A DNA stretch of 64,000 nt, taken from a virus. Lineage: Duplodnaviria; Caudoviricetes. A program made the translations under genes and the position numbers. The notes under the pieces were generated by a model. It worked only from the letters and a program-made list of their open reading frames with translations, was not told the origin of the DNA and made no database searches. Positions 1 through 64,000 of this stretch are shown here, in pieces. Location of the stretch: positions 7,536-71,535 of the IMG/VR virus record IMGVR_UViG_3300033072_000208. The stretch is one strand, 5' to 3'. Numbering within the stretch: position 1 is the stretch's first letter; every line of letters begins with the position of its first letter.

Positions 1-528
1 GCACGATAGACTTGAGCCGTGCAACTTCTCAGTGACCTCATAGGTCTGACCTGCATATTCTTCAATCTTAATGTTCTGAACACGTTCTTGACACGTCTTA
101 GGAATTTCAGAAGGAAAATTTCCTTTAATCAGCCCACGAAGTTGTGCAGGGATAGGGCGCTCCCATTTCTGGATACCAAGTGCATCCGTACAATCCATGC
201 CCTCTAGTTTAACAAAACTGTCGGGGATAGGAAGAATAAGCCCCTGACTTAGTTGCCCACGAAGCCGCGCTGTCCTTAGACGTTCCCCCTTCACACCTTC
301 AAACTCCCGAGGTTCTTTACCCTTACTAAGGAACGGGGCTAGTTCGTGGGGAATCCAGCTATCCACTTCGCAGAACACAACATAGTCACCAACTTCATAC
401 TTGTCTTTTGAATCAACAACCCACCAACCATTAATGCGATATGCCACAATTCGGTCAGCCCCTTCGATAGGTTTAATCTCTGCAATCTTTTGTACAGAGG
501 CCATCTTACGTTCAATATCAGACATCAT
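1..528 (-). CDS. RNA ligase (Rnl2-like, DRB0094 family), 3'-truncated by the window edge
   Basis: Not in the ORF track because it runs off the edge. Hand translation: MMSDIERKMASVQKIAEIKPIEGADRI...CEVDSWIPHELAPFLSKGKEPREFEGVKGERLRTARLRGQLSQGL...YEVTEKLHGSS; KLHG is ligase motif I; RBS AGGAG upstream. Confidence 0.88.
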   Translation of the reverse strand, partial: MMSDIERKMASVQKIAEIKPIEGADRIVAYRINGWWVVDSKDKYEVGDYVVFCEVDSWIPHELAPFLSKGKEPREFEGVKGERLRTARLRGQLSQGLILPIPDSFVKLEGMDCTDALGIQKWERPIPAQLRGLIKGNFPSEIPKTCQERVQNIKIEEYAGQTYEVTEKLHGSSLSC

Positions 529-544
529 CTCTCCTTAATATCTC

Positions 545-829
545 TTAATCCAGATCAACGAATTCCAGTTCTGCCAGACGTTTCACTTGTGCGTACAGAG
601 CCTTGATTTCACGTTCTTTGCTATTCTTGTCCCCAAAGCGCGCAATGGTCTTTAGAATGTGGAAGATCGTTCCAGTATCATCCTTCTTTCCGAGTTGCCA
701 TTGCTTTGAAACGAAGTAGGGATCGACCTTAATGCTCCCACGATCTACATCTTGCAGGGAGATTGTGTATTCAAACGAGTAGTGCTTATCTGTCCAAGTG
801 TTCTTGTTTTTAGTACCCAATTCCACCAT
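545..829 (-). CDS. hypothetical phage protein
   Basis: ORF track; RBS GGAGA; co-oriented in the operon. Confidence 0.6.
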   Translation of the reverse strand: MVELGTKNKNTWTDKHYSFEYTISLQDVDRGSIKVDPYFVSKQWQLGKKDDTGTIFHILKTIARFGDKNSKEREIKALYAQVKRLAELEFVDLD

Positions 830-831
830 AT

Positions 832-1035
832 TTATTCTCCCTTGAGGAAATCTTGCACAGTAAGAACCATGCTCTCATATATGGCAATAAGAGCATATAC
901 CATTTCCATTGCGTTATACTTATCTTGCTGAGTCTCAAGATAATCTAGAATACCTTCAGCAAGTTCTTTTACAGCCTCTCGGTTAATCTCTACAATTTCT
1001 TCTTCCATCATCACCTCCTTGTTGGACAAGTACAT
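832..1035 (-). CDS. hypothetical acidic protein
   Basis: ORF track; directly downstream of a sigma70-like promoter. Confidence 0.55.
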   Translation of the reverse strand: MYLSNKEVMMEEEIVEINREAVKELAEGILDYLETQQDKYNAMEMVYALIAIYESMVLTVQDFLKGE

Positions 1036-1037
1036 GT

Positions 1038-1066
1038 ATATTACACACTCGTCCGAATTGTGTCAA
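1038..1066 (-). promoter_or_regulatory. sigma70-like promoter
   Basis: TTGACA-17nt-TAATAT on the - strand. Confidence 0.65.
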
Positions 1067-1848
1067 GTACTACCTCCATAACGCTCTTTCAGAAAGTCTA
1101 GAGAAATAAATGAAGGTAGAGCAAACCCGTCTTTCACTTCATACAGCATTGTGATACCAGCGAATGTGTCATTTCCACCTTGCCACCCTTTGTACTCTTC
1201 TCGATGAGGGTATGTACGACCATTAATAATCCCGATCTGGTTCTTACCTTCTAATGTTGTTCGGATGGCAATATCCAACACTTGCTTGTGACCCATAACA
1301 AACGATGCACCAACAGTCTTCAGCATCCCTGACGCACTCCCTGAATAGGGGCGGCCAGACATCGGGTTTGCAAGGTAATGGACGAAGTTAATTCCTTCGA
1401 TATTGACAGGCTTTAGAAACTCATACACTTCCCATCCGTATTGCTCAATGTTGAGTTCTTTTGTTCCAATAAATCCAACAAGCTCAGGATTATCATTAGC
1501 TGCTCTGTCCAATCTTTCGTCGTGATTACCAAGTGTCATAACCATCCGTGGAGAATAGACTTTCTTCTTGAAATATCGCTGGCTTTGTTGTAGTTTTTTG
1601 ATTGGCTCCATCATTCGCCGCATACCTTCATGCCCGACCTCAATATCCTCTTTGACACGACGCCCCTCAAAAGATGCTTTGCCTTTATCATATGAGGACA
1701 ACGAGGGCATGTCCCACCAGTCCCCAATCTGGACGATAATATCTGGGCGCTTATCAGCAATATATCGCCCAACGTGCTCCAGATGGTCTAGGTTTTGTCC
1801 GGGTTTTACTTGGGTGTCTCCGATGACACAGATTGTCTTACCTGCCAT
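1063..1848 (-). CDS. calcineurin-like metallophosphoesterase
   Basis: Motifs IGDTQ, GDWWD, GNHD, HY, GHKQ. Confidence 0.88.
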   Translation of the reverse strand: MAGKTICVIGDTQVKPGQNLDHLEHVGRYIADKRPDIIVQIGDWWDMPSLSSYDKGKASFEGRRVKEDIEVGHEGMRRMMEPIKKLQQSQRYFKKKVYSPRMVMTLGNHDERLDRAANDNPELVGFIGTKELNIEQYGWEVYEFLKPVNIEGINFVHYLANPMSGRPYSGSASGMLKTVGASFVMGHKQVLDIAIRTTLEGKNQIGIINGRTYPHREEYKGWQGGNDTFAGITMLYEVKDGFALPSFISLDFLKERYGGST

Positions 1849-2105
1849 TTACTCTCCTTGATCGTAGGACCGCCACAATAATAAGTGTTTGGTCTATTCT
1901 TAAGCCAATCTAGAAGATTGGGGTTGTGTGCAGTCTTTGTGATTTCATATTGGGATGCAATCTCTTGTTCAAGAGCACAAATATACTCGTGAGCAGCATC
2001 CCACATATCTCCATCGTAGTTTGCTTCACCTTCATAGTCTTCCATGTTATCTGTGATAAATGGTGGAATGTAATCCCTGACATACTTGTAAGCATACGCT
2101 GCCAT
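1806..2105 (-). CDS. hypothetical protein
   Basis: ORF track; RBS GGAGG before the ATG. Confidence 0.55.
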   Translation of the reverse strand: MAAYAYKYVRDYIPPFITDNMEDYEGEANYDGDMWDAAHEYICALEQEIASQYEITKTAHNPNLLDWLKNRPNTYYCGGPTIKESKWQVRQSVSSETPK

Positions 2106-2170
2106 AATATCCTCCCAAGAATGGGGACTTTCATCCCCATTTCTGTTGTGTCTGTATTAAACTCTACATT

Positions 2171-2503
2171 TTATTTATTTTCTTCAATAAAACTGCGAAT
2201 TTCATCAACAATATCATGTCCGTGTAAAAGGCACTCTGCCACTGAGAGTAATTCTAAAGCTCTATCTAGAATAATCTCTTGTTTTTCTCTTACTTCTATA
2301 ATCTCATAAACGTTCTGCTCATCAAATTTTAGAATTTCATTACCGTATCTGCCAATTTTATATGGTCTTGTGTCTTCCGGGCCTGAATAGCCGCGATAGA
2401 TATATGCGTTCTTCGCCGCACCTTTTGTTCTCCATGCACTCTTACCAGACCCGGCTATCCACGGTTCCTTTGTATCACTATTCCGAATAATGAAGATAGA
2501 CAT
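2171..2503 (-). CDS. hypothetical protein
   Basis: ORF track; co-oriented. Confidence 0.55.
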   Translation of the reverse strand: MSIFIIRNSDTKEPWIAGSGKSAWRTKGAAKNAYIYRGYSGPEDTRPYKIGRYGNEILKFDEQNVYEIIEVREKQEIILDRALELLSVAECLLHGHDIVDEIRSFIEENK

Positions 2504-2528
2504 ATTTTAATCATCCCCTTTTATTGTA

Positions 2529-3470
2529 TTAACTTTGATTAAGAAAGTCTTCTACCGAAGCGTAGAATGAAGGCATTCCAATGGAAGGATCAACTTCTAC
2601 AGAGATTGCTCCGTAATTCTCGTCTTCGGCTTGGAAACGGACAATATAACTTCGTGTTCCAATTACTCTATATCCCCAATCAAACTCACCGGACATCAGA
2701 CTAGAATACATTTCACGAATGTACTTGAGAATTTCCTGTTCAATCTCTTCTACAGAAAGATCCTTTTTAATTGTGTGCTTGTTATTTGCAACATCAAATT
2801 CGGCAGCGGCACGGACAGAATTTACGTTGATAGAAATAAGTTTCCTAGCGGATGGTTTCTTATCAGAAAAATCCTCTTTTGCAGAGACTTCTTTAACCAT
2901 AATCCAATCTCCATATGACAGATAACATTCTACCTCTGCATTGTTGTACATCCTTTTACAAGATTCCCTAGTATCGCCACCTACCCATTCAACCATGTAA
3001 CCATCATTACAGCGAATTGCTGAAAAAATAGTTCCATTGTGTTCGCAATCGGACCAATGACGAAACTTAAAGGTATCTGGTGCGGCTAGATCTTTAATTT
3101 GTTCTTCAACTTTCTCTTCTACATAAACTTCCCACACGGGATTCTCACCATATAAAGAATCAAACACTTCCTCTTCACGGTGGAAGATTCGAAGAGTGAT
3201 TTGCCCACCAGTCATAACATAGAGGTTGTTGGCATCTTTGCACAGATCGTAAATACTGCCAGTGAGAAGTCCTCGCACCTTAAATTTATCAGGTACAGTA
3301 AGAATCCAATGATGACATTGAACAAAGCCATCAACTTCACGTTCTGAGAACGTAGTGTTCGACTGCAAATCGCCCCCGGAGATTACATACTCACTCTCAT
3401 ATTTGGTGGCAAGATAAATAATACTTTCATCACTGTGGTGGTAAAACCAAAACTTATTCGGGACTTTCAT
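2529..3470 (-). CDS. hypothetical protein with three ~60-aa repeated domains
   Basis: Recurring P-x-K/T-F-x-[FV] starts and W-x-x-[TYV] ends; RBS GGAGAG. Confidence 0.6.
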   Translation of the reverse strand: MKVPNKFWFYHHSDESIIYLATKYESEYVISGGDLQSNTTFSEREVDGFVQCHHWILTVPDKFKVRGLLTGSIYDLCKDANNLYVMTGGQITLRIFHREEEVFDSLYGENPVWEVYVEEKVEEQIKDLAAPDTFKFRHWSDCEHNGTIFSAIRCNDGYMVEWVGGDTRESCKRMYNNAEVECYLSYGDWIMVKEVSAKEDFSDKKPSARKLISINVNSVRAAAEFDVANNKHTIKKDLSVEEIEQEILKYIREMYSSLMSGEFDWGYRVIGTRSYIVRFQAEDENYGAISVEVDPSIGMPSFYASVEDFLNQS

Positions 3471-3646
3471 TAACGCTCTCCTTTCTCTTGTTCTACGTAC
3501 ATCTCTTCAAAGATCTGTTTAGCATTCTCGTATCCATCCCAATTGTCCACGCCTGCACAATCTAGAGCATCTGCCCAAGTTGCTTGTTCAACAAGATCAT
3601 AGTATTCAGTCTTGCTGATAGTAATAGTATTAGTGACATCTTTCAT
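3470..3646 (-). CDS. small phage protein (GVDNWDGY motif)
   Basis: Hand translation MKDVTNTITISKTEYYDLVEQATWADALDCAGVDNWDGYENAKQIFEEMYVEQEKGER; RBS AAGGAG; TAATG overlap with the next gene. Confidence 0.65.
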   Translation of the reverse strand: MKDVTNTITISKTEYYDLVEQATWADALDCAGVDNWDGYENAKQIFEEMYVEQEKGER

Positions 3647-4184
3647 TAATTCTCTCCTTAAGGATTTGTTTCACTATCTGCTCTCTACGAGCCTTCTGTG
3701 AGCGCAACGCCACTATGCCACGTTCCTCTAGCCACGTCAAGTCTTTTTTCTCCTTGAGGATTTTGATGGCCTCTTTCTCCGCAAATGCCTCATCAAAAGA
3801 GATTCCCATCTTCTCCGCATGGGTCTTGCACTTGTGGCAGGGCTTGCATGCGAAAGACAAGTCCCCTTCAGACACGCAGACAATACCCTCAATAAAGGGC
3901 TGTAGATCGTCTAAATCCTTTAAAGAGTGGTTGCCAATGGTGTGATCTACCTCAACATCTTTTAACAGGAATTCGCCACCACAAACCCCACAAATAGCTC
4001 CCCAGACCTCAGCAACACGCCCCCTTGGATTAGGGTTTGGAATTCTGATCCTGTTCTTTCGGATGAACTCCAGTTTAATAGGGCTTCTGTTCCACAAAGC
4101 TCTACGAATCCCTCCGCGAAGGAAACTCATAAAAGCAGCCTTAGTTTTCCAGATGTGTGGGTAGTTAATCCAGGGTTCTTTCAT
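3630..4184 (-). CDS. HNH endonuclease
   Basis: CGVCG...VDH...CKPCHKCKT. Confidence 0.78.
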   Translation of the reverse strand: MKEPWINYPHIWKTKAAFMSFLRGGIRRALWNRSPIKLEFIRKNRIRIPNPNPRGRVAEVWGAICGVCGGEFLLKDVEVDHTIGNHSLKDLDDLQPFIEGIVCVSEGDLSFACKPCHKCKTHAEKMGISFDEAFAEKEAIKILKEKKDLTWLEERGIVALRSQKARREQIVKQILKERINERCH

Positions 4185-5227
4185 ACAGGAACTCCCTGCT
4201 CATCTAGAAAGTCCTTAACGTGTCTTACAGGATGTAATACATCACGACGAAGCCGTAGGAGCTGGAAACGTTCATTTAGATGGTCCATCCAATCCCACTG
4301 CACAACATCGCCTCGGAACGTTGTGAAACTCTTCTTTTCAGGGCCGTAATAAGCCCTGTAAGCCTCTGAAACACGTTCGTACATACCTTGAGGTGTCTGA
4401 CCATCTAAAATCGCTTCAGCGGTCTTTTTACCCACACCTTTTGTCTTACGAACACCCCATTCTTTTGCAAGGGAGTCATCCAACGCTGGGAGCGGTGGGA
4501 TGGAGTCGGTGGAATCCCCACACAGAAGCTGAGTTGCAAAATAACGGTGGGCTTGTTCCTCTGTAATTTTAGCTAAACCGTCCTGAGGGTTGTCAAAATC
4601 GTAATGCCAGCAAGGAATCTGTTTGATGTCCTTATCCACATAAACACCAACTGTTGATAATCTAGAGTGATCCTTTCCTGATTTAATCCAATCTTGCCAC
4701 AAGATGCTAGAGACAATATCATCATCTTCAACATCCTGCACGATAACAAGTTTGCTCTTATACTTGCGGATCAGGTATTCCTTGACATATTCTATGAGCA
4801 GTGGTTTAGGAGAACGTCCGTGTTTGTATGGTTGTGTCTGTGCTTCAGCATACCTGAAGTTTTCTCCAACCCCAAGACAAATAACGTAGTCATCACACCA
4901 AGCATTATCTGTAATTGATTTAATCTTATTGTTCAGCCTCCCACATGCAACAGCCTCTGGAGATGCGCCAAATCCATCAATTAGATTTGTATGAGAATCT
5001 ACATCAAAATCCTCAACAGAGAACGGAGACAACCCTTTCTCAATGCGAGCATCGTTTGTTGATTGAAGCCATCCACCAGCCTTCTTACTGTGATGCCCCC
5101 AAAACTGTGTAGCGTTGTCAAATTCCTTCTGTCGTCCAGACTTTTTATGTGTAACAACCACTTTGGTTTCTTGTGCTGCCAATGCCGCATGAACAAGGAT
5201 TGTTCCGATGTCAATGATTGCTTTCAT
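4181..5227 (-). CDS. 5'-3' exonuclease / flap endonuclease (T7 gp6-like)
   Basis: IIDIG, NFRY, EDDD, DKDIKQIP, QLLCGDSTDSIP, helix-hairpin GVGKKTA. Confidence 0.85.
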   Translation of the reverse strand: MKAIIDIGTILVHAALAAQETKVVVTHKKSGRQKEFDNATQFWGHHSKKAGGWLQSTNDARIEKGLSPFSVEDFDVDSHTNLIDGFGASPEAVACGRLNNKIKSITDNAWCDDYVICLGVGENFRYAEAQTQPYKHGRSPKPLLIEYVKEYLIRKYKSKLVIVQDVEDDDIVSSILWQDWIKSGKDHSRLSTVGVYVDKDIKQIPCWHYDFDNPQDGLAKITEEQAHRYFATQLLCGDSTDSIPPLPALDDSLAKEWGVRKTKGVGKKTAEAILDGQTPQGMYERVSEAYRAYYGPEKKSFTTFRGDVVQWDWMDHLNERFQLLRLRRDVLHPVRHVKDFLDEQGVPV

Positions 5228-5529
5228 TCATCGTCTTCCTCTGGCCGAACATAATCCAGCGGATTATAGCCAGATACATTAGGCCCAACAATACCTAGCA
5301 GCCAGTCAATCCTGTCTTGCTCGTCAGAGATAACTTTAAGATCGACAGAAGACAGCGTTCCGCTAATATCAGAGTGCTTTCCAAGAATCTCTCCAAAATA
5401 CACTTGTGAGCCGATGGCGGCATCTACTTCAGATTCTTCTGCAATAAACAGACCCTCAACATCCCCCATGCGACCACAATCCCAAAAGAAACTATACAGC
5501 TTTTTCATCAGTGTTCTCCTTTCGACCAA
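5224..5529 (-). CDS. hypothetical phage protein
   Basis: ORF track (DCGRMGDVEGLF...GEILGKHS). Confidence 0.6.
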   Translation of the reverse strand: MVERRTLMKKLYSFFWDCGRMGDVEGLFIAEESEVDAAIGSQVYFGEILGKHSDISGTLSSVDLKVISDEQDRIDWLLGIVGPNVSGYNPLDYVRPEEDDE

Positions 5530-5887
5530 ACTGCTCTACATGCTTTTCATATTTATCTGCTCGCTCATACTTACGCCTCAGGCGTGCTTTCGGTAGAGTG
5601 AGATTCCCATTCTCGTCTCTATATTTAGACTTTTCTTTTTGTTTCTGGTAGTGCTCTTTTGCTCTTGCTCTTGCGCATTCCTTGCAAATGCCACAGATAC
5701 CAAAAGCAATGTTCTTTGCCTTATGAAACTCTTCTACTAACTTCCATTTCTTGCACGCAGAACACTGCACACGTCCATTCACAATATATCGTTTTCTGTT
5801 TGGTGCTTTGTTTGGATCATTTGGATCATTAGATAGTGGGTATCTAGACTCATATTGTACGTTTTCATCAGCAGATTGTTTTGTCAT
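5492..5887 (-). CDS. zinc-ribbon protein related to the N-terminus of homing endonucleases; no nuclease domain
   Basis: CSAC-x10-K-x8-C-x2-CKEC. Confidence 0.55.
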   Translation of the reverse strand: MTKQSADENVQYESRYPLSNDPNDPNKAPNRKRYIVNGRVQCSACKKWKLVEEFHKAKNIAFGICGICKECARARAKEHYQKQKEKSKYRDENGNLTLPKARLRRKYERADKYEKHVEQFGRKENTDEKAV

Positions 5888-5958
5888 ATAACCTTCAATA
5901 AAGAAAAAGGGAGCAATCCTTTCGGAAAGCCCCCTTGAATTATGCCACAGACGAAGGC

Positions 5959-6189
5959 TTAGGCATTAACGAGTTCTTCATATTTTGCAATAAGAGCTTC
6001 GTTCTCTGCCTGCATTTCTTCAAACTTGGTGTTTGCGTGTAGCTTTGCAGCCTTCTTGATTAGTTTGATGTCTTCTTTGTCAATGTCCGCCTCTTTAGCT
6101 GCTTCTGTGATGGCCTTCACTTCAGCTTTTACAGCCAGTGCTGCGAGTTCTTGTTGGACAAGGGCATCGAATAGTTGTTGTTCAGTCAT
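5959..6189 (-). CDS. small helical protein, possibly DsbA/GapR-like dsDNA-binding
   Basis: Start reassigned to MTEQQLFD; ~76 aa helical with EVKAITEAAKE..IDK..IK..AKLH..KFEE, reminiscent of T4 DsbA. Confidence 0.45.
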   Translation of the reverse strand: MTEQQLFDALVQQELAALAVKAEVKAITEAAKEADIDKEDIKLIKKAAKLHANTKFEEMQAENEALIAKYEELVNA

Positions 6190-6190
6190 C

Positions 6191-6310
6191 TTAATTTCCT
6201 TTACGAATACCGGCCACAATTTCAAGCAAAACTTGCCGAATTTCGTTCTTACCCCAAGAATTCTTTGTGTTCAAGATTTCATAAAACAATGTGAGTTGTT
6301 GTTCGGTCAT
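6191..6310 (-). CDS. hypothetical 39-aa protein
   Basis: Hand translation MTEQQLTLFYEILNTKNSWGKNEIRQVLLEIVAGIRKGN; RBS AAGGAG. Confidence 0.55.
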   Translation of the reverse strand: MTEQQLTLFYEILNTKNSWGKNEIRQVLLEIVAGIRKGN

Positions 6311-6331
6311 TTAGTTCTCTCCTTAAACTTG

Positions 6332-6559
6332 TTATTTCTTGTTAGTAATAGTACCGTAGATGTAACTACCAAGTGCTCCAATAGCTGCTAGGGCGAAAGC
6401 AATCCCAATAACACTGAGTACAACAACTAGAGGACCCCACAGTGGAAGCGTTACAATCACCCAGGAAAGGGAAGCACCAATACCAATCTCGAACACCTTG
6501 GCAGCAATCATAACAGAAAAGGCAATCAGCATCGCAATGCCGAACGGTGAAATTTTCAT
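6332..6559 (-). CDS. small two-TM membrane protein
   Basis: Hydrophobic FGIAMLIAFSVMIAAKVF...SWVIVTLPLW; start reassigned using RBS GGAGA. Confidence 0.65.
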   Translation of the reverse strand: MKISPFGIAMLIAFSVMIAAKVFEIGIGASLSWVIVTLPLWGPLVVVLSVIGIAFALAAIGALGSYIYGTITNKK

Positions 6560-6573
6560 ACTATTCTCCATAG

Positions 6574-6591
6574 AAGCCCCTTTCGGGGCTT
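6574..6591 (-). terminator. GC hairpin after the HNH gene
   Basis: AAGCCCC-GAAA-GGGGCTT. Confidence 0.5.
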
Positions 6592-6603
6592 TTGTGCGTT
6601 GCA

Positions 6604-7131
6604 TCAAAAAGGGATGTGCGCAGACGGTTTGTCGGGATCTCTTCCAATTTCATTTAAACGTTTATGCTCTTTTCCGTGACACCTTGGGCAGAGCCACGTA
6701 ACGTCTAAGTGGTGCTCAGGAAGATAAGACCAATGATGTTTGTGGAGTTTTACATCGGTAACTCCACAATGTTCGCATGAAAGTTTTCTTTCAAGTTTGC
6801 CATCCCTCACTGCGTTATTTGCAGACTGTTGAGCTTCCTTTTTGTGTTGGTTTTTTATCTCCCACAATTTCTTGACTTTACGAACCCTTTCCCTAAACTC
6901 TGGATCATTGCAGTATCTTTCTTTATCTTTCAGAGCCTGCCTTAGACTTCTTTCATATGCGTTTGGTCTGTTCCTGTCGTACTCTTGAACTTTCGGATTT
7001 GTCCTTCTACGATGGGTCACATCAGATTTAGTACAATTTTTGCACTTATTAAGGTGTCCATCTGCCATCCTAGCATGTTTGTAAAATTCTGTGAGGGGTT
7101 TTTCAACCCCGCACTTAAAGCATGGTTTCAT
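6604..7131 (-). CDS. zinc-finger HNH homing endonuclease
   Basis: CFKC..KPLTEFYK...CKNC at the N-terminus; CEHC...HKHHWSY...CPRCH at the C-terminus. Confidence 0.78.
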   Translation of the reverse strand: MKPCFKCGVEKPLTEFYKHARMADGHLNKCKNCTKSDVTHRRRTNPKVQEYDRNRPNAYERSLRQALKDKERYCNDPEFRERVRKVKKLWEIKNQHKKEAQQSANNAVRDGKLERKLSCEHCGVTDVKLHKHHWSYLPEHHLDVTWLCPRCHGKEHKRLNEIGRDPDKPSAHIPF

Positions 7132-7134
7132 TGT

Positions 7135-8100
7135 TTAGAATGGAATCGAGTCAAAATCGTCAAAATCATCATCAGGAGCCTTGTTTGTTGATGGCTTCTG
7201 TTCTGGCTTTGTATCTTTCTGAGCATCACCGTCTTCATTCTTGTAGCGAATAGCTTCCACTTGCTTCTGGAGAGCAGAACCTTCCCAATTGGAAGCGAGG
7301 CTACAAGTGTTTAGGACATGGGCACGAACTTCTTTCACAGCCTGCTCATCATTTGATTTGTTCATTTGAATCAAAAGAGGAGTGGTTTTGATTTCAGGGG
7401 CAGCTTGACCACGACCTAGAGCACCAACAAAGTTGATATATTCTGTGTAATAACTCTTGCCGTCTTTACCTTCCTTGAAGAACACCTGCGTGGTGAATTG
7501 GAAAGCCTTACCGAGTAGTTTGTCAATGTCCTTAGGAGCAAACACTTCTCCGGGCTTAATCATCTTGTCAGCAACAGCCATCTTGTAAAACAGATGTTTC
7601 TGGTCAAAGCCCCAATCACCAAGTTTCTTATTGACCTTTAGTGGAGTTGGCCGTGCAACAACCATCTTACCCAGCGTGGTATTATAAAACTGTCCGCCAA
7701 GCCACAGACGAAGAGGTTTGGGATCTGAATTACCGAAGAACTGCCCCTTGTCGATCATGATGTCTGGGAAATCGACCGCAACTGCAACACACTGTACAGG
7801 CTTTTGAGGCCAGCACTTAAACCGCACTTGTTTCTTGCTTTGCTGATCAAAGCCATCCTTAAAATAGGTGTTAGGATTCTTAGCAAACTCTTCCTTCTCA
7901 TCGTTCTCGTTGCCGGTGAAAACAACTTCAGCGTCTGGTTGATTCTGAGTGCCAAGATCAACAATCATCGACACATAGCCTACGAGAGTTTCACGGTCTT
8001 GAAGACCAGCAGTTTCCACAACATACTTATTCAGTTCATCATACTGGACTACTTGTTTGCTTTCTTTTTGGCTTTGCTGGCTACCATATACATCAAACAT
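7135..8100 (-). CDS. ssb: single-stranded DNA-binding protein
   Basis: Acidic C-terminal tail DDDFDDFDSIPF; lies in the replication cluster. Confidence 0.7.
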   Translation of the reverse strand: MFDVYGSQQSQKESKQVVQYDELNKYVVETAGLQDRETLVGYVSMIVDLGTQNQPDAEVVFTGNENDEKEEFAKNPNTYFKDGFDQQSKKQVRFKCWPQKPVQCVAVAVDFPDIMIDKGQFFGNSDPKPLRLWLGGQFYNTTLGKMVVARPTPLKVNKKLGDWGFDQKHLFYKMAVADKMIKPGEVFAPKDIDKLLGKAFQFTTQVFFKEGKDGKSYYTEYINFVGALGRGQAAPEIKTTPLLIQMNKSNDEQAVKEVRAHVLNTCSLASNWEGSALQKQVEAIRYKNEDGDAQKDTKPEQKPSTNKAPDDDFDDFDSIPF

Positions 8101-8168
8101 ATTTATATTCCTTTTAAAATTAACTCTTTCTTACGAGTCTTACACTCAGGATCTATCAGACAATCAAA

Positions 8169-8333
8169 TCATCGCACCTCCACAGTTGGCACATATTTAA
8201 CGATAGTGATGTTGTGTTGAAGACCACCATAATTACGTTTGTGTTTTCGAGCAATATCCCGAGTCTCGCACAGACGAATTACAGACTTGGTATTCTTATT
8301 ATATACAGCCCAAAGCGATTCACGAATTTTCAT
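8169..8333 (-). CDS. hypothetical 54-aa basic protein
   Basis: Hand translation MKIRESLWAVYNKNTKSVIRLCETRDIARKHKRNYGG...; RBS AGGAG. Confidence 0.55.
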   Translation of the reverse strand: MKIRESLWAVYNKNTKSVIRLCETRDIARKHKRNYGGLQHNITIVKYVPTVEVR

Positions 8334-8376
8334 CTTCTCTCCTTACGTTAAACAACTATACATGATCCTGTAAGAG

Positions 8377-8464
8377 TAGTGGTGCCCGGAGTCGAACCGA
8401 GATTAGCCGATTATCTGTCGCTACGAGGTATAAGCTCGCCGTTTTACCATTAAACTACACCACT
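8377..8464 (-). tRNA. tRNA-Ile(UAU) with a long variable arm
   Basis: Acceptor AGTGGTG/CACCACT; anticodon stem GCGAG/CTCGT with loop CT-TAT-AC; 21-nt variable region; T-arm CTCGG-TTCGACT-CCGGG; no encoded CCA. Confidence 0.78.
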
Positions 8465-8470
8465 TTTGTT

Positions 8471-8546
8471 TGGCGACCACGGAAAGATTCCAACTTTCAC
8501 CTGAGATTTTAGAAGAATCTGGCTCTTGCATTTAAGCTACGTGGTC
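8471..8546 (-). tRNA. tRNA-Arg(UCU)
   Basis: GACCACG/CGTGGTC; AGATT-CTTCTAA-AATCT; atypical T-loop TTGGAAT; encoded CCA. Confidence 0.82.
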
Positions 8547-8557
8547 AATTTCTTTAA

Positions 8558-8700
8558 TGGTTACAAAGAAGATCACTCACCGTCACCGGGGATGCCGTTA
8601 GAGTCTGGTTTCATCAGCATGGGCCTTTTCCTAGGTATGTGTTCCAGAGGGCGCCTTGGCAACACAATTCCTATCCCACTCTAGTGATCTTCTCTGTAAC
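8558..8700 (-). ncRNA. candidate structured small RNA within the tRNA array
   Basis: 18-bp terminal stem GTTACAGAGAAGATCACT/AGTGATCTTCTTTGTAAC (one G-U pair), internal hairpins, 3' end reads ...GTAACCA. Confidence 0.55.
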
Positions 8701-8709
8701 TCTCAAAGT

Positions 8710-8886
8710 TCAGTCATAATAGTTGCCTTTTGGTACAATGTCAATAACTTCTTCACCAGATGCAATCTTTTGTTTAGCCTTGTGACGGTATTTACGTTCG
8801 TCGTATTTCTTCATAAACTGCCCATGCTTTGTTCTTTTACCAAATGTGCAATGACGGCATGAACAGGATTTAGGGGTTGCTTTCAT
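8710..8886 (-). CDS. hypothetical 58-aa basic protein (CSCRHC)
   Basis: Hand translation MKATPKSCSCRHCTFGKRTKHGQFMKKYDERKYRHKAKQKIASGEEVIDIVPKGNYYD; ATGA overlap with the upstream gene. Confidence 0.55.
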   Translation of the reverse strand: MKATPKSCSCRHCTFGKRTKHGQFMKKYDERKYRHKAKQKIASGEEVIDIVPKGNYYD

Positions 8887-9248
8887 TTACTTCTCAACCT
8901 CAAGCTATAAATAAGAGGTAACACCAGCAACAAAAGACTGCTCGGCTCAGGCACTGTATTTACCACAGGGTGTTCCGTATAGAAATCAGGGATAACCTCA
9001 CAATCCTTTCCAAGCCCAACACAGGGAGGGATATTCACCCATTTATACTGAATAAATGTGTTATCTGTGATTTCCGGCCTAACAGTGTATGCCGCGCTGT
9101 ATTCCACCCTATCTTCTGAAAGGATGACCAGAAATAGAATGAGCCACAGAACAAATACAAATCCGACGCTACACAGGAACAACTTCAGTGCAAACCTATG
9201 GTTGCTTCTAAGCACCTTCATAACTATCCTCGGCAATGTATGCTGCAC
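8883..9248 (-). CDS. PEP-CTERM sorting-domain protein
   Basis: C-terminus NTVPEPSS-LLLLVLPLIYSL-RLRSK = VPEP + TM helix + basic tail; N-terminal hydrophobic segment. Confidence 0.8.
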   Translation of the reverse strand: MQHTLPRIVMKVLRSNHRFALKLFLCSVGFVFVLWLILFLVILSEDRVEYSAAYTVRPEITDNTFIQYKWVNIPPCVGLGKDCEVIPDFYTEHPVVNTVPEPSSLLLLVLPLIYSLRLRSK

Positions 9249-9270
9249 AGAGTCAGTATTACTATAAATC

Positions 9271-9355
9271 TGGTACGGGTAAAGGGACTCGAACCCTTAC
9301 GCCATATGGCGACAGATTTTAAGTCTGTTGTGACTACCAATTCCACCATACCCGC
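9271..9355 (-). tRNA. tRNA-Leu(UAA)
   Basis: GCGGGTA/TACCCGT; ACAGA-CTTAAAA-TCTGT; long V-arm; TTCGA; CCA. Confidence 0.92.
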
Positions 9356-9360
9356 ATTAC

Positions 9361-9434
9361 TGGTGCTCCCAGTCTGAATCGAACAGACGATATTGGGTTA
9401 CAAAGCCAAGGTTATACCACTTAACTATAGGAGC
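9361..9434 (-). tRNA. tRNA-Thr(UGU)
   Basis: GCTCCTA/TGGGAGC; loop TT-TGT-AA; TTCGA; CCA. Confidence 0.85.
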
Positions 9435-9503
9435 AAAATAAAGTTATTGGGCTTGGGGTTTAACCACAAATGATTATTCCTTTCCACTCTCCAATAACTT
9501 AAT

Positions 9504-9596
9504 TGGTGGGTGCCCTTGGATTCGAACCAAGAACGTTTACCACGAGGGGACGGATTTACAGTCCGCCGATGCACACGCCATAGCATCAAGACACCC
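9504..9596 (-). tRNA. tRNA-Tyr(GUA)
   Basis: GGGTGTC/GGCACCC; GCGGA-CTGTAAA-TCCGT; long V-arm; TTCGA; CCA. Confidence 0.9.
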
Positions 9597-9606
9597 ATTT
9601 AAAACT

Positions 9607-9694
9607 TGGCGGGAGAGGTGAGATTCGAACTCACGGGGGATTTCTCCCCGACGATTTTCAAGACCGCTGCCTTAAACCACTCAGCCACTCTCCC
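9607..9694 (-). tRNA. tRNA-Ser(UGA)
   Basis: GGGAGAG/CTCTCCC; GCGGT-CTTGAAA-ATCGT; long V-arm; TTCGA; CCA. Confidence 0.92.
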
Positions 9695-9701
9695 TTTGTT
9701 C

Positions 9702-9745
9702 TGGCTCCTGAGCTTGGGATCACTACCGATTGAGCCATTCCGGCA
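9702..9745 (-). pseudogene. internally deleted tRNA remnant
   Basis: 5'-half-like TGCCGGAATGGCTCAATCGGTAG joined directly to 3'-end-like GATCCCAAGCTCAGGAGCCA; no anticodon arm. Confidence 0.45.
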
Positions 9746-9759
9746 ATAAAATCCGACCT

Positions 9760-9966
9760 CTACTCATCCACCAAATCTAAACAACTTTCTGTCATGCAAA
9801 TCGCCAGATGAGTTGCTGTCGGCTCGTCTAGCAAAACGATGTAAAAATCTGTTACGTCTACAACCGACGTTCCTTGGATTGTCCCGAGTGCCCCTTCTAG
9901 GGGATCGCCACCAACGCGGCGAATTACTACTCGGTCACGCAGTTTAAAGTTTTTCTTCGCAATCAT
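9760..9966 (-). CDS. hypothetical protein (SH3-like pattern)
   Basis: ORF track; KLRDRVVIR...GALGTIQG...YIVLLD. Confidence 0.55.
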   Translation of the reverse strand: MIAKKNFKLRDRVVIRRVGGDPLEGALGTIQGTSVVDVTDFYIVLLDEPTATHLAICMTESCLDLVDE

Positions 9967-9988
9967 TTTATCGATTCCCCAGTTGAAA

Positions 9989-10022
9989 TGGATGCGGGCG
10001 AAAGAGTCTAACTTTCTCTCAT
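9989..10022 (-). tRNA. 3' half of a split tRNA(CAU): T-arm, acceptor strand and CCA
   Basis: GAAAG-TTAGACT-CTTTC GCCCGCA T CCA; the acceptor strand pairs with TGCGGGT at 10528-10534. Confidence 0.72.
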
Positions 10023-10481
10023 CTACCCACTTGTTCTTTTAACAAAAGCTTCTAGATAATTCCTAATAGTGTCTAACTTTGGTATAACGGTTATTGGGTC
10101 ATCGCCTAACATACCTATAGCAGTGTTGCAGTTTCTACACAATAATCCTCTCACGACTTGTGTTTTGTGACAGTGATCTACACATATGTTTTCTTTAGAA
10201 CCACAAACCTGACAAGCAGGATCTTCAGAGTTGAATAGTTCGGCTACCTCTTCATAACTAACTCCAAGCCCCCAAGCCTTTACCCTTAGCGGATTAGACT
10301 TCTTATAATTTTTTACAGATTCCAAATGTTTAGATGTGTTTTTAGGATACCACACGGTACGAACATATAAATTATGACAAGATTTGCACTTACTTGAGTG
10401 TCCATCTTTCGCCGCTGTCTTTTTGCTAAAGGCGCTATAAGGAAGAACCTTATCACAAGAACTGCAAACCTTTTCTTCCAC
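10023..10481 (-). CDS. zinc-finger + endonuclease VII-type HNH homing endonuclease, inserted in a tRNA gene
   Basis: Start reassigned to GTG after RBS GGAGG; CSSC..PYSAF.K...CKSC; CQVC...VDHCHKTQVVRGLLCRNCNTAIG. Confidence 0.85.
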   Translation of the reverse strand: MEEKVCSSCDKVLPYSAFSKKTAAKDGHSSKCKSCHNLYVRTVWYPKNTSKHLESVKNYKKSNPLRVKAWGLGVSYEEVAELFNSEDPACQVCGSKENICVDHCHKTQVVRGLLCRNCNTAIGMLGDDPITVIPKLDTIRNYLEAFVKRTSG

Positions 10482-10495
10482 AACATCCCCTCCGA

Positions 10496-10534
10496 CTGGC
10501 TTATGAGGCCGGTGTCTAACCACTAGAACCCGCA
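10496..10534 (-). tRNA. 5' half of a split tRNA(CAU) (Met or Ile2)
   Basis: TGCGGGT, short D-arm TCTA-GTGGT-TAGA, anticodon arm CCGGC-CTCATAA-GCCAG (one C-A mismatch). Confidence 0.72.
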
Positions 10535-10551
10535 ATAACTTACAAATCTCA

Positions 10552-10627
10552 TGGAGCGGAGTGTCGGACTCGAACCGACGACAATCTGATTGGAAATCAG
10601 GAATTCTACCAACTGAACTAACCCCGC
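10552..10627 (-). tRNA. tRNA-Gly(UCC)
   Basis: GCGGGGT/ACTCCGC; loop TT-TCC-AA; TTCGA; discriminator U; CCA. Confidence 0.92.
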
Positions 10628-10639
10628 AGTGTGAAACAC

Positions 10640-10668
10640 ATCCTACATCATTTTTAAAGTCTTGTCAA
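10640..10668 (-). promoter_or_regulatory. sigma70-like promoter inside the tRNA array
   Basis: TTGACA-17nt-TAGGAT. Confidence 0.65.
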
Positions 10669-10682
10669 GCATTATTTAGACA

Positions 10683-10753
10683 TGGTGGCCGGGGATTCGA
10701 ACCCTCTCCTCCCTCCTTATGAGGGTGTTCTGGCCTATAAAACTTCACCACCA
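10683..10753 (-). pseudogene. degenerate tRNA-like element, probable CAU anticodon
   Basis: TGGTGGT/GCCACCA acceptor; GGG-TTCGAAT-CCC; contains CTCATAA but the anticodon and T stems are imperfect; no CCA. Confidence 0.5.
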
Positions 10754-10758
10754 TGCTC

Positions 10759-11086
10759 ACTAGGCGTGCTATCACGCCAAAGGGAACTTCGACCTTACCG
10801 TCTCCGGGGTGTCTCCGTACTTACCATGTGGCTCATGCGCAACTCGTTCTCAGGGAAGCTATCCCGTTGCTTCGGCGGGTAGCGAATCCGCCTTGCTGTA
10901 ACCAATGGCCGGTGAGGTATCCGTTCAGCGGGACTCAGCCACCGAACTACCCATTCTCCGTTTACTTTCCTTACCACGGCACTATTGAACTTTCCAGCAG
11001 ATTGATGCCCTTCTCTGCTGTACAACGTCACTACATGCACTTGTCCCACTCATTAAAGATGGCTGCCTTTGAGCCAACTACCTAGC
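10759..11086 (-). ncRNA. candidate ~330-nt structured RNA at the head of the tRNA operon
   Basis: GC-rich; no RBS-led ORF; closing stem GCTAGGT/GCCTAGT; multiple hairpins; lies between a promoter and the first tRNA-like element. Confidence 0.5.
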
Positions 11087-11121
11087 GATAAAACTACCAC
11101 CACTTCTCAACTCATAACTAC

Positions 11122-11150
11122 ATTGTAGAGCATACTGCGCAGATTGTCAA
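11122..11150 (-). promoter_or_regulatory. sigma70-like promoter of the ncRNA/tRNA operon
   Basis: TTGACA-17nt-TACAAT. Confidence 0.75.
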
Positions 11151-11158
11151 GCGTTTTA

Positions 11159-13486
11159 TTAATGACACTGCCCCCAATTTAGGCCAGGAACCCACTCGAA
11201 ACCAAGTTCCACGTTAAGGTGTAGGAACCTGTTTGCCTGTTTGATGCCCGCCTCAATCGCCTCAACTGGCGCGGTCTTATAGCCGATGTATGGTCCCTTG
11301 CTGCCATGTCCAATAGCACTGCAACCATCGACCAAAGCAGCCCTTGCTTCATCCTCTGTTTTGAAAGCCTTCACCTTCATGAGAGAAGGATGGACAGCAA
11401 ACTGTTGTTCGTCGTGCATGTGAATCATAAACCACACCTTCGGTTGATCCTTAGAGTGCTTTAGAGGATCACCAAGAAGGTTACGATCTTCTAACCATTT
11501 TGCAAGATACACAGCAGACCACTTTGCGCTAATAGCCCCACCAGACTGAAACAGCACATTGATTAGTGAGTGCTTTGACCGTGTGTTAAGAAGACGACCA
11601 TCCAAACCTCGGATATGCTTTTTACCATAAGACTCCCACTCTTGTTCAACAGATTCTTTAAGTTCTTTCAGTGCTGGCACAGCCTCCCAATACTCATTGA
11701 AAAGGCGCTTGCCTTCGGCTTCTGTGATGCCTAGCATCTTAGCTAACTTCTTAGGCTGTGCTCCGTAAATGGCTGCATATGAAAATGATTTTGCTGCACT
11801 TCGATCAATACCAAGTTTCTTTGCATTGATACTGTGAATATCGTTCGGCTTTTCAGCCACAAGTGCTTCAGCAAGAGATTTACCATCTTTATATGGGATG
11901 ACGTAATGCCCCATAATACGGGCCTCAAGGCTGGCAAAATCGTAGCCTAGCTGCCACAAACCATCTCCACTGCCAAACAATCCACGCATGTTCTCCCCAT
12001 ACAGTGATGTAACACGAGGGATGTTGCACACAATACGGTGTCTATATCGCCCTGTGTTGGCTCCAAGTGTGTCAGCAGGCGTTGGGATACGTCCATCGCT
12101 ACGAACGACGCTTAGAAAGCCTGTGACTGGTTCTCCATCTTCATCAACAACACCACCAGCAATAGAGTTCTTACGGTGACGGTAGGTGTAGTAATGAACA
12201 ACATCCTTCACAAAAGCAGCTCTCTCGCCAAGAGCAACAAGATTCGGGCAGATTTCCTTTTCAACACCAACGGTAAGTTTAGGTGTTGTCGGAAGGAAAA
12301 TAGGTTTTTGTGCTTGCATCTTGTGGTATTTCATTTGTGGCTTTGTTTCTTCAAGTTTAGCTAGGAGGTATTTTTTAAGATTTTTTTCGGTAGTTCCAAG
12401 ATGCTCAAGCCGGAGATTCTTGAATACAGAGTTCAGTGTTTGATCTACATACCTGTCAATGCTCTCCTTGATTTTATCTACACTCTTAATTGTTTTGTCA
12501 GTATTCTTTGTAATGTCACGTTCTTTAATCTCTGTCGGAACCCATCCCAAACTCAGCAGGTATGCCTTAACTGTGTCAATGTCCTCAATAGTCGCATCTT
12601 CTTCGTCAAGAAGTGGCTGCTCATAATCAATTGGAAAACGATTACCTTGAAACACAACATCAGCGCCATCCAGTGTAGCACCAACCTTCTCAAGCCACTT
12701 AGAAAACACGGCACTCACATCGCCATCTTTCTTAAACTTGATTTTTGGCATAACGTAGAACGATGCAGCGCCTTTGGTCATCTTCTTCTTAGGTAGAAGC
12801 GGATTAACACTGGCCGCAATGCGACTCATGTTGTTAGTAAGATCTTCAACACAGAGTTTAGCAAGGTCTGTATCAAACTTAAAACCAAACAATTCTTGTT
12901 TTAGTGTAAGGTCAGCAAGTTTCAACTCCATGCTGTACGGAACAGACCAATCGTGGTTGCCCTGCTCGTTAAGCAGTTCTTTGTAAATGTCAGCATTAAC
13001 CGCTGTATCTTGAATACAGTAATCAAGCATTTCTTGACTGAATGCAGACCAATCTGAAAAATCGCCCTTATAATTTCCAAGGCGCTTACCCCATGCCTCA
13101 AGGCTATGCCCACCAAAACGATCAGCATTAAGAAGTTTAGACCAAAGAAGCGTGTCTGTGATCTTCACAGGTCGCCCAAACACTTCAGCAACACAATCCG
13201 CACCGGGATAATTGATCGTGTAGTCAAAAACACCATAAAGCTGTAGCACAGGTAAGTCGAATGCAACCAAGTTATGCCCTACAAGTTCGGTGCATTTACG
13301 AAGGGCGTGCTTCATATTGTCGTAAGTAATTTCATCGCCAACAAGCGTCTTGACAGCTTGGCTATCAATGTGGCGAATAACAACACAATGGACTTTATAA
13401 TCTGGCTTGATTTTGTACGGCATCTCGTTGTAGTTGAGAGCGTTTTGCAACAAGTTGGATGATTCGATGTCAATAACAAACCGCAT
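11159..13486 (-). CDS. family A DNA polymerase with 3'-5' exonuclease (T7 gp5-like)
   Basis: Exo DIESS, GHNLVAFD, YCIQD; Pol YDFASLEAR, RSAAKSFSYAAIYG, HMHDE; start reassigned to MRFVID using RBS GGAGG. Confidence 0.95.
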   Translation of the reverse strand: MRFVIDIESSNLLQNALNYNEMPYKIKPDYKVHCVVIRHIDSQAVKTLVGDEITYDNMKHALRKCTELVGHNLVAFDLPVLQLYGVFDYTINYPGADCVAEVFGRPVKITDTLLWSKLLNADRFGGHSLEAWGKRLGNYKGDFSDWSAFSQEMLDYCIQDTAVNADIYKELLNEQGNHDWSVPYSMELKLADLTLKQELFGFKFDTDLAKLCVEDLTNNMSRIAASVNPLLPKKKMTKGAASFYVMPKIKFKKDGDVSAVFSKWLEKVGATLDGADVVFQGNRFPIDYEQPLLDEEDATIEDIDTVKAYLLSLGWVPTEIKERDITKNTDKTIKSVDKIKESIDRYVDQTLNSVFKNLRLEHLGTTEKNLKKYLLAKLEETKPQMKYHKMQAQKPIFLPTTPKLTVGVEKEICPNLVALGERAAFVKDVVHYYTYRHRKNSIAGGVVDEDGEPVTGFLSVVRSDGRIPTPADTLGANTGRYRHRIVCNIPRVTSLYGENMRGLFGSGDGLWQLGYDFASLEARIMGHYVIPYKDGKSLAEALVAEKPNDIHSINAKKLGIDRSAAKSFSYAAIYGAQPKKLAKMLGITEAEGKRLFNEYWEAVPALKELKESVEQEWESYGKKHIRGLDGRLLNTRSKHSLINVLFQSGGAISAKWSAVYLAKWLEDRNLLGDPLKHSKDQPKVWFMIHMHDEQQFAVHPSLMKVKAFKTEDEARAALVDGCSAIGHGSKGPYIGYKTAPVEAIEAGIKQANRFLHLNVELGFEWVPGLNWGQCH

Positions 13487-13557
13487 AACTGCCTCCATAA
13501 GTAAGGCTACTATCCTACCAAAAAGAAACGGGGCTGTAAAGCCCCGCATGGCGGTGT

Positions 13558-15225
13558 TCAAAAACTAACGTCCTGATCTGGGTCTTCCATCAGGATCACC
13601 TCCCAACTTTCGTCATCAATCTTGAAAGAGTCCGCCACACCAAGATAACCCCAAGGGCGGTTCTTCAGAACAGTAAGCCTCACACGCCCACGAGAGCGAT
13701 CAGGCATAATCTCAGGCTCAAGACCGAGGATCACGAACGACAACTGTTCAAGAGCAGCACTACCACGCATCATTTCCTTTGTCACCTGCACCCAATACGG
13801 CTTAGGTTCTTCGCCCTCTTTGACCTTCGGTGCCTTAAATTGATCTGCCGCTGTGCGGTTGATGTGTGACACTGCAATGATGCAAACATCATTGGCTGCA
13901 CAAAAAGCAGCAAGTTCCGTCATAACAATATCAAGCTCCTTGCGTTCATCCTTCACCATTGACCCTGAAATAACAAGGCTTAGGTGATCTAGAATGATGA
14001 ATCGACAGCCTTCAACAAGGTGCATGTGCTTGATTTTTGCCATCAACTCTGAAACAGGGAGGCTTCCGAAGTGAGAGAGCATCACAAGTTTGTCATTATC
14101 CACAATTTCTCGGTAACAGCGCTCAATATCTTCACGCTTTGCAACATTCAAAGGGTTGTTCTTAAACTCAAGGTAATTAACCTTTAGTTTTGATGCAATC
14201 AGGCGCTGGATAGTCTCCTTATTTGTCTCTTCAAGATAGATCATCCCGAGTTTCTCACCATGCTCCATAAATGCAGATGCAAAAATAGAAGTCACTGTTG
14301 ATTTGCCAACACCACTTGGACTTGTAAGCAAAACAAGTTCAGATGCACGGAATCCATGAAGTTTTTCCATCAGCCTAGGGAAGCAATTAACATAAATACC
14401 TTCTGGCCGTGGAGTGATGAGGTCATCAAAATCAATATCAACGGCTTTTACAATCTTCTCGGAAGAGTACGCACGACGACCAAACTGCACCAGTTTTGAT
14501 AGATCGTTTGAACGTCCTGCCTGAAGGAAGTCACTAGCGTCCTTAAAACCCTCTTCAGGCGTTACAGTAAAAAGTCTGATACTACTACCCACCAAAGCAT
14601 TTGCAACGGCCTCACGAGCCTCATGACCCTTCAGAATCCCCTTACGGAGTTCAGCAGGGGTGCAGTGGTCATCATCAAAGAAAATAGTAAGTGCGTCGTG
14701 AGATAGGACATAAGGCTCATTATGTAGAATAGCTTCTACAGCGTTTGCTGTGCCCATTGGGATTGACACGACAAGTGGCTCAACATTCTCAAACTTGGTG
14801 CCTTTATAGGCATCCACAATAGATTGATAAACACTGATACAGTCCCACTGACCCTCCGTGATCGTCAAGTTGCTACGCTTGCGGTTGGCTTTCTCCGCCA
14901 CAGATTGCCCAAAAAGTTTATTGCCAATAGACACACTGCCAATTGCAGACCAGTGCCCACGCTCGTCCTTCCCTTTTGTAAGGTCTTGTTTCATGTAGCC
15001 AACAACCTTCCCCTTTTGATTGTGTGAGGGGAAATACACTGCAACAGGGGTTTTACCGTCTTGAGGGCTTAGGGCAACCTTAACACCAAACTTTTCAAGT
15101 GTCTCCTTACGGACACCACGGTCAGGAACATCAAATGCTTTCAGTGTTTCAACATCTTGAATTTTTTCTTTTTGTTCAAAATTAGCATCATTGCTCATCA
15201 TTTTTGCCTTTTTAAAATATGACAT
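13558..15225 (-). CDS. primase-helicase (TOPRIM + DnaB-like SF4)
   Basis: ITEGQWD and FFDDD (TOPRIM); SPSGVGKST Walker A; IILDHL; VSHI; RGS; LKNR. Confidence 0.92.
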   Translation of the reverse strand: MSYFKKAKMMSNDANFEQKEKIQDVETLKAFDVPDRGVRKETLEKFGVKVALSPQDGKTPVAVYFPSHNQKGKVVGYMKQDLTKGKDERGHWSAIGSVSIGNKLFGQSVAEKANRKRSNLTITEGQWDCISVYQSIVDAYKGTKFENVEPLVVSIPMGTANAVEAILHNEPYVLSHDALTIFFDDDHCTPAELRKGILKGHEAREAVANALVGSSIRLFTVTPEEGFKDASDFLQAGRSNDLSKLVQFGRRAYSSEKIVKAVDIDFDDLITPRPEGIYVNCFPRLMEKLHGFRASELVLLTSPSGVGKSTVTSIFASAFMEHGEKLGMIYLEETNKETIQRLIASKLKVNYLEFKNNPLNVAKREDIERCYREIVDNDKLVMLSHFGSLPVSELMAKIKHMHLVEGCRFIILDHLSLVISGSMVKDERKELDIVMTELAAFCAANDVCIIAVSHINRTAADQFKAPKVKEGEEPKPYWVQVTKEMMRGSAALEQLSFVILGLEPEIMPDRSRGRVRLTVLKNRPWGYLGVADSFKIDDESWEVILMEDPDQDVSF

Positions 15226-15301
15226 TTCTTCCTCTGCTGTTTTTATATTGCCCTTATTTGCCGCAGGTATCGGTGCCGTACAACGTCTCCGTATTTATTA
15301 A

Positions 15302-15520
15302 TCATGCAATGTCCTTATCTTCTTCTGGAAGAAGATAATCATACTCCTCTCGCTGATCTTTTGCAATCACTTTCGACATACGCCACTTGCCAATATCTTC
15401 GTCAAAGACGACAGACAGCGGCTCATGAACTTCTTTAAAAAGCTCCATACGAAGATCGTGCCATGATTCAAATTCCATCACAAGAACATGCCCAACTCGT
15501 GAAATAACAGGCTTACTCAT
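15302..15520 (-). CDS. hypothetical protein
   Basis: ORF track. Confidence 0.55.
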   Translation of the reverse strand: MSKPVISRVGHVLVMEFESWHDLRMELFKEVHEPLSVVFDEDIGKWRMSKVIAKDQREEYDYLLPEEDKDIA

Positions 15521-15927
15521 TTAGTCTTATCTCCTGTGAATTCAGACCACTGCCTACCTGTGTTGTATTCATACCTAGCACGCTTAATTGCTAGTGCCAA
15601 ATCCTCACCATTCCTAACACCTTCCATATCAACCTTGTAAGTGTTCTCTGCAAACCAGTGATACAAGAAGGGTGTGCTACCAAGACAGTGATTCCAAAAC
15701 AACTCAAAATCTTCGTCCGATGTGTATGGACGTACTGTAGCCAGTTGTGAAATTCTTACCTGCCTACTCTTACCATTAAGAGAAACAAAAGCATACTCCC
15801 CTTCAACTTTAAGGAGTACATGCTGTGAAGGAAGATCATCGTTCCATTTCACCCACAGCGTGTCACCAATTTGTGGAATGAAATCTAACACTTTCTTCAT
15901 TTGAGATTTAAAATCCTCAATATCCAT
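15517..15927 (-). CDS. hypothetical protein
   Basis: ORF track; start reassigned to MDIEDF using RBS GGAG. Confidence 0.55.
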   Translation of the reverse strand: MDIEDFKSQMKKVLDFIPQIGDTLWVKWNDDLPSQHVLLKVEGEYAFVSLNGKSRQVRISQLATVRPYTSDEDFELFWNHCLGSTPFLYHWFAENTYKVDMEGVRNGEDLALAIKRARYEYNTGRQWSEFTGDKTK

Positions 15928-16117
15928 AATAATCTCCTTCCAAGTAGTCGTGGATTTCCTGAAGGGCTTCATGATCATCTTCTTCTTGTTGAAGAATGCG
16001 CTTCATCGGCTTCTCTTCTCGTTTTGTGTGAATAACCCCAATACGAGGCTTCTTTCGCTGAGTCTTGCCGAAGAAGGCGATTAGATCGTCGGTATTGCTT
16101 GTGCGTTTGTTACGCAT
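15917..16117 (-). CDS. hypothetical protein
   Basis: ORF track. Confidence 0.55.
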   Translation of the reverse strand: MRNKRTSNTDDLIAFFGKTQRKKPRIGVIHTKREEKPMKRILQQEEDDHEALQEIHDYLEGDYYGY

Positions 16118-16135
16118 TACTTAGTTCCTATTAAG

Positions 16136-16360
16136 TTAAACCATTACCATGTGAGAAACGGCATCTACTACATAAATGTCCATGCCGAGAATTTTATTTC
16201 TTCCTGAATGTGATACATCAAGCCTACATGGTAGGCTATCCTGTGCCCACTTGTCAAGGGCCAATGCTTCATCAATTCCAAGATAAACGGCACTGGGTCT
16301 GTACGCTTCCATTTCGATGTGGCGTTCCCTGTGTTTTACAATTTGGTCGAATATATTCAT
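16136..16360 (-). CDS. hypothetical protein
   Basis: ORF track; RBS GGAG. Confidence 0.55.
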   Translation of the reverse strand: MNIFDQIVKHRERHIEMEAYRPSAVYLGIDEALALDKWAQDSLPCRLDVSHSGRNKILGMDIYVVDAVSHMVMV

Positions 16361-16539
16361 TATAATGGCTCCTTGTTGTTACTAGCTGGAAGACAATAGC
16401 ACATTCGTGGGCTTTTACACAAGTGTTATTCGCTTCGCTCATATGTGTTTCCGGTTAAAACACCTTCGGTGATGCCTACATACCACCAACACCATTACAG
16501 CGGTTTTAAGGGCTGTTTTTCCGCTGGAAAAGGCACATT

Positions 16540-16779
16540 TCAGTCGAAATCTTCCTGGTCAATCTTCTCTTCTTCGTTGCTGTAGTAGTTATGTGTCAGA
16601 ATCATAGCATCAATGAGCCGTGTGACCATCAGGATGTCTTCCTTAGCGTCAATGCTAAAGACAAACCCCTTCTGGCTCAACATTACTCGGCGACGTTGTT
16701 GTGCCATGTCTTTGATGGCCTTACGAAGTGATTTACGAACAACCCTATCCTCTTGCTCATACGTCAGTGTGATTTTCAT
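16540..16779 (-). CDS. hypothetical protein
   Basis: Start reassigned to MKITLT using RBS AGGAG. Confidence 0.55.
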   Translation of the reverse strand: MKITLTYEQEDRVVRKSLRKAIKDMAQQRRRVMLSQKGFVFSIDAKEDILMVTRLIDAMILTHNYYSNEEEKIDQEDFD

Positions 16780-16810
16780 TCCTCGTCTCCTGTTGTGTAA
16801 TCTGTGACGA

Positions 16811-16903
16811 AGGATACCCCTCAAGATGGCACATTGTCAAGTACCATATTAAACCCGGCCACACAGAAAGGTGCTTGACATTGCCCTTTTACTGGTGTAA
16901 CAT
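16811..16903. promoter_or_regulatory. back-to-back divergent sigma70-like promoters
   Basis: - strand TTGACA-18nt-TATCCT (-35 at 16835-16840); + strand TTGACA-17nt-TAACAT (16875-16903). Confidence 0.6.
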
Positions 16904-16909
16904 GTGTAG

Positions 16910-17216
16910 CACTAGGTAGTCGTGGCATAAGAACCTCTGGAGAGAGGAACCGAATGTGTGGGGATCAAATCCACGCTTGCCAAGCGAAAGCAACGACCTG
17001 TGACCCATAAGAATAATCCTAGGCGTGTGTGGCACTGAGAACATCCAGTGTTCTTGACAACGCAAGGGCTTCCATCAGAGCATCGGTGGCGGTTAATGTC
17101 AAGTAAGTGTTGGCTCCGTCCTTGAAAGACAACACATAACATTTCCTTTTAGCAATGTCTTCGTAACGTAGCCTAACGGCTATTTTATAAAGGCTTTGCT
17201 AAAGGGTATGTTATGT
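16910..17216 (+). ncRNA. candidate structured RNA or long structured leader
   Basis: No + strand ORF for ~370 nt after the promoter; stems CTAGG/CCTAG, GTCGT/ACGAC, CCTCT-GGAG-AGAGG, ACATAACAT/ATGTTATGT. Confidence 0.45.
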
Positions 17217-17283
17217 CTCACCATCCTTGAAAGGTAAATAATCTTAAGGCAGTAACTACTAAATAATCATTAAGGAGAAGTAA

Positions 17284-17445
17284 ATGTATTCGGCTAACCT
17301 AGATAATGTCAGTGTAGATGGTTATTCATCAGCAGATGCTTTCATTGAGGACAACGTAGATGACATTCTTAGTTGTTGGGATGAATCTGAGATTGAGAAA
17401 CTAATTCTCGAAGGCGGGTATGAGGACATGGATTATGAATTCTAA
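17284..17445 (+). CDS. small very acidic protein (53 aa)
   Basis: Hand translation MYSANLDNVSVDGYSSADAFIEDNVDDILSCWDESEIEKLILEGGYEDMDYEF; RBS AAGGAG. Confidence 0.6.
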   Translation: MYSANLDNVSVDGYSSADAFIEDNVDDILSCWDESEIEKLILEGGYEDMDYEF

Positions 17446-17569
17446 TAAACCACATATTAAGAAGATTAGCTCAAGTATTTGGATATGTTCTGATGGAGAA
17501 GGGACTGGTATTGGAGCGACAGCAGTATCGAGTTGGTTGGACTACCATCTAAAGTTCGTTAATTATTAA
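17435..17569 (+). CDS. small hypothetical protein (44 aa)
   Basis: Hand translation MNSNKPHIKKISSSIWICSDGEGTGIGATAVSSWLDYHLKFVNY. Confidence 0.5.
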   Translation: MNSNKPHIKKISSSIWICSDGEGTGIGATAVSSWLDYHLKFVNY

Positions 17570-17581
17570 ACCACCAGAGAC

Positions 17582-17622
17582 AAAAAGAAAGCCCGCTTTC
17601 CTTTATAGGAGGCGGGCTTTCT
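17582..17622. terminator. bidirectional intrinsic terminator
   Basis: AGAAAGCCCGC...GCGGGCTTTCT between convergent units. Confidence 0.75.
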
Positions 17623-17933
17623 CATTTATGGCTATCTATTTTGTCATTCAGGAGGTCTATTCGTTTATTAGTTGTAAATTGAAGGGAGTTAACACTCTCT
17701 GAGAGTCTCTGGAATTTAACCTCACTCCGTCTGTCCATCTCTTCTATTCTCGCCATATAATCCTGTCGTAGTGCAGCATACCTCTCATCGTGTATTGTGA
17801 CACGATATGAATACACCACTAGAACAGCAATGAGGATGATATTGGTTATGAACATAGAGAGCGTCAAACCCATTAAAACATAGTCGGCTATCCTATGATG
17901 TGTTAAACCGTGTGAATCACCTTTAGTGCTCAT
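17622..17933 (-). CDS. single-TM coiled-coil protein at the end of the lysis cassette
   Basis: Hydrophobic YVLMGLTLSMFITNIILIAVLVVY followed by a coiled coil. Confidence 0.6.
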   Translation of the reverse strand: MSTKGDSHGLTHHRIADYVLMGLTLSMFITNIILIAVLVVYSYRVTIHDERYAALRQDYMARIEEMDRRSEVKFQRLSESVNSLQFTTNKRIDLLNDKIDSHK

Positions 17934-17943
17934 AGATCCCCCC

Positions 17944-18246
17944 TCACTTGCGAGGAAGGTTGTCTGCTTGCTTCTGTGCTTGCAACAAAAGATGAAGATA
18001 TTGATTAGACAGATCTACTTTATTAGACAAGTCTGCCAGCCTGCTGTCGATGTAAGAAAGGATTCTCGCCTCTGTCTGTTGCAACTTCTGTTCAGACACA
18101 GACTCCTTTTGAATGACATAGATCCTCTCGTCCAGTTTTGAAATCTCCCCTTGTTGCCATCCAATAAAAGCAACCATGAGAGGAATCATAAACTTGGAGG
18201 CTAGGTCTATGAACATGCTCATCTGTGTTTTGTTTTCATCACTCAT
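17944..18246 (-). CDS. single-TM coiled-coil protein in the lysis cassette
   Basis: FMIPLMVAFIGW followed by a coiled coil. Confidence 0.6.
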   Translation of the reverse strand: MSDENKTQMSMFIDLASKFMIPLMVAFIGWQQGEISKLDERIYVIQKESVSEQKLQQTEARILSYIDSRLADLSNKVDLSNQYLHLLLQAQKQADNLPRK

Positions 18247-18532
18247 CTAAATTTCCTTCGTATATCTTCCTCTGTCCGTCGCTCCATTCACGGATCAGTT
18301 CTAGGCGTTTGTTTGCAATTCCAAGATTGATTGTGTTATCAATATATGCCTCAACAACACCACCCACAGTTTTTTCACCCACTGCTTTAACAGGGATTGG
18401 TGTTAGTAGATCACTTGGCACTGCAACGAACACTGTCTCCTGTGGCTTCGCAAAAGGCGTTGTCGAGCAGCCCGCTAACATCAGCATCGAGCTTAGAATC
18501 AAGACGGGCAATGTTGCGTGTTTCTGTGCCAT
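18239..18532 (-). CDS. o-spanin (Rz1-like lipoprotein)
   Basis: Lipobox LAGC, Pro-rich segment, overlaps the end of the i-spanin gene in another frame. Confidence 0.8.
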   Translation of the reverse strand: MAQKHATLPVLILSSMLMLAGCSTTPFAKPQETVFVAVPSDLLTPIPVKAVGEKTVGGVVEAYIDNTINLGIANKRLELIREWSDGQRKIYEGNLDE

Positions 18533-18935
18533 GTTTTCCTCCAGAATTGTGTTTGGCTACCCCAGTATCACCCGAGGCATTTAAACCGATTTTATCATCG
18601 CCACGCTCCGGGAATTGAGGGTTTCTTTGCATTCCCTGAATCTTCTCTAACTCTTTCTTCAGGAGGGCAGCTTTTGTCTGCTGTTGTTCCGCCATCTCGT
18701 TTGATTTTTCAGAGATGCTTTGAGATAGGAAGCAACTGTCTTGTAACTTATTAAAAGATGAGTTTTGTTCCTTGACTAATTCCTCAAGAAATGTGATTCT
18801 TTCCTTACGACGATCTAGCGTGTCAGACATATTGCTCATCAGGAACAGACAAGTTGTTAGTGCTGTTACAAGAACTGCGATGATGATTAGTTTAACCCTT
18901 GCTATCATTTTCGTTATCCTCCTCTTGGGAGCCAA
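18411..18935 (-). CDS. i-spanin (Rz-like)
   Basis: N-terminal TM, coiled coil, C-terminal Cys residues; follows the holin. Confidence 0.75.
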   Translation of the reverse strand: MAPKRRITKMIARVKLIIIAVLVTALTTCLFLMSNMSDTLDRRKERITFLEELVKEQNSSFNKLQDSCFLSQSISEKSNEMAEQQQTKAALLKKELEKIQGMQRNPQFPERGDDKIGLNASGDTGVAKHNSGGKHGTETRNIARLDSKLDADVSGLLDNAFCEATGDSVRCSAK

Positions 18936-19170
18936 TCACGCCATCTAGTTTTCCATCGGAGAGGTCTTGCTTTATGTATCTACCAATTGCAATTGTAATA
19001 CCAAGCCCCGCTGTCACCCAAGGGAACACGTTTGCTGGAATTGCAGATTCAAGAAAAGCAACATATGGCTGGATAATTTCTAGAATAGATAGAATAATTA
19101 GGAATACAGAGAAAATCACAGTGTAAGACTTATGAAGAACTTTCTTGTCTTCTTCTAATTCAATTTTCAT
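18892..19170 (-). CDS. holin
   Basis: Two TM helices, charged C-terminus, directly after the endolysin. Confidence 0.75.
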   Translation of the reverse strand: MKIELEEDKKVLHKSYTVIFSVFLIILSILEIIQPYVAFLESAIPANVFPWVTAGLGITIAIGRYIKQDLSDGKLDGVIGSQEEDNENDSKG

Positions 19171-19847
19171 ACTAAATTCCTAGTAATTTCTTCTGAATAT
19201 GCTTGTGCCAGCTTCACATCGTAGTTGTTCTTTTTATATCCAGGTCCATTATAAATCCTAGCCGCCGTAGGCCAATCCTTGTTTCTAACTGCTGACAGGA
19301 GCTTGTTGTTTGATTTGATGAATCCAACAAACATATCCAAGTGATCTTTCTCGCTTCTGTTGGCACAGATGATGAAATCTCTGAGAGATGTATATCCACA
19401 CACTTTCCAATTAAAGCCCATCACTTGAAACATCCCCCACGAAGCAGATTGTAGTGCTGATTCTTTATCAACAGCAATTGCCTTATCGAGCCTGTCGTGC
19501 TCTCTAGCACCACCAAGGTAGCCACCAGATTTTGATGAGCAGATGGATGTGTCATTACAAGACATCCCTTTTGCTTTTAGTAGTCTATTGAAAATGTGTC
19601 TCTCAAATAGAATCACTGGCCTACCATCTGGAAGAAACCCAGAACCACGAGACTCTACCTTAGCAAATGCACGAATTGCCTCTACATCACAATTTAGGGT
19701 ATTAGCTGCACGAAGATAATCATCTTGTGTCAATCCAATTTTACTAGACTCTTTCTTTTCTTGTTTTTGCCCACCAACATCGGTCTTTTTATTTTTGTTA
19801 AAGATGGCCGATACAATCTTTATCAATGCTTCAATAATCTTGTTCAT
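19167..19847 (-). CDS. endolysin, N-acetylmuramidase (DUF3380-type)
   Basis: AFAKVESRGSGF...ILFERH...SASWGMFQVMGFN...FARxYNG-like AARIYNGPGY. Confidence 0.9.
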   Translation of the reverse strand: MNKIIEALIKIVSAIFNKNKKTDVGGQKQEKKESSKIGLTQDDYLRAANTLNCDVEAIRAFAKVESRGSGFLPDGRPVILFERHIFNRLLKAKGMSCNDTSICSSKSGGYLGGAREHDRLDKAIAVDKESALQSASWGMFQVMGFNWKVCGYTSLRDFIICANRSEKDHLDMFVGFIKSNNKLLSAVRNKDWPTAARIYNGPGYKKNNYDVKLAQAYSEEITRNLV

Positions 19848-19850
19848 ACA

Positions 19851-20285
19851 TCATTCCTTTAACAATAAGGCTTCTTCTAACAACTTCTCTGCTGTGAGCG
19901 TGTGCGGACGTTTGATTCCTAATGCTGCCCCAATAGCTTCGTAACACACCCAATGATTCTTATTGTGCCCAATGAACGGGAATACATACCTAACTACATT
20001 TCTGTAATCATATGCTTGCCCATCGTGTGAAGAAAACCACCGTAGTGCTTTTTGCTTAATGTCTTCGTTGGACGTAATGTCAAAAACATCCCAATGTCCA
20101 GAAAGTAGGTTTATATCCTTACCCCTCACCCCACCATCCCTAGCACTGCTACTATAACACACACCATCAATCACAAGCTCTGCATGACTATATTTACTCC
20201 ACGTCCATAAGCGAGTGACATAGTGTGTTACTATGTGCATTATAGATGACGGCGGGCCTTTGTATAAAGAAAGTTGCATACTCAT
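19851..20285 (-). CDS. permuted papain-like (C92/NlpC-type) amidase
   Basis: YSHAELV (His) precedes WVCYE (Cys); G.AYD motif. Confidence 0.65.
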   Translation of the reverse strand: MSMQLSLYKGPPSSIMHIVTHYVTRLWTWSKYSHAELVIDGVCYSSSARDGGVRGKDINLLSGHWDVFDITSNEDIKQKALRWFSSHDGQAYDYRNVVRYVFPFIGHNKNHWVCYEAIGAALGIKRPHTLTAEKLLEEALLLKE

Positions 20286-20302
20286 ACATTGCCCACCTTG
20301 TT

Positions 20303-20776
20303 TTAGATGAATGTTGGAATTTCTTCTGTGCTTGCTGGAACAAGCATGACAGCATCGTACTCTGCCTCTGTTAGTCTGAATGCTTCTGGAATTGAAGTTT
20401 GTGTCAAAAATTGAACGCTTTCAACTGTGTCTTGTCTTTGAAGGTCGATATAAGTTGATAGTTCAAATGTTTCAAAAAAGTCTGCCAAAATTGGATCAGA
20501 TTGTGACGCAACTTTTGCAGCAATCCACTTAGACTTTGGAAACCGATTCTTGAATGCAAGTTTAGTGATTTTCCAAGTTTCATTTGAAGGTTGCTCTGGT
20601 GCAATAAATTTACCTGTTTCACTTACATAAATCCACCCCGGACCTGCTACTTTTTGTTCTTCTGGTGTATCTAATGCCTCAATGTGGTCATACTGGCCTG
20701 AAATTGAAGAAATGAATTCCTCATCTGCGACGATGACGTTTTGAACAATACCGTTTTTTATTAAAGCGTAATTCAT
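20303..20776 (-). CDS. tail fibre accessory/assembly protein
   Basis: MNYALIKNGIVQNVIVAD-type N-terminus; follows the fibre genes. Confidence 0.55.
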   Translation of the reverse strand: MNYALIKNGIVQNVIVADEEFISSISGQYDHIEALDTPEEQKVAGPGWIYVSETGKFIAPEQPSNETWKITKLAFKNRFPKSKWIAAKVASQSDPILADFFETFELSTYIDLQRQDTVESVQFLTQTSIPEAFRLTEAEYDAVMLVPASTEEIPTFI

Positions 20777-20785
20777 AGTATTTCC

Positions 20786-21514
20786 TTATTCGTTCCAGGC
20801 GACGATGACGATGCCGGAACCACCGTTACCACCAACAGCCTGATTCCCTGCACCCCCTGAACCACCAGCCCCTACAGTGACGATTACGTTCCCAGTGACG
20901 GGGACGTTTGTTTGAACTCTGACCTCTCCCCCGCCTCCACCAGCGCCATTAAAGTTCACAGCAGGAGGCCAACCGCCCTGCCCGCCACACCCAGAATTTG
21001 CAGGGGCGTTTGGTGTAGAGGTAGTTTGTACTCCGGCAGGGGCAGCTTTGTAACTTCCCCCGCCAGACATCACCGCACCAGAGCCAAAACCGGGACAACT
21101 ACCTCCTTGGTAGACTGGGGAGCTTGTATTACTTTTAGCGTGCCCAGCCCCACCACCAACTAGAAAACCAGTAGCGTTTCCGTGTAAAGTTCCGGGAGTA
21201 GTGGAAGTTGTTCCTGTAATACCAAGCCCGCCAAACAGACCTCCACCCTTACCGCCCGCTACTATCCCTTGAGCGCCCGCTGACGATTCACCACCAAGCC
21301 CGCCTAATGCTGTTATATCCCCAAAAGAAGAAGACCCCCCGGCGACACCTCCTGGGAGGGCGGACGCGGAATCCCTCCCACCTCCACCGCCGCCGCCCGC
21401 ACCTACAAGCACATCCACGACATCAACGCCTTGTGGACGCACCCACGTACCAGACGATGTAAAGACTTGTACCTTTCTTTTACCGCCGCCAAAAAATTGA
21501 CTTAAATTACTCAT
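20786..21514 (-). CDS. glycine-rich tail fibre protein
   Basis: FTSSGTW.RP...VGAGGGGG...GGSGIVIV glycine-rich domain. Confidence 0.65.
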   Translation of the reverse strand: MSNLSQFFGGGKRKVQVFTSSGTWVRPQGVDVVDVLVGAGGGGGGGRDSASALPGGVAGGSSSFGDITALGGLGGESSAGAQGIVAGGKGGGLFGGLGITGTTSTTPGTLHGNATGFLVGGGAGHAKSNTSSPVYQGGSCPGFGSGAVMSGGGSYKAAPAGVQTTSTPNAPANSGCGGQGGWPPAVNFNGAGGGGGEVRVQTNVPVTGNVIVTVGAGGSGGAGNQAVGGNGGSGIVIVAWNE

Positions 21515-21530
21515 AAATTATCTCCCTATC

Positions 21531-22340
21531 TTATCCAAATACCCATCCACGTGTGGTATCCGCATACACTAACGTAATAACTACGTGTAAAGCATCAATA
21601 GTCATGTTTTCAGCTAATGACATAATGTTGCTACCATTTCTATTAATAACACAAGTAGTAGCTGAAGAACTGTTTTGAATGCTCACCCAATCTCCCGGAG
21701 AAGGACTTGCAGGTAAAGTAAGAGTTAGATTAGCAGTAATTACATAAAACCTAAATAAATCTGCTAATGTGTTTGTAGAAATGACTTCAACTCTCTCTTC
21801 TATTGTTGAAATGCCTACAGGAGCTGTTAAAGAGATGGTCCAATCTGTGTGCGTACCTGTGCCTTCTTTGATGGTTACTTCTACTACTAATGCACCTGTG
21901 CTGGAATTGTATAAAGTAATGTTGCCAGCCATCCATGTATTAGATGGTGAAGAGGTTCTAGCAATCATTACAGGTTGTCCTACTACATACGCCTTCCCTG
22001 TCTGTATGGTTAAGTTCTTAGTGCCGTTGCTTACTGAAAGACTGCTTGTGCTTGTTGCGTTAGTCCCCGGAGAATTAACGGCTGTTGCCGCACTAGCAGC
22101 AGCTTCAGCAGCCTTTGTAGCAGCAATACCTGCCTGCGTAGTGGCAATGCCTGCTTGGGTTGTTGCTGTGCTCGCAGAACTAACTGCTGTATTTTTATTG
22201 GTATTTACTTCAGCAGCAACAGCGTTTGCTTCTGTTCCGAACGTTGGTAGCGCACCAAGAAAAGCATCGGCCCTTGCTGCAAAGTTTATTGGATCACTTC
22301 TTGATGGAACAGGTGTTGGTAATGGTGTAATTGTTGCCAT
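21531..22340 (-). CDS. tail fibre-like virion protein
   Basis: Ala/Thr-rich coiled segment; C-terminal TLTLPASP..GD.V.I...GW domain typical of fibres. Confidence 0.65.
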   Translation of the reverse strand: MATITPLPTPVPSRSDPINFAARADAFLGALPTFGTEANAVAAEVNTNKNTAVSSASTATTQAGIATTQAGIAATKAAEAAASAATAVNSPGTNATSTSSLSVSNGTKNLTIQTGKAYVVGQPVMIARTSSPSNTWMAGNITLYNSSTGALVVEVTIKEGTGTHTDWTISLTAPVGISTIEERVEVISTNTLADLFRFYVITANLTLTLPASPSPGDWVSIQNSSSATTCVINRNGSNIMSLAENMTIDALHVVITLVYADTTRGWVFG

Positions 22341-22358
22341 ACAGTTTCTCCTGAATTA

Positions 22359-23270
22359 TTAAGTCAAGCTCTCAAGCTCAATTGATAAAAGGCTGAATGT
22401 TGGATAGGAAATTTCTGTAGAAAACTCTCGATACCAACCAAGGATGATTGATGCCTCTTCAAACAGTGGATCATCTGTTACAATCCAAACAGCGGGTGTG
22501 GCACGTAAAGTGTAAAGTAATGATTGAACGCGATTCAGTTGCGTATTATTAACAACCACCTGAGCATTCAATCTTTTACTAAATGCCCTTTGAACGAATG
22601 TGGTGTTTCCAAACTCATCTGTTTGTTTAATTGAGTAATCTACAATTCCAGCAGAAACTCCATACTGAGTTATCCCGATCTCGAACAAAGTCCCATACAC
22701 GACAGTTGAAACGCTTACTGTTTCACCAACGCTTGTTCCAAACTCAATCGTTACGCGAGCGTTTGGATATGGTGGGATATTATAAAATATAACTTGTGAT
22801 CTTTTAAGAAGAGGATCATAAAAGAAATACCCATACCAATCAGATATTGTTGAAGAGGATAGCCCTGCTGTAGCTTCATATACTATAGGGCCACCGTCAC
22901 CATCTGTAATTGTTACCGTTACCACAGAGGCATCAATATCAATTAAAGCAAGGCTATCAAATACCTCTCCCGGAGCTACCACTACAGTGAGCGATGTTGT
23001 TGATGTTGTTGATGTAGCAACTACACTATCAAACATTGCATGTTTATTATCCGCGCCTAAATCTAACCACCAAGTAGGACTTGTGGTTGGTGTGTGATTG
23101 AGGTTTGTATTCTGCAAACTTTCCCATCTCTTTCCAGAATAGGAAACTGTTTGACCGATAGAGTATGTAGTTGCTGCGCTCCAATCTGCATCAGCATTCA
23201 CTGCTGTTGTTGAGATTAACTGACTTTCTTGAAACGTAATTGGCCTGATTGTTTTCATATTTCTAAACAT
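22359..23270 (-). CDS. tail tip/distal tail protein with an N-terminal carbohydrate-binding-like motif
   Basis: Directly after the TMP; WSAATTYSIGQTVSY.GK.W (CBM5/12-like). Confidence 0.55.
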   Translation of the reverse strand: MFRNMKTIRPITFQESQLISTTAVNADADWSAATTYSIGQTVSYSGKRWESLQNTNLNHTPTTSPTWWLDLGADNKHAMFDSVVATSTTSTTSLTVVVAPGEVFDSLALIDIDASVVTVTITDGDGGPIVYEATAGLSSSTISDWYGYFFYDPLLKRSQVIFYNIPPYPNARVTIEFGTSVGETVSVSTVVYGTLFEIGITQYGVSAGIVDYSIKQTDEFGNTTFVQRAFSKRLNAQVVVNNTQLNRVQSLLYTLRATPAVWIVTDDPLFEEASIILGWYREFSTEISYPTFSLLSIELESLT

Positions 23271-23327
23271 CCTTTATAAGAAAGGAAGAGGATAGAAAGG
23301 ATTCCCTCCCCTCCCACCCTAAATAAA

Positions 23328-26300
23328 TTAAGCTGTTGTTGTCACAAGAAGGCTTTGACCATCCGGCATTGCACGGTCAAGAAGTTTTGCACTCTTGCTT
23401 GTGTTTGATGCCACAGCCCTCACTTCTGCTCTCAACATTGTCGTCTCTGAACGAAGCGCTTGAAGCTCATCTACAACGTCTTGCATATCTGGAAGCATTG
23501 CACGAACACCCAACGACCCTCCAATGTTAGTGAGTGGCATGATTGCCTCAGAACCAACCTCACCCATTAGTGATTCATTGAAGAACGTCGGCTTATGCAC
23601 AATGCCATTTGTAAACGCACCGCCTGAAGCATAAGCCCTGCCCTCTTCTTTACCCCATTTGTTGTAGTGATATGACAGGTAATCATACAAGTTGCTTCCC
23701 TGCCCAACTTCAGAAAGTGCTGATTTGTTTTGCTCATAATACGCAACAACATCAGGGTTGTTTAGAGCATATCCACTGACAGTCCAAGCCTTTTGACTTT
23801 GTGATGAAAGAGCGCCGCGCTCTCTGTCGAAGTACATTTGAATCTGTTCTTTTGATAAACCCTCTAGTTCAGGCGAAATAATAGCAGAGTTTGCCATCAA
23901 TCCAGAAGGAAGCGCGTCAAGCCAACCAATACCTGTTGTTACTTTATTTCCACCTGTTGTTGCCCCACTTGATCCAGACGCGGTAGATGATCCACCTGTT
24001 TTTGGAAGATTAACACCAGATGACTGCACAGCTATTAGTTGCCGTATTGCTTGTTCAACAGATATTACATTTTCGTCAATACTTATTAATGCACTTACTT
24101 GACTTTTAAGAATTTCTAGTTGCCTTTTGGCAATCTTTGATTCATTCTCTGTAATTTTTTCTGTAGCTTCAATACTGTTGGCGACACCATACAACACACG
24201 TAAATAGTCTTGATAAGATTTTGAATTTAGTTTTGCTTCTTCAAGGTATTGATTGCTTACACTAACAAGATCATTTAGTGCATCTTCATCACCACCTTGA
24301 GCTTTATCAAGGACTTTTTTCCACTCTGACTGTGCTTTTGGGATGCCAGATGACATTGACACACTACGAATCAACTGCTCTCTAAATTCACGCAATGTCT
24401 TTGAGAAATTTTCCCATTTTGTGATAACTTGAGAAATCTCCTGTGATTGTCTCTTGTATGCGTCCCTTAACGCATCTTGCGCATCTTTTAAGTTGCGTTC
24501 ATATAAGTCTGTCGCAGCTTTTTCTTGCTCCTTTAATGAGTCAATTATTTTATTAAAGGACTCATCTGCGGCGGCAGAGACTTCAATAAAAGCTGGAACA
24601 AGTGACAGCAATTGAGCTTTAAGTTTTGAACCTTCTACCGTAGCCGCATCTTGAGCATCAATCAAATTACGAAGCTCTTTACTTGAAGATGGAATTGATA
24701 GTCCTAGTTGTTCAAATGCTTTCGATAAAGCATCCATTTGTTTTGATACTAATTCTTCTTCTGTAAGAAGTTGATTGTACAGGGCTTCTTGTGCTGCACT
24801 TAATTCCAAGAAAGCTGGAACAAGCTCCATCAAAGATACATACAACTCTTTGCCAGAATCTGTCGTCATGTCAATACCCACAATCAAGTTGTTAAGATCA
24901 CTTATTGATGTTGGTACGGTTACATTTAATTTTTCAAAGGACACAACCAGTGAGCCAACTGACTGCGCTAAAACATCACCCGGAAGTGCAGAGCCTGATA
25001 GTACTTTTTCAAGATTTTCCATACGAGCATATGCAATTTCTAGTGCTTCATTTTCCATTTGAAGAAGATTTGCACGTTCAATGTTTGCTTTCTCATAGCC
25101 CGCTGTTAGGAGACTTAATACAGAGATTAGTTCAACACCAGATCTTGTAGTTCCATCAACTTCTTTCTGCATACTGCGCCATGTTTCAATCATGGCCTGC
25201 TCTAGAGTTCCCTCATCTACAAGATCATTCAAAGCCATTACAAGAGTGTCTTCAATACCACCCTTACCGTAATTTCTTTGGGATTCTCCAGAAAGAGTTA
25301 CGCGAATACCATCTCTTTGACCAATCATCGCTGTGAGTTTTTTTGTAATACCAGCCATGTTTGAGAAAGAACCGATTGCTTGTGCGAGCATTACAGTTGC
25401 ATCACGTTGCTCTTGTCCGGGGTCTTTCTTTCCTGTCATTGAACCAACTCCAGACACAGCCCCTGTTGTTGGATTGACCGTAGCCCAGGAGGATTTGTCT
25501 GAAGGTTTCTTGTTAAAAGCACCCAACAGGTTTGCAATTGCAAGGCCACCAGCAAGCCAAGGAATAGCAGCACCAAAAGAAGCACCTAATCCCATAGCAC
25601 CGGAAGCGCCCGCTGTTGTTGGACCAGCAAGACCAGCAGCCAGCGTGCTACCCTTTATTCCTGCTGCAAAGGATGTTACCGCACTTGAGCCAATAGCAGA
25701 GCCCAACGCACCAATAGCACTACCAAGTGATGATGTAATGCCTCCGGTGACTGCACCATACAAAGATTGAAGATTACTTGCACTACCAAGTAAATTGCCA
25801 ACTGAACCTAGTGTTCCGCCCTGCGACGACCCACCAAGACCAATGGATTGTGATAGGGCACCCATTGTATTTCCGACAATCGGGTTAATCAGAACATTAA
25901 TAACATACTTACGGAATTCTGCGGTGAGAACATCCTTCAGTTTCTTTGATCCAACCTTACCACCTTCAAACATCGCGGTTGCAATGATGTCTGTAACTGT
26001 CCCTTGAATCTCCTTGAATTTAGCCTCAAAGTCTTCAACGATCTTCATGTTGGCATCTTGATGCGCAAGCAGGCGTTCTTGTGCTTCCTGCTGATTTACA
26101 GCTTCCATATTCCGTTGGTATTCAGCTAAAGCCTCAGGCGACCATTTGCCTTCTTGGAACAACTTTACGTAATCCAACATCATCTGATTACGACGTTCGA
26201 TATATTTGTTCTCAACAGCAGCAAGTTTTACGTTTAGGTCGTATTGACGTTGGATTGCTTTTGCTTCATCCTCTGTTTTGAATAGAAGATTGTTACGAAG

Positions 26301-28913
26301 TTGTAGAGCAGCCACCTCTTCTTTAATAGACAGAGCAGCAGAATCATAATCATCTGCCCATTTAGATAGAAGTTCCTGCAATGCCACTTGAGCATTGTAT
26401 TGACGGATTAGTTCTTCATTTGCTTCAATTAGTTTTAGAGCATTTTCAAACTCCGTCTTCTGTCTCTCGCTCAGAGAATTCCAACGAGGATCATTTTGAG
26501 CATCAAACAACATCTTCTGAGAGTTTGTCATTTGCTCATAACCGGAGTTTAGCTTTGACACTTCTTGCTGAGTTTTTAGTGCAAGGTCAGAAGCACCTTC
26601 CATTAACTTCTCGAAGTATTTCTGTGTTTTCTCTGCTTCCTTTCCAGCCTCGTTAGCCCCCTTCTTCCGATCCTCAAGTTCTTTCTTGAATTGAGAGGCA
26701 GCAGCCGAATTAGCCTGCTTTCTAGCGGCAGCGGCTTCTAGTTCTTTCTTGGTAAGTTCGTCTGTGCTTGTCCAGAGAGACTTCAGTGTTCCTTCCAATT
26801 CACGATAACCCGATGCTGCATCCGACATCATGCTATTACCAATGTTCATTACGCCGCTGAAATCCAAGTTGGCGAGAGCAACAAGTTGGGCAGCGATGCC
26901 ACCAATCATTTTACCTGCGCCTTGTACAGCCCAAGCAATGACATGAAATACTGACGCAACGCCCCTCCACGCTACTGCGAACGTATCAACTAAAACGCTT
27001 TGAGTTACAAGGTCATAAACAGCATCCCCAAGTTCAGACACATCCTTCTTCATCCTGTCGTACAGGCGACCAAGAGGTGTCATCTCAGCAAGAATCATCT
27101 TAGATGCCTCCAGCTCTGCACGAGCTTTTTCTTCCATAGCATCTTTTGTTGCTTTGGCTACATTCCCTTGTTCAACCAACTTGTCAATTGCCTTGATTGT
27201 TTCGATATTCACTTGACCAGTGGCGATAGCTACATCGAGAAGTCCCTCGACTGGCTTACCCTTCAATGAAGAATAGGAGTCGATAATATCGGAAAGACTC
27301 TTCCCTGTTACACGAGACAGTTCTGTAGCAGATACAATCATCTCGTCCGTGAATTGAATGTTCTTAGTGGCAAACAGTGTTACAGCATCAAGAGCATCAT
27401 AAATGCTTGTTCCGTAACTCTCTCCAATCTTCTCGGCAGCTTGTTGAGCTTGCTGTGCAGTTAGGCCAAGGCTTGCACCAGACATATTTAGGGCAACAGC
27501 CAGTTTATCTAGATCATTAGACAACTTTACACTTGCTACAGCAAATGTACCAATTGCTGCAACGATTCCTAGTAGAAGACCTCCAGCAAGAATCCTTGAG
27601 GCATTCATCACACCAACCATAGCTGCACTGAATTTGTTTCCAGCAGCCGCACCATCTTCAAATACTTTTATTGTATCACTCGCTGCATTACCAAGACCAA
27701 CCATGCGACCAATGGCATCAATAACCGATGTGTTGAAGTTTGTAATCAACTTCCCTGCCGACATGATGCCGTCAATCAGGAAGTCTTTTACGATTGTTCC
27801 AACAAGGACAAATGAGTTTGCCATTGATGCGAATGCACCCCGCATCACATTGTCCAGCCCCTGCCCTGCTGCCTTAGCTTGCTCAAGAGCAAATCTAATT
27901 TGATCGCCTTGTTGAATTGCAACCAGCAAGGGGTTCATCCCGCCCGCAAGAGAAACAAACACGTCGCCAAGTTGCACAGATACTGCGCGAGCAAGCTGAT
28001 TCACTTCCTGGGTTGTGTTGCGAATATCTTCTCGCATTTTATTGATTGGATTGGCCCTTCCCTGAAGCCCCTGCTTTGTTGTAAGGGCAGATTGGAATTC
28101 CTGCATCTTTGCAGCAGCTTGATCAGCAGAAAGTCCTAGCAAATCTAATTGTTGCTTATAAGCATATAAAGCATTTGCTCCAGACGTGCTCATACCCTTA
28201 TCCATTTGTTCATTCATGAATAAGGTGCGTTGGAGTGTTTCTTGTACATACTTCTCTGCGTCCGCTCTTTGCTTTGCAGTCGCCTGTGCTGCTCTTGCAG
28301 CCTCTTGTTGAATGCGGATCTCTTCTCTAGCAACCCTGTTCTTTTCTTCGATAGCTGCTTCAAGTCTGTTATATTCTCTGGCCTGCTTGATAAATGCGGT
28401 GATATAATCGTTGGTGGCCTTAGTTCCAGCCTCTAGTGATAGTTTCTCGGCACGACCTTTCTGCTTTACTGCCTCAATACCTTGGGTAAGAAGACTTATC
28501 TGTTGTTTAGTGAGATCATTATATCTTTCGATATATTTCATACTCTTTGATAGTTCTTCTGTCTTCTTAGTCATTCGAGCAAGAGCGTTTGCACTTTTAT
28601 CGAATGGATTGACACCCATGATCTTATTCATTCTCTCAAATTCTCTAGAGAAGAATTTAATCTCTGTCGCGGATGCTCCAGCCTGCTTCATTGTGGCTAG
28701 GAAGCCCGCCTGAGTTTTTGTCAAGGACTCTGAAAGTTTTACTGCACTTCCAGCAACACGAAGTTGCTCACCACGCAGCACCTTGTTTGTATCATTTAAT
28801 TTTAGTGCAGCACGATCAACTTTATCCAGTGCCACATCCAGATCATTCAAATCTCTTGTTGCACGTTCTACAGCTTGAGCTTCAACCTTCAGATTAAGGA
28901 CTTCTAAATCCAT
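23328..28913 (-). CDS. tail tape measure protein
   Basis: 1861 aa, helical; lambda-type motif QLGDVFVSLAGGMNPLLVAIQQGDQI; follows the tail chaperones. Confidence 0.93.
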   Translation of the reverse strand: MDLEVLNLKVEAQAVERATRDLNDLDVALDKVDRAALKLNDTNKVLRGEQLRVAGSAVKLSESLTKTQAGFLATMKQAGASATEIKFFSREFERMNKIMGVNPFDKSANALARMTKKTEELSKSMKYIERYNDLTKQQISLLTQGIEAVKQKGRAEKLSLEAGTKATNDYITAFIKQAREYNRLEAAIEEKNRVAREEIRIQQEAARAAQATAKQRADAEKYVQETLQRTLFMNEQMDKGMSTSGANALYAYKQQLDLLGLSADQAAAKMQEFQSALTTKQGLQGRANPINKMREDIRNTTQEVNQLARAVSVQLGDVFVSLAGGMNPLLVAIQQGDQIRFALEQAKAAGQGLDNVMRGAFASMANSFVLVGTIVKDFLIDGIMSAGKLITNFNTSVIDAIGRMVGLGNAASDTIKVFEDGAAAGNKFSAAMVGVMNASRILAGGLLLGIVAAIGTFAVASVKLSNDLDKLAVALNMSGASLGLTAQQAQQAAEKIGESYGTSIYDALDAVTLFATKNIQFTDEMIVSATELSRVTGKSLSDIIDSYSSLKGKPVEGLLDVAIATGQVNIETIKAIDKLVEQGNVAKATKDAMEEKARAELEASKMILAEMTPLGRLYDRMKKDVSELGDAVYDLVTQSVLVDTFAVAWRGVASVFHVIAWAVQGAGKMIGGIAAQLVALANLDFSGVMNIGNSMMSDAASGYRELEGTLKSLWTSTDELTKKELEAAAARKQANSAAASQFKKELEDRKKGANEAGKEAEKTQKYFEKLMEGASDLALKTQQEVSKLNSGYEQMTNSQKMLFDAQNDPRWNSLSERQKTEFENALKLIEANEELIRQYNAQVALQELLSKWADDYDSAALSIKEEVAALQLRNNLLFKTEDEAKAIQRQYDLNVKLAAVENKYIERRNQMMLDYVKLFQEGKWSPEALAEYQRNMEAVNQQEAQERLLAHQDANMKIVEDFEAKFKEIQGTVTDIIATAMFEGGKVGSKKLKDVLTAEFRKYVINVLINPIVGNTMGALSQSIGLGGSSQGGTLGSVGNLLGSASNLQSLYGAVTGGITSSLGSAIGALGSAIGSSAVTSFAAGIKGSTLAAGLAGPTTAGASGAMGLGASFGAAIPWLAGGLAIANLLGAFNKKPSDKSSWATVNPTTGAVSGVGSMTGKKDPGQEQRDATVMLAQAIGSFSNMAGITKKLTAMIGQRDGIRVTLSGESQRNYGKGGIEDTLVMALNDLVDEGTLEQAMIETWRSMQKEVDGTTRSGVELISVLSLLTAGYEKANIERANLLQMENEALEIAYARMENLEKVLSGSALPGDVLAQSVGSLVVSFEKLNVTVPTSISDLNNLIVGIDMTTDSGKELYVSLMELVPAFLELSAAQEALYNQLLTEEELVSKQMDALSKAFEQLGLSIPSSSKELRNLIDAQDAATVEGSKLKAQLLSLVPAFIEVSAAADESFNKIIDSLKEQEKAATDLYERNLKDAQDALRDAYKRQSQEISQVITKWENFSKTLREFREQLIRSVSMSSGIPKAQSEWKKVLDKAQGGDEDALNDLVSVSNQYLEEAKLNSKSYQDYLRVLYGVANSIEATEKITENESKIAKRQLEILKSQVSALISIDENVISVEQAIRQLIAVQSSGVNLPKTGGSSTASGSSGATTGGNKVTTGIGWLDALPSGLMANSAIISPELEGLSKEQIQMYFDRERGALSSQSQKAWTVSGYALNNPDVVAYYEQNKSALSEVGQGSNLYDYLSYHYNKWGKEEGRAYASGGAFTNGIVHKPTFFNESLMGEVGSEAIMPLTNIGGSLGVRAMLPDMQDVVDELQALRSETTMLRAEVRAVASNTSKSAKLLDRAMPDGQSLLVTTTA

Positions 28914-29081
28914 ACCATTATCTCCTAGCTAGGAATGGGCTAAAGCCCGTTATTCTTGTTGAGGAGCATCTTACGATGCTTGCGCACCCTCTAATATAAA
29001 CACATAGCCTTATGCTTATATTGGAGAACACAGTGCAGATAGAAAAAGAGGAGATAGCTCTTGTGAAGCCTCTCCTCGATC

Positions 29082-29474
29082 TCATTTCTTTCTTTTGGAT
29101 TGTTGCTTCTCTTTGTCTTTCTGCTGCTTTGCAAATATCTCCAACGCTACATTATCAAACTGCTCAATTAGTTCTAGTTCGTAGTGTGTTGGGTATAGTT
29201 GGTGCAGTTCAAAGAAGGCTTTCATTTCTAGGTAAGAAATTGGACTAACGCCAAAACCATTGTTAGCCCTCCTTGAATGCAACTTTAAAAAGAACTGCCA
29301 AGCGTCCAGAAACATCTCGTCTAGTTCTGCTGGAGCATCTAACTCTTTTGGCTTAATGCCAGTCTGTTTCCACACTAGGTTTAGTTGATCCCTGATAGTG
29401 TCTTTTCCATTAGGGCTACTTCCAAGGTAGAATTGATGCTTGGCGAATTCTATCGCTGATGTTACATCAGCGTC
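29082..29474 (-). CDS. tail assembly chaperone C-terminal extension (probable frameshift product)
   Basis: Frame is open from ~29500 through 29082; contains PISYLEMKAFFEL..L.P..YELELI...D. Confidence 0.7.
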   Translation of the reverse strand, partial: DADVTSAIEFAKHQFYLGSSPNGKDTIRDQLNLVWKQTGIKPKELDAPAELDEMFLDAWQFFLKLHSRRANNGFGVSPISYLEMKAFFELHQLYPTHYELELIEQFDNVALEIFAKQQKDKEKQQSKRKK

Positions 29475-29874
29475 ATTGAAAGTTGAAGATGTTGTTTGAT
29501 TGCTCTAGCACTTGCTCACGAATCCAAGAATACTCAGCATACACGCGCTTTGCTTCTTCCTTGGAAAACTTAACTTCCTTTCCGTCTTCAACAACCCCAC
29601 TCCAACCGAGGGTGCGAATCACAGCAGCATCAACAGACATTTCTTCAGCTTCATCTAGGTCAAGCTCATATTCCCGACCCTTCCGCTTTGCCTGCTGCTC
29701 CTTCATCTTCATCTCTTGATACACCTTACGACCATGATTGCGAACCGCCGGTGAGTGCTCACCACGGACACTAATCTTGATACCAGTCTTATCACCAGCG
29801 GGGGTGGTCACTTCAAAAGTGTAACCTGCTTCTGCTACGTCTGAAGGGTTGTTGAGTTTAAGATCGAAGCTCAT
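29473..29874 (-). CDS. tail assembly chaperone
   Basis: Lies between the tail tube and TMP genes; ends WIREQV...NIFNFQ. Confidence 0.8.
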   Translation of the reverse strand: MSFDLKLNNPSDVAEAGYTFEVTTPAGDKTGIKISVRGEHSPAVRNHGRKVYQEMKMKEQQAKRKGREYELDLDEAEEMSVDAAVIRTLGWSGVVEDGKEVKFSKEEAKRVYAEYSWIREQVLEQSNNIFNFQ

Positions 29875-30033
29875 ATTTATTCTCTCCTTGAATTAATAAT
29901 AGAATTCCTGTTTCTCTACAGGATAAAAAGATTATAGCATTCAATACCAACAAAAGTCAATATAGAAATAGAAAAGCCCCCTTCCAATCAAGGACAGAGG
30001 GCTTCTTTAGACTATTTAAAAACTACTTAATGT

Positions 30034-31227
30034 TTAGGCTTCTGTATCATTGATGAAGATAGTGCTTAGGCCATCACAACTTTCAAGAGCCTCGAAAGAA
30101 GCCGATGCAGTGATGCCGAGTTCAGCATCTGCTAGACCAAAGCTATTCACCTTAACGCGGGGCATGTAGAAACTCATTGCGCTACCAGTGCCACATGCGT
30201 TAGTAGATACACCAAGAACCAGACTCACTTCAGTTTCGTTATTGAAGTAGTTACGGAAATTGGCATCAGTGAAATACACAGACATATTACCAGTAACTAG
30301 GATACGACCAGTGAAGATTTCAGCTAGGCTGTTACTACCAACAGCAGTAGCATTTTCAGTTGCACGATCAACAGTGAAATCAATAGATGTGATTAGAGCA
30401 ACAGGCTGACCATTGACGATAACCGCACCATTCACAGCAGCCATCACACCAGAGGCTGATTGAGCAGCAGGGGATGTGAAGTATTGGGTAGTACCTGTCT
30501 GGGCCATGTCCTTGCCAGTGAAACCAAAGTCAAGGGTGATAATGCCGGTAGATGGCATTGAAACACCCATTGAATTTACTTTCATACCAGTGAAAACTTG
30601 GCTCTGAGCAATATCAGAATACCACTCTTCGATGGTGTAACTCTGGTTAGTGTGACCTGATGCTGGAATGAAGGTGTGCTTACCGGGAACGGTGAATGTT
30701 ACAGAAGATGCTACACCTTGAGCCGTTGGAGCACCGAGAGTGTCAAGAGGAACAAAGGTAACATTCAGGGCTGAAACAGCGGTGATTAGGAAGTCACGAC
30801 CATTATCATCTACATCAGTAAGACCAGAAGCATTAACAATTAGACCGGGACGGAAGCCATCTGTTACAAAGCTGCCAACAGTGCGTACAAACTGGTAGGT
30901 GGTTCCTGACACGGTGACGGTGACGTTTGCGGCAGCACCGAGAGTTACAGGGGTAAAGTCACGAGCAAGAATACTACCCATAAAATCAGCATAAGAGCCC
31001 GCTGAAAGTTCTGCTGACAGACTGCCCTCTGCACTACGAACACCGTGGGTTGAACTGGCGTTCTGGCGTGAAGTACGGATTTCGCTTGAAGAGTATGATT
31101 CTTTAACTAGGTTGAAGTCAGCAGTTACACGACGAAGTTGCTTACCGTCAGTTGCACCAGCTAGAGTGCCGAAGGTGGTTTCCTTCTTGTATGCTACAAC
31201 CTTAGCGGTGCCTTGAGAAATTGCCAT
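30034..31227 (-). CDS. major tail (tube) protein
   Basis: AYKKETTFG...LRR...FNL..ESY.S.EIR; synteny; highly expressed codon style. Confidence 0.85.
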   Translation of the reverse strand: MAISQGTAKVVAYKKETTFGTLAGATDGKQLRRVTADFNLVKESYSSSEIRTSRQNASSTHGVRSAEGSLSAELSAGSYADFMGSILARDFTPVTLGAAANVTVTVSGTTYQFVRTVGSFVTDGFRPGLIVNASGLTDVDDNGRDFLITAVSALNVTFVPLDTLGAPTAQGVASSVTFTVPGKHTFIPASGHTNQSYTIEEWYSDIAQSQVFTGMKVNSMGVSMPSTGIITLDFGFTGKDMAQTGTTQYFTSPAAQSASGVMAAVNGAVIVNGQPVALITSIDFTVDRATENATAVGSNSLAEIFTGRILVTGNMSVYFTDANFRNYFNNETEVSLVLGVSTNACGTGSAMSFYMPRVKVNSFGLADAELGITASASFEALESCDGLSTIFINDTEA

Positions 31228-31313
31228 AATTTTGATTCCTTATAAGAAAATTTAACATTTGCAAATGTTTGAAGCTCATGCTTCATTGATGAACAGACGC
31301 AATCCCGCAGAAA

Positions 31314-31730
31314 TTAGTATTCCTTGAACACTTCGGCTGCTACATCAATCAATACTGGAATAACAAGTCTATTCTCAAAGATCCCACCACTAGAGACCTG
31401 TGGTGTATCGAGAATCATAAGCCTCATCCCATCCTCTGTAAAACACGTCCCTTTATCAAAGCGTGTTCTAATCTGTTCTGCAACCTGAATTGCTCTTGCT
31501 GTTCCGATATTCGGCAGGTCAATGATGAAGCACTGAAAACTGATTTGCTCCCTGTAATACTTACTACTTGCCACAACATCCCTCGGACCTCTATTAACAA
31601 ACTGTGTTCTTATATACAATTTATCTGTAGGAGCATTAAATGACACGTTCTCAAAAGCAATAGGTGTTGTTGGAAGCAATGCCAACAAGGCTCTTTCACA
31701 AGCCCTTTTTGTGTTTAGAATAGCTGACAT
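31314..31730 (-). CDS. tail terminator/completion protein
   Basis: IAFENVSF..P...Y; synteny. Confidence 0.7.
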   Translation of the reverse strand: MSAILNTKRACERALLALLPTTPIAFENVSFNAPTDKLYIRTQFVNRGPRDVVASSKYYREQISFQCFIIDLPNIGTARAIQVAEQIRTRFDKGTCFTEDGMRLMILDTPQVSSGGIFENRLVIPVLIDVAAEVFKEY

Positions 31731-31739
31731 TCACTCTCC

Positions 31740-32369
31740 TTAGTTCCAAGGTTTCTTTCGACCATCAGCAGCATATGCAGCAGCCATGTCAAACTTATAT
31801 GTTCTCATTACAGTGTCAATCGTTGGCTTGATAATACCTTGAACGTCTCCAATCTTACCCATCTCCATATATCTATACGCTGGTCCTTGTGCAGCAATAT
31901 AGAACACATCCCCAAGTTTATATGAGGAATAGAAGTCTCTTCTGAACTCACTAAGCATTTCGACTTGATCTCTAATTTCAGGAACAAAAGCAGGAGCAGG
32001 AGACATGCTGTATTGGAAGGCTCCAGCATGATAACCAACATCTACAGGGAGACCATATCTTTCTTGACGCATTTCATATAACCGTCTGTACGCTGTTGCT
32101 GCCCTCGTCGGGCTATCGGCATATCCGGCCATTAGCCTGTCAATATCACCAACCTTGGTGTTGATATTCATGTTGAGAATGATGTTCTCAGCAAGAGCAT
32201 AAACCATGTTCTTTAACTTACGAACAGCGTTGGCTCTGAATGGAGGAAGCTGTACTTTCTTTGATCTTCTGGCTAAAGCGTCTAGAGCATTGCCGAGTCC
32301 TGTCAGCTTAATATCTGCCTCAAGCATCTCTGCTGTATTAACTCGTATTCCAACCCTACTAAGAGCCAT
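31740..32369 (-). CDS. neck/tail completion protein
   Basis: Synteny between head closure and tail terminator. Confidence 0.55.
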   Translation of the reverse strand: MALSRVGIRVNTAEMLEADIKLTGLGNALDALARRSKKVQLPPFRANAVRKLKNMVYALAENIILNMNINTKVGDIDRLMAGYADSPTRAATAYRRLYEMRQERYGLPVDVGYHAGAFQYSMSPAPAFVPEIRDQVEMLSEFRRDFYSSYKLGDVFYIAAQGPAYRYMEMGKIGDVQGIIKPTIDTVMRTYKFDMAAAYAADGRKKPWN

Positions 32370-32371
32370 GA

Positions 32372-32728
32372 CTACCCCTTAATTGAGATGATCCGATATA
32401 CAGTGTCTTCCCCATGAGCCATGATTGTAAATACACGATACACAGAATAAATAGAACTACCATCTTGGATAGTGTCTTGCGGCTCTGGAAGATTTGACAT
32501 CATTGTCGATGGAATGAGCCATTCAACCACTGTCTTATTAATCAAGTCTGGGAAGTTATAGGCGTTAGTTTTAATTGTCTTTGGGTATGCCTTGACAGTT
32601 TTTGATGATGTTGTGTTTGTCACAGTGCCTGTCTCTGGATTATAAGATCCTTCCACAGTTGTGATATATTGCACATCACGCCCATGTCTGCTTATTAGAC
32701 GAACAGCAGCAACACTAAAATTGTTCAT
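32372..32728 (-). CDS. head closure (head-tail joining) protein
   Basis: RLISRHGR.V...GSYNPETG; synteny. Confidence 0.7.
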   Translation of the reverse strand: MNNFSVAAVRLISRHGRDVQYITTVEGSYNPETGTVTNTTSSKTVKAYPKTIKTNAYNFPDLINKTVVEWLIPSTMMSNLPEPQDTIQDGSSIYSVYRVFTIMAHGEDTVYRIISIKG

Positions 32729-32760
32729 GTCTTCTCCAATAAACAGAATCTGTTACATAA

Positions 32761-33216
32761 TTAAAAGCTAAATACACTCTGTCCAGAACTTGATGAATTA
32801 TCTTGTTCGTATAGTTTTTTGCCTTCAGTAAATCCGATGTATGTAGAACGTGTTACACTATCTGAAGCATTATCGTTCTCATACATATCTTGTTTAGAAA
32901 TACCACCAGCATAAGGCATTGCTACAGAAAGACTTAGCTCTGGGTTGCGCAGCATCTCGATTAGTGCAGCGCGGTATTGTCTTGCCCACTGATCTCCATG
33001 AATCTCTAGAACGTCAATTCTCTCTCGCGTCTTGCTAGATAGAGCAAATAGAATTGCCCGAGCAGCATCTAGTGTTGCACGGCGCTCATTCCCATCATAT
33101 TTATCTAGGAAGTACTGGTAATCGCCGTCTTTCAGAATTTCATATTCAGATGAGGTGTCCCCTAAATGGAGGCGGACCACCATGACAGGATTGCTCAAAT
33201 CACCATTGTAAGGCAT
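32761..33216 (-). CDS. head-tail adaptor protein
   Basis: VRLHLGDT...L.D..YQYFL; PYAGGIS; follows the MCP. Confidence 0.7.
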   Translation of the reverse strand: MPYNGDLSNPVMVVRLHLGDTSSEYEILKDGDYQYFLDKYDGNERRATLDAARAILFALSSKTRERIDVLEIHGDQWARQYRAALIEMLRNPELSLSVAMPYAGGISKQDMYENDNASDSVTRSTYIGFTEGKKLYEQDNSSSSGQSVFSF

Positions 33217-33283
33217 ACACTCTCCGATTAATTGGTGTTGATAATAATTGTCATAAAGAACCTCTTATGAAGTCCCTTATGAC

Positions 33284-33304
33284 AAGGGGCTTTCGCCCCT
33301 TTTA
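33284..33304 (-). terminator. intrinsic terminator after the major capsid gene
   Basis: AAGGGGC-GAAA-GCCCCTT on the - strand. Confidence 0.6.
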
Positions 33305-33329
33305 TAGCTGTTAAGCTACTTTATGAAAC

Positions 33330-34364
33330 TTATGCGTATGCACGGACAACAAGTCCTGGACGACGAAGCACGTTCAGGAAGTTGGTTTCGCTTTCGAGGA
33401 TGATTTGCTCACCCTTCTGATCAGCATACTCAAACACATAAGCCTCTTGGCCAACAGTGCCAACCAGATCAAATTTCTGAGCGGGAGCAAAGTAGGTTAC
33501 GAAGTCATCCTGACCGCCTGAAGGCAGGAAGTAGGCATCGCCTGCGGGGATGTAACGAGTGATGCTACCCATGTTGCCAGCATAGCCACCACGATACTCA
33601 ATGAACAGAACACCGCCGTATGAGAATTCACGATAGCGAGCATCAAGACCTTGAGCAGTGAGGCGATCACGAAGAACTTGCTGTGAGGCGCTGTAGTACT
33701 TGAAAGCATCGACAACCTTGGGGTGTGCAATAAGGGCACTGAAGAACTCTGGTGAGCAAAGGGCATAGATTTCACCAACAACTTGACCAGTGAAAGCGTT
33801 GTCTTGGATGTGAGCAACAACTTCTTCAATCTTGGCAAGAATCTCGGTAGTACCAACGTCAAGAACGAAATCCACTTCCTTACGGGTGGCACCAAACTCT
33901 GTGTACCAGTTGTATGAAACAGTGCCGTTTGGAGCATAGGCAGTACCATTAACGATGGCATTCATACGACCAGCTTCAAGAGTGGCAGCGTGTGACATAC
34001 GGATACGTTCTAGTTTGCGAGCACGAACAGCATCTAGACGCTCTGCACCATCTTCACCATAGGCACGCTTACCAGCTAGATCCTTTGGGTAGATGGCGTC
34101 GTCACCGGGGAAGTGAGGAACACTGAAGGCATGAACCTTACGGGTGTAGTCCTTGTTCAGCATTGAACGCTGACCACGAGTGCGGTCTTCTAGGAGGCCA
34201 TAGCTCTTTGAAATAACTTCAACAGAGGCGGTGTCAGTGGTGATGCCTTCTGATTGGAAGATGCCGAGTTGCTGTGATAGACCCCAGACGTTTGGAACAA
34301 GTAGGAGGTTATCAGTGTAATCGGTGACATCAAAACCTGACTGATATGAACGGGTAATTGGCAT
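33330..34364 (-). CDS. major capsid protein (lambda gpE-like)
   Basis: 344 aa; F.VPHF...D.I; Y....EF.YGGV.F.EY; ESETNFL. Confidence 0.9.
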   Translation of the reverse strand: MPITRSYQSGFDVTDYTDNLLLVPNVWGLSQQLGIFQSEGITTDTASVEVISKSYGLLEDRTRGQRSMLNKDYTRKVHAFSVPHFPGDDAIYPKDLAGKRAYGEDGAERLDAVRARKLERIRMSHAATLEAGRMNAIVNGTAYAPNGTVSYNWYTEFGATRKEVDFVLDVGTTEILAKIEEVVAHIQDNAFTGQVVGEIYALCSPEFFSALIAHPKVVDAFKYYSASQQVLRDRLTAQGLDARYREFSYGGVLFIEYRGGYAGNMGSITRYIPAGDAYFLPSGGQDDFVTYFAPAQKFDLVGTVGQEAYVFEYADQKGEQIILESETNFLNVLRRPGLVVRAYA

Positions 34365-34411
34365 ATTTGTATTCCTTAAATTAAATAATTATCTGTTAGC
34401 TTAATCAGCAA

Positions 34412-34786
34412 TTAGAATTGCTTGTCAGCTAGGATGCCCTTACCAGCTAGAACAGCTAGAACAGCGTCTTTCTCTACATCGGTATCCACATCAGCGCCGA
34501 AGGTTAGGGCTTCACGAGCAACCTTAGCAGGACCACGAGCTAGAACTAGCACACGAGTTTTAAGTGCGGTGACAGGATCGTTAAGGTCTTCCATGAGGAT
34601 GTACGCGGTGTTGGCGGTTGTGGCAACGGTGACAAGAGCACCAGCAGTAGTGAGAACTGAGCCTTGAACGGCGTTGGCAGGAACTGAGGACTTGGCTAGG
34701 GTTTCAAAGCAATAGCCGCTTGAAGGGTCATAAACATGCTTGAGCCAGTTTGATAGGCGAGCGCGATCAGTCGCAACGATAGTCAT
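34412..34786 (-). CDS. head decoration protein
   Basis: 124 aa directly before the MCP; VLVLARGPAKV. Confidence 0.7.
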   Translation of the reverse strand: MTIVATDRARLSNWLKHVYDPSSGYCFETLAKSSVPANAVQGSVLTTAGALVTVATTANTAYILMEDLNDPVTALKTRVLVLARGPAKVAREALTFGADVDTDVEKDAVLAVLAGKGILADKQF

Positions 34787-34836
34787 ATTGTGTTTCTCCG
34801 TGTTTAATTTGTATTACGCTTAATTACCAACAAGAA

Positions 34837-35793
34837 TTATTTCTTGGTTGGATATTTTGCCTTGAGGATGGCAGCAGTGCCGTCCATCTTTACAGGGTCT
34901 TGCTCTGATTGACCGGGAACACCAGTCTCTTTGAATAGCTCACTTTCTTCTAGTTGTGCAGCCTTGACAGCAAGACTCTTGACAACAGTTTCAAACGCTT
35001 CTTGAGAAAGAATCTCAGTGGCCTTGAACATATCTTCAACAGCATCTTCAGCTAGAACACCAGCTAGGGCTTCCTTGCGAGCCTTTACAATAGTCTCTAG
35101 TTCTTTAGCTTTGAACACAGCCAGTTCTTCTTGGGCAGCCTTTAGAATTTCTTCTTGAGCAGCCATCTCAGCCTTAACCACCTCAACAGCCTCAGTTACA
35201 GCCTTAGTCACTAGCTCCTCGTGGAGTGCCTTTTGAATCATTTCTTTTTCCATAATTTCCTCTGTGTGAGTTTTTGAGGGAGAATCCATTCCTGCCTTTT
35301 TGACAGAAACATTGTCGCCCTCTGAATTAACAGAGGACATTGCTTTCTCTAGAAGTTCTTGAGCCTCAAGGACAGCTAGGGAATCTTTGTAAGAAAGACC
35401 AGATAGAGCCTTCTTAACATCTTGCTTTGAATAGACAGACTTCATAATTGAGATGGCTGCTACACGCTCATTGATGTATGCACGATGTGCTCCTTGGTAA
35501 TCGTACATATCAGAAGGTTCTTCTTCTTTTTCAAAACCAAGTAGTGTCGCCAACACCTCAGCGTCGTCATAATACATATTGAAGAACTTAACTAGGAAGT
35601 CTTCAAAATCCATTGTGACACTCACTTGGGTTGCTTTCTCAACAATGTCATTTGGGACATCGTTAGTAGCTTTAAATACTAAGGTAGTAATCCCATTGGC
35701 AGGGCCACCTTGGTGCTTACCAACAAGGGCTACGTGTCCGCCTTCATGATCAAACTTAATATCTGTAAGCCGTCGTTTTGCTTTATCACTCAT
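34837..35793 (-). CDS. capsid scaffolding-type protein
   Basis: AKRRLTDIKF....HVALV N-terminus; long Ala/Glu/Lys coiled coil. Confidence 0.6.
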   Translation of the reverse strand: MSDKAKRRLTDIKFDHEGGHVALVGKHQGGPANGITTLVFKATNDVPNDIVEKATQVSVTMDFEDFLVKFFNMYYDDAEVLATLLGFEKEEEPSDMYDYQGAHRAYINERVAAISIMKSVYSKQDVKKALSGLSYKDSLAVLEAQELLEKAMSSVNSEGDNVSVKKAGMDSPSKTHTEEIMEKEMIQKALHEELVTKAVTEAVEVVKAEMAAQEEILKAAQEELAVFKAKELETIVKARKEALAGVLAEDAVEDMFKATEILSQEAFETVVKSLAVKAAQLEESELFKETGVPGQSEQDPVKMDGTAAILKAKYPTKK

Positions 35794-36301
35794 CTAAATT
35801 CTCCACTGTGGCACGAGCACCAATTGACACGCCAGTAATATCTCCAGCCTTTACAGCCTTCCAGATTTCTTCGCCTATCTCTGTCTCTGGGAAAGACCAC
35901 CACTGAAGCCATGCACCCTTTTTAATCTCACGCCCATCATCTGTTGTGAAGGATGCTGGATTGATAAATGACTGAACAATTTTGGCTTCTTCTGTTTCCA
36001 CTTTATGAAACAGATTGGCCTTCATGGAAGTTGTATTGAAGTTGATACAAGCCTTCTCCACTTCTTCAGCAGTGTATGTGTCTCCGTGTAGATCAACCTC
36101 ATCTGGAGATAACACAACAAACATAGCCATTCGTTGTTCTTCATCTAGAGACTTAGTGACTTCAACGACAGCCTCAACAGAAGCTGCCTCGTCTTCATTC
36201 TCTTGAAAGAACTTCTCAACGAATTGCACTAGGGCTTCCGTCAAAGACTTTTTCACATTCTCTCCTTTAAGCATTTTCCATATTCCCTGCGCTGGCATCA
36301 T
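35786..36301 (-). CDS. XkdF-like capsid maturation protease
   Basis: VVLSPDEVDLHGD...NLFH...IW..VKAG.ITGVSIG. Confidence 0.75.
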   Translation of the reverse strand: MMPAQGIWKMLKGENVKKSLTEALVQFVEKFFQENEDEAASVEAVVEVTKSLDEEQRMAMFVVLSPDEVDLHGDTYTAEEVEKACINFNTTSMKANLFHKVETEEAKIVQSFINPASFTTDDGREIKKGAWLQWWSFPETEIGEEIWKAVKAGDITGVSIGARATVENLDE

Positions 36302-37733
36302 CCGAGTTCATTGGGCTGTCTGATGTACCTTCCCCAGTCTTCCCGACGCCCATCCCATCCCCACTTCTGCTTGTGGCACTAGGTAGGGCTTCCTTATCTA
36401 CAGGATCTGTCTCTGGCTTCTGATCTACACCAAGAGCCTTCCTCACCTTGTTGGCAACAGGTCTATCAAACTCAACAGCACCAACTGAGAACATACGCTG
36501 GACAGCCTTGGAGAATTCGTCTAGACTTACATTATCAAAATCAGCGTATTGAAGTTTGGGAAGTTCTTCATCTGGGGCATAGCCATTCAGTGCGAACAGT
36601 TGTTTGACAAGATCGTTGTTCAGAACATCTTGAATTTCACGAAGCCTTGACTCGATTGCCAAGTACATGATGCTTGACTTCTCTGAAGCAAGTGCGTATG
36701 ATCCAACACCATCTTGACCCATTCGCAGAATATCTGCCAGAAGACTCATCAAAATTTTATTGTCCCATCTTTTGACAAGGGCGTCCGTGTCATACATCTT
36801 TGAACCCTCCACCGACATAAGGGAGAATTCAAACAATGGCTGACGAGATTCTGGATCAAATGCTTGAGGGATGATTAGGCCACCCTGCTCATTATTTTGA
36901 ATGTTACGAATTACCTGCTTGTAGTATTCATACACAGCTTTTTCGCTCTCAGAAGCATCCGCAGACATATAGCGCGGAGGAATCTTTAGAAGCGGTAAGC
37001 CGGTAAGTTCTCTGGCTACACCAACGGATTCCTGTTCTTCAAGCAACGTTCTGTATTTCCAAGAATAATAGCACGCGACAAGTGGAGACTTACCCTCTGG
37101 GTTGTCTCGTTTTACTCCTGTACGGAACAATAGGAATTTATTACGAGGAATACTTACTTCTTTCTTACCGAGAGTCAGGTATCGAAGACCATTCTCAATC
37201 ATCGAGAGGTCTTGTTTAACACCTAAAAGGTCACGACCATCTTCTGAGAAGATCCACTCACTGAGAGTGTCTTGCGCTCGAATTGGTAACTTACGAATAC
37301 CAATCTTACCGTCGTTGTATTTAGATCCAGCAGAATGAAGCCTTCTACGATATACTTTCTCATGCACAGAGAAGCCGTAGGTCATTGTTGAAGTGACTTC
37401 TCTAATGAAGTCTCCCCAAGAATGTTCCATATCTGCAACACATTCTTTTAGGAATTTCCCCTTTGCCTCCATCTCTGGAGAAGGGTTTGTGCCAATATCC
37501 ACATCCCAATTCACACGCTCAATCATCATTTCGAAGAGAGACAGGGCAGATGCAATCGTCGCATCATTTGACATCTTTCTGAATGTTTTGAGAGATTCTG
37601 GGAAGCGGAGTTCTTTTCTAGACTCTTCTAGAATATGCCCGTTGATCTGCTTAAGACCAATACTACCATACTCACCAAGCCTTAATCTTGAGGGTACAGT
37701 GTAGGCATCAACAGCTTTTTCAATTTCTGTCAA
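36267..37733 (-). CDS. portal protein (DUF935-like)
   Basis: 488 aa after terL; GFSVHEKVY, NPEGKSPL, GSYALA. Confidence 0.85.
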   Translation of the reverse strand: MTEIEKAVDAYTVPSRLRLGEYGSIGLKQINGHILEESRKELRFPESLKTFRKMSNDATIASALSLFEMMIERVNWDVDIGTNPSPEMEAKGKFLKECVADMEHSWGDFIREVTSTMTYGFSVHEKVYRRRLHSAGSKYNDGKIGIRKLPIRAQDTLSEWIFSEDGRDLLGVKQDLSMIENGLRYLTLGKKEVSIPRNKFLLFRTGVKRDNPEGKSPLVACYYSWKYRTLLEEQESVGVARELTGLPLLKIPPRYMSADASESEKAVYEYYKQVIRNIQNNEQGGLIIPQAFDPESRQPLFEFSLMSVEGSKMYDTDALVKRWDNKILMSLLADILRMGQDGVGSYALASEKSSIMYLAIESRLREIQDVLNNDLVKQLFALNGYAPDEELPKLQYADFDNVSLDEFSKAVQRMFSVGAVEFDRPVANKVRKALGVDQKPETDPVDKEALPSATSRSGDGMGVGKTGEGTSDSPMNSDDASAGNMENA

Positions 37734-37823
37734 ATTGCCCTCCTTAATTTGTCCGTGCAGAGGGCTGCTATCAGACGTTGCAAATAATAATCTAGACTAT
37801 AGATTATAATCTTTATTATCAAA

Positions 37824-37852
37824 ATTATAAAGGTTTTATTGCAATATGTCAA
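37824..37852 (-). promoter_or_regulatory. perfect-consensus sigma70 promoter upstream of the portal gene
   Basis: TTGACA-17nt-TATAAT. Confidence 0.75.
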
Positions 37853-37920
37853 GCATTATGATAGCAGCCATGCAGATAATTTACTGGTTTTAACCAATGT
37901 CAGTCCATTCGGAATGGATG

Positions 37921-39330
37921 TCAATCCATCTTAAATGGATTTGTTGTGCTCATATCTGGTAGTGTGAAGTCTGGGATGTGAATATCCTGTGCAAGCGTCA
38001 TAAATGCGTCACTTGTTGCATCCACTTGGTCATCGTGTCCTTTTCTACCACCATCAAACCGCTCTAACTCTCTAAAGTAGCTATCATTCCAGTCGGCCTT
38101 GACAACGCAAATACCGCCAGCTTCAGCCAACGCCGCAAACGGGGCAAAACGCTGAACCTTTGACTTATTGGTTGGTCTTGCTTTGGCTGTATAGCCTGCT
38201 TCGATGATTTGTCGAATAAGATCACCAGCATATGCCTTACCTGCTGCACCAGCATCTTGTGGGATAGTAATCAGTGTGTCGGAACCATCCCGTTTGGCTG
38301 TTTCTAAGATTAAATCCAAAACACCGCCGTACCTTCGCCTGTCCTTCACAACATCCTCAACATAGTATAGGCTGTTTTTATCTTTTGACATCAAAACACC
38401 ACAACTCCAGTCTGGGTCCGGGTTTGTGTCTGATGGAAGACTACCGCTTATATCCCAACTTCTGACTCGTTTAACTGCCGTAAGCGGCACAAGCGGAACA
38501 ACAGTAACCCATTCACGCTTGAAATAGCCAGAAGATGACTTGCGAGCTTCCCAATTGCCGTGCAACAAAATTTCGCGTTCAATATAAGGAAGACCTTCAA
38601 GGAATGCAATATACGACGGTTCAATGTATGGGTTGTCATACGCACCAGCGAAGATCATCTTAAAAGACAACGGTGTTGCTTTTGGATAACGCAATGCTAA
38701 TTCTTCACGAGAACTTGCCCAAATCATTTCGTTATTATCACGAACAAACCAACGAACGACACCTTGCTTTGACGGATCTGGTCGTCCAAACATCTCATGA
38801 TCTTTTGGATACAAATACCAATCTACCCACTTTCTAACCCAACTATCTGGATCTGGGTTCATTGTTGCTCGTGCTACAGGCTTCATATCTGCCTTAGTAC
38901 GTAAGCGAGAAAGTAGATACAAAAACTGGCTCTCTTCAAAGTGGGTTAATTCATCAAATACCACACTTGACAGCTGGCTACCCTGATAACTATCTGTGTT
39001 ATCCGCCCGTTCGAAGTGAGAGAATCCCACTTCTGCACCACTAGAGAATACAAACTTCAAGTCTTTAATTTTGATTTGACAGCTGGGATCAACCTTTTTA
39101 TACAAGGCTTTTGCCTCGTCAAAAATTGCCCCAGGCTTTAGCAACATTGGCGTTGTTCTACGAATTGTAATACCACGATAGTTAGGGTCGTGGATGTGCT
39201 TAAGGTGGTGCATCAAAGATGCAAACGATTTTCCGCCCCCGGCGCTTCCACCATAAAACACAATATCTGTATCATCAGAGTTTAGAAATAACTCTTGTGG
39301 GATCGAGGCCGGAGCAATCACGTCACTCAT
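37921..39330 (-). CDS. terL: terminase large subunit
   Basis: GGSAGGGKS Walker A; VFDELTHF Walker B; RSWD; GHDDQVDA nuclease motif. Confidence 0.95.
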   Translation of the reverse strand: MSDVIAPASIPQELFLNSDDTDIVFYGGSAGGGKSFASLMHHLKHIHDPNYRGITIRRTTPMLLKPGAIFDEAKALYKKVDPSCQIKIKDLKFVFSSGAEVGFSHFERADNTDSYQGSQLSSVVFDELTHFEESQFLYLLSRLRTKADMKPVARATMNPDPDSWVRKWVDWYLYPKDHEMFGRPDPSKQGVVRWFVRDNNEMIWASSREELALRYPKATPLSFKMIFAGAYDNPYIEPSYIAFLEGLPYIEREILLHGNWEARKSSSGYFKREWVTVVPLVPLTAVKRVRSWDISGSLPSDTNPDPDWSCGVLMSKDKNSLYYVEDVVKDRRRYGGVLDLILETAKRDGSDTLITIPQDAGAAGKAYAGDLIRQIIEAGYTAKARPTNKSKVQRFAPFAALAEAGGICVVKADWNDSYFRELERFDGGRKGHDDQVDATSDAFMTLAQDIHIPDFTLPDMSTTNPFKMD

Positions 39331-39386
39331 TGCATTTTCTCTCCTTTATTACAAACTCTTCTGGTTTTTATCAAAGAGACTGACTG

Positions 39387-40217
39387 TCAATATCCAAATG
39401 GTCTCTCTTCCCAAAAGCAATGAAACGTTCCAGTTACAGTGCTATTACCGAGATTCCTGAATAGCCAGTAGTATGTTCCCGGAGCAATTCCTCTCTCGTC
39501 GGCAATTTGACCACCAACAGTTGATTGTTGAGATGTGGCAGTAGCCGCAACTAATCTTGCGGTGTCGATGATAGTTCCACCAGTAATACTACCACCGCCC
39601 ACGATATTATTTTGACGAACATACGGTGGTTGTCTAATAGTGCCCATTAGATTCTTACCAATAATGGTAAATTGTTCTGTGAATGGTGTTACCTCTGTCA
39701 CTGTCCCTGCAATAGTATCGAGTTGCAATGTCCCGCTATCCACAGTTAGATTTAGGCTGAACAGGATAGTATTCACAGGCACTGTAATTTTGGCTGCATA
39801 CGTGGAGTTAGATGGTATAGCTAAATTTCGGAAAGTCCTGAATTCTCTTCCTTCGAAGAAGGCTGTTTGACCAATATCCACTCGAAGCCGTCTATACCCC
39901 TCCCTAGTGCTAGTCATAGTGTCATGAGGGAACTCTACAGCTGTGAATGGGGTAATAGTCCGACTCAGAAGTTGTATTAGAATAGGACCACTACCGCCCC
40001 TTACCCAGATAGGTTGGGAATTACCATGAACCAAAACAGTTTCTTCTGTATTTACACAGAAAGCATGCGCATCGTCCAGAGGTTGAGTATCCGCCTGCAC
40101 AATAAATAGTTGCGCAGGGGAATTATTAGTAACAATAAGGCTATCTGGGGAAGCGTATGGTGTTAATGGGTACAGAGGTCTGTAGGAGACATCTTTTGTT
40201 AATTGTACAACAAACAT
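39387..40217 (-). CDS. putative virion structural protein
   Basis: Beta-rich; RRLRVDIGQTAFFEGR...ERGIAPGTYY. Confidence 0.5.
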   Translation of the reverse strand: MFVVQLTKDVSYRPLYPLTPYASPDSLIVTNNSPAQLFIVQADTQPLDDAHAFCVNTEETVLVHGNSQPIWVRGGSGPILIQLLSRTITPFTAVEFPHDTMTSTREGYRRLRVDIGQTAFFEGREFRTFRNLAIPSNSTYAAKITVPVNTILFSLNLTVDSGTLQLDTIAGTVTEVTPFTEQFTIIGKNLMGTIRQPPYVRQNNIVGGGSITGGTIIDTARLVAATATSQQSTVGGQIADERGIAPGTYYWLFRNLGNSTVTGTFHCFWEERPFGY

Positions 40218-40229
40218 GCAGCCTCCTTG

Positions 40230-43199
40230 TTATTGCAATGTAATATGGAACACATTACCTTTCTTCAACGTTACGTTATACCTCTTAACAACAGCAAACC
40301 CACCAAAGATGTTGTAATACGAAACAACATCTCCAGAGACACTGTTGAAGATTATGTAGCCGCTCGTTACAGAATTTCCTACTGGTGTTTTGTCGGACAA
40401 GACTTCATAAGAAGACGAGGTATCCTTGGTAACTACACTGACGACGAAGTAATCATCCTCTGCTGTTTGAGAGATGACAGACCGGACAATGAATGAGTCG
40501 GCATTATCTTGAGAAACAACTTCACGGACAACATAACTGCCCTCAGAAGATGCTGCTATCACATCTCTGACAAAATATGTGCTCTCGTTCGACGACAACA
40601 CCGAGTCTCTGATAGCATAAGAACCAGAAACACTTGTTGCTACCGTTGAAGCTGAAACCACCTCATAAGAAGATGTAACACTGCTTGATACAACGCCGAG
40701 AACATTAAATGGCCCAATGACATCTTCAAATACAGCAGACAAGACACCATATTCATCTGATACTTCTGTGCCGGTGCTTTCTCTTACGAGGAATGCCGAT
40801 GTGCTATCTTCAAGCACTGTACCGAGAACGCCATATGTCCCTGCCTTTTCATCAAACACTGTGGAGCGCACATTGAATGACGACAGCCTGTCTTCAGCAA
40901 CAGACGAACGGACTAAGTATTCTGATGAGGTTTCATTTGAGACAACACCTACAGCGGCATCAACGGTGTAAGAAGACACTGTGTCTTTTTTAACTTCCTG
41001 TCTTACAGAATAAGTTGATGCAACATTGTTCTGAACCGAGTTGAAAACTGTATAATTAGCTTCAGCGACCTGTGAAACAGGGGTTCTTACAGAGTAGGTC
41101 GATGCCTTGTCAGATTGAACACTTGACGAAACAAAGTAATCATCTAAAACGTCTTTCTGAACAAACGACCTTACGTCGTGTGTAGAAGAAACATCATTTT
41201 GAACATTTGCTCTTACATTGTAAGTTGAAGATATGTCCTTACTTACAGAGGCTCTTACGGAATAGTTGTCCGATGCTTCATTTTGAACTAACTCTTTTAT
41301 GAAGTAGGAAGAACTAACATCTGATTGGGCAGAAACCATTACGTCGTAGCCGACAGACGCCTCTTTCTGGACCTCCCCCCTTATGATATAAAAGGAATTA
41401 GCCGTCGGTTGTACAGAAGTTCTTACTGCATATCCAGATGAAACATCGCTTGCGACGTAGAACAGATTACTGAACTCAAGCGCGGTCGTCGCATAAACGC
41501 TCTCGCCCGTTGCGTTAACACCACGCAGGTACAGTGTACCGCCGCCCTTCTCAGTTGTCAAGACGAGTGGATTGCTTGCCTCGGCCCAGGTGCCAGATTC
41601 ACCGAACTTGTACTCTTGCGTCGAGTTGTTGTCGGCAGGCGAGAAGTAAATCTGGTATCCGCGCCCTGCTCGCTCAACGATAAGGCCGCCAGGGGCAGTC
41701 TCGGGCGCAACCGCGCCGGTCGAGAAGGTTGTCCAGTCAGACCAAGGGCCTTCGCCACTAGAGTTCACATAGCGAGCGCGTACCTCAAAATCCTGTGACT
41801 TCGTCAGGTTCTCAAGCAGCTTTGCAGCCTCGGCGCCCGACACCCGATACGCCCCGACGGCCGTAACGTAAATCTCTGTTGAAGGGGCATCCTGACCGAG
41901 ATCGTCGTAGCCGACGGCGCGAATCTTGAATCGGCCGTTTGTCGCGGGCGTCCAAGAGAAAGTGGTCACTGATGCGTTGGCCGAGTGAACCTCTACATCA
42001 TCGACGAAAATCTTGATCGTCTGGATGGCGATGTCATCCTGTGACGCAACCGTGATGTTTGTAACCTGACCGGTAGTGACTGTTGCGCCGGGTGCAGGGC
42101 TCACGATCGTCACGCTCGGTGAACGCCAACCGATCGATACCCACGTATCGGCCAGTGCAAGTGCGGCTTGAGCATCGACTAGACCCCACCCGTTGTACTT
42201 GTTCCAACCGGGTGTGTTGCCGGGGATTGCAGCCCAGTTCGCAGATTGAAGCACAATGGCGCGAATGTCAGCGTAGCCAAGATCAGGGCGGCGCTGCTTC
42301 ACAAGCGCACAGATGCCAGCGACGATTGGTGCGGCGTAAGAGTTGCCTCCCGTGGGTATCGTCCCAGTTTTGTTGTGCACGTAGAGGTTGGTGGCCGGCG
42401 CCATAATGTCCAGCCAGTCGCCATAGCTGAAATAGCGGCTGTAATCGCTCTTATTGATGCCGCTGACCATGATGCAGTCTTTGGTGCCGATACCGTCACT
42501 GGTCTCAGAATTAACGACGTTCGATGAGGCAAACACGCACACGACACCTGCGCGACGTGCATAGGCAACAGCGGCCTGCATTGCCGGATGGGGGGAAACG
42601 GAGATGGACATCGAGATGATGTCGGCGCCCTGATCCACCGCGTAAAGGATGCTGGCGATCTGTTCCGCCGTGGTCAGAGAGTTCATCTTGATCAGCAAAA
42701 ACTCCGCACCCGGCGCAACACCGGCAATGCCGTTTGAGTTGTTCGGTGTTGCGGCAATCATACTCAGCGTGCCGTTGCCGTGAGAACCAATTGGCGAAAT
42801 GTCCGTGCTTTGCAGCGCAGGGTTCCATGCCGAATAATTCATTCCAGCAAGGTCTGAGTGAGCGGTGTTCACACCACGGTCAATGACGGCGATCTTGACA
42901 CCCTGCCCGCCCGTAGCCGACCACACGCCGTTTTGATCGAGGCGACAAGCCTGAAATTGCCACTGACTGCTGTAGTACGTGTCGTTGAGCGATAGCGCCA
43001 CCGCCGACTCATTGCGCTCTTCCTCGATGCTGTCAAAAGCCTGATGTCCGGACAGTGCGGGGCGAGGGTTGTGGTCGAAGTCCACAACAAGGGCGCGAAT
43101 TTGAGGAAAATGGTCGACAATCGTGCCGCCGTAAGACGCAAGCACGCGCTTTGCGGCCTCAGCGGTGACCTTCTTAGAGTGCAGAGCTATCAGTCTCAT
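40230..43199 (-). CDS. S8 subtilase fused to Ig-like/Fn3 domains and a 14-residue-repeat fibre
   Basis: Triad VAVID-like IAVIDRG, HGNG, GNSYAAP; I9-like propeptide; Big domain PSVTIVSPAPGATV; Fn3 remnant EVRARYVNSSGEGPWS; ~27 repeats. Confidence 0.85.
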   Translation of the reverse strand: MRLIALHSKKVTAEAAKRVLASYGGTIVDHFPQIRALVVDFDHNPRPALSGHQAFDSIEEERNESAVALSLNDTYYSSQWQFQACRLDQNGVWSATGGQGVKIAVIDRGVNTAHSDLAGMNYSAWNPALQSTDISPIGSHGNGTLSMIAATPNNSNGIAGVAPGAEFLLIKMNSLTTAEQIASILYAVDQGADIISMSISVSPHPAMQAAVAYARRAGVVCVFASSNVVNSETSDGIGTKDCIMVSGINKSDYSRYFSYGDWLDIMAPATNLYVHNKTGTIPTGGNSYAAPIVAGICALVKQRRPDLGYADIRAIVLQSANWAAIPGNTPGWNKYNGWGLVDAQAALALADTWVSIGWRSPSVTIVSPAPGATVTTGQVTNITVASQDDIAIQTIKIFVDDVEVHSANASVTTFSWTPATNGRFKIRAVGYDDLGQDAPSTEIYVTAVGAYRVSGAEAAKLLENLTKSQDFEVRARYVNSSGEGPWSDWTTFSTGAVAPETAPGGLIVERAGRGYQIYFSPADNNSTQEYKFGESGTWAEASNPLVLTTEKGGGTLYLRGVNATGESVYATTALEFSNLFYVASDVSSGYAVRTSVQPTANSFYIIRGEVQKEASVGYDVMVSAQSDVSSSYFIKELVQNEASDNYSVRASVSKDISSTYNVRANVQNDVSSTHDVRSFVQKDVLDDYFVSSSVQSDKASTYSVRTPVSQVAEANYTVFNSVQNNVASTYSVRQEVKKDTVSSYTVDAAVGVVSNETSSEYLVRSSVAEDRLSSFNVRSTVFDEKAGTYGVLGTVLEDSTSAFLVRESTGTEVSDEYGVLSAVFEDVIGPFNVLGVVSSSVTSSYEVVSASTVATSVSGSYAIRDSVLSSNESTYFVRDVIAASSEGSYVVREVVSQDNADSFIVRSVISQTAEDDYFVVSVVTKDTSSSYEVLSDKTPVGNSVTSGYIIFNSVSGDVVSYYNIFGGFAVVKRYNVTLKKGNVFHITLQ

Positions 43200-43387
43200 T
43201 TCGGACGCACCTCAAAGTCGACGCTGGTGTATTGAGCAATCGCGGGTACTGTGACGTTTGCAGTGCTATCAGAGATAGCGATCACCGTAATTATTGGTGC
43301 TACAGCGGGTGGGGCCGGAGCGCCCACAGAGAACTGCGGCAGGAAACCGAAGATCGCACCGGGGTAGTTCTCGTTGGCGGCGAACAT
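43196..43387 (-). CDS. 63-aa protein resembling the N-terminal half of an Fn3 domain
   Basis: MFAANENYPG...APIITVIAISDSTANVTVPAIAQYTSVDFEVRPK; TAATG and ATGA overlaps on either side. Confidence 0.6.
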   Translation of the reverse strand: MFAANENYPGAIFGFLPQFSVGAPAPPAVAPIITVIAISDSTANVTVPAIAQYTSVDFEVRPK

Positions 43388-43944
43388 TACACCGACTCCG
43401 CAACCATACCGACCACCTGGCCCCAAGCTTTTTGACCGTTAGGGCCTTCGCCGATCAGGCCGAACGTGGACTTATTGTGAACAACCACGGCCCAACGTGG
43501 AGGAACAATGCCGCCGAACACTGACGCTACGTTGAATGTGTAGGGGCGAGTCAGCCAACCGGCATTAGCCAACGTCATTGTGCCAACAAGCTTAAGCGGA
43601 AGCGTAGAAATAGGAACACCGGATAGGGATGCGCTGACGCTCCATTTTGGCGAGGCGACATTGGCCTGGACTACTTGCGGAAAAATCCAGTTTGCGTCGT
43701 TTTCATAGGGCGTCCCACCGGGGCCGATGTCGCTGTACACGTAAATGTCCACTTCGCCACTGATCGGGTCCACATCAGAAGAAAAAGTTAGGGTTACAAA
43801 TTCAGCGAAGGTTGGCGAAGCAGTGCGATCAATAATCTGAGAAGCGTAAACACCGCCTGCAACGAACGGGACAGGCGTATAGCCGTCCACTTCTACATCG
43901 TGGAAAAAGGTGACGGGGGCAAGATACTTGGGTTGAATCGTCAT
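43387..43944 (-). CDS. putative virion accessory protein
   Basis: Beta-rich; RBS GAGG; translationally coupled to its neighbours. Confidence 0.55.
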   Translation of the reverse strand: MTIQPKYLAPVTFFHDVEVDGYTPVPFVAGGVYASQIIDRTASPTFAEFVTLTFSSDVDPISGEVDIYVYSDIGPGGTPYENDANWIFPQVVQANVASPKWSVSASLSGVPISTLPLKLVGTMTLANAGWLTRPYTFNVASVFGGIVPPRWAVVVHNKSTFGLIGEGPNGQKAWGQVVGMVAESV

Positions 43945-43956
43945 TTTGGTTCCTCA

Positions 43957-44433
43957 TTATTCAAATGTGAGAGTCACTTGCGGCACCCTACTCAAGAACG
44001 AAGGGGCAGATAGCACGGGGATGTTGATCGAGATCGGGCCGGTCGAGAACCCCGTTCCCTGCACCGGTCCCACGGTCGTCGCGCCGTCATCCCACACCGT
44101 CCACAGATCGTATGCCGTCGATGCGCTCAGCCCGGAAGCATCGGGAACGAACTGATAAGTCGCGCCGCTGCCGGGATCGGTGTCTGCGTCGTGGTACGCG
44201 ACGGTCGTCGCCGTCCATCCGCTGTTTGTGGCGATGTTGATGCGGGACCATGTGGGCGTGACGCCCTGCTGGACGACGACAAGATACAGCGTGCCCGCTG
44301 CCGGGTTGCTGCGCGAGACGGTGATCGTCGCCGTCGTCTGCGTGATGCTGGACGCAGTGATGGCGGTGATCGTCGGCGTGACTGCCGTATCGAAAAACGC
44401 CCCGTCGAAAAAACCGCTGTCGAAGAAACTCAT
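43957..44433 (-). CDS. Fn3/Ig-like fibre-associated protein
   Basis: FFDSGFFDGAFFD N-terminal repeat; SGLSASTAYDLW Fn3-like motif. Confidence 0.55.
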   Translation of the reverse strand: MSFFDSGFFDGAFFDTAVTPTITAITASSITQTTATITVSRSNPAAGTLYLVVVQQGVTPTWSRINIATNSGWTATTVAYHDADTDPGSGATYQFVPDASGLSASTAYDLWTVWDDGATTVGPVQGTGFSTGPISINIPVLSAPSFLSRVPQVTLTFE

Positions 44434-44437
44434 CGCG

Positions 44438-45127
44438 TCACCACGGCGTCAAGATAAGACGCGAGCGCCAGCGCTCGGAGGGGCCGACCGGACCGGTGGG
44501 TGCGGGGTCGCCGTTTGTTCCAATACCGATGTAATCGACGATCGTATCACTGGACCCTGTCTGAACGAAGACGACGACCTTGCCCCCCACGATGTGTGGT
44601 TGGCCGGCAGCGCTCAACGGCCATGTCGCAGGCTCGGTTTGGTTCGAGCGGTTCCACATGCGCCCGCGAACCGTGCCGTTAGCCAGAATCTGAAAACGAG
44701 CCTGCTTAAACAAGTTCGTATCTTGACCTGCGAACGGATTGTCGAACGTCCCGAACTTGCTCAACTGAGTGCTGGCGCCGCCACCCGTCCATTTTACGAT
44801 GTGGTACTTCATATAGAACTCGTTCGTGAAGCCAAGAACGTATCCCTGCGTACCATCTGCACTAGCAATACCAATGCCGCCGGAGAAGCCGTTGTTTACG
44901 GTGTTGCTACTTTGCAGACAAGAAAAGTAAAGCTCAATGCCATCCTGCGACGTTACGTCTGGAGCCGCCGCGTCCACGAACAGCGACCTAACGTTTGCGG
45001 TCAGTGGCGAAACGTACCTCACTTTTCCGTCGGTTGCAGTCGCGTTGTTAGTAATAAATGAGATCGCGTTGCCGACAATCACCGTCCCCGTAGAGGAGTC
45101 ATCACACGACAACCAGTATTGCGCCAC
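44438..45127 (-). CDS. putative lectin-like fibre protein
   Basis: Start reassigned to GTG (MAQYWLSC) using RBS GGAGG; beta-sandwich pattern. Confidence 0.5.
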   Translation of the reverse strand: MAQYWLSCDDSSTGTVIVGNAISFITNNATATDGKVRYVSPLTANVRSLFVDAAAPDVTSQDGIELYFSCLQSSNTVNNGFSGGIGIASADGTQGYVLGFTNEFYMKYHIVKWTGGGASTQLSKFGTFDNPFAGQDTNLFKQARFQILANGTVRGRMWNRSNQTEPATWPLSAAGQPHIVGGKVVVFVQTGSSDTIVDYIGIGTNGDPAPTGPVGPSERWRSRLILTPW

Positions 45128-45128
45128 G

Positions 45129-45737
45129 TTACACCTCCGGCCACTGAGCAGCAGCAACCACAGCCGAGACATCTTCAGCGGCGTTGATCGCAGCGCGGAT
45201 CGTCTGGGACTGGATGTGAAGATTGCTGTGCCACTGGAGCGCCGCCATTGCGAACGACAGCATCTGCGCCGGAGTCAGGTAGTGCGTGCTATTCTCGTGG
45301 GTGGTCCATGGCATCACCGGGTCAGTGACGCCCGTGCTGGACAGGATCAGCGCGCCAGTTGCCTGCCCGTTGAGGTCACGCAGAACCTTTTCGGTCATCT
45401 CGTTGTGATGCGTGTCACCGGACGGGTACGTGTAGGGCATCAGGCCACGCTGGCGCTCGTCGCGCTGGTCTTTGATGCGCTGCCATGCGATGGTTTTTAC
45501 CTCTTCCAGCGGGAGGGTCTCGACGGCCCATGTGATGACGTGCGGCGTTTGCGTCGTGTCGATCTGCCGTGCGCCGCGCTGCTGCCACCACTCGACGGTC
45601 GGATAGACAACGGCACAGCGCGCTACGTTGTAGTCGGACAGCTCGGCGTCGGTGAGTGCCTGCGGATTGATGACGTGCGGGATCAGCGACGGCAGATTAC
45701 TGGACGGCTCGCCGTCCGGGAGTCGGTAGTACATCAT
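45129..45737 (-). CDS. DUF4376-like tail fibre chaperone
   Basis: AWQRIKDQRDERQ...W.T.ENST..LT..QM......L...I.AA. Confidence 0.65.
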   Translation of the reverse strand: MMYYRLPDGEPSSNLPSLIPHVINPQALTDAELSDYNVARCAVVYPTVEWWQQRGARQIDTTQTPHVITWAVETLPLEEVKTIAWQRIKDQRDERQRGLMPYTYPSGDTHHNEMTEKVLRDLNGQATGALILSSTGVTDPVMPWTTHENSTHYLTPAQMLSFAMAALQWHSNLHIQSQTIRAAINAAEDVSAVVAAAQWPEV

Positions 45738-46111
45738 GCAAATTTCCCTCCGTCGCCGATCCAACCGTGTGTGTTCGTGCCGCGCAGAACAATAATGTTT
45801 TTCGCGTTCGCGGCGGTATCAAACGTCGGGGCAGTGCCGCCGACCCACTGGATGCCGGTGATCGTCACAGCGCGGCCTGCGGTTGCATCGTTGGTCAGGA
45901 TCAGCGTCAGGTGCTCAGCCGTTCCGGCCGGCACGGTCGGCAGCGTGAATGTGACGTTGCCCGTCAGGACGCCGCGCTGCACACTGCCGTTTTCGAGCGT
46001 GATCGACACGCTGCCGGTGATGTTGCCGAGGTCGTGCGTGGCGAGGACGTGGGATTCATTCCACTGCGTCGCGCCAATCGTCGCCGTTGTCGTTGCGTGC
46101 CTAAGTCGCAT
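45734..46111 (-). CDS. small fibre-like virion protein
   Basis: SVSITLENG..Q...LTGNVTFTLP...LILT.D..GR..T...I.W.GG..P. Confidence 0.6.
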   Translation of the reverse strand: MRLRHATTTATIGATQWNESHVLATHDLGNITGSVSITLENGSVQRGVLTGNVTFTLPTVPAGTAEHLTLILTNDATAGRAVTITGIQWVGGTAPTFDTAANAKNIIVLRGTNTHGWIGDGGKFA

Positions 46112-46128
46112 TACTCACCTCTCAAAAA

Positions 46129-46623
46129 TTAAGGATTAGTGTCGCCTTGCACTCGGATAGTGAAACTGTCAGCAACAGCGGCTGTACCAGCATTCACAGT
46201 CCGGCGAATCCACACCGCACGATGACCACCAGCAGGAATATCACCAAGGGCAATACCACCCGCAAAATCAGCAGGTTCAGTAAAACTGACAGCAGATGGG
46301 GCTGTGGTCTCATTAGCAACAGTTTGTTCATCCCCACCTTGAGCAGATGTCCCAAGACCAATAGCAACAGTGGTTGTGGCCGAAGGAGTGTTTGCCTGAA
46401 TCCAAATTTTAGGAGCAATAAGCGTGAGAGTTGCATTGGCGTTATGGACGTAGAAGCAGCGATATTCCACAGAACCTGCTGTAGCTTCTGCTGAAGATAC
46501 ATCATCAAATAGAGTTGAGGTCCAAGCAGTTGATGACTTAACACCACCAAGAGAAGCGCTAGGGTCGCTGTTTGAAGCGCCGCCAGATAGACGATATTGG
46601 ATTTCTGAAGCAATAATAGGCAT
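46129..46623 (-). CDS. putative virion structural protein
   Basis: I.YRLSGGASN.DP.ASLGG...EYRC.Y..N...AVWIRR. Confidence 0.55.
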   Translation of the reverse strand: MPIIASEIQYRLSGGASNSDPSASLGGVKSSTAWTSTLFDDVSSAEATAGSVEYRCFYVHNANATLTLIAPKIWIQANTPSATTTVAIGLGTSAQGGDEQTVANETTAPSAVSFTEPADFAGGIALGDIPAGGHRAVWIRRTVNAGTAAVADSFTIRVQGDTNP

Positions 46624-46637
46624 TATTTAATTCCTTA

Positions 46638-46994
46638 TTAAATATGGATTTGTGTTACTGAATTTTCAACAGAGACATTGCCTCGCACAATCTTATAAGC
46701 ATCATCATCTGGTTGATTTGGTGCAATGATGAAAACATCGTATTTAGCTAGATACCAGTCAATATCTTTTGTCATCTCGTCTGAAATATGAAGATGAACA
46801 CCACCGTCATTCGGTGTAATGGTCATTTCCGTTGCCGTTGAGAATGAAAATAATAGTGTCCCGTTTTGCTTACGAATTTGCATCTTCGCAGAATAACCAG
46901 CCAGCGGGACTGGCTCGCCAGCACTGTCTTTGACAAACCAAGAGGCTTTAAATGTTGCCCCTTTGACAATAGTGATGTCGATGATGTCTGTCAT
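46638..46994 (-). CDS. Ig-like virion adaptor protein
   Basis: DITI.KGATF......D..G.PV.L.GY.A.MQIR...YD. Confidence 0.55.
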   Translation of the reverse strand: MTDIIDITIVKGATFKASWFVKDSAGEPVPLAGYSAKMQIRKQNGTLLFSFSTATEMTITPNDGGVHLHISDEMTKDIDWYLAKYDVFIIAPNQPDDDAYKIVRGNVSVENSVTQIHI

Positions 46995-47344
46995 TTATCA
47001 GTTCCAGTTTTAGTGGTGTGCAACTTAAACACAACTGCTGGAACGGTTGGCTTTTCTTCCTCATCATCAACGCTTGCAGTCTTACCTCGTTTGATGTTAG
47101 CATCTACACCAAGCGTCTTAAGATACATATCATAAAGATCCTTGGCATACTTCATGCGGTCTTTCATTGGGATAGACTCGTCTTCCATGCCTTGCATGAG
47201 GATTGTTAGTGCTTTTGGTGTAATTCTACGAAGGCGACGAATAGAGTTATCAAGCTCACCTGCCTTAAGTTCTTTTTCTTCGATGCGCTCTTTAGTTGGG
47301 CGTCCATTTCTGTTAATGTTGTTATCACCCTTGACAAATGGCAT
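46991..47344 (-). CDS. putative terminase small subunit
   Basis: PFVKGDNNINRNGRP N-terminus; first gene of the packaging/structural operon. Confidence 0.5.
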   Translation of the reverse strand: MPFVKGDNNINRNGRPTKERIEEKELKAGELDNSIRRLRRITPKALTILMQGMEDESIPMKDRMKYAKDLYDMYLKTLGVDANIKRGKTASVDDEEEKPTVPAVVFKLHTTKTGTDK

Positions 47345-47441
47345 TTTATTCTCCTAAAATTAGGTGCTACCATTCATGCCGAAGCATAAGAGCATCCTCT
47401 TACGAGGGCAAAGGAGAGAGAAGTCCCTCGGAATGGCAGCG

Positions 47442-47485
47442 AAACTTTGTACAAAACCTTGTACGAAACCTTGTACGAAAACTTG
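47442..47485. repeat. 12-bp tandem repeat (AAACCTTGTACG)x~3.5
   Basis: aaactttgtaca aaaccttgtacg aaaccttgtacg aaaacttg. Confidence 0.75.
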
Positions 47486-47575
47486 GTTCAATATGCAATA
47501 CAAAATATAATAACATATGGGTATCAATAAAGTCAATATCTCAACATATCAGGGCAAACTATCTTTTTATAAGGA

Positions 47576-47605
47576 TTGACAAACACCAAAGACTACCGTT
47601 AATAT
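47576..47605 (+). promoter_or_regulatory. sigma70-like promoter
   Basis: TTGACA-18nt-TAATAT. Confidence 0.6.
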
Positions 47606-47618
47606 GTCCTTGTAGAGC

Positions 47619-48152
47619 ATGTTTCATAAACAAAATACAAGGAATTATAAAATGACAATTAACACAGACAACTTTGAATTTAGAAATGTATTCCACGATA
47701 ACCCATTTCTGTTTATGGCAGATTTTGAGCAGGCGGTGAAGGATGGCTATCGTGTAGTGAATAACCTAAAAGGCTATCCCCGTCTCCAAGGGATGCTCAA
47801 AGAAGTGAGACTCTTCCGTGATGAAAGTATTTCAGCAGAACCAGATACAATGGTAGAAAACTACAACGAAATCGTTATTGATTATGATCCAATGTTCTTC
47901 CTACTGAAATGTCAGGCTGTTGTTCTGGCTGGATATGAAGTTGATCTAGACTCTGGTATTGGTGGGATTCGTTTTGACACGCCATATAAATGCACTTTCC
48001 GTAGAACAGAAGAGGCTGACCTAGTGACGGTAGATTCAATGCTTGACGGACTTCCTGTAATTGACATCGAGCCAGAGGAAGTGGTAGAGTCTGTTCATGC
48101 TGAAGCTGAAAAACCAGTGACGCAAAAGAAGTCTGGTCGTAAGTCTAAGTGA
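47619..48152 (+). CDS. hypothetical protein
   Basis: ORF track; likely start at MTINTD (47651). Confidence 0.55.
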   Translation: MFHKQNTRNYKMTINTDNFEFRNVFHDNPFLFMADFEQAVKDGYRVVNNLKGYPRLQGMLKEVRLFRDESISAEPDTMVENYNEIVIDYDPMFFLLKCQAVVLAGYEVDLDSGIGGIRFDTPYKCTFRRTEEADLVTVDSMLDGLPVIDIEPEEVVESVHAEAEKPVTQKKSGRKSK

Positions 48153-48219
48153 CTCTGTAAAGTAATTCTGCATAGTAGATTGATTCCAAGGGGCAACGCC
48201 CCTCATCCTTGGAGGTATA

Positions 48220-48972
48220 ATGGCTCGCACTCAAAAAACTCGTCGTGAGAAAGTTGCAGAAGGAACCCATCCTCGCGTTAATCGTAAAGCGGAAGGTTGG
48301 CAGGAACATTTTGGACTGCATTCTTTCAAGCTAACAGAATCACAAAAAGAACTGTGTGGTAAAATCCTAGCTAACACATTAACATTTGTAGATTCTGTTG
48401 CCGGGACTGGAAAATCAACAGCGGTTCTTCACTGTTTTGTCAAGGAGTATCTGAGCAACCCCCACAAGAAGATCATTATCATCAGGACACCTGTGGAAGC
48501 TGGCGGCCTAGACAAGATTGGCTTTCTTCCGAACGAACTGTCTGTAAAGGTGGAGCCACACTTTGCCAGTTCAAAGAAAATTCTTGAACAACTTATGTCG
48601 AAATCTAAGGTGGAGACTGACCTTGACAACAGGATTTTCTTTAAAATCCCAAACTACGAGTTGGGGGCCACATGGGACAATTCACTTGTCCTGATTGACG
48701 AGGCACAAGCACTACAGCCAATGATTATGAAACTACTTCTTGAGCGCGTAGGTGTTGGTTCAAAGGTGGTTGTGGTTGGTGATAGTAATCAACTCTACGC
48801 AAGTGAGGCAGCAAAGCGTAATGGCCTCAAGGATGCACTTAAGCGATTTTTTGATGAAGACATGAATCCTAAATTTGATGATGTAGCATTCCACTCCTTT
48901 GAGGTTGATGACGTGCAACGGAGTGAGATTGTAAAGACAGTCATTCGAGCTTATCAAGGCTTCATCAGTTAA
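48220..48972 (+). CDS. phoH: PhoH-like ATPase
   Basis: SVAGTGKS, GFLP, LIDEAQ, VVGD.NQ, DVQRS.IVK. Confidence 0.9.
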   Translation: MARTQKTRREKVAEGTHPRVNRKAEGWQEHFGLHSFKLTESQKELCGKILANTLTFVDSVAGTGKSTAVLHCFVKEYLSNPHKKIIIIRTPVEAGGLDKIGFLPNELSVKVEPHFASSKKILEQLMSKSKVETDLDNRIFFKIPNYELGATWDNSLVLIDEAQALQPMIMKLLLERVGVGSKVVVVGDSNQLYASEAAKRNGLKDALKRFFDEDMNPKFDDVAFHSFEVDDVQRSEIVKTVIRAYQGFIS

Positions 48973-48978
48973 TATCGC

Positions 48979-49007
48979 TTGACACAAAACAGGAGCAGTA
49001 GTAAGAT
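48979..49007 (+). promoter_or_regulatory. sigma70-like promoter
   Basis: TTGACA-17nt-TAAGAT. Confidence 0.65.
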
Positions 49008-49030
49008 GCTTCATTAACTAAGGAGAGACT

Positions 49031-49726
49031 ATGTATAAAATGATTTCAAACCTGAACAATACGCGAAATAGCACAGAAGATGATGAAGAGGATGCAAAAG
49101 TATCTTACACAATCTCACAAAACCAGCAAGGGTGGAGCAAGTTTATTGTACGGATGCACAACCCGATTGGACCAGCATCTGAGTATGCCAATTTGTTCAA
49201 TCTTCTAGACTCTGCTGGAGAAGATGACGAAATTAAACTGGACCTATCTTCTCCCGGTGGCTCCTTGGACACTTGTATTCTTCTACGACGTGCAATTAAG
49301 GATTGTGCAGCACCCGTAACCTGCCGTATTGGCCCCACTTGTGCTAGTGCTGCTGGTGCTATTGCCCTGGCTTGTGATGGTTGGGAAGTAGATGATATGA
49401 GCACAATGATGGTGCATACAGGTTCATTTGCCCCCGGATATGGTAAGGTGCATGATATTCACGCTGCATCTGCGCACACACTAGAACAAATTCGTCGTTT
49501 TGTACGCTCCACCTATAAGAATTTTCTAAGTGATGCAGAAATTGATGGTGTGCTCGATGGTAAGGAAATGTATATTGGCCCCGAGGAACTTGAGGAGCGT
49601 CTAGGAAAATACTCAGAAGCGCGAGAAGCGGAATATCGTCAGCATTTTGAAGAGATGATGTCTAGCCAACAAGATGAAGAAGTTGGGGATCCGACTCTCG
49701 AAGAAGTCCTTGACATGGAAGACTGA
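49031..49726 (+). CDS. ClpP-like serine protease
   Basis: LSSPGGSL, CASAAG.I.LAC, MMVH. Confidence 0.8.
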   Translation: MYKMISNLNNTRNSTEDDEEDAKVSYTISQNQQGWSKFIVRMHNPIGPASEYANLFNLLDSAGEDDEIKLDLSSPGGSLDTCILLRRAIKDCAAPVTCRIGPTCASAAGAIALACDGWEVDDMSTMMVHTGSFAPGYGKVHDIHAASAHTLEQIRRFVRSTYKNFLSDAEIDGVLDGKEMYIGPEELEERLGKYSEAREAEYRQHFEEMMSSQQDEEVGDPTLEEVLDMED

Positions 49727-49896
49727 TAACTGTACTCTAAGCCAACCACGCAGACTAGTTCTGAAGGGTTGGCTTTTATTTTGGGTATTTTATTTCGGGT
49801 AGTTTATTAATATACCACTCTTGACGCGGTGCGGCATTTAGGTTACTCTTTAAGTAGAGCAGGCGTTTCCTGCAAATACTTAATAAAGGAAATTAC

Positions 49897-50130
49897 ATGA
49901 AAACAACACTCGTACTGAAGAAGTGGCTGGAAGCTGGTGAAACTCCTCCTGCAAAATTTTACTTGACAAACACCTACGGAGATTATATCTTTGTACATGC
50001 CTCGTCCTTAGAAGAAGCAGAGCGTTGGTGTAAAAAACACTACCCAAATAGTTTCGTTAGGAGTAGTCTGTTTGGGCACAAGTGTATGATAAACGAGCGA
50101 CCGTATAATCAACTGAAAACCTATGTGTAA
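49897..50130 (+). CDS. hypothetical protein
   Basis: ORF track. Confidence 0.5.
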   Translation: MKTTLVLKKWLEAGETPPAKFYLTNTYGDYIFVHASSLEEAERWCKKHYPNSFVRSSLFGHKCMINERPYNQLKTYV

Positions 50131-50449
50131 CCAACAAGCTAAACAACAGCATCATCTTACAGCGACAATCTATGATAAGCGCGGCAGAGTTTTGTCAATT
50201 GGGCATAACTCTTATATAAAAACGCACACGCTTCAAGCCAAGTATGCTGCTGCCGTTGGGCTACCGGAAAAACAGTTTATTCATGCAGAAATGGCTGCTA
50301 TCATCAAGTGTAGAAACCTTGACAAAGCCTATAGGATCATGGTGACAAGATTTAATAAAAAAGGGAAGCCTCTTTGTGCAAAACCCTGTAAAATCTGTAT
50401 GGAAGCTATTAGGGACATGACAGACATTCAAGTAATTCAGCACACATAA
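50123..50449 (+). CDS. cytidine/deoxycytidylate deaminase-like protein
   Basis: HAE and PCKIC zinc motifs. Confidence 0.8.
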   Translation: MCNQQAKQQHHLTATIYDKRGRVLSIGHNSYIKTHTLQAKYAAAVGLPEKQFIHAEMAAIIKCRNLDKAYRIMVTRFNKKGKPLCAKPCKICMEAIRDMTDIQVIQHT

Positions 50450-50458
50450 GGAGAGAAT

Positions 50459-51550
50459 ATGTTCAAGGTTTTGTACGGCAAAGATAAGAAAGATGGTTAC
50501 AAGGTATGGAGTGTGGCTGCTGAAGGCAATAAGATTACCATCTCACACGGTAAAATGGATGGTAAGCAGACAACCAAGGAAGAACTTGTCTATGGGAAAA
50601 ACATAGGGCGTGCTAACGAAACCTCCAATGAACAACAAGCTGTTCTTGAAGCTGAGAGTCGATATAAGAAGCAGCTAGACAAAGGATACCGACCTACACT
50701 AGACGAACTTGAAGACCTTCCTCTGATGGCAATGCTCGCTGTGGATTATCATAAGAAGGGACACCTTCTTAAATTTCCTTGCCTAGCATCTGTAAAACTA
50801 GATGGAAATCGTTGCCTAGCTATTAGACATAAGGATCGTGTAGAACTTCGCACTCGCGGAGGGAAGGTTATGGAAATTCCCCATATTCAGACCGCTCTGT
50901 TTGAGGAAATGCGCGAAGGTGAAGTGCTTGATGGTGAAATCTACAATCATGGGTATTTTCTTGAAGAGATTGTCAGTGCAATTCGCACCCCAACAAATCC
51001 TCTGCACAACGAGCTAGAATTTTGGGCGTTTGATGTTGTAATTAAAGATGTTCCATTTAAGGAACGTTATGGGCTACTGTGCAATATGTTCTCCGAGGCT
51101 CGCCTCTCTCGCGCTTGCATTAGGCGTGTAATTCATGAGGAAGTTTTTGATGAAGAACATATGAAACGGCTACATAAACGTGCTGTCGAGGATAAATTTG
51201 AAGGTATTATGTGTCGTAACATGACAGGCATCTACGAGTCTGGAAAGCGCAGTAATGATCTGCATAAATACAAGGAGATGGTTGATGAAGAATTTAAAAT
51301 TGTTGGTGTTGAAAAAGATCGGAATGACAACGCTGTTCTCGTTTGTCTTGATGGCACGTCAGGCTTACCATTCAATGTCACTTTCGGAGACTTCACACAA
51401 AGAAAACATCAGCTTGGACATCCGGAAGAATACATCGGGAAATGGCTGACAGTTGCTTATCAGACACGATACAAAGATAGTGGTTTATTACAATTTCCTG
51501 TAGGAAAGGCTATTCGTGAATGTGATAAACATGGAAATCCACTACAATGA
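50459..51550 (+). CDS. ATP-dependent DNA ligase
   Basis: KLDGNR, DGEI, FDVV, EGIM, KYK motifs; WGR-like N-terminus. Confidence 0.9.
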   Translation: MFKVLYGKDKKDGYKVWSVAAEGNKITISHGKMDGKQTTKEELVYGKNIGRANETSNEQQAVLEAESRYKKQLDKGYRPTLDELEDLPLMAMLAVDYHKKGHLLKFPCLASVKLDGNRCLAIRHKDRVELRTRGGKVMEIPHIQTALFEEMREGEVLDGEIYNHGYFLEEIVSAIRTPTNPLHNELEFWAFDVVIKDVPFKERYGLLCNMFSEARLSRACIRRVIHEEVFDEEHMKRLHKRAVEDKFEGIMCRNMTGIYESGKRSNDLHKYKEMVDEEFKIVGVEKDRNDNAVLVCLDGTSGLPFNVTFGDFTQRKHQLGHPEEYIGKWLTVAYQTRYKDSGLLQFPVGKAIRECDKHGNPLQ

Positions 51551-51636
51551 AACACTTCATTGAGTCTATCATTCTTTTTCTTATTATTCCTGTACTTCTA
51601 GTCACCGCTGTGACGCTCTTAGCAGCATTCTTTTAA
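51547..51636 (+). CDS. 29-aa single-TM peptide
   Basis: MKHFIESIILFLIIPVLLVTAVTLLAAFF; ATGA overlap with the ligase. Confidence 0.45.
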   Translation: MKHFIESIILFLIIPVLLVTAVTLLAAFF

Positions 51637-51648
51637 ACCGAAGTAACC

Positions 51649-51678
51649 AAAAGCCAGCTTCATGCTGGCTTTATTTTT
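51649..51678 (+). terminator. intrinsic terminator
   Basis: AAAGCCAGC-TTCAT-GCTGGCTTT followed by a T-rich tract. Confidence 0.65.
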
Positions 51679-51692
51679 ATATGGAGAAATAA

Positions 51693-52238
51693 ATGAAACA
51701 ATTAACATTATTTTTATTCACCCTGTCAATCAGTGTCCTAGCAACTATCAATAAGCCCCCTACACAGATACTCGTAAAAGAAAACATTCCAGTCGTTATT
51801 ACAAAGAAGATAAGTGTTTCCGAAAAAGCTATGAATGTAGCCAATAAAGAAACAACCGTGGCGTGCCTGCAAGATGTTAGTTGCAACAAATTAGCGGAAG
51901 CTATCATCTTCGAGGCTCGCGGAGAACCGGATATCGGTAAGGCTGCTGTGGCCCATGTAATTTTGAATCGTAAGAGTGATCCTCGATGGAAGAATTCTGT
52001 CAGAGAGGTTATCCACCAACCGCACCAGTTCTCTTATTTAAAAGATAAACATAAACAGACACCACCAACTAATAATGATTGGATTACAGCTAGGAAGATA
52101 GCACATGGTGTCATTTCTGGTGCAATATCTAATCCAGTGGGTGAAGCAACACACTACCATGCAGCCAGAGTGAAGCCGAAGTGGGCCAAGAAGTTGGAAC
52201 CTGTTGCAAAAATCGGACAACACATTTTTTATCGTTGA
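51693..52238 (+). CDS. cell wall hydrolase (SleB/Hydrolase_2)
   Basis: LAEAIIFEARGE..G..AVAHVILNR; QFS; ATHYHA; IGQHIFY; N-terminal signal. Confidence 0.88.
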   Translation: MKQLTLFLFTLSISVLATINKPPTQILVKENIPVVITKKISVSEKAMNVANKETTVACLQDVSCNKLAEAIIFEARGEPDIGKAAVAHVILNRKSDPRWKNSVREVIHQPHQFSYLKDKHKQTPPTNNDWITARKIAHGVISGAISNPVGEATHYHAARVKPKWAKKLEPVAKIGQHIFYR

Positions 52239-52263
52239 CAAACACCAGCCCTGAGCGCACAAT
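52235..52263 (+). promoter_or_regulatory. sigma70-like promoter upstream of the kinase-like gene
   Basis: TTGACA-17nt-CACAAT. Confidence 0.5.
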
Positions 52264-52290
52264 CTCTCCACTAATTCACTAGCAAGGAGG

Positions 52291-52905
52291 ATGGCTGTGC
52301 AAGGATATACTATTATTCATAATAGTCTTACAGAAAAAGAAATGCAGGATGTTCTAAATCTGAAGTCTTCTAGGAAAAAACGAGCTTTAGGTGAAGGAGC
52401 AACAGCTAAGGTGTATTCTTTCCCAAAAGAAAGTATTTTGCACAATGGTTGGGTGTATCGTGTTCAGTCCCAATGTTACGAGTTTGCTGTTGAGCCTTAT
52501 CTTGAGTTTGCTGGTAGCATGATTTCTTCCCGGTCTAGGCACCTGCCCAGATGTAAGTTTCTAGCAGTTCGTAGAAATTCTTATGGAGAGGTTGCTGAGT
52601 TGATCACTGTTATTGAAAAACTCAAAACATGGCAAGAACATTATCAAGAAATCTCCTCTGCTTGGGTGTGGGGCATCGCCACATATCTTCAAGGATCGGG
52701 GTACGCTTGGGACGACTATTATGGGAGCAACCCTTATGGGCGCGACTTTAAGACTGTCCGTAATAAGAAAGGATTTACACAGTCTTCAATTAGGCATCTG
52801 AAGACGGTTTTTGAAAAGCATGGGGTGGATGTTAATGACCTCCATGAAAATAATGTTATGGTGAGACGTGATGGAACTATTGTCATCACAGATCCATCGA
52901 GCTAA
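52291..52905 (+). CDS. protein kinase-like protein
   Basis: LGEGATAKVY glycine loop; VIEKL hinge; DLHENNVM catalytic loop; VITDP. Confidence 0.72.
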   Translation: MAVQGYTIIHNSLTEKEMQDVLNLKSSRKKRALGEGATAKVYSFPKESILHNGWVYRVQSQCYEFAVEPYLEFAGSMISSRSRHLPRCKFLAVRRNSYGEVAELITVIEKLKTWQEHYQEISSAWVWGIATYLQGSGYAWDDYYGSNPYGRDFKTVRNKKGFTQSSIRHLKTVFEKHGVDVNDLHENNVMVRRDGTIVITDPSS

Positions 52906-52999
52906 CAAAATTGATTGTAACACCCTTTTGTGGGGAGAATAAGGGGTATTATCCGATAAAAACCCTCGGTAATATCAAAGCACATCTAAAGGATAAATA

Positions 53000-53413
53000 A
53001 TGGAAAACACACTAGAAACACCATTGCAACTCAACGAAAACAGAATTTTCCCTCATCTAAAACCTCGTGCATTTACACAAGAGGATCGTGAGGCCATTGC
53101 TTTGAGACGGAAAGAGCAGCAAACTTGGGCTGAAGCCCATCTTAAACTACACTGGCTTGACGAAGGTTGGATGCGGGATCTTGCAAGTAATATGAACTTT
53201 AAGTTGGCAGCTTGGTATTACCCAGCATCCGAAACTAAGTATATCAGGCGTGCTCTAAAACACGTTGGAAAAGACAGTGTTTGGTTTAAAGCCACATTCG
53301 GATACAGCATTAAAGAGTATGCAGATTACAATCCAAGAACACCCTCGTGGGTGGCTCAGTGCATGGTCCTAGAAGCTGCGTCCTATGAATGTACTAAAAA
53401 GGTTAGCACATGA
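53000..53413 (+). CDS. hypothetical protein
   Basis: ORF track; RBS AAGGA. Confidence 0.55.
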   Translation: MENTLETPLQLNENRIFPHLKPRAFTQEDREAIALRRKEQQTWAEAHLKLHWLDEGWMRDLASNMNFKLAAWYYPASETKYIRRALKHVGKDSVWFKATFGYSIKEYADYNPRTPSWVAQCMVLEAASYECTKKVST

Positions 53414-53772
53414 GTGAAGAGTATTATGAGGATGGTGCCAGACTCTCTGTTGAGAATGGGATTGGCATCATTCGGTTTCTTAAGAATGCTGAAAGCGATG
53501 ATATGGATTTTGAAGCAATCTGCATATTCACTCCGCTGTCTGATAAAGTGGTGAAGATCAGCGGGATGTTGGGTAGGATGACACGAGCACGACTGAGACT
53601 CCTGTTCAAAGTGTTGCTTTACAAAGGATGGTCTGTCGTGTATGCTCATCGTCTCCAAGGTCGAAGGCTTCCTATGGGGGAGATGATGGAAGATGGGGAC
53701 TTTGCTGGTTGGTGGCGTGTTGATCTGAAAGCTGCACAAAAGGAGGAACAGAATAATGAAAGCAGAAATTAA
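53410..53772 (+). CDS. hypothetical protein
   Basis: ORF track; ATGA overlap. Confidence 0.55.
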   Translation: MSEEYYEDGARLSVENGIGIIRFLKNAESDDMDFEAICIFTPLSDKVVKISGMLGRMTRARLRLLFKVLLYKGWSVVYAHRLQGRRLPMGEMMEDGDFAGWWRVDLKAAQKEEQNNESRN

Positions 53773-53995
53773 AGTTATTGAATATGGCAAGGATCTCCGA
53801 GAAGACACCCGTGCTGGTGGTAAGACTATTCAACTAACCCTAGACACAGGGGAACGAGTGTATCGTTGGGAACAATTCTTCAATTACGAAGAAGTATCTA
53901 GGACTTCGTGGGATCGTTTATACGACTATGCGGTAACTACTGGAAAACGTATTATCGGACAAATGGTTGTTGATGCAGCCTTTGGAAGTAAATAA
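53756..53995 (+). CDS. hypothetical protein
   Basis: ORF track; RBS GGAGG. Confidence 0.55.
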   Translation: MKAEIKVIEYGKDLREDTRAGGKTIQLTLDTGERVYRWEQFFNYEEVSRTSWDRLYDYAVTTGKRIIGQMVVDAAFGSK

Positions 53996-54205
53996 ATGAA
54001 GCCGTATAAAATCACATTCCTGCACAACAACGCCCTCCACACAATGTTTCTTTATGGTGTGTCCAAACAAAGCATAAGGGCATCTGTGACAAAGCATTGG
54101 AATGAACAACTTGTATTTGATGCTAAGATTATTCGTATTGATGAAGTGTCTGAAGAAGAATTGTGGCGTTTTTGGGACGGAGAAATAACACATGCTAACA
54201 GCTAA
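53996..54205 (+). CDS. hypothetical protein
   Basis: ORF track. Confidence 0.5.
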   Translation: MKPYKITFLHNNALHTMFLYGVSKQSIRASVTKHWNEQLVFDAKIIRIDEVSEEELWRFWDGEITHANS

Positions 54206-54395
54206 AGAACGAGAGATGGCTTTTCGTAAGGATCTTCAAGAACTACTTGACAAGCACGGAGCACTTCTCACCACTACTTATGCAGGAGAGCCTTATAACA
54301 TTGAACACGCTGGTGTTTGCATTATCGAAATGGACAGTGTATGGAGCAGTGTGACCAGAGACTGTGAAAAAGAATTTACAGAATTCTTGCTTTAG
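54192..54395 (+). CDS. hypothetical protein
   Basis: ORF track; RBS GGAGA. Confidence 0.55.
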   Translation: MLTAKEREMAFRKDLQELLDKHGALLTTTYAGEPYNIEHAGVCIIEMDSVWSSVTRDCEKEFTEFLL

Positions 54396-54405
54396 GAGTG
54401 GGAAC

Positions 54406-54576
54406 ATGACAATTAGACTCTTTGAAAAAACCTACGATGGTGAAAGCCTTATTGATCACGAGGAACACCTATACGATCTATTCGCTTTAGTTACTGTCCC
54501 GAAAGATAAGTGGGGATTTTACAGAGGTAAGTTCAAAATCATTGTGGAGTGGGAAGATGAAACAGCACCTACTTAA
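54406..54576 (+). CDS. hypothetical protein
   Basis: Start reassigned to MTIRLF using RBS AGGAG. Confidence 0.5.
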   Translation: MTIRLFEKTYDGESLIDHEEHLYDLFALVTVPKDKWGFYRGKFKIIVEWEDETAPT

Positions 54577-54802
54577 TTGGCTTCGTGGGACAGCCTTTGT
54601 GAAAAGACTTGTACATCTGGATGACTTAAAGTATCATGCTTCTCGTACCAAGGCCGCCTATGAGCACTTCTACCATCCTAACGACCCATCTAGAGTTGAG
54701 CATTGGAAGGAACGCCATAACCAACTTGTGAAGCAATATAACGAAGAGAAGTGTTGGTGGATGTCCAAACTAAAAACATACGAGGAATACGATGATTTTT
54801 AA
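54557..54802 (+). CDS. hypothetical protein
   Basis: Start reassigned to MKQHLL. Confidence 0.5.
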   Translation: MKQHLLNWLRGTAFVKRLVHLDDLKYHASRTKAAYEHFYHPNDPSRVEHWKERHNQLVKQYNEEKCWWMSKLKTYEEYDDF

Positions 54803-55493
54803 AGAGATTACACAAAAAGTAACATGCTGTTCATCTTGCGGGGAAGAGATCTCTTTCAGTAATACAATCTCCCCTGCCGGGTGGCGTGAAGTGAATATCT
54901 CTGGGATCTGTGAGAAGTGCTTTGATAACAGCACATTCAATCTAGAAGAGAATCTTGACGTGCTAGATAGTAGCATCCTATCCCTACTCGGAGGTGGTGT
55001 TGTTCTGGCCGGAGGAGCATTGCGCGCTCTTGTAGATGCTTCTGAAGAAATTATGGATTATGACCTATTTGTTCTTGATCAGGGTGTTATCTTTAAGCTG
55101 AAAGCCGATCTAAAGGACATTGGGTATAAACTGTGTTTTGAATGTCCAAAAGGGCAGCTATACACATACAAAACCCCCGAAGGAACTAAGGTGCAGATTA
55201 TCAATAAGCGCCCTTATAAAGATTGTGAAGACATGATTTCCTCTTTTGACATAACAGCCTGTTGTGCAGCATATGATGGTAACACCTTCTACACGCATGA
55301 TAGGTTTGTTTTCGATAACTTAAATAAACTCATCAATTTGAATAAGGTGGAGTATCCCAATGCCACACTACGAAGGATTGTTAAGTATTCAAATAAAGGT
55401 TTTAAGTTATCTAATGCAGCATGTACTACATTCACAACCACTGTCAATGGTATGACCCTAACAGAAGATAATTCAGAATTCTATATTGATTAA
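54792..55493 (+). CDS. Pol-beta-type nucleotidyltransferase (CCA/poly(A) polymerase head-like) with an N-terminal Zn ribbon
   Basis: CSSC...CEKC; LAGGALR; DYDLF; FDITACCAAY. Confidence 0.75.
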   Translation: MIFKEITQKVTCCSSCGEEISFSNTISPAGWREVNISGICEKCFDNSTFNLEENLDVLDSSILSLLGGGVVLAGGALRALVDASEEIMDYDLFVLDQGVIFKLKADLKDIGYKLCFECPKGQLYTYKTPEGTKVQIINKRPYKDCEDMISSFDITACCAAYDGNTFYTHDRFVFDNLNKLINLNKVEYPNATLRRIVKYSNKGFKLSNAACTTFTTTVNGMTLTEDNSEFYID

Positions 55494-55503
55494 GGAGAAA
55501 TAA

Positions 55504-55656
55504 ATGAAACACAATTCCTATCTGAAGGCTAGGTGGTTTGAGCGTCTTATTGCAGAGCTAGAACAATCTGTAGGGCACATGACAGACAATGATCTAGAAC
55601 GTATTATCTTCATGTGCTGGAGTGAACAGCAGAGCCGTCGTGAGCAGGAGGAATAA
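55504..55656 (+). CDS. hypothetical 50-aa protein
   Basis: Hand translation MKHNSYLKARWFERLIAELE...; RBS AAGGAG. Confidence 0.5.
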   Translation: MKHNSYLKARWFERLIAELEQSVGHMTDNDLERIIFMCWSEQQSRREQEE

Positions 55657-55658
55657 AA

Positions 55659-56081
55659 GTGATTACATTCAGTTTTTACAGTGCTAAAGAGAAAGTCCCT
55701 TCTGTTAGTCAGGACATCATCTACATGAAACACGGAGGATCTTTTGCCTCTGAATGGTTTGAGCCTCGTCAATGCTCAGTGGAGGCACAGTGGATTCAGT
55801 TAGAAGACGGGGAATACACAGGTAATTCAGAATTCTACGATGTGGATGATCCAACCCCACCGGAGTCATTTGAGCAGGACGGTGTTTCTGTAACATACAG
55901 ACTGATGCTTACAGCAGACGGGTATGAGATTGATGACAATTTTCTATGGACTCCGCTGGAAGAATACTGGGCTGCTTTTGACAAACATGATAGTTTTAAT
56001 AAGTTACACGATACAGTTAAGAAGTTGGAAGATAAAGAAAAGGAATGTTCAGAACTAAAGGATGAGTATGAGAGGTCGTGA
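55659..56081 (+). CDS. hypothetical acidic protein
   Basis: ORF track. Confidence 0.55.
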   Translation: MITFSFYSAKEKVPSVSQDIIYMKHGGSFASEWFEPRQCSVEAQWIQLEDGEYTGNSEFYDVDDPTPPESFEQDGVSVTYRLMLTADGYEIDDNFLWTPLEEYWAAFDKHDSFNKLHDTVKKLEDKEKECSELKDEYERS

Positions 56082-56796
56082 TGTATTAGAGCCAGCATTC
56101 GAGCAATATGTGATTCCTAGGGATTTTAAGAAGTATCCAATCAAGAAAGGTGGTGTCTGTGGCGTTGCAACGAATGATGCAGACTACGTTACAGGTGTGA
56201 ACGAAAGACTACCTAATGGTAAGCAGAGACATGCGTGGAGGTGCCCTGCATATCTAGTTTGGTCGGGCGTCATAGCGCGTGGGTTTTCTTATAAAGAGAA
56301 ACTGAAAAACCCGGCATATAAAGATGTAACTGTATGCCCGGAATGGTTGTTATTCTCTAATTTCAGACGTTGGTGGGTTGAGAATAACGTAAGAGGGTGG
56401 CAGTTGGACAAGGACATCATAAATAAAGGAAACCTTGTATATTGCCCAGAGAGTTGTATTTATATTCCCGGATACATAAACAATCTGCTTACAGATTGTG
56501 CTGCTGCAAGGGGAGATTACCCATTAGGTGTTGATAAATACCGGAATAGATTTAGATCTCATGTGAATTGTGGTGAATGCCAAAAGTACCTCGGTTATTT
56601 CAACACCCCAGAACAAGCCCACAAGGCATGGCAGATCGGGAAGATTGAGGTCATTAAAGAGGCCATCGACAAATACACAGAAGAAGCCAATTCTTTAGGT
56701 GTCTTTGATGTTCGTGTTACCAGTGCTTTGACTGATCGTATCTCAATGTTGGAAGATGATGTTGCTAATGGACGAGAGACACTGATTCTTCATTGA
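56062..56796 (+). CDS. HNH homing endonuclease with an AP2-like C-terminus
   Basis: VTVCPEWLLFSNF..W; WQLDKDII..GNLVYCPESC; YLGYFNTPEQAH.AW. Confidence 0.78.
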   Translation: MSMRGRDVLEPAFEQYVIPRDFKKYPIKKGGVCGVATNDADYVTGVNERLPNGKQRHAWRCPAYLVWSGVIARGFSYKEKLKNPAYKDVTVCPEWLLFSNFRRWWVENNVRGWQLDKDIINKGNLVYCPESCIYIPGYINNLLTDCAAARGDYPLGVDKYRNRFRSHVNCGECQKYLGYFNTPEQAHKAWQIGKIEVIKEAIDKYTEEANSLGVFDVRVTSALTDRISMLEDDVANGRETLILH

Positions 56797-56827
56797 CACA
56801 TAATACAGTTATATTATAAGGAGAAGA

Positions 56828-57172
56828 ATGATGGGTATTAGCTATAATCCTATCCTATATCTTGGAAGGTCATTCGGGTCTGAGGAAGATGCTCTTGACT
56901 TCTATCAGAAGTATTTTAAACTCTCTGAAGAAGACCTACGAGATATTGAGTCAGACGGGTTTGAGGAGTGGGTGTATGGACATCCCTCCCTTTCCTTTAC
57001 ACGTACAAGTTATTACACAAACGATTGTGAATATATTCTAGGGTTCAATCTGAAGTCTTCCGTTCGCACACCAGATATATTCTCAGCGGCAGTGAATTTC
57101 AAGATACTAGAGTGGAAAGAGATGTTTGGTGATGAGCGTTATAGTATTATCCATGATGTTAGTGTTAGCTAA
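56828..57172 (+). CDS. hypothetical protein
   Basis: ORF track; RBS AAGGAG. Confidence 0.55.
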   Translation: MMGISYNPILYLGRSFGSEEDALDFYQKYFKLSEEDLRDIESDGFEEWVYGHPSLSFTRTSYYTNDCEYILGFNLKSSVRTPDIFSAAVNFKILEWKEMFGDERYSIIHDVSVS

Positions 57173-57183
57173 GGAGAACATAT

Positions 57184-57642
57184 ATGGGAAGTCATGCCGC
57201 AGATGCTGTGTGGGCATCTATGGAAGAAGAGATGTTCTTAGACGAGCACAGAGATTTTATTTATGAAGATGGGTGTGGGCGAACACCGCATCCTTATTTT
57301 GATAGTGGTTGTTTTGACTACGACTCTCTTGTTCAGGAAGAAAGACTCCTAAATCTTCAGCTACAGACTATGCCCAACGCTGTCTCAAGTGTTGTTGATG
57401 GGGGTCGTTTAAGAACACCACATAATTCTCCTAAGAAATATCTTCCCAAAATGCGCATGTTGTTTGGAATGGCCCAACAAGTCGCTATTAAGAATAGACC
57501 ACTATCTATTAAACAGAGGACTTGGATATCTACCAACTGGAAAGGTGGTGGTGATGTGTTCGAGAGGGATTTGAAATCACACGGACAAGCAATCTGCACT
57601 GCCTTGGGCAAGATTGTGTGTTTCTTAGAAAGATTGGAATAA
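57184..57642 (+). CDS. hypothetical protein
   Basis: ORF track; RBS AAGGAG. Confidence 0.55.
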   Translation: MGSHAADAVWASMEEEMFLDEHRDFIYEDGCGRTPHPYFDSGCFDYDSLVQEERLLNLQLQTMPNAVSSVVDGGRLRTPHNSPKKYLPKMRMLFGMAQQVAIKNRPLSIKQRTWISTNWKGGGDVFERDLKSHGQAICTALGKIVCFLERLE

Positions 57643-57652
57643 AGGAATTGAA

Positions 57653-57898
57653 ATGAAATGGAAAGCCAAGACTCCAGCAAATCCAAAGTTTGGAGATAAG
57701 ATTATTCAGAAGAAATTTGCATTCCTTCCTACACGAGTAGGAGAGCATTGGGTGTGGTTGGAGTCATATTATGAGGTGTATGTGTATAGGTGGTCTAGGA
57801 ATGGTATGTATGGAGAGTGGCGTATCACTGATCCTCACCCTACACGAGCCATGTCTGAAGAGACGCTGACGCATAAGTTAGACACAGGAGAGCAATAA
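57653..57898 (+). CDS. hypothetical phage protein
   Basis: KKFAFLPTRVGEHWVWLESY. Confidence 0.55.
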   Translation: MKWKAKTPANPKFGDKIIQKKFAFLPTRVGEHWVWLESYYEVYVYRWSRNGMYGEWRITDPHPTRAMSEETLTHKLDTGEQ

Positions 57899-58119
57899 TG
57901 TCTGTTCGTTTTGATGCCAATCTCGCCAATGCTCTTGTAAATGGAGTGCCCGTTCCTATTGATACTGTTTATTCGTTTTGTCAAGATGCTTATGACAGCT
58001 TTAACAAGCTCAATGAGACGACGCGGAAGCTAGACGAGAAAGAGAGGGAGATCACTAGGATTCTCTCTGAGAATGAAATGCTCAAGAATACATTGCTGGA
58101 GAAAGAGGGTAGTGTGTAA
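57898..58119 (+). CDS. hypothetical coiled-coil protein
   Basis: ORF track; RBS AGGAG. Confidence 0.55.
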   Translation: MSVRFDANLANALVNGVPVPIDTVYSFCQDAYDSFNKLNETTRKLDEKEREITRILSENEMLKNTLLEKEGSV

Positions 58120-58179
58120 TTGACACATAATATAGGAACGGCTCTAGTGGCTGTTCCTTTTATATTTAAGGAGAGAAAC

Positions 58180-58293
58180 ATGCACTACACAATTGAAGAT
58201 ATTACAGACGATGAAATCCAGAACATCCAAGATTTCAATGAAGCATTCTATTTTGATCTAGAATTTCCTGACCCCTATGACCAAATTAGTTGA
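58180..58293 (+). CDS. 37-aa acidic peptide
   Basis: MHYTIEDITDDEIQNIQDFNEAFYFDLEFPDPYDQIS; RBS AAGGAG. Confidence 0.45.
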   Translation: MHYTIEDITDDEIQNIQDFNEAFYFDLEFPDPYDQIS

Positions 58294-58963
58294 AGTGTTA
58301 GATTCTCTTCCCGGAGCGGGGAAGACAGTCACTACCATCAAATACATGTCTGAACACCAAGAGATGTTTGAGTGGTATGCAAACCGTAATTGCCTTAGCA
58401 CAAAGAAAACTCCATACACCAAAGAGTATGAAGATAAAGAAGTTGCAACCCTATACCGTTGGTGGTGTTTAGCTGCAAATGGTACACAACAGAAAGATAA
58501 TTTTGATAAGTTGGAGCATGTGGCCAAGTCAGTTGTAATCTCTGAAGATGATCTTTACAAAGAGATCATGTCTGAAATTACCACAATGATTGATAAAACA
58601 GACTGGTCTAATGAGTTGGCTATTCTTGGTACGGATGATTTCAACAGAGTTATTAGACGACGCCTCCCCGGTATTGAAAAAGCACTACACAACATATCGG
58701 AAACATGCGGATTAAAATGCTTCTTTAGTGGCGTTGGTGAGTGGAGGAACAAAAGGTATCGTAAAGTGATTCGCGATGCTTTGAACAAACTACCAGATAA
58801 GCATCCGTATTTTCACATTGACGAACCAATTGAGTATTTGCATATTGCCAACAAGATTGAATCCTTTATTGACACCCTATTCCAACCAACTTACAAAGGG
58901 AAGATGTTCTCTGACAGCTTCAATGAAAAGCTGATTACAAAATATGGAGGATTGGATGGCTGA
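58277..58963 (+). CDS. hypothetical protein with an orphan N-terminal Walker A motif
   Basis: VEVLDSLPGAGKT but no Walker B or other helicase motifs. Confidence 0.55.
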   Translation: MTKLVEVLDSLPGAGKTVTTIKYMSEHQEMFEWYANRNCLSTKKTPYTKEYEDKEVATLYRWWCLAANGTQQKDNFDKLEHVAKSVVISEDDLYKEIMSEITTMIDKTDWSNELAILGTDDFNRVIRRRLPGIEKALHNISETCGLKCFFSGVGEWRNKRYRKVIRDALNKLPDKHPYFHIDEPIEYLHIANKIESFIDTLFQPTYKGKMFSDSFNEKLITKYGGLDG

Positions 58964-59657
58964 TGAGAGCTACACAGAACTACTAACAAAAGTGTTTGAA
59001 ATGGTGAGGGAGCAACACGACGGAGATGTTGTTGCTGTTCGATCTGCTCTAGTAGCAGCTAACAAAGCCGTGATGAAAGAGCTTGGAAAGACGGCAGAGA
59101 AGGTTGTTGATGTGTTGGAATATGAGCAATATATTCTTCTTCTTGTTGATTCATATATCAGAAAAGGGCTAGATGTTATGCCAAACACACCACCATCTTT
59201 GCAAGGTAAGGAGAGATTAAAAAAACATAAGGACATTATAGAAGCAGCACTCTCTGATGTCGGTATTACATCAACAAAGGAAGCGGATGATCCCTTGATG
59301 AAGTGTGTAATCTCCTATCTCACAAAGGCAGACGATATTGCCTCTCTACGAGCAGCACTAAGACTGTGGAGAGCAGCACAACTAACCTATGTCAAGATGG
59401 AGTCTGTAAAGGAAGAGAATAAACTAATATGTGACAGCATGGAACAGGTGTGCTCTGAGTTAGAATCCCTAAAAAAGCAACGAGAGACAGAGAACTGGGT
59501 TATCCGCTACATCGAGAATGATGACAAGAACCTAGCACTAGCAATAGAGGCACACAGACTGTTCAAACAAGGAATGGGTAGGAGGATGATAGCCAAAGAG
59601 GTTGGTATTCCAGAGAGGAAGGTAAGGGCACTACTTGCAGACTACGAGTTTGAATAA
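58944..59657 (+). CDS. putative DNA-binding protein with a C-terminal HTH
   Basis: AHRLFKQGMGRRMIAKEVGIPERKVRALL. Confidence 0.65.
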   Translation: MEDWMADESYTELLTKVFEMVREQHDGDVVAVRSALVAANKAVMKELGKTAEKVVDVLEYEQYILLLVDSYIRKGLDVMPNTPPSLQGKERLKKHKDIIEAALSDVGITSTKEADDPLMKCVISYLTKADDIASLRAALRLWRAAQLTYVKMESVKEENKLICDSMEQVCSELESLKKQRETENWVIRYIENDDKNLALAIEAHRLFKQGMGRRMIAKEVGIPERKVRALLADYEFE

Positions 59658-59680
59658 CATAACACACTGATGTTCTAGGC

Positions 59681-59859
59681 GGGACAAAAAGCGTCCCACT
59701 TGAGGGTTATTTTAGAAAATCCGTTTATAACAAAGAGGGGAGTGTGATATAAAAGGTATTCGTATGGTCTGTATCTACTAATCGCCCAAATGTCTAGTCT
59801 AGTGGGGTGGGACAAAAAGCGTCCCAGTTTTGATGTTTTTAGGAAAATCCGTTTATAAC
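59681..59859. repeat. two 51-bp imperfect direct repeats with the palindrome GGGAC-AAAAAGC-GTCCC
   Basis: Copies at 59681-59731 and 59809-59859 share GGGACAAAAAGCGTCCCA and AAAATCCGTTTATAAC. Confidence 0.8.
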
Positions 59860-60959
59860 GAACATAGGGGTAATTGAATTCTGCTGTATCCTGTGTAATA
59901 TGATGCTTATAATAGAAGCTCTCCCTCTCAGGAAGGAGGGCTTTATTTTTATAAAAACACACCTTTTCTTTGAAAAACACACCCCTAATTTTTAGACACC
60001 TGTGTCATCGAACATTCATAATTCTCCCCATAGAAATATATCAGTGTTATTCACTCCGTTCATATGTGTTATTCGCTTTGCTCATACGTGTGATTTAACA
60101 CCATCGATGTGCGGAGCACAAGGAGGGAGACACATTGGAAGATGCCGGATTTATTTCTGATAATTCCCGTATTTATGTCTGAGGGTCTTGACACACCTAC
60201 CACACTCCAACCCATAAGTCAAGTAAAATAAAAATATCCACACATAAAAAGAATGAATGATGTGTATATACATACACCTCTTGACAACCAAGTCTAAGTG
60301 TGATCATCGAAGCATTCGATGAATGTAAGCATATTTCGTGCCAGCACGAAAGAACATTAGATAATGATGATGTTAATGTTAGCATAGGCTAATGTATGCA
60401 AGGGCATATTGTGTTATTTGTATTTCATTGTGCAATGATGGCGAATAAATAATCTAATAAGCCATCTGGTATTTAATAGAATGCTTATTGTGTGAATCAA
60501 TACCCTGTATCTTGTATCTGGTAATGCAATAAAAACTAGAAAGCCACTATATATAGTAGTGTGAGTCTTTATGCTTCGCATATATAGTGCCCTTGTTGGA
60601 TGTAGGGATTGTGTATGGATATACACGTATGTACGAAATGAGGTGCTTAACACAACCAGACGACAGCTAACACAGTCCCTGCACCAATATAAGCATTTTC
60701 TTCTATTGATTTTAAGGCCCTTTACAGGCCCTTAGAGCCGATTGTATAGGTCCAGACTACCCTACCCTTCCCGAGCATGTTTTACCCGCTTATACGTCGT
60801 TTAATGACCTGCAATGATGTGTTCTCTCATTGTTATACGAGTGCTTTCCGTGCTGCGCACGATTGTTTCTGCCATAGGCTTGCACCTAGAAGCATTAGAC
60901 TATTAATAACTACTGATATTAGGGATAAAAGAAAGGACGGAGTAATCCGGCCTGGCGGG

Positions 60960-61310
60960 TTATTTGTAGCAGGCTTGTCCTGCTTCGCTTTGCCATTGGG
61001 AGGGAAACAAATTAATTCCGTTCTCTCGGGCAATGTTAATCAATATCTTTGTTGCGCCGTTATTCCGATATTCTGGTTTGGTGTAGCGGTATTGTATTTC
61101 TGCTTTCTTGCCTTTACATGGAAAAGAAATAACGCCTGCAATTGTTTCATTGTTGATTGTGCCGATAATGCGGTAACGGCCGAAGGCATCACGGAAAGCA
61201 TGGCATAACATGGGGCCGATACGCTTTGAGAAAATCAGTGTTTCATTTCCCGTCATATTGGATTGGTTCATAGGTTTCAGGATTGAAGCATCCCAGTCAA
61301 TAGCGTGCAT
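60960..61310 (-). CDS. GNAT-like acetyltransferase
   Basis: YTKPEYRNNGATKIL resembles acetyl-CoA-binding motif A. Confidence 0.55.
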   Translation of the reverse strand: MHAIDWDASILKPMNQSNMTGNETLIFSKRIGPMLCHAFRDAFGRYRIIGTINNETIAGVISFPCKGKKAEIQYRYTKPEYRNNGATKILINIARENGINLFPSQWQSEAGQACYK

Positions 61311-61313
61311 TAT

Positions 61314-61571
61314 TCAATCTCCCGTAAGACTCAATTGATTATCGCGCATTGCTTTATATAGCATTCCGCGTTTTGTCTTGAGAGAATGCACGGCGCGTTC
61401 TGTTTGCACAATGCTCCGCATTAGATCCTGCTCTTGGTGCATTGTTGATCGACCGTTATAAATTCGATCAACCTCAAGATTACGTAATTGCACGGCAAAG
61501 CGATATTTCCGCGCTTCTAGAATTTTGATTGTCTCTGTAATACACTGGACAATTTCCATGTTGGCTAACAT
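61314..61571 (-). CDS. hypothetical coiled-coil protein
   Basis: Start reassigned to MLANME. Confidence 0.5.
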   Translation of the reverse strand: MLANMEIVQCITETIKILEARKYRFAVQLRNLEVDRIYNGRSTMHQEQDLMRSIVQTERAVHSLKTKRGMLYKAMRDNQLSLTGD

Positions 61572-61675
61572 TGTCTTATTCCCTATTGAAAATAGCGTGA
61601 GTGAAACAGACCAGCATGATAAAAGACATAACCACAATGTAAGCGATAAAAAGATATTTCACGATATGACCCTTG

Positions 61676-62599
61676 TTAATGCACAGCAATTCCAATTGTA
61701 ATACCCTTAAATTTCATACTGCCGCAAGCATGGCCGCTACTTGTGCAAGTGTTGCATTGTCCGGGACAAGCGAAAGCCGTTTTGACGTTGTGCATGGCCT
61801 TTGTGGCCGATTGAACGTGTTTCCTATGCTCTGCATTGCCGTGATCAATTGATCGGCCAGAACGGGCCACAGGCACTGCCACAAAAGCACCTCGGGTGAT
61901 AGGCAAGGCTTCAATAGCCTTTACCGTGCTTTCATTGTGATTGTGTCCGCCTGATACGTTCAAAACGTAATTGCTGGCGAACGATGCTCCGGACTTTGCA
62001 TAAGCCAGAATTTCAGCGAACGATTTACTGTATCCGTATGCTTTGATCGTCGGGCGCTCCGCCAAAATACCCTGCCACAAAGCAAAATCAGAGACTGAGC
62101 TAAAATCCCCATCAACATACAAGCGCAACGTAAATCCTTCGGAAAACTTCTTTTTCCGCATCAAAGCATTAAGCGCAGCAACGATCAATTGCGGCTTGAA
62201 TCGAAGAATATAAGCATTCATCGCTTGCCGACCGAAAGCCACAGGTGTGCGCCATGCTTTGAACGAATAGCAGAATTGAAGGCACTCACCAGCGCCAGGA
62301 CAAGTAACGCCCGGTAGGCTGCTAAAGGCAACGAAAGAGGGAAGTTTAGAATTGCCTTTTTCTGCAAAGATAGAAAACGGTGCTTTCCCACCTTCTGCAA
62401 TAAAAGAATAGAGCCTTCCGAGAGTGCGAGCATAATTAGACGCATGCGTTTTTTTACCTTGTGCAATACGCCGTTTTTCAAAATAACGCATTGCGGCATC
62501 AAGACTCAGAAGAATAGATTCTTTGCTATCGAACTGAATCGAATGCGCAACATCGCGCAGCACGTCAAAAGGCAGCATGATTTGGGCGAATTGTTGCAT
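61676..62599 (-). CDS. GP88-like Cys-rich (Fe-S/radical-SAM-like) protein
   Basis: FSSLPGVTCPGAGECLQFCY; RLYVDGDF; YGYSK; CPGQCNTC...AC; start reassigned to MQQFAQ. Confidence 0.65.
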   Translation of the reverse strand: MQQFAQIMLPFDVLRDVAHSIQFDSKESILLSLDAAMRYFEKRRIAQGKKTHASNYARTLGRLYSFIAEGGKAPFSIFAEKGNSKLPSFVAFSSLPGVTCPGAGECLQFCYSFKAWRTPVAFGRQAMNAYILRFKPQLIVAALNALMRKKKFSEGFTLRLYVDGDFSSVSDFALWQGILAERPTIKAYGYSKSFAEILAYAKSGASFASNYVLNVSGGHNHNESTVKAIEALPITRGAFVAVPVARSGRSIDHGNAEHRKHVQSATKAMHNVKTAFACPGQCNTCTSSGHACGSMKFKGITIGIAVH

Positions 62600-62621
62600 T
62601 GTGTAACCCCTATACAGTGAG

Positions 62622-62828
62622 TTAAGAAAAAGCAAAATGCGGAATAAATTCAATACTATAAATCCGATTAGACTTCGAATAAATCAATTCTCGCCGGTCG
62701 TAAATGCTCCACAATTTATGGCGGTAACGGGTGGCAATGCGCTGTGCAATTGCGTGAGTCTTGTAACCCTTAGGATTACCGAAAATCTCATTGTTGGCGT
62801 CGTAAATATAGAACACGATATACCTCAT
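62622..62828 (-). CDS. hypothetical protein
   Basis: ORF track. Confidence 0.5.
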   Translation of the reverse strand: MRYIVFYIYDANNEIFGNPKGYKTHAIAQRIATRYRHKLWSIYDRRELIYSKSNRIYSIEFIPHFAFS

Positions 62829-62894
62829 TTATTGAACACTACGGGAAACTTTCTTACGCAATACCGCTATATTTCAAACGGTATTGATTAAGAA

Positions 62895-63167
62895 TCAGAT
62901 AACGCCACCAATCAAGTATTCTTTGCCGGATGCTGCGATACGAAAAACCGTATCAAGGTTTATCGTGCGGTAGCCTTTGTCTTTCACCGAATAGATAATG
63001 AGGAATTCATCCTTTCGCGTATTAGGATTATCCCCGCCTTTCAAATAACGTTTGACGTGGAGTCTCCCGTTTATAGTGCGCGGCGTGCCATCCTTTTTCA
63101 GGAAGCTGACGGAAATAAACTTGTTGCCGGCAATTCGGGCAATTTCAGATTTGGAAATAATAATCAT
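62895..63167 (-). CDS. small SH3/WYL-like fold protein
   Basis: FISVSFLKKDGT.RT..G...YSVKDKGYRTI. Confidence 0.6.
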   Translation of the reverse strand: MIIISKSEIARIAGNKFISVSFLKKDGTPRTINGRLHVKRYLKGGDNPNTRKDEFLIIYSVKDKGYRTINLDTVFRIAASGKEYLIGGVI

Positions 63168-63201
63168 GATAAACCCCTAAATTAGATTAAAAACCAAAAG
63201 A

Positions 63202-63435
63202 TTAAAAAACCAGCCCCATTAGCACCAATTGTTCCGCACCATACACTTTTGCAGAGCCGCACGATTCGCAAGTATATCGGCGCGCATCCGGCTCGACGCC
63301 CGATTGTGTTTTGCCACACGTAAGACAAAACCCTTCGTAATTCTTGGATAGAACCATTGCATGTTCAATGCTAGGCTTCCATTGTTTCTTGCCAGAACGT
63401 GCAACGTATTGCATTTTACGGGACTTGCGAACCAT
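63202..63435 (-). CDS. small zinc-finger protein
   Basis: GFCLTCG...GVEPDA..YTCESCG...VYG. Confidence 0.65.
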   Translation of the reverse strand: MVRKSRKMQYVARSGKKQWKPSIEHAMVLSKNYEGFCLTCGKTQSGVEPDARRYTCESCGSAKVYGAEQLVLMGLVF

Positions 63436-63448
63436 GATAAACCCCTAA

Positions 63449-63649
63449 TTAAAGATCAGCGGAAAGAAAAGATTTAAACATATGACGTGCAGTACCAATA
63501 GCATCCTCTTTATCATCCGTATAATACTTTGCATCGCGGTTTTCCGTGCCGTTACAGAATTGACGCACAACATATTCCTGATAAACAGAATCATATTCTA
63601 CGGAAACATCAACATCGCCAGCACGGAAATTCTTGAAAATAATAATCAT
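63449..63649 (-). CDS. hypothetical protein
   Basis: Start reassigned to MIIIFK with the shared leader; YYTDDKEDAIGTA. Confidence 0.6.
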   Translation of the reverse strand: MIIIFKNFRAGDVDVSVEYDSVYQEYVVRQFCNGTENRDAKYYTDDKEDAIGTARHMFKSFLSADL

Positions 63650-63663
63650 GATAAACCCCCCTA

Positions 63664-63759
63664 TTAGAACGAAAAGGCGATAAAGGCGAAAAGCCAGAGC
63701 ATAGCAGCAAAGAATGCTGCGCCACAAGCCATGAAAACCACATCAAAGAAGTGCGCCAT
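63664..63759 (-). CDS. 31-aa single-TM peptide
   Basis: Hand translation MAHFFDVVFMACGAAFFAAMLWLFAFIAFSF. Confidence 0.45.
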   Translation of the reverse strand: MAHFFDVVFMACGAAFFAAMLWLFAFIAFSF

Positions 63760-63894
63760 TTCGGTTGCCCCGTTGCGTTGTGTTTCGATGTGCTCATTCT
63801 ACGCAACGTAATAGGCGTGTCAATAGAATGATCATTCTATAATTGTAACAATGGTGAGTATGAGCGATCACGCCCTATATAAGCAAACCCTAAT

Positions 63895-64000
63895 ACTACC
63901 AGGGCGAGGCGGAGCCTCGGGCAACTACCAGGGCGAGGCGGAGCCTCGGGCAACTACCAGGGCGAGGCGGAGCCTCGGGCAACTACCAGGGCGAGGCGGA
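63895..64000. repeat. 29-bp perfect tandem repeat (>=3.6 copies, runs off the window)
   Basis: Unit ACTACCAGGGCGAGGCGGAGCCTCGGGCA with an internal CGAGGC-GGA-GCCTCG hairpin. Confidence 0.92.

Follow-up and report, generated by a model that had tools for sequence, protein, structure and literature searches.

A homing endonuclease gene that belongs to the Endonuclease VII family, is free-standing and lacks an intron probably (we put this at about 0.8) occupies the variable loop of a phage tRNA(CAU) gene, where it would spread by homing and where the tRNA would have been inactivated. Homing endonuclease genes of phages are known between genes, in introns and in inteins, and rarely inside protein genes; our literature search turned up no account of a nuclease gene placed, without an intron, within the body of a tRNA gene. 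The locus was encountered in the IMG/VR record IMGVR_UViG_3300033072_000208, of which positions 7,536–71,535 form the 64,000-nt stretch analysed here (the window), most of a 71.5-kb viral contig with a completeness of 76%. The phage is uncultured, and its family-A DNA polymerase shares 44% identity with that of the nearest cultured phage.

In the mechanism that we propose, the element would spread by homing into uninterrupted alleles of the tRNA gene in co-infecting relatives. Once in place, the nuclease gene would use the transcription of the tRNA gene, its ribosome-binding site deriving from a duplicate of the tRNA variable region and its stop codon abutting the second copy. The insertion would split the presumed nuclease target, and carrier genomes would therefore be immune to cutting; it would also inactivate the tRNA. 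Each transfer would place the nuclease gene in a fresh allele, the halves of which would look tRNA-like and then decay. Both the cutting of the intact allele by the nuclease and the absence of a mature tRNA product are steps that we infer. The locus offers a clean natural system, with a known empty site and at least ten occupied allele types, and a decay series can be seen that runs from intact halves through a broken anticodon stem to a lost 5' half.

Layout of the interrupted gene

The window carries a tRNA array on the minus strand, downstream of the polymerase gene, as located with ARAGORN and Rfam. Within it, a split unit of 546 nt sits on the minus strand between tRNA-Gly (10552–10627) and a 68-codon ORF (9760–9966). 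An earlier, sequence-only reading had described this unit as a tRNA(CAU) gene whose variable loop is interrupted by a bare ORF. That description is correct in layout and coordinates, each element being found on the minus-strand reading. The features are listed below in window positions.

10640–10668, minus strand: sigma-70-type promoter (TTGACA, 17 nt, TAGGAT) in front of tRNA-Gly (10552–10627)
10496–10534, minus strand: 5' half of the tRNA(CAU) gene, 39 nt; 38 of 39 bases match the intact tRNA L085:6212-6284
10534–10528, minus strand: 5' strand of the acceptor stem, TGCGGGT in the minus-strand reading
10527–10515, minus strand: short D arm, which recurs in many intact phage tRNAs
10512–10496, minus strand: anticodon arm with loop CTCATAA and anticodon CAT at 10505–10503; A10497 gives a C·A mismatch
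10482–10495, minus strand: 5' junction; a degenerate variable-region copy from the tRNA, now holding the nuclease Shine–Dalgarno sequence GGAGG (10493–10489)
10023–10481, minus strand: Endonuclease VII-family ORF of 152 codons, GTG start at 10481, TAG stop at 10025–10023
10017–10022, minus strand: 3' junction, 6 nt after the stop, a second copy of the variable region (ATGAGA); A10019 replaces a G that is invariant in intact alleles
9989–10016, minus strand: 3' half of the tRNA gene; 30 of 32 bases match L085:6253-6284
10016–10000, minus strand: T stem-loop, with A10009 in the loop replacing the invariant C56
9999–9993, minus strand: 3' strand of the acceptor stem, GCCCGCA, followed by the discriminator T (9992) and CCA (9991–9989)
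1–45 and upstream, at the left edge (G000:C1:7098-7580), minus strand: Rnl2-type RNA ligase domain (PF09414)

The two ends of the unit form an acceptor stem of seven pairs, six of them Watson–Crick and one U·G. The ORF fills almost all of the space between the halves, leaving only 14 non-coding nucleotides on its 5' side and six on its 3' side. The earlier judgement that there is too little room here for an intron scaffold stands: a search with Rfam at E ≤ 1 over 8000–11300 returned no intron family, and no other RNA family in the split-gene stretch. The split gene in the window itself is not called as a tRNA by Rfam or by ARAGORN. The intact allele reads ATTGGGA directly before the T stem, and interrupted alleles hold one copy of this variable region, 6–7 nt in length, on each side of the insert; the upstream copy provides the ribosome-binding site of the nuclease and the downstream copy is abutted by its stop codon. 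That two such halves lie here is not a product of chance, because a syntenic contig, L085, holds the same tRNA uninterrupted. The promoter at 10640–10668 probably drives the split tRNA and nuclease unit as well as the tRNA in front of which it stands.

Two other readings of the nuclease frame were rejected. A start at ATG 10486 is out of frame, which leaves GTG 10481 as the start codon. A 170-codon, TTG-started ORF that reads through the tRNA half was discarded because compensatory stem changes would be non-synonymous in it, and because the conserved ribosome-binding site and GTG lie downstream of its start.

The zinc-finger/Endonuclease VII-type assignment in the sequence-only reading agrees with the profile searches, in which the protein matches Pfam Endonuclease_7 (PF02945) with 56 bits against a cut-off of 23.6 (3.9e-15) and PHROG 2633 'endonuclease VII' at 5e-29. 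Its N-terminal part carries a zinc-finger-like CxxC...CxxC arrangement, and its C-terminal part is an Endonuclease VII (beta-beta-alpha-Me) nuclease with a DHCH...N motif that aligns to Hpy99I. Among the nuclease alleles dN/dS is 0.15–0.43, a range by which the gene is under purifying selection; with the catalytic motif also intact, the nuclease is predicted to be active. At the nucleotide level the locus matched nothing in the phage collection, and protein searches gave two clusters of close homologues, at 95% and 86% amino-acid identity. More distant homologues in viral contigs (L031–L039; 29–43% identity) have no adjoining tRNA remnants.

The empty site and its tRNA family

Uninterrupted alleles in related phages were what the sequence-only reading had proposed to look for, and one was found at the same site in L085. 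To collect the intact genes, viral and metagenome contigs were searched with a pattern that combined both acceptor strands with the CAU loop and had two gaps. A strict 5'-half pattern had no match in the same viral or metagenome contigs, and a pattern for the T arm of the 3' half gave unrelated matches only. L085 is a 7,962-bp contig that is syntenic with the window on both sides of the locus at 82–95% nucleotide identity, and at the syntenic site (L085:6212-6284) it carries an uninterrupted tRNA(CAU) gene. Its similarity to the window ends at 10498 and resumes at 10021, which are the exact edges of the insert. ARAGORN calls the L085 gene tRNA-Met(CAU), and it scores 31.9 bits with Rfam RF00005 against a threshold of 29. 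The only difference between the window and L085 in the 5' half is a G-to-A change that creates the C·A mismatch. The two close relatives are thus polymorphic for presence and absence of the insert at one site, which is empty in L085 and occupied in the window.

The L085 gene belongs to a family of intact tRNA genes of roughly 70 nt with at least 60 distinct sequences (L085:6212-6284 and about 60 loci within L057–L190). Its members have in common the acceptor stem TGCGGGT/GCCCGCA, a D arm in which a D stem of 3–4 bp starts at nucleotide 8 and closes a 5-nt D loop, the CAU loop and a variable region ending in GG(G/A)A. The halves in the window fit these features apart from the T-loop C and a single G of the variable region. 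When 31 intact members are aligned, the cloverleaf pairs in 97.4% of cells, 12 pairs are changed on both sides, and the covariation score is 0.507 vs 0.139 when shuffled and <0.11 with slid partners. An anticodon arm identical over all 17 nt, C·A mismatch included, occurs in 22 viral contigs, and in 15 of these 22 it lies in a tRNA called by ARAGORN. The short D arm and the C·A mismatch had been taken as signs of decay in the sequence-only reading; both are normal in the intact family, and so neither can be counted as such.

The family appears to be specific to phages, since the short-D-arm type is absent from the 185,579 prokaryote genomes that were scanned. That scan gave 28 pattern matches, none of the short-D-arm type, of which about six are tRNA-like and the remainder look like chance. 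Nucleotides 2–6 and 67–71 of the short-D-arm family match those of the E. coli initiator tRNA. A sub-family can also be recognized in which the T loop AGCGTTA co-varies with the D loop ATAG.

Occupied alleles and the fate of the tRNA

A further 21 interrupted loci that encode close homologues of the nuclease were fetched, which brings the sample to 22 with the window; all 21 lie in phage tRNA arrays. They fall into two lineages. Lineage 1 consists of the window, L043, L051, L052, L191, L053, L054, L195, L192–L194, L196 and L197, and comprises eight allele types, in each of which all four stems are kept; five different T stems, each perfectly paired, and two different anticodon stems are represented. 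Lineage 2, at 86% amino-acid identity, consists of L044, L045, L055, L056 and L046–L050. The 3' strand of the anticodon stem has been lost in L044, L045, L055 and L056. In L046–L050 the whole 5' half is gone and the nuclease gene is intact; their similarity to L044 starts about 12 nt before the nuclease start, and the T arm, the 3' acceptor strand and CCA are retained. These last three elements are present in 22/22 interrupted loci. A separate 5' half was looked for elsewhere in L046–L048 and was not found. In L195, a second and unrelated homing endonuclease gene with HNH_3 and AP2 domains (L195:86-556) lies just upstream of the split tRNA unit.

Comparison of the nuclease gene with its flanks was made for four pairs of loci, given below as differences over positions compared.

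L052 vs L192: nuclease 0/459; 5' half 9/39; 3' half 2/29
L192 vs L196: nuclease 1/459; 5' half 9/39; 3' half 7/29
L052 vs L196: nuclease 1/459; 5' half 0/38; 3' half 7/29
L044 vs L055 (lineage 2): nuclease 5/463; 5' half 3/39; 3' half 5/28

The boundaries of exchange lie within a few nucleotides of the ORF. By these comparisons the nuclease gene and its flanks do not share a history, the pattern of recent homing or recombination into different intact alleles, and essentially identical nuclease genes occur in three different tRNA alleles, a sign that homing is ongoing in the environment. Where two strains carry an identical nuclease gene, a metagenome assembler may link the flank of one to that of the other; such chimeras could change which halves are paired with each other, but not the fact that different halves abut one nuclease gene.

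Movement between alleles bears directly on how the halves are to be read. Because the nuclease gene moves between alleles and the stems are inherited with each of them, intact-looking halves are no sign of function or of selection after insertion. For the same reason, the covariation of halves among interrupted alleles, which had been proposed as a check on function in the sequence-only reading, cannot separate function from recency. Lineage 2 moves between alleles carrying the anticodon-stem deletion along with it, so the element and the phages that carry it can persist without a working tRNA.

The tRNA of the window shows changes of its own. When its halves were joined in silico and aligned to 31 intact alleles, it departed from them at two columns that are invariant in 31/31, namely the variable-region G (A10019 in the window) and the third base of the T loop, C56 (A10009). 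Departures in the rest of lineage 1 are confined to a compensated pair or to a position at which intact alleles vary too. With the insert removed in silico, ARAGORN calls tRNA-Met for seven other lineage-1 alleles and for L085; it does not call the window's allele, nor two lineage-2 alleles. Observations that point against inactivation include two in the alleles themselves: the window's halves are ~96% identical to L085, compared with ~85% for the flanking DNA, and all eight lineage-1 allele types keep their four stems. Most likely the tRNA of the window is inactivated and is beginning to decay.

The closest cultured homologue of the window's nuclease gives a parallel to this locus. The best match in the phage collection, at 47% amino-acid identity, is 'gp96' of Aeromonas phage APT65 (OP491958; L030:2498-2956). 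Like the nuclease of the window, gp96 is encoded in a tRNA array, and its gene stops precisely where the variable arm of a tRNA gene meets the T stem; its stop codon overlaps the T stem and is followed by the 3' acceptor strand and CCA. What remains is the 3' end of a tRNA-Ser(GCU), a gene found whole in Aeromonas phage 4_4572 (MK813943; L229:845-929), and the same downstream ORF is found in both phages. The APT65 locus differs in its target, tRNA-Ser(GCU), and in that the 5' part of the tRNA is gone, no trace of it being found in the 5.4 kb examined. In the APT65 record gp96 is annotated as a hypothetical protein, and the tRNA-Ser remnant is unannotated. On homology, gp96 is a homing endonuclease of the Endonuclease VII type. 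Taken together with the window's nuclease, it indicates that members of this clade have landed more than once at the boundary of the variable region and the T arm, leaving wrecked tRNA genes behind, and suggests that the clade specializes on this part of tRNA genes. In annotation practice, fragments of tRNA genes that adjoin small nuclease ORFs in the tRNA arrays of phages should be read as the wrecks of invaded genes.

Alternative readings and known systems

The sequence-only reading had offered three functional interpretations, a tRNA intron that is spliced out, a two-piece tRNA and a tRNA–mRNA hybrid, and had kept simple pseudogenisation as its null model. None of the three is supported: lineage 2 persists after losing one strand of the anticodon stem or the entire 5' half, and the window is mutated at two invariant positions. 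The null model is the best reading. Three alternatives to our explanation nevertheless have to be weighed.

It is conceivable, although unlikely, that the tRNA halves are kept because they serve the mRNA of the nuclease. The transcript would then be a tRNA-framed mRNA rather than a decoding tRNA: its ends would pair as a minihelix of acceptor stem and T arm, the host's tRNA-processing enzymes, RNase P and those of 3' trimming, would define the transcript ends, and the paired ends would protect it from decay, all of which is compatible with inactivation of the tRNA. Minimum free-energy folds of the whole unit (546 nt in the window) do pair the ends as the 7-bp acceptor stem and the T arm at nine of the ten loci tested, the exception being L044, in which six of the seven acceptor pairs and no T arm are formed. 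This fold evidence is weak, however, because a GC-rich 7-bp terminal helix is expected in any energy-based fold. The retention of the T arm, 3' acceptor strand and CCA at every interrupted locus is also in line with such a role, as is a near-consensus promoter a few nucleotides upstream of the 5' half in L043, L044 and L045. Yet L046–L050 have no 5' half, so that a clamp is impossible there, and their nuclease gene is still intact; APT65 keeps a 3' remnant only. Homing, by renewing the halves rapidly, accounts for their intactness with no need of a function.

Still harder to sustain, and in our view very unlikely, is the idea that the interrupted gene continues to yield a working tRNA(CAU). 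Host nucleases would cut the nuclease transcript at both junctions, and the released halves would either be held together by the 7-bp acceptor stem and contacts between the D loop and T loop, or be sealed by a phage RNA ligase. The existence of such an enzyme, which the sequence-only reading had invoked, is borne out to the extent that a 333-codon open frame of the phage, ~10 kb from the split tRNA, contains an RNA ligase domain of the Rnl2 type (PF09414, 88 bits); the contig has no RtcB, and a match to an Rnl1-type ligase remained below threshold. Eight allele types keep the full cloverleaf and the variable region is duplicated, so that each half carries a full copy, and there is no sign of a replacement: a spare intact copy of the split tRNA was found neither in the 71.5-kb contig (76% complete) nor in the 21 interrupted loci, and no canonical tRNA-Met was found in that contig. 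Against these points, the intron core is absent, and in the sequence and its folds no complementarity of the kind that leader sequences would give was seen beyond the acceptor stem. No route is known by which bacteria or phages excise an insert from a tRNA variable loop. Lineage 2, moreover, spreads with the anticodon-stem strand deleted or the 5' half missing, the window is altered at the invariant T-loop C and the invariant variable-region G, and recent homing explains the intact-looking halves. If it were true, a working split tRNA would represent ribozyme-free tolerance of a selfish gene inside a tRNA of a bacterial virus.

That the whole 546-nt transcript acts as one molecule, either a tRNA with a giant variable arm or a tmRNA-like tRNA–mRNA hybrid that enters the ribosome, is scarcely credible: the ends fold as an acceptor stem and T arm and the variable region is the place where class II tRNAs tolerate extra arms, but ARAGORN finds no tmRNA in the window, the insert is a conserved protein-coding gene under purifying selection, and degraded alleles exist alongside the window's own mutations.

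The explanation that we prefer, an invasion of the tRNA gene by a free-standing nuclease gene, can be placed among several known arrangements. The tRNA-fMet gene of Synechocystis has in its anticodon loop a self-splicing group I intron with I-Ssp6803I, and there too a homing endonuclease is associated with a tRNA gene with a CAU anticodon; the locus in the window differs in having no ribozyme and in being interrupted at the variable loop. The split tRNA genes of Nanoarchaeum equitans have complementary leaders, which together make up the bulge-helix-bulge site on which the archaeal splicing endonuclease acts. Two tRNA halves are encoded apart in both cases, but nothing of the kind is visible in the window, and the host of its phage is bacterial.

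Among the closest described systems is SegB of phage T4, a free-standing GIY-YIG enzyme that is encoded between tRNA genes, cuts an intergenic site and mediates intronless homing (PMC2988022; Brok-Volchanskaya et al., 2008, PMC2330249). Both are free-standing nuclease genes in a phage tRNA cluster, with no intron and with a presence/absence polymorphism between related phages, and SegB biases the inheritance of the T4 tRNA region. The gene in the window differs in encoding an Endonuclease VII-type enzyme and in lying inside a tRNA gene, in its variable loop. Another is the ribonucleotide reductase 'genes in pieces' of Aeromonas phage Aeh1, in which mobE is inserted in nrdA (PMC7344957). As in the window, a homing endonuclease gene has been inserted directly in a gene with no splicing element, leaving two pieces. 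In Aeh1 the two protein pieces reassemble and function is kept, whereas the target in the window is a tRNA, no reassembly is seen and several alleles have decayed. Finally, 'enigmatic' introns were described in tRNA genes of Lak megaphages, where phage tRNA introns were stated to be previously unreported (Devoto et al., 2019, PMC6784885). These inserts, too, interrupt phage tRNA genes in some variants but not in others and fit no recognized intron class. They differ from the insert in the window, which is almost all nuclease ORF, in that no nuclease has been reported from them and their predicted positions were intron-like.

Two further observations concern the same array, upstream of the split unit. 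At 10681–10754 (minus strand) the window holds a degenerate tRNA-like gene that scores 22 bits with Rfam and has CTCATAA in an irregular anticodon arm; at this site its relatives (L085:5993-6062; L043:2357-2428) carry a tRNA with a 6-nt anticodon loop, which ARAGORN reports as 'tRNA-???' and Rfam scores at 48 bits. Between a near-consensus promoter (11150–11122) and the first tRNA lies a GC-rich stretch of ~330 nt without an ORF (10759–11086, minus strand), which is partly conserved in L085 and L043 at 76–86% identity.
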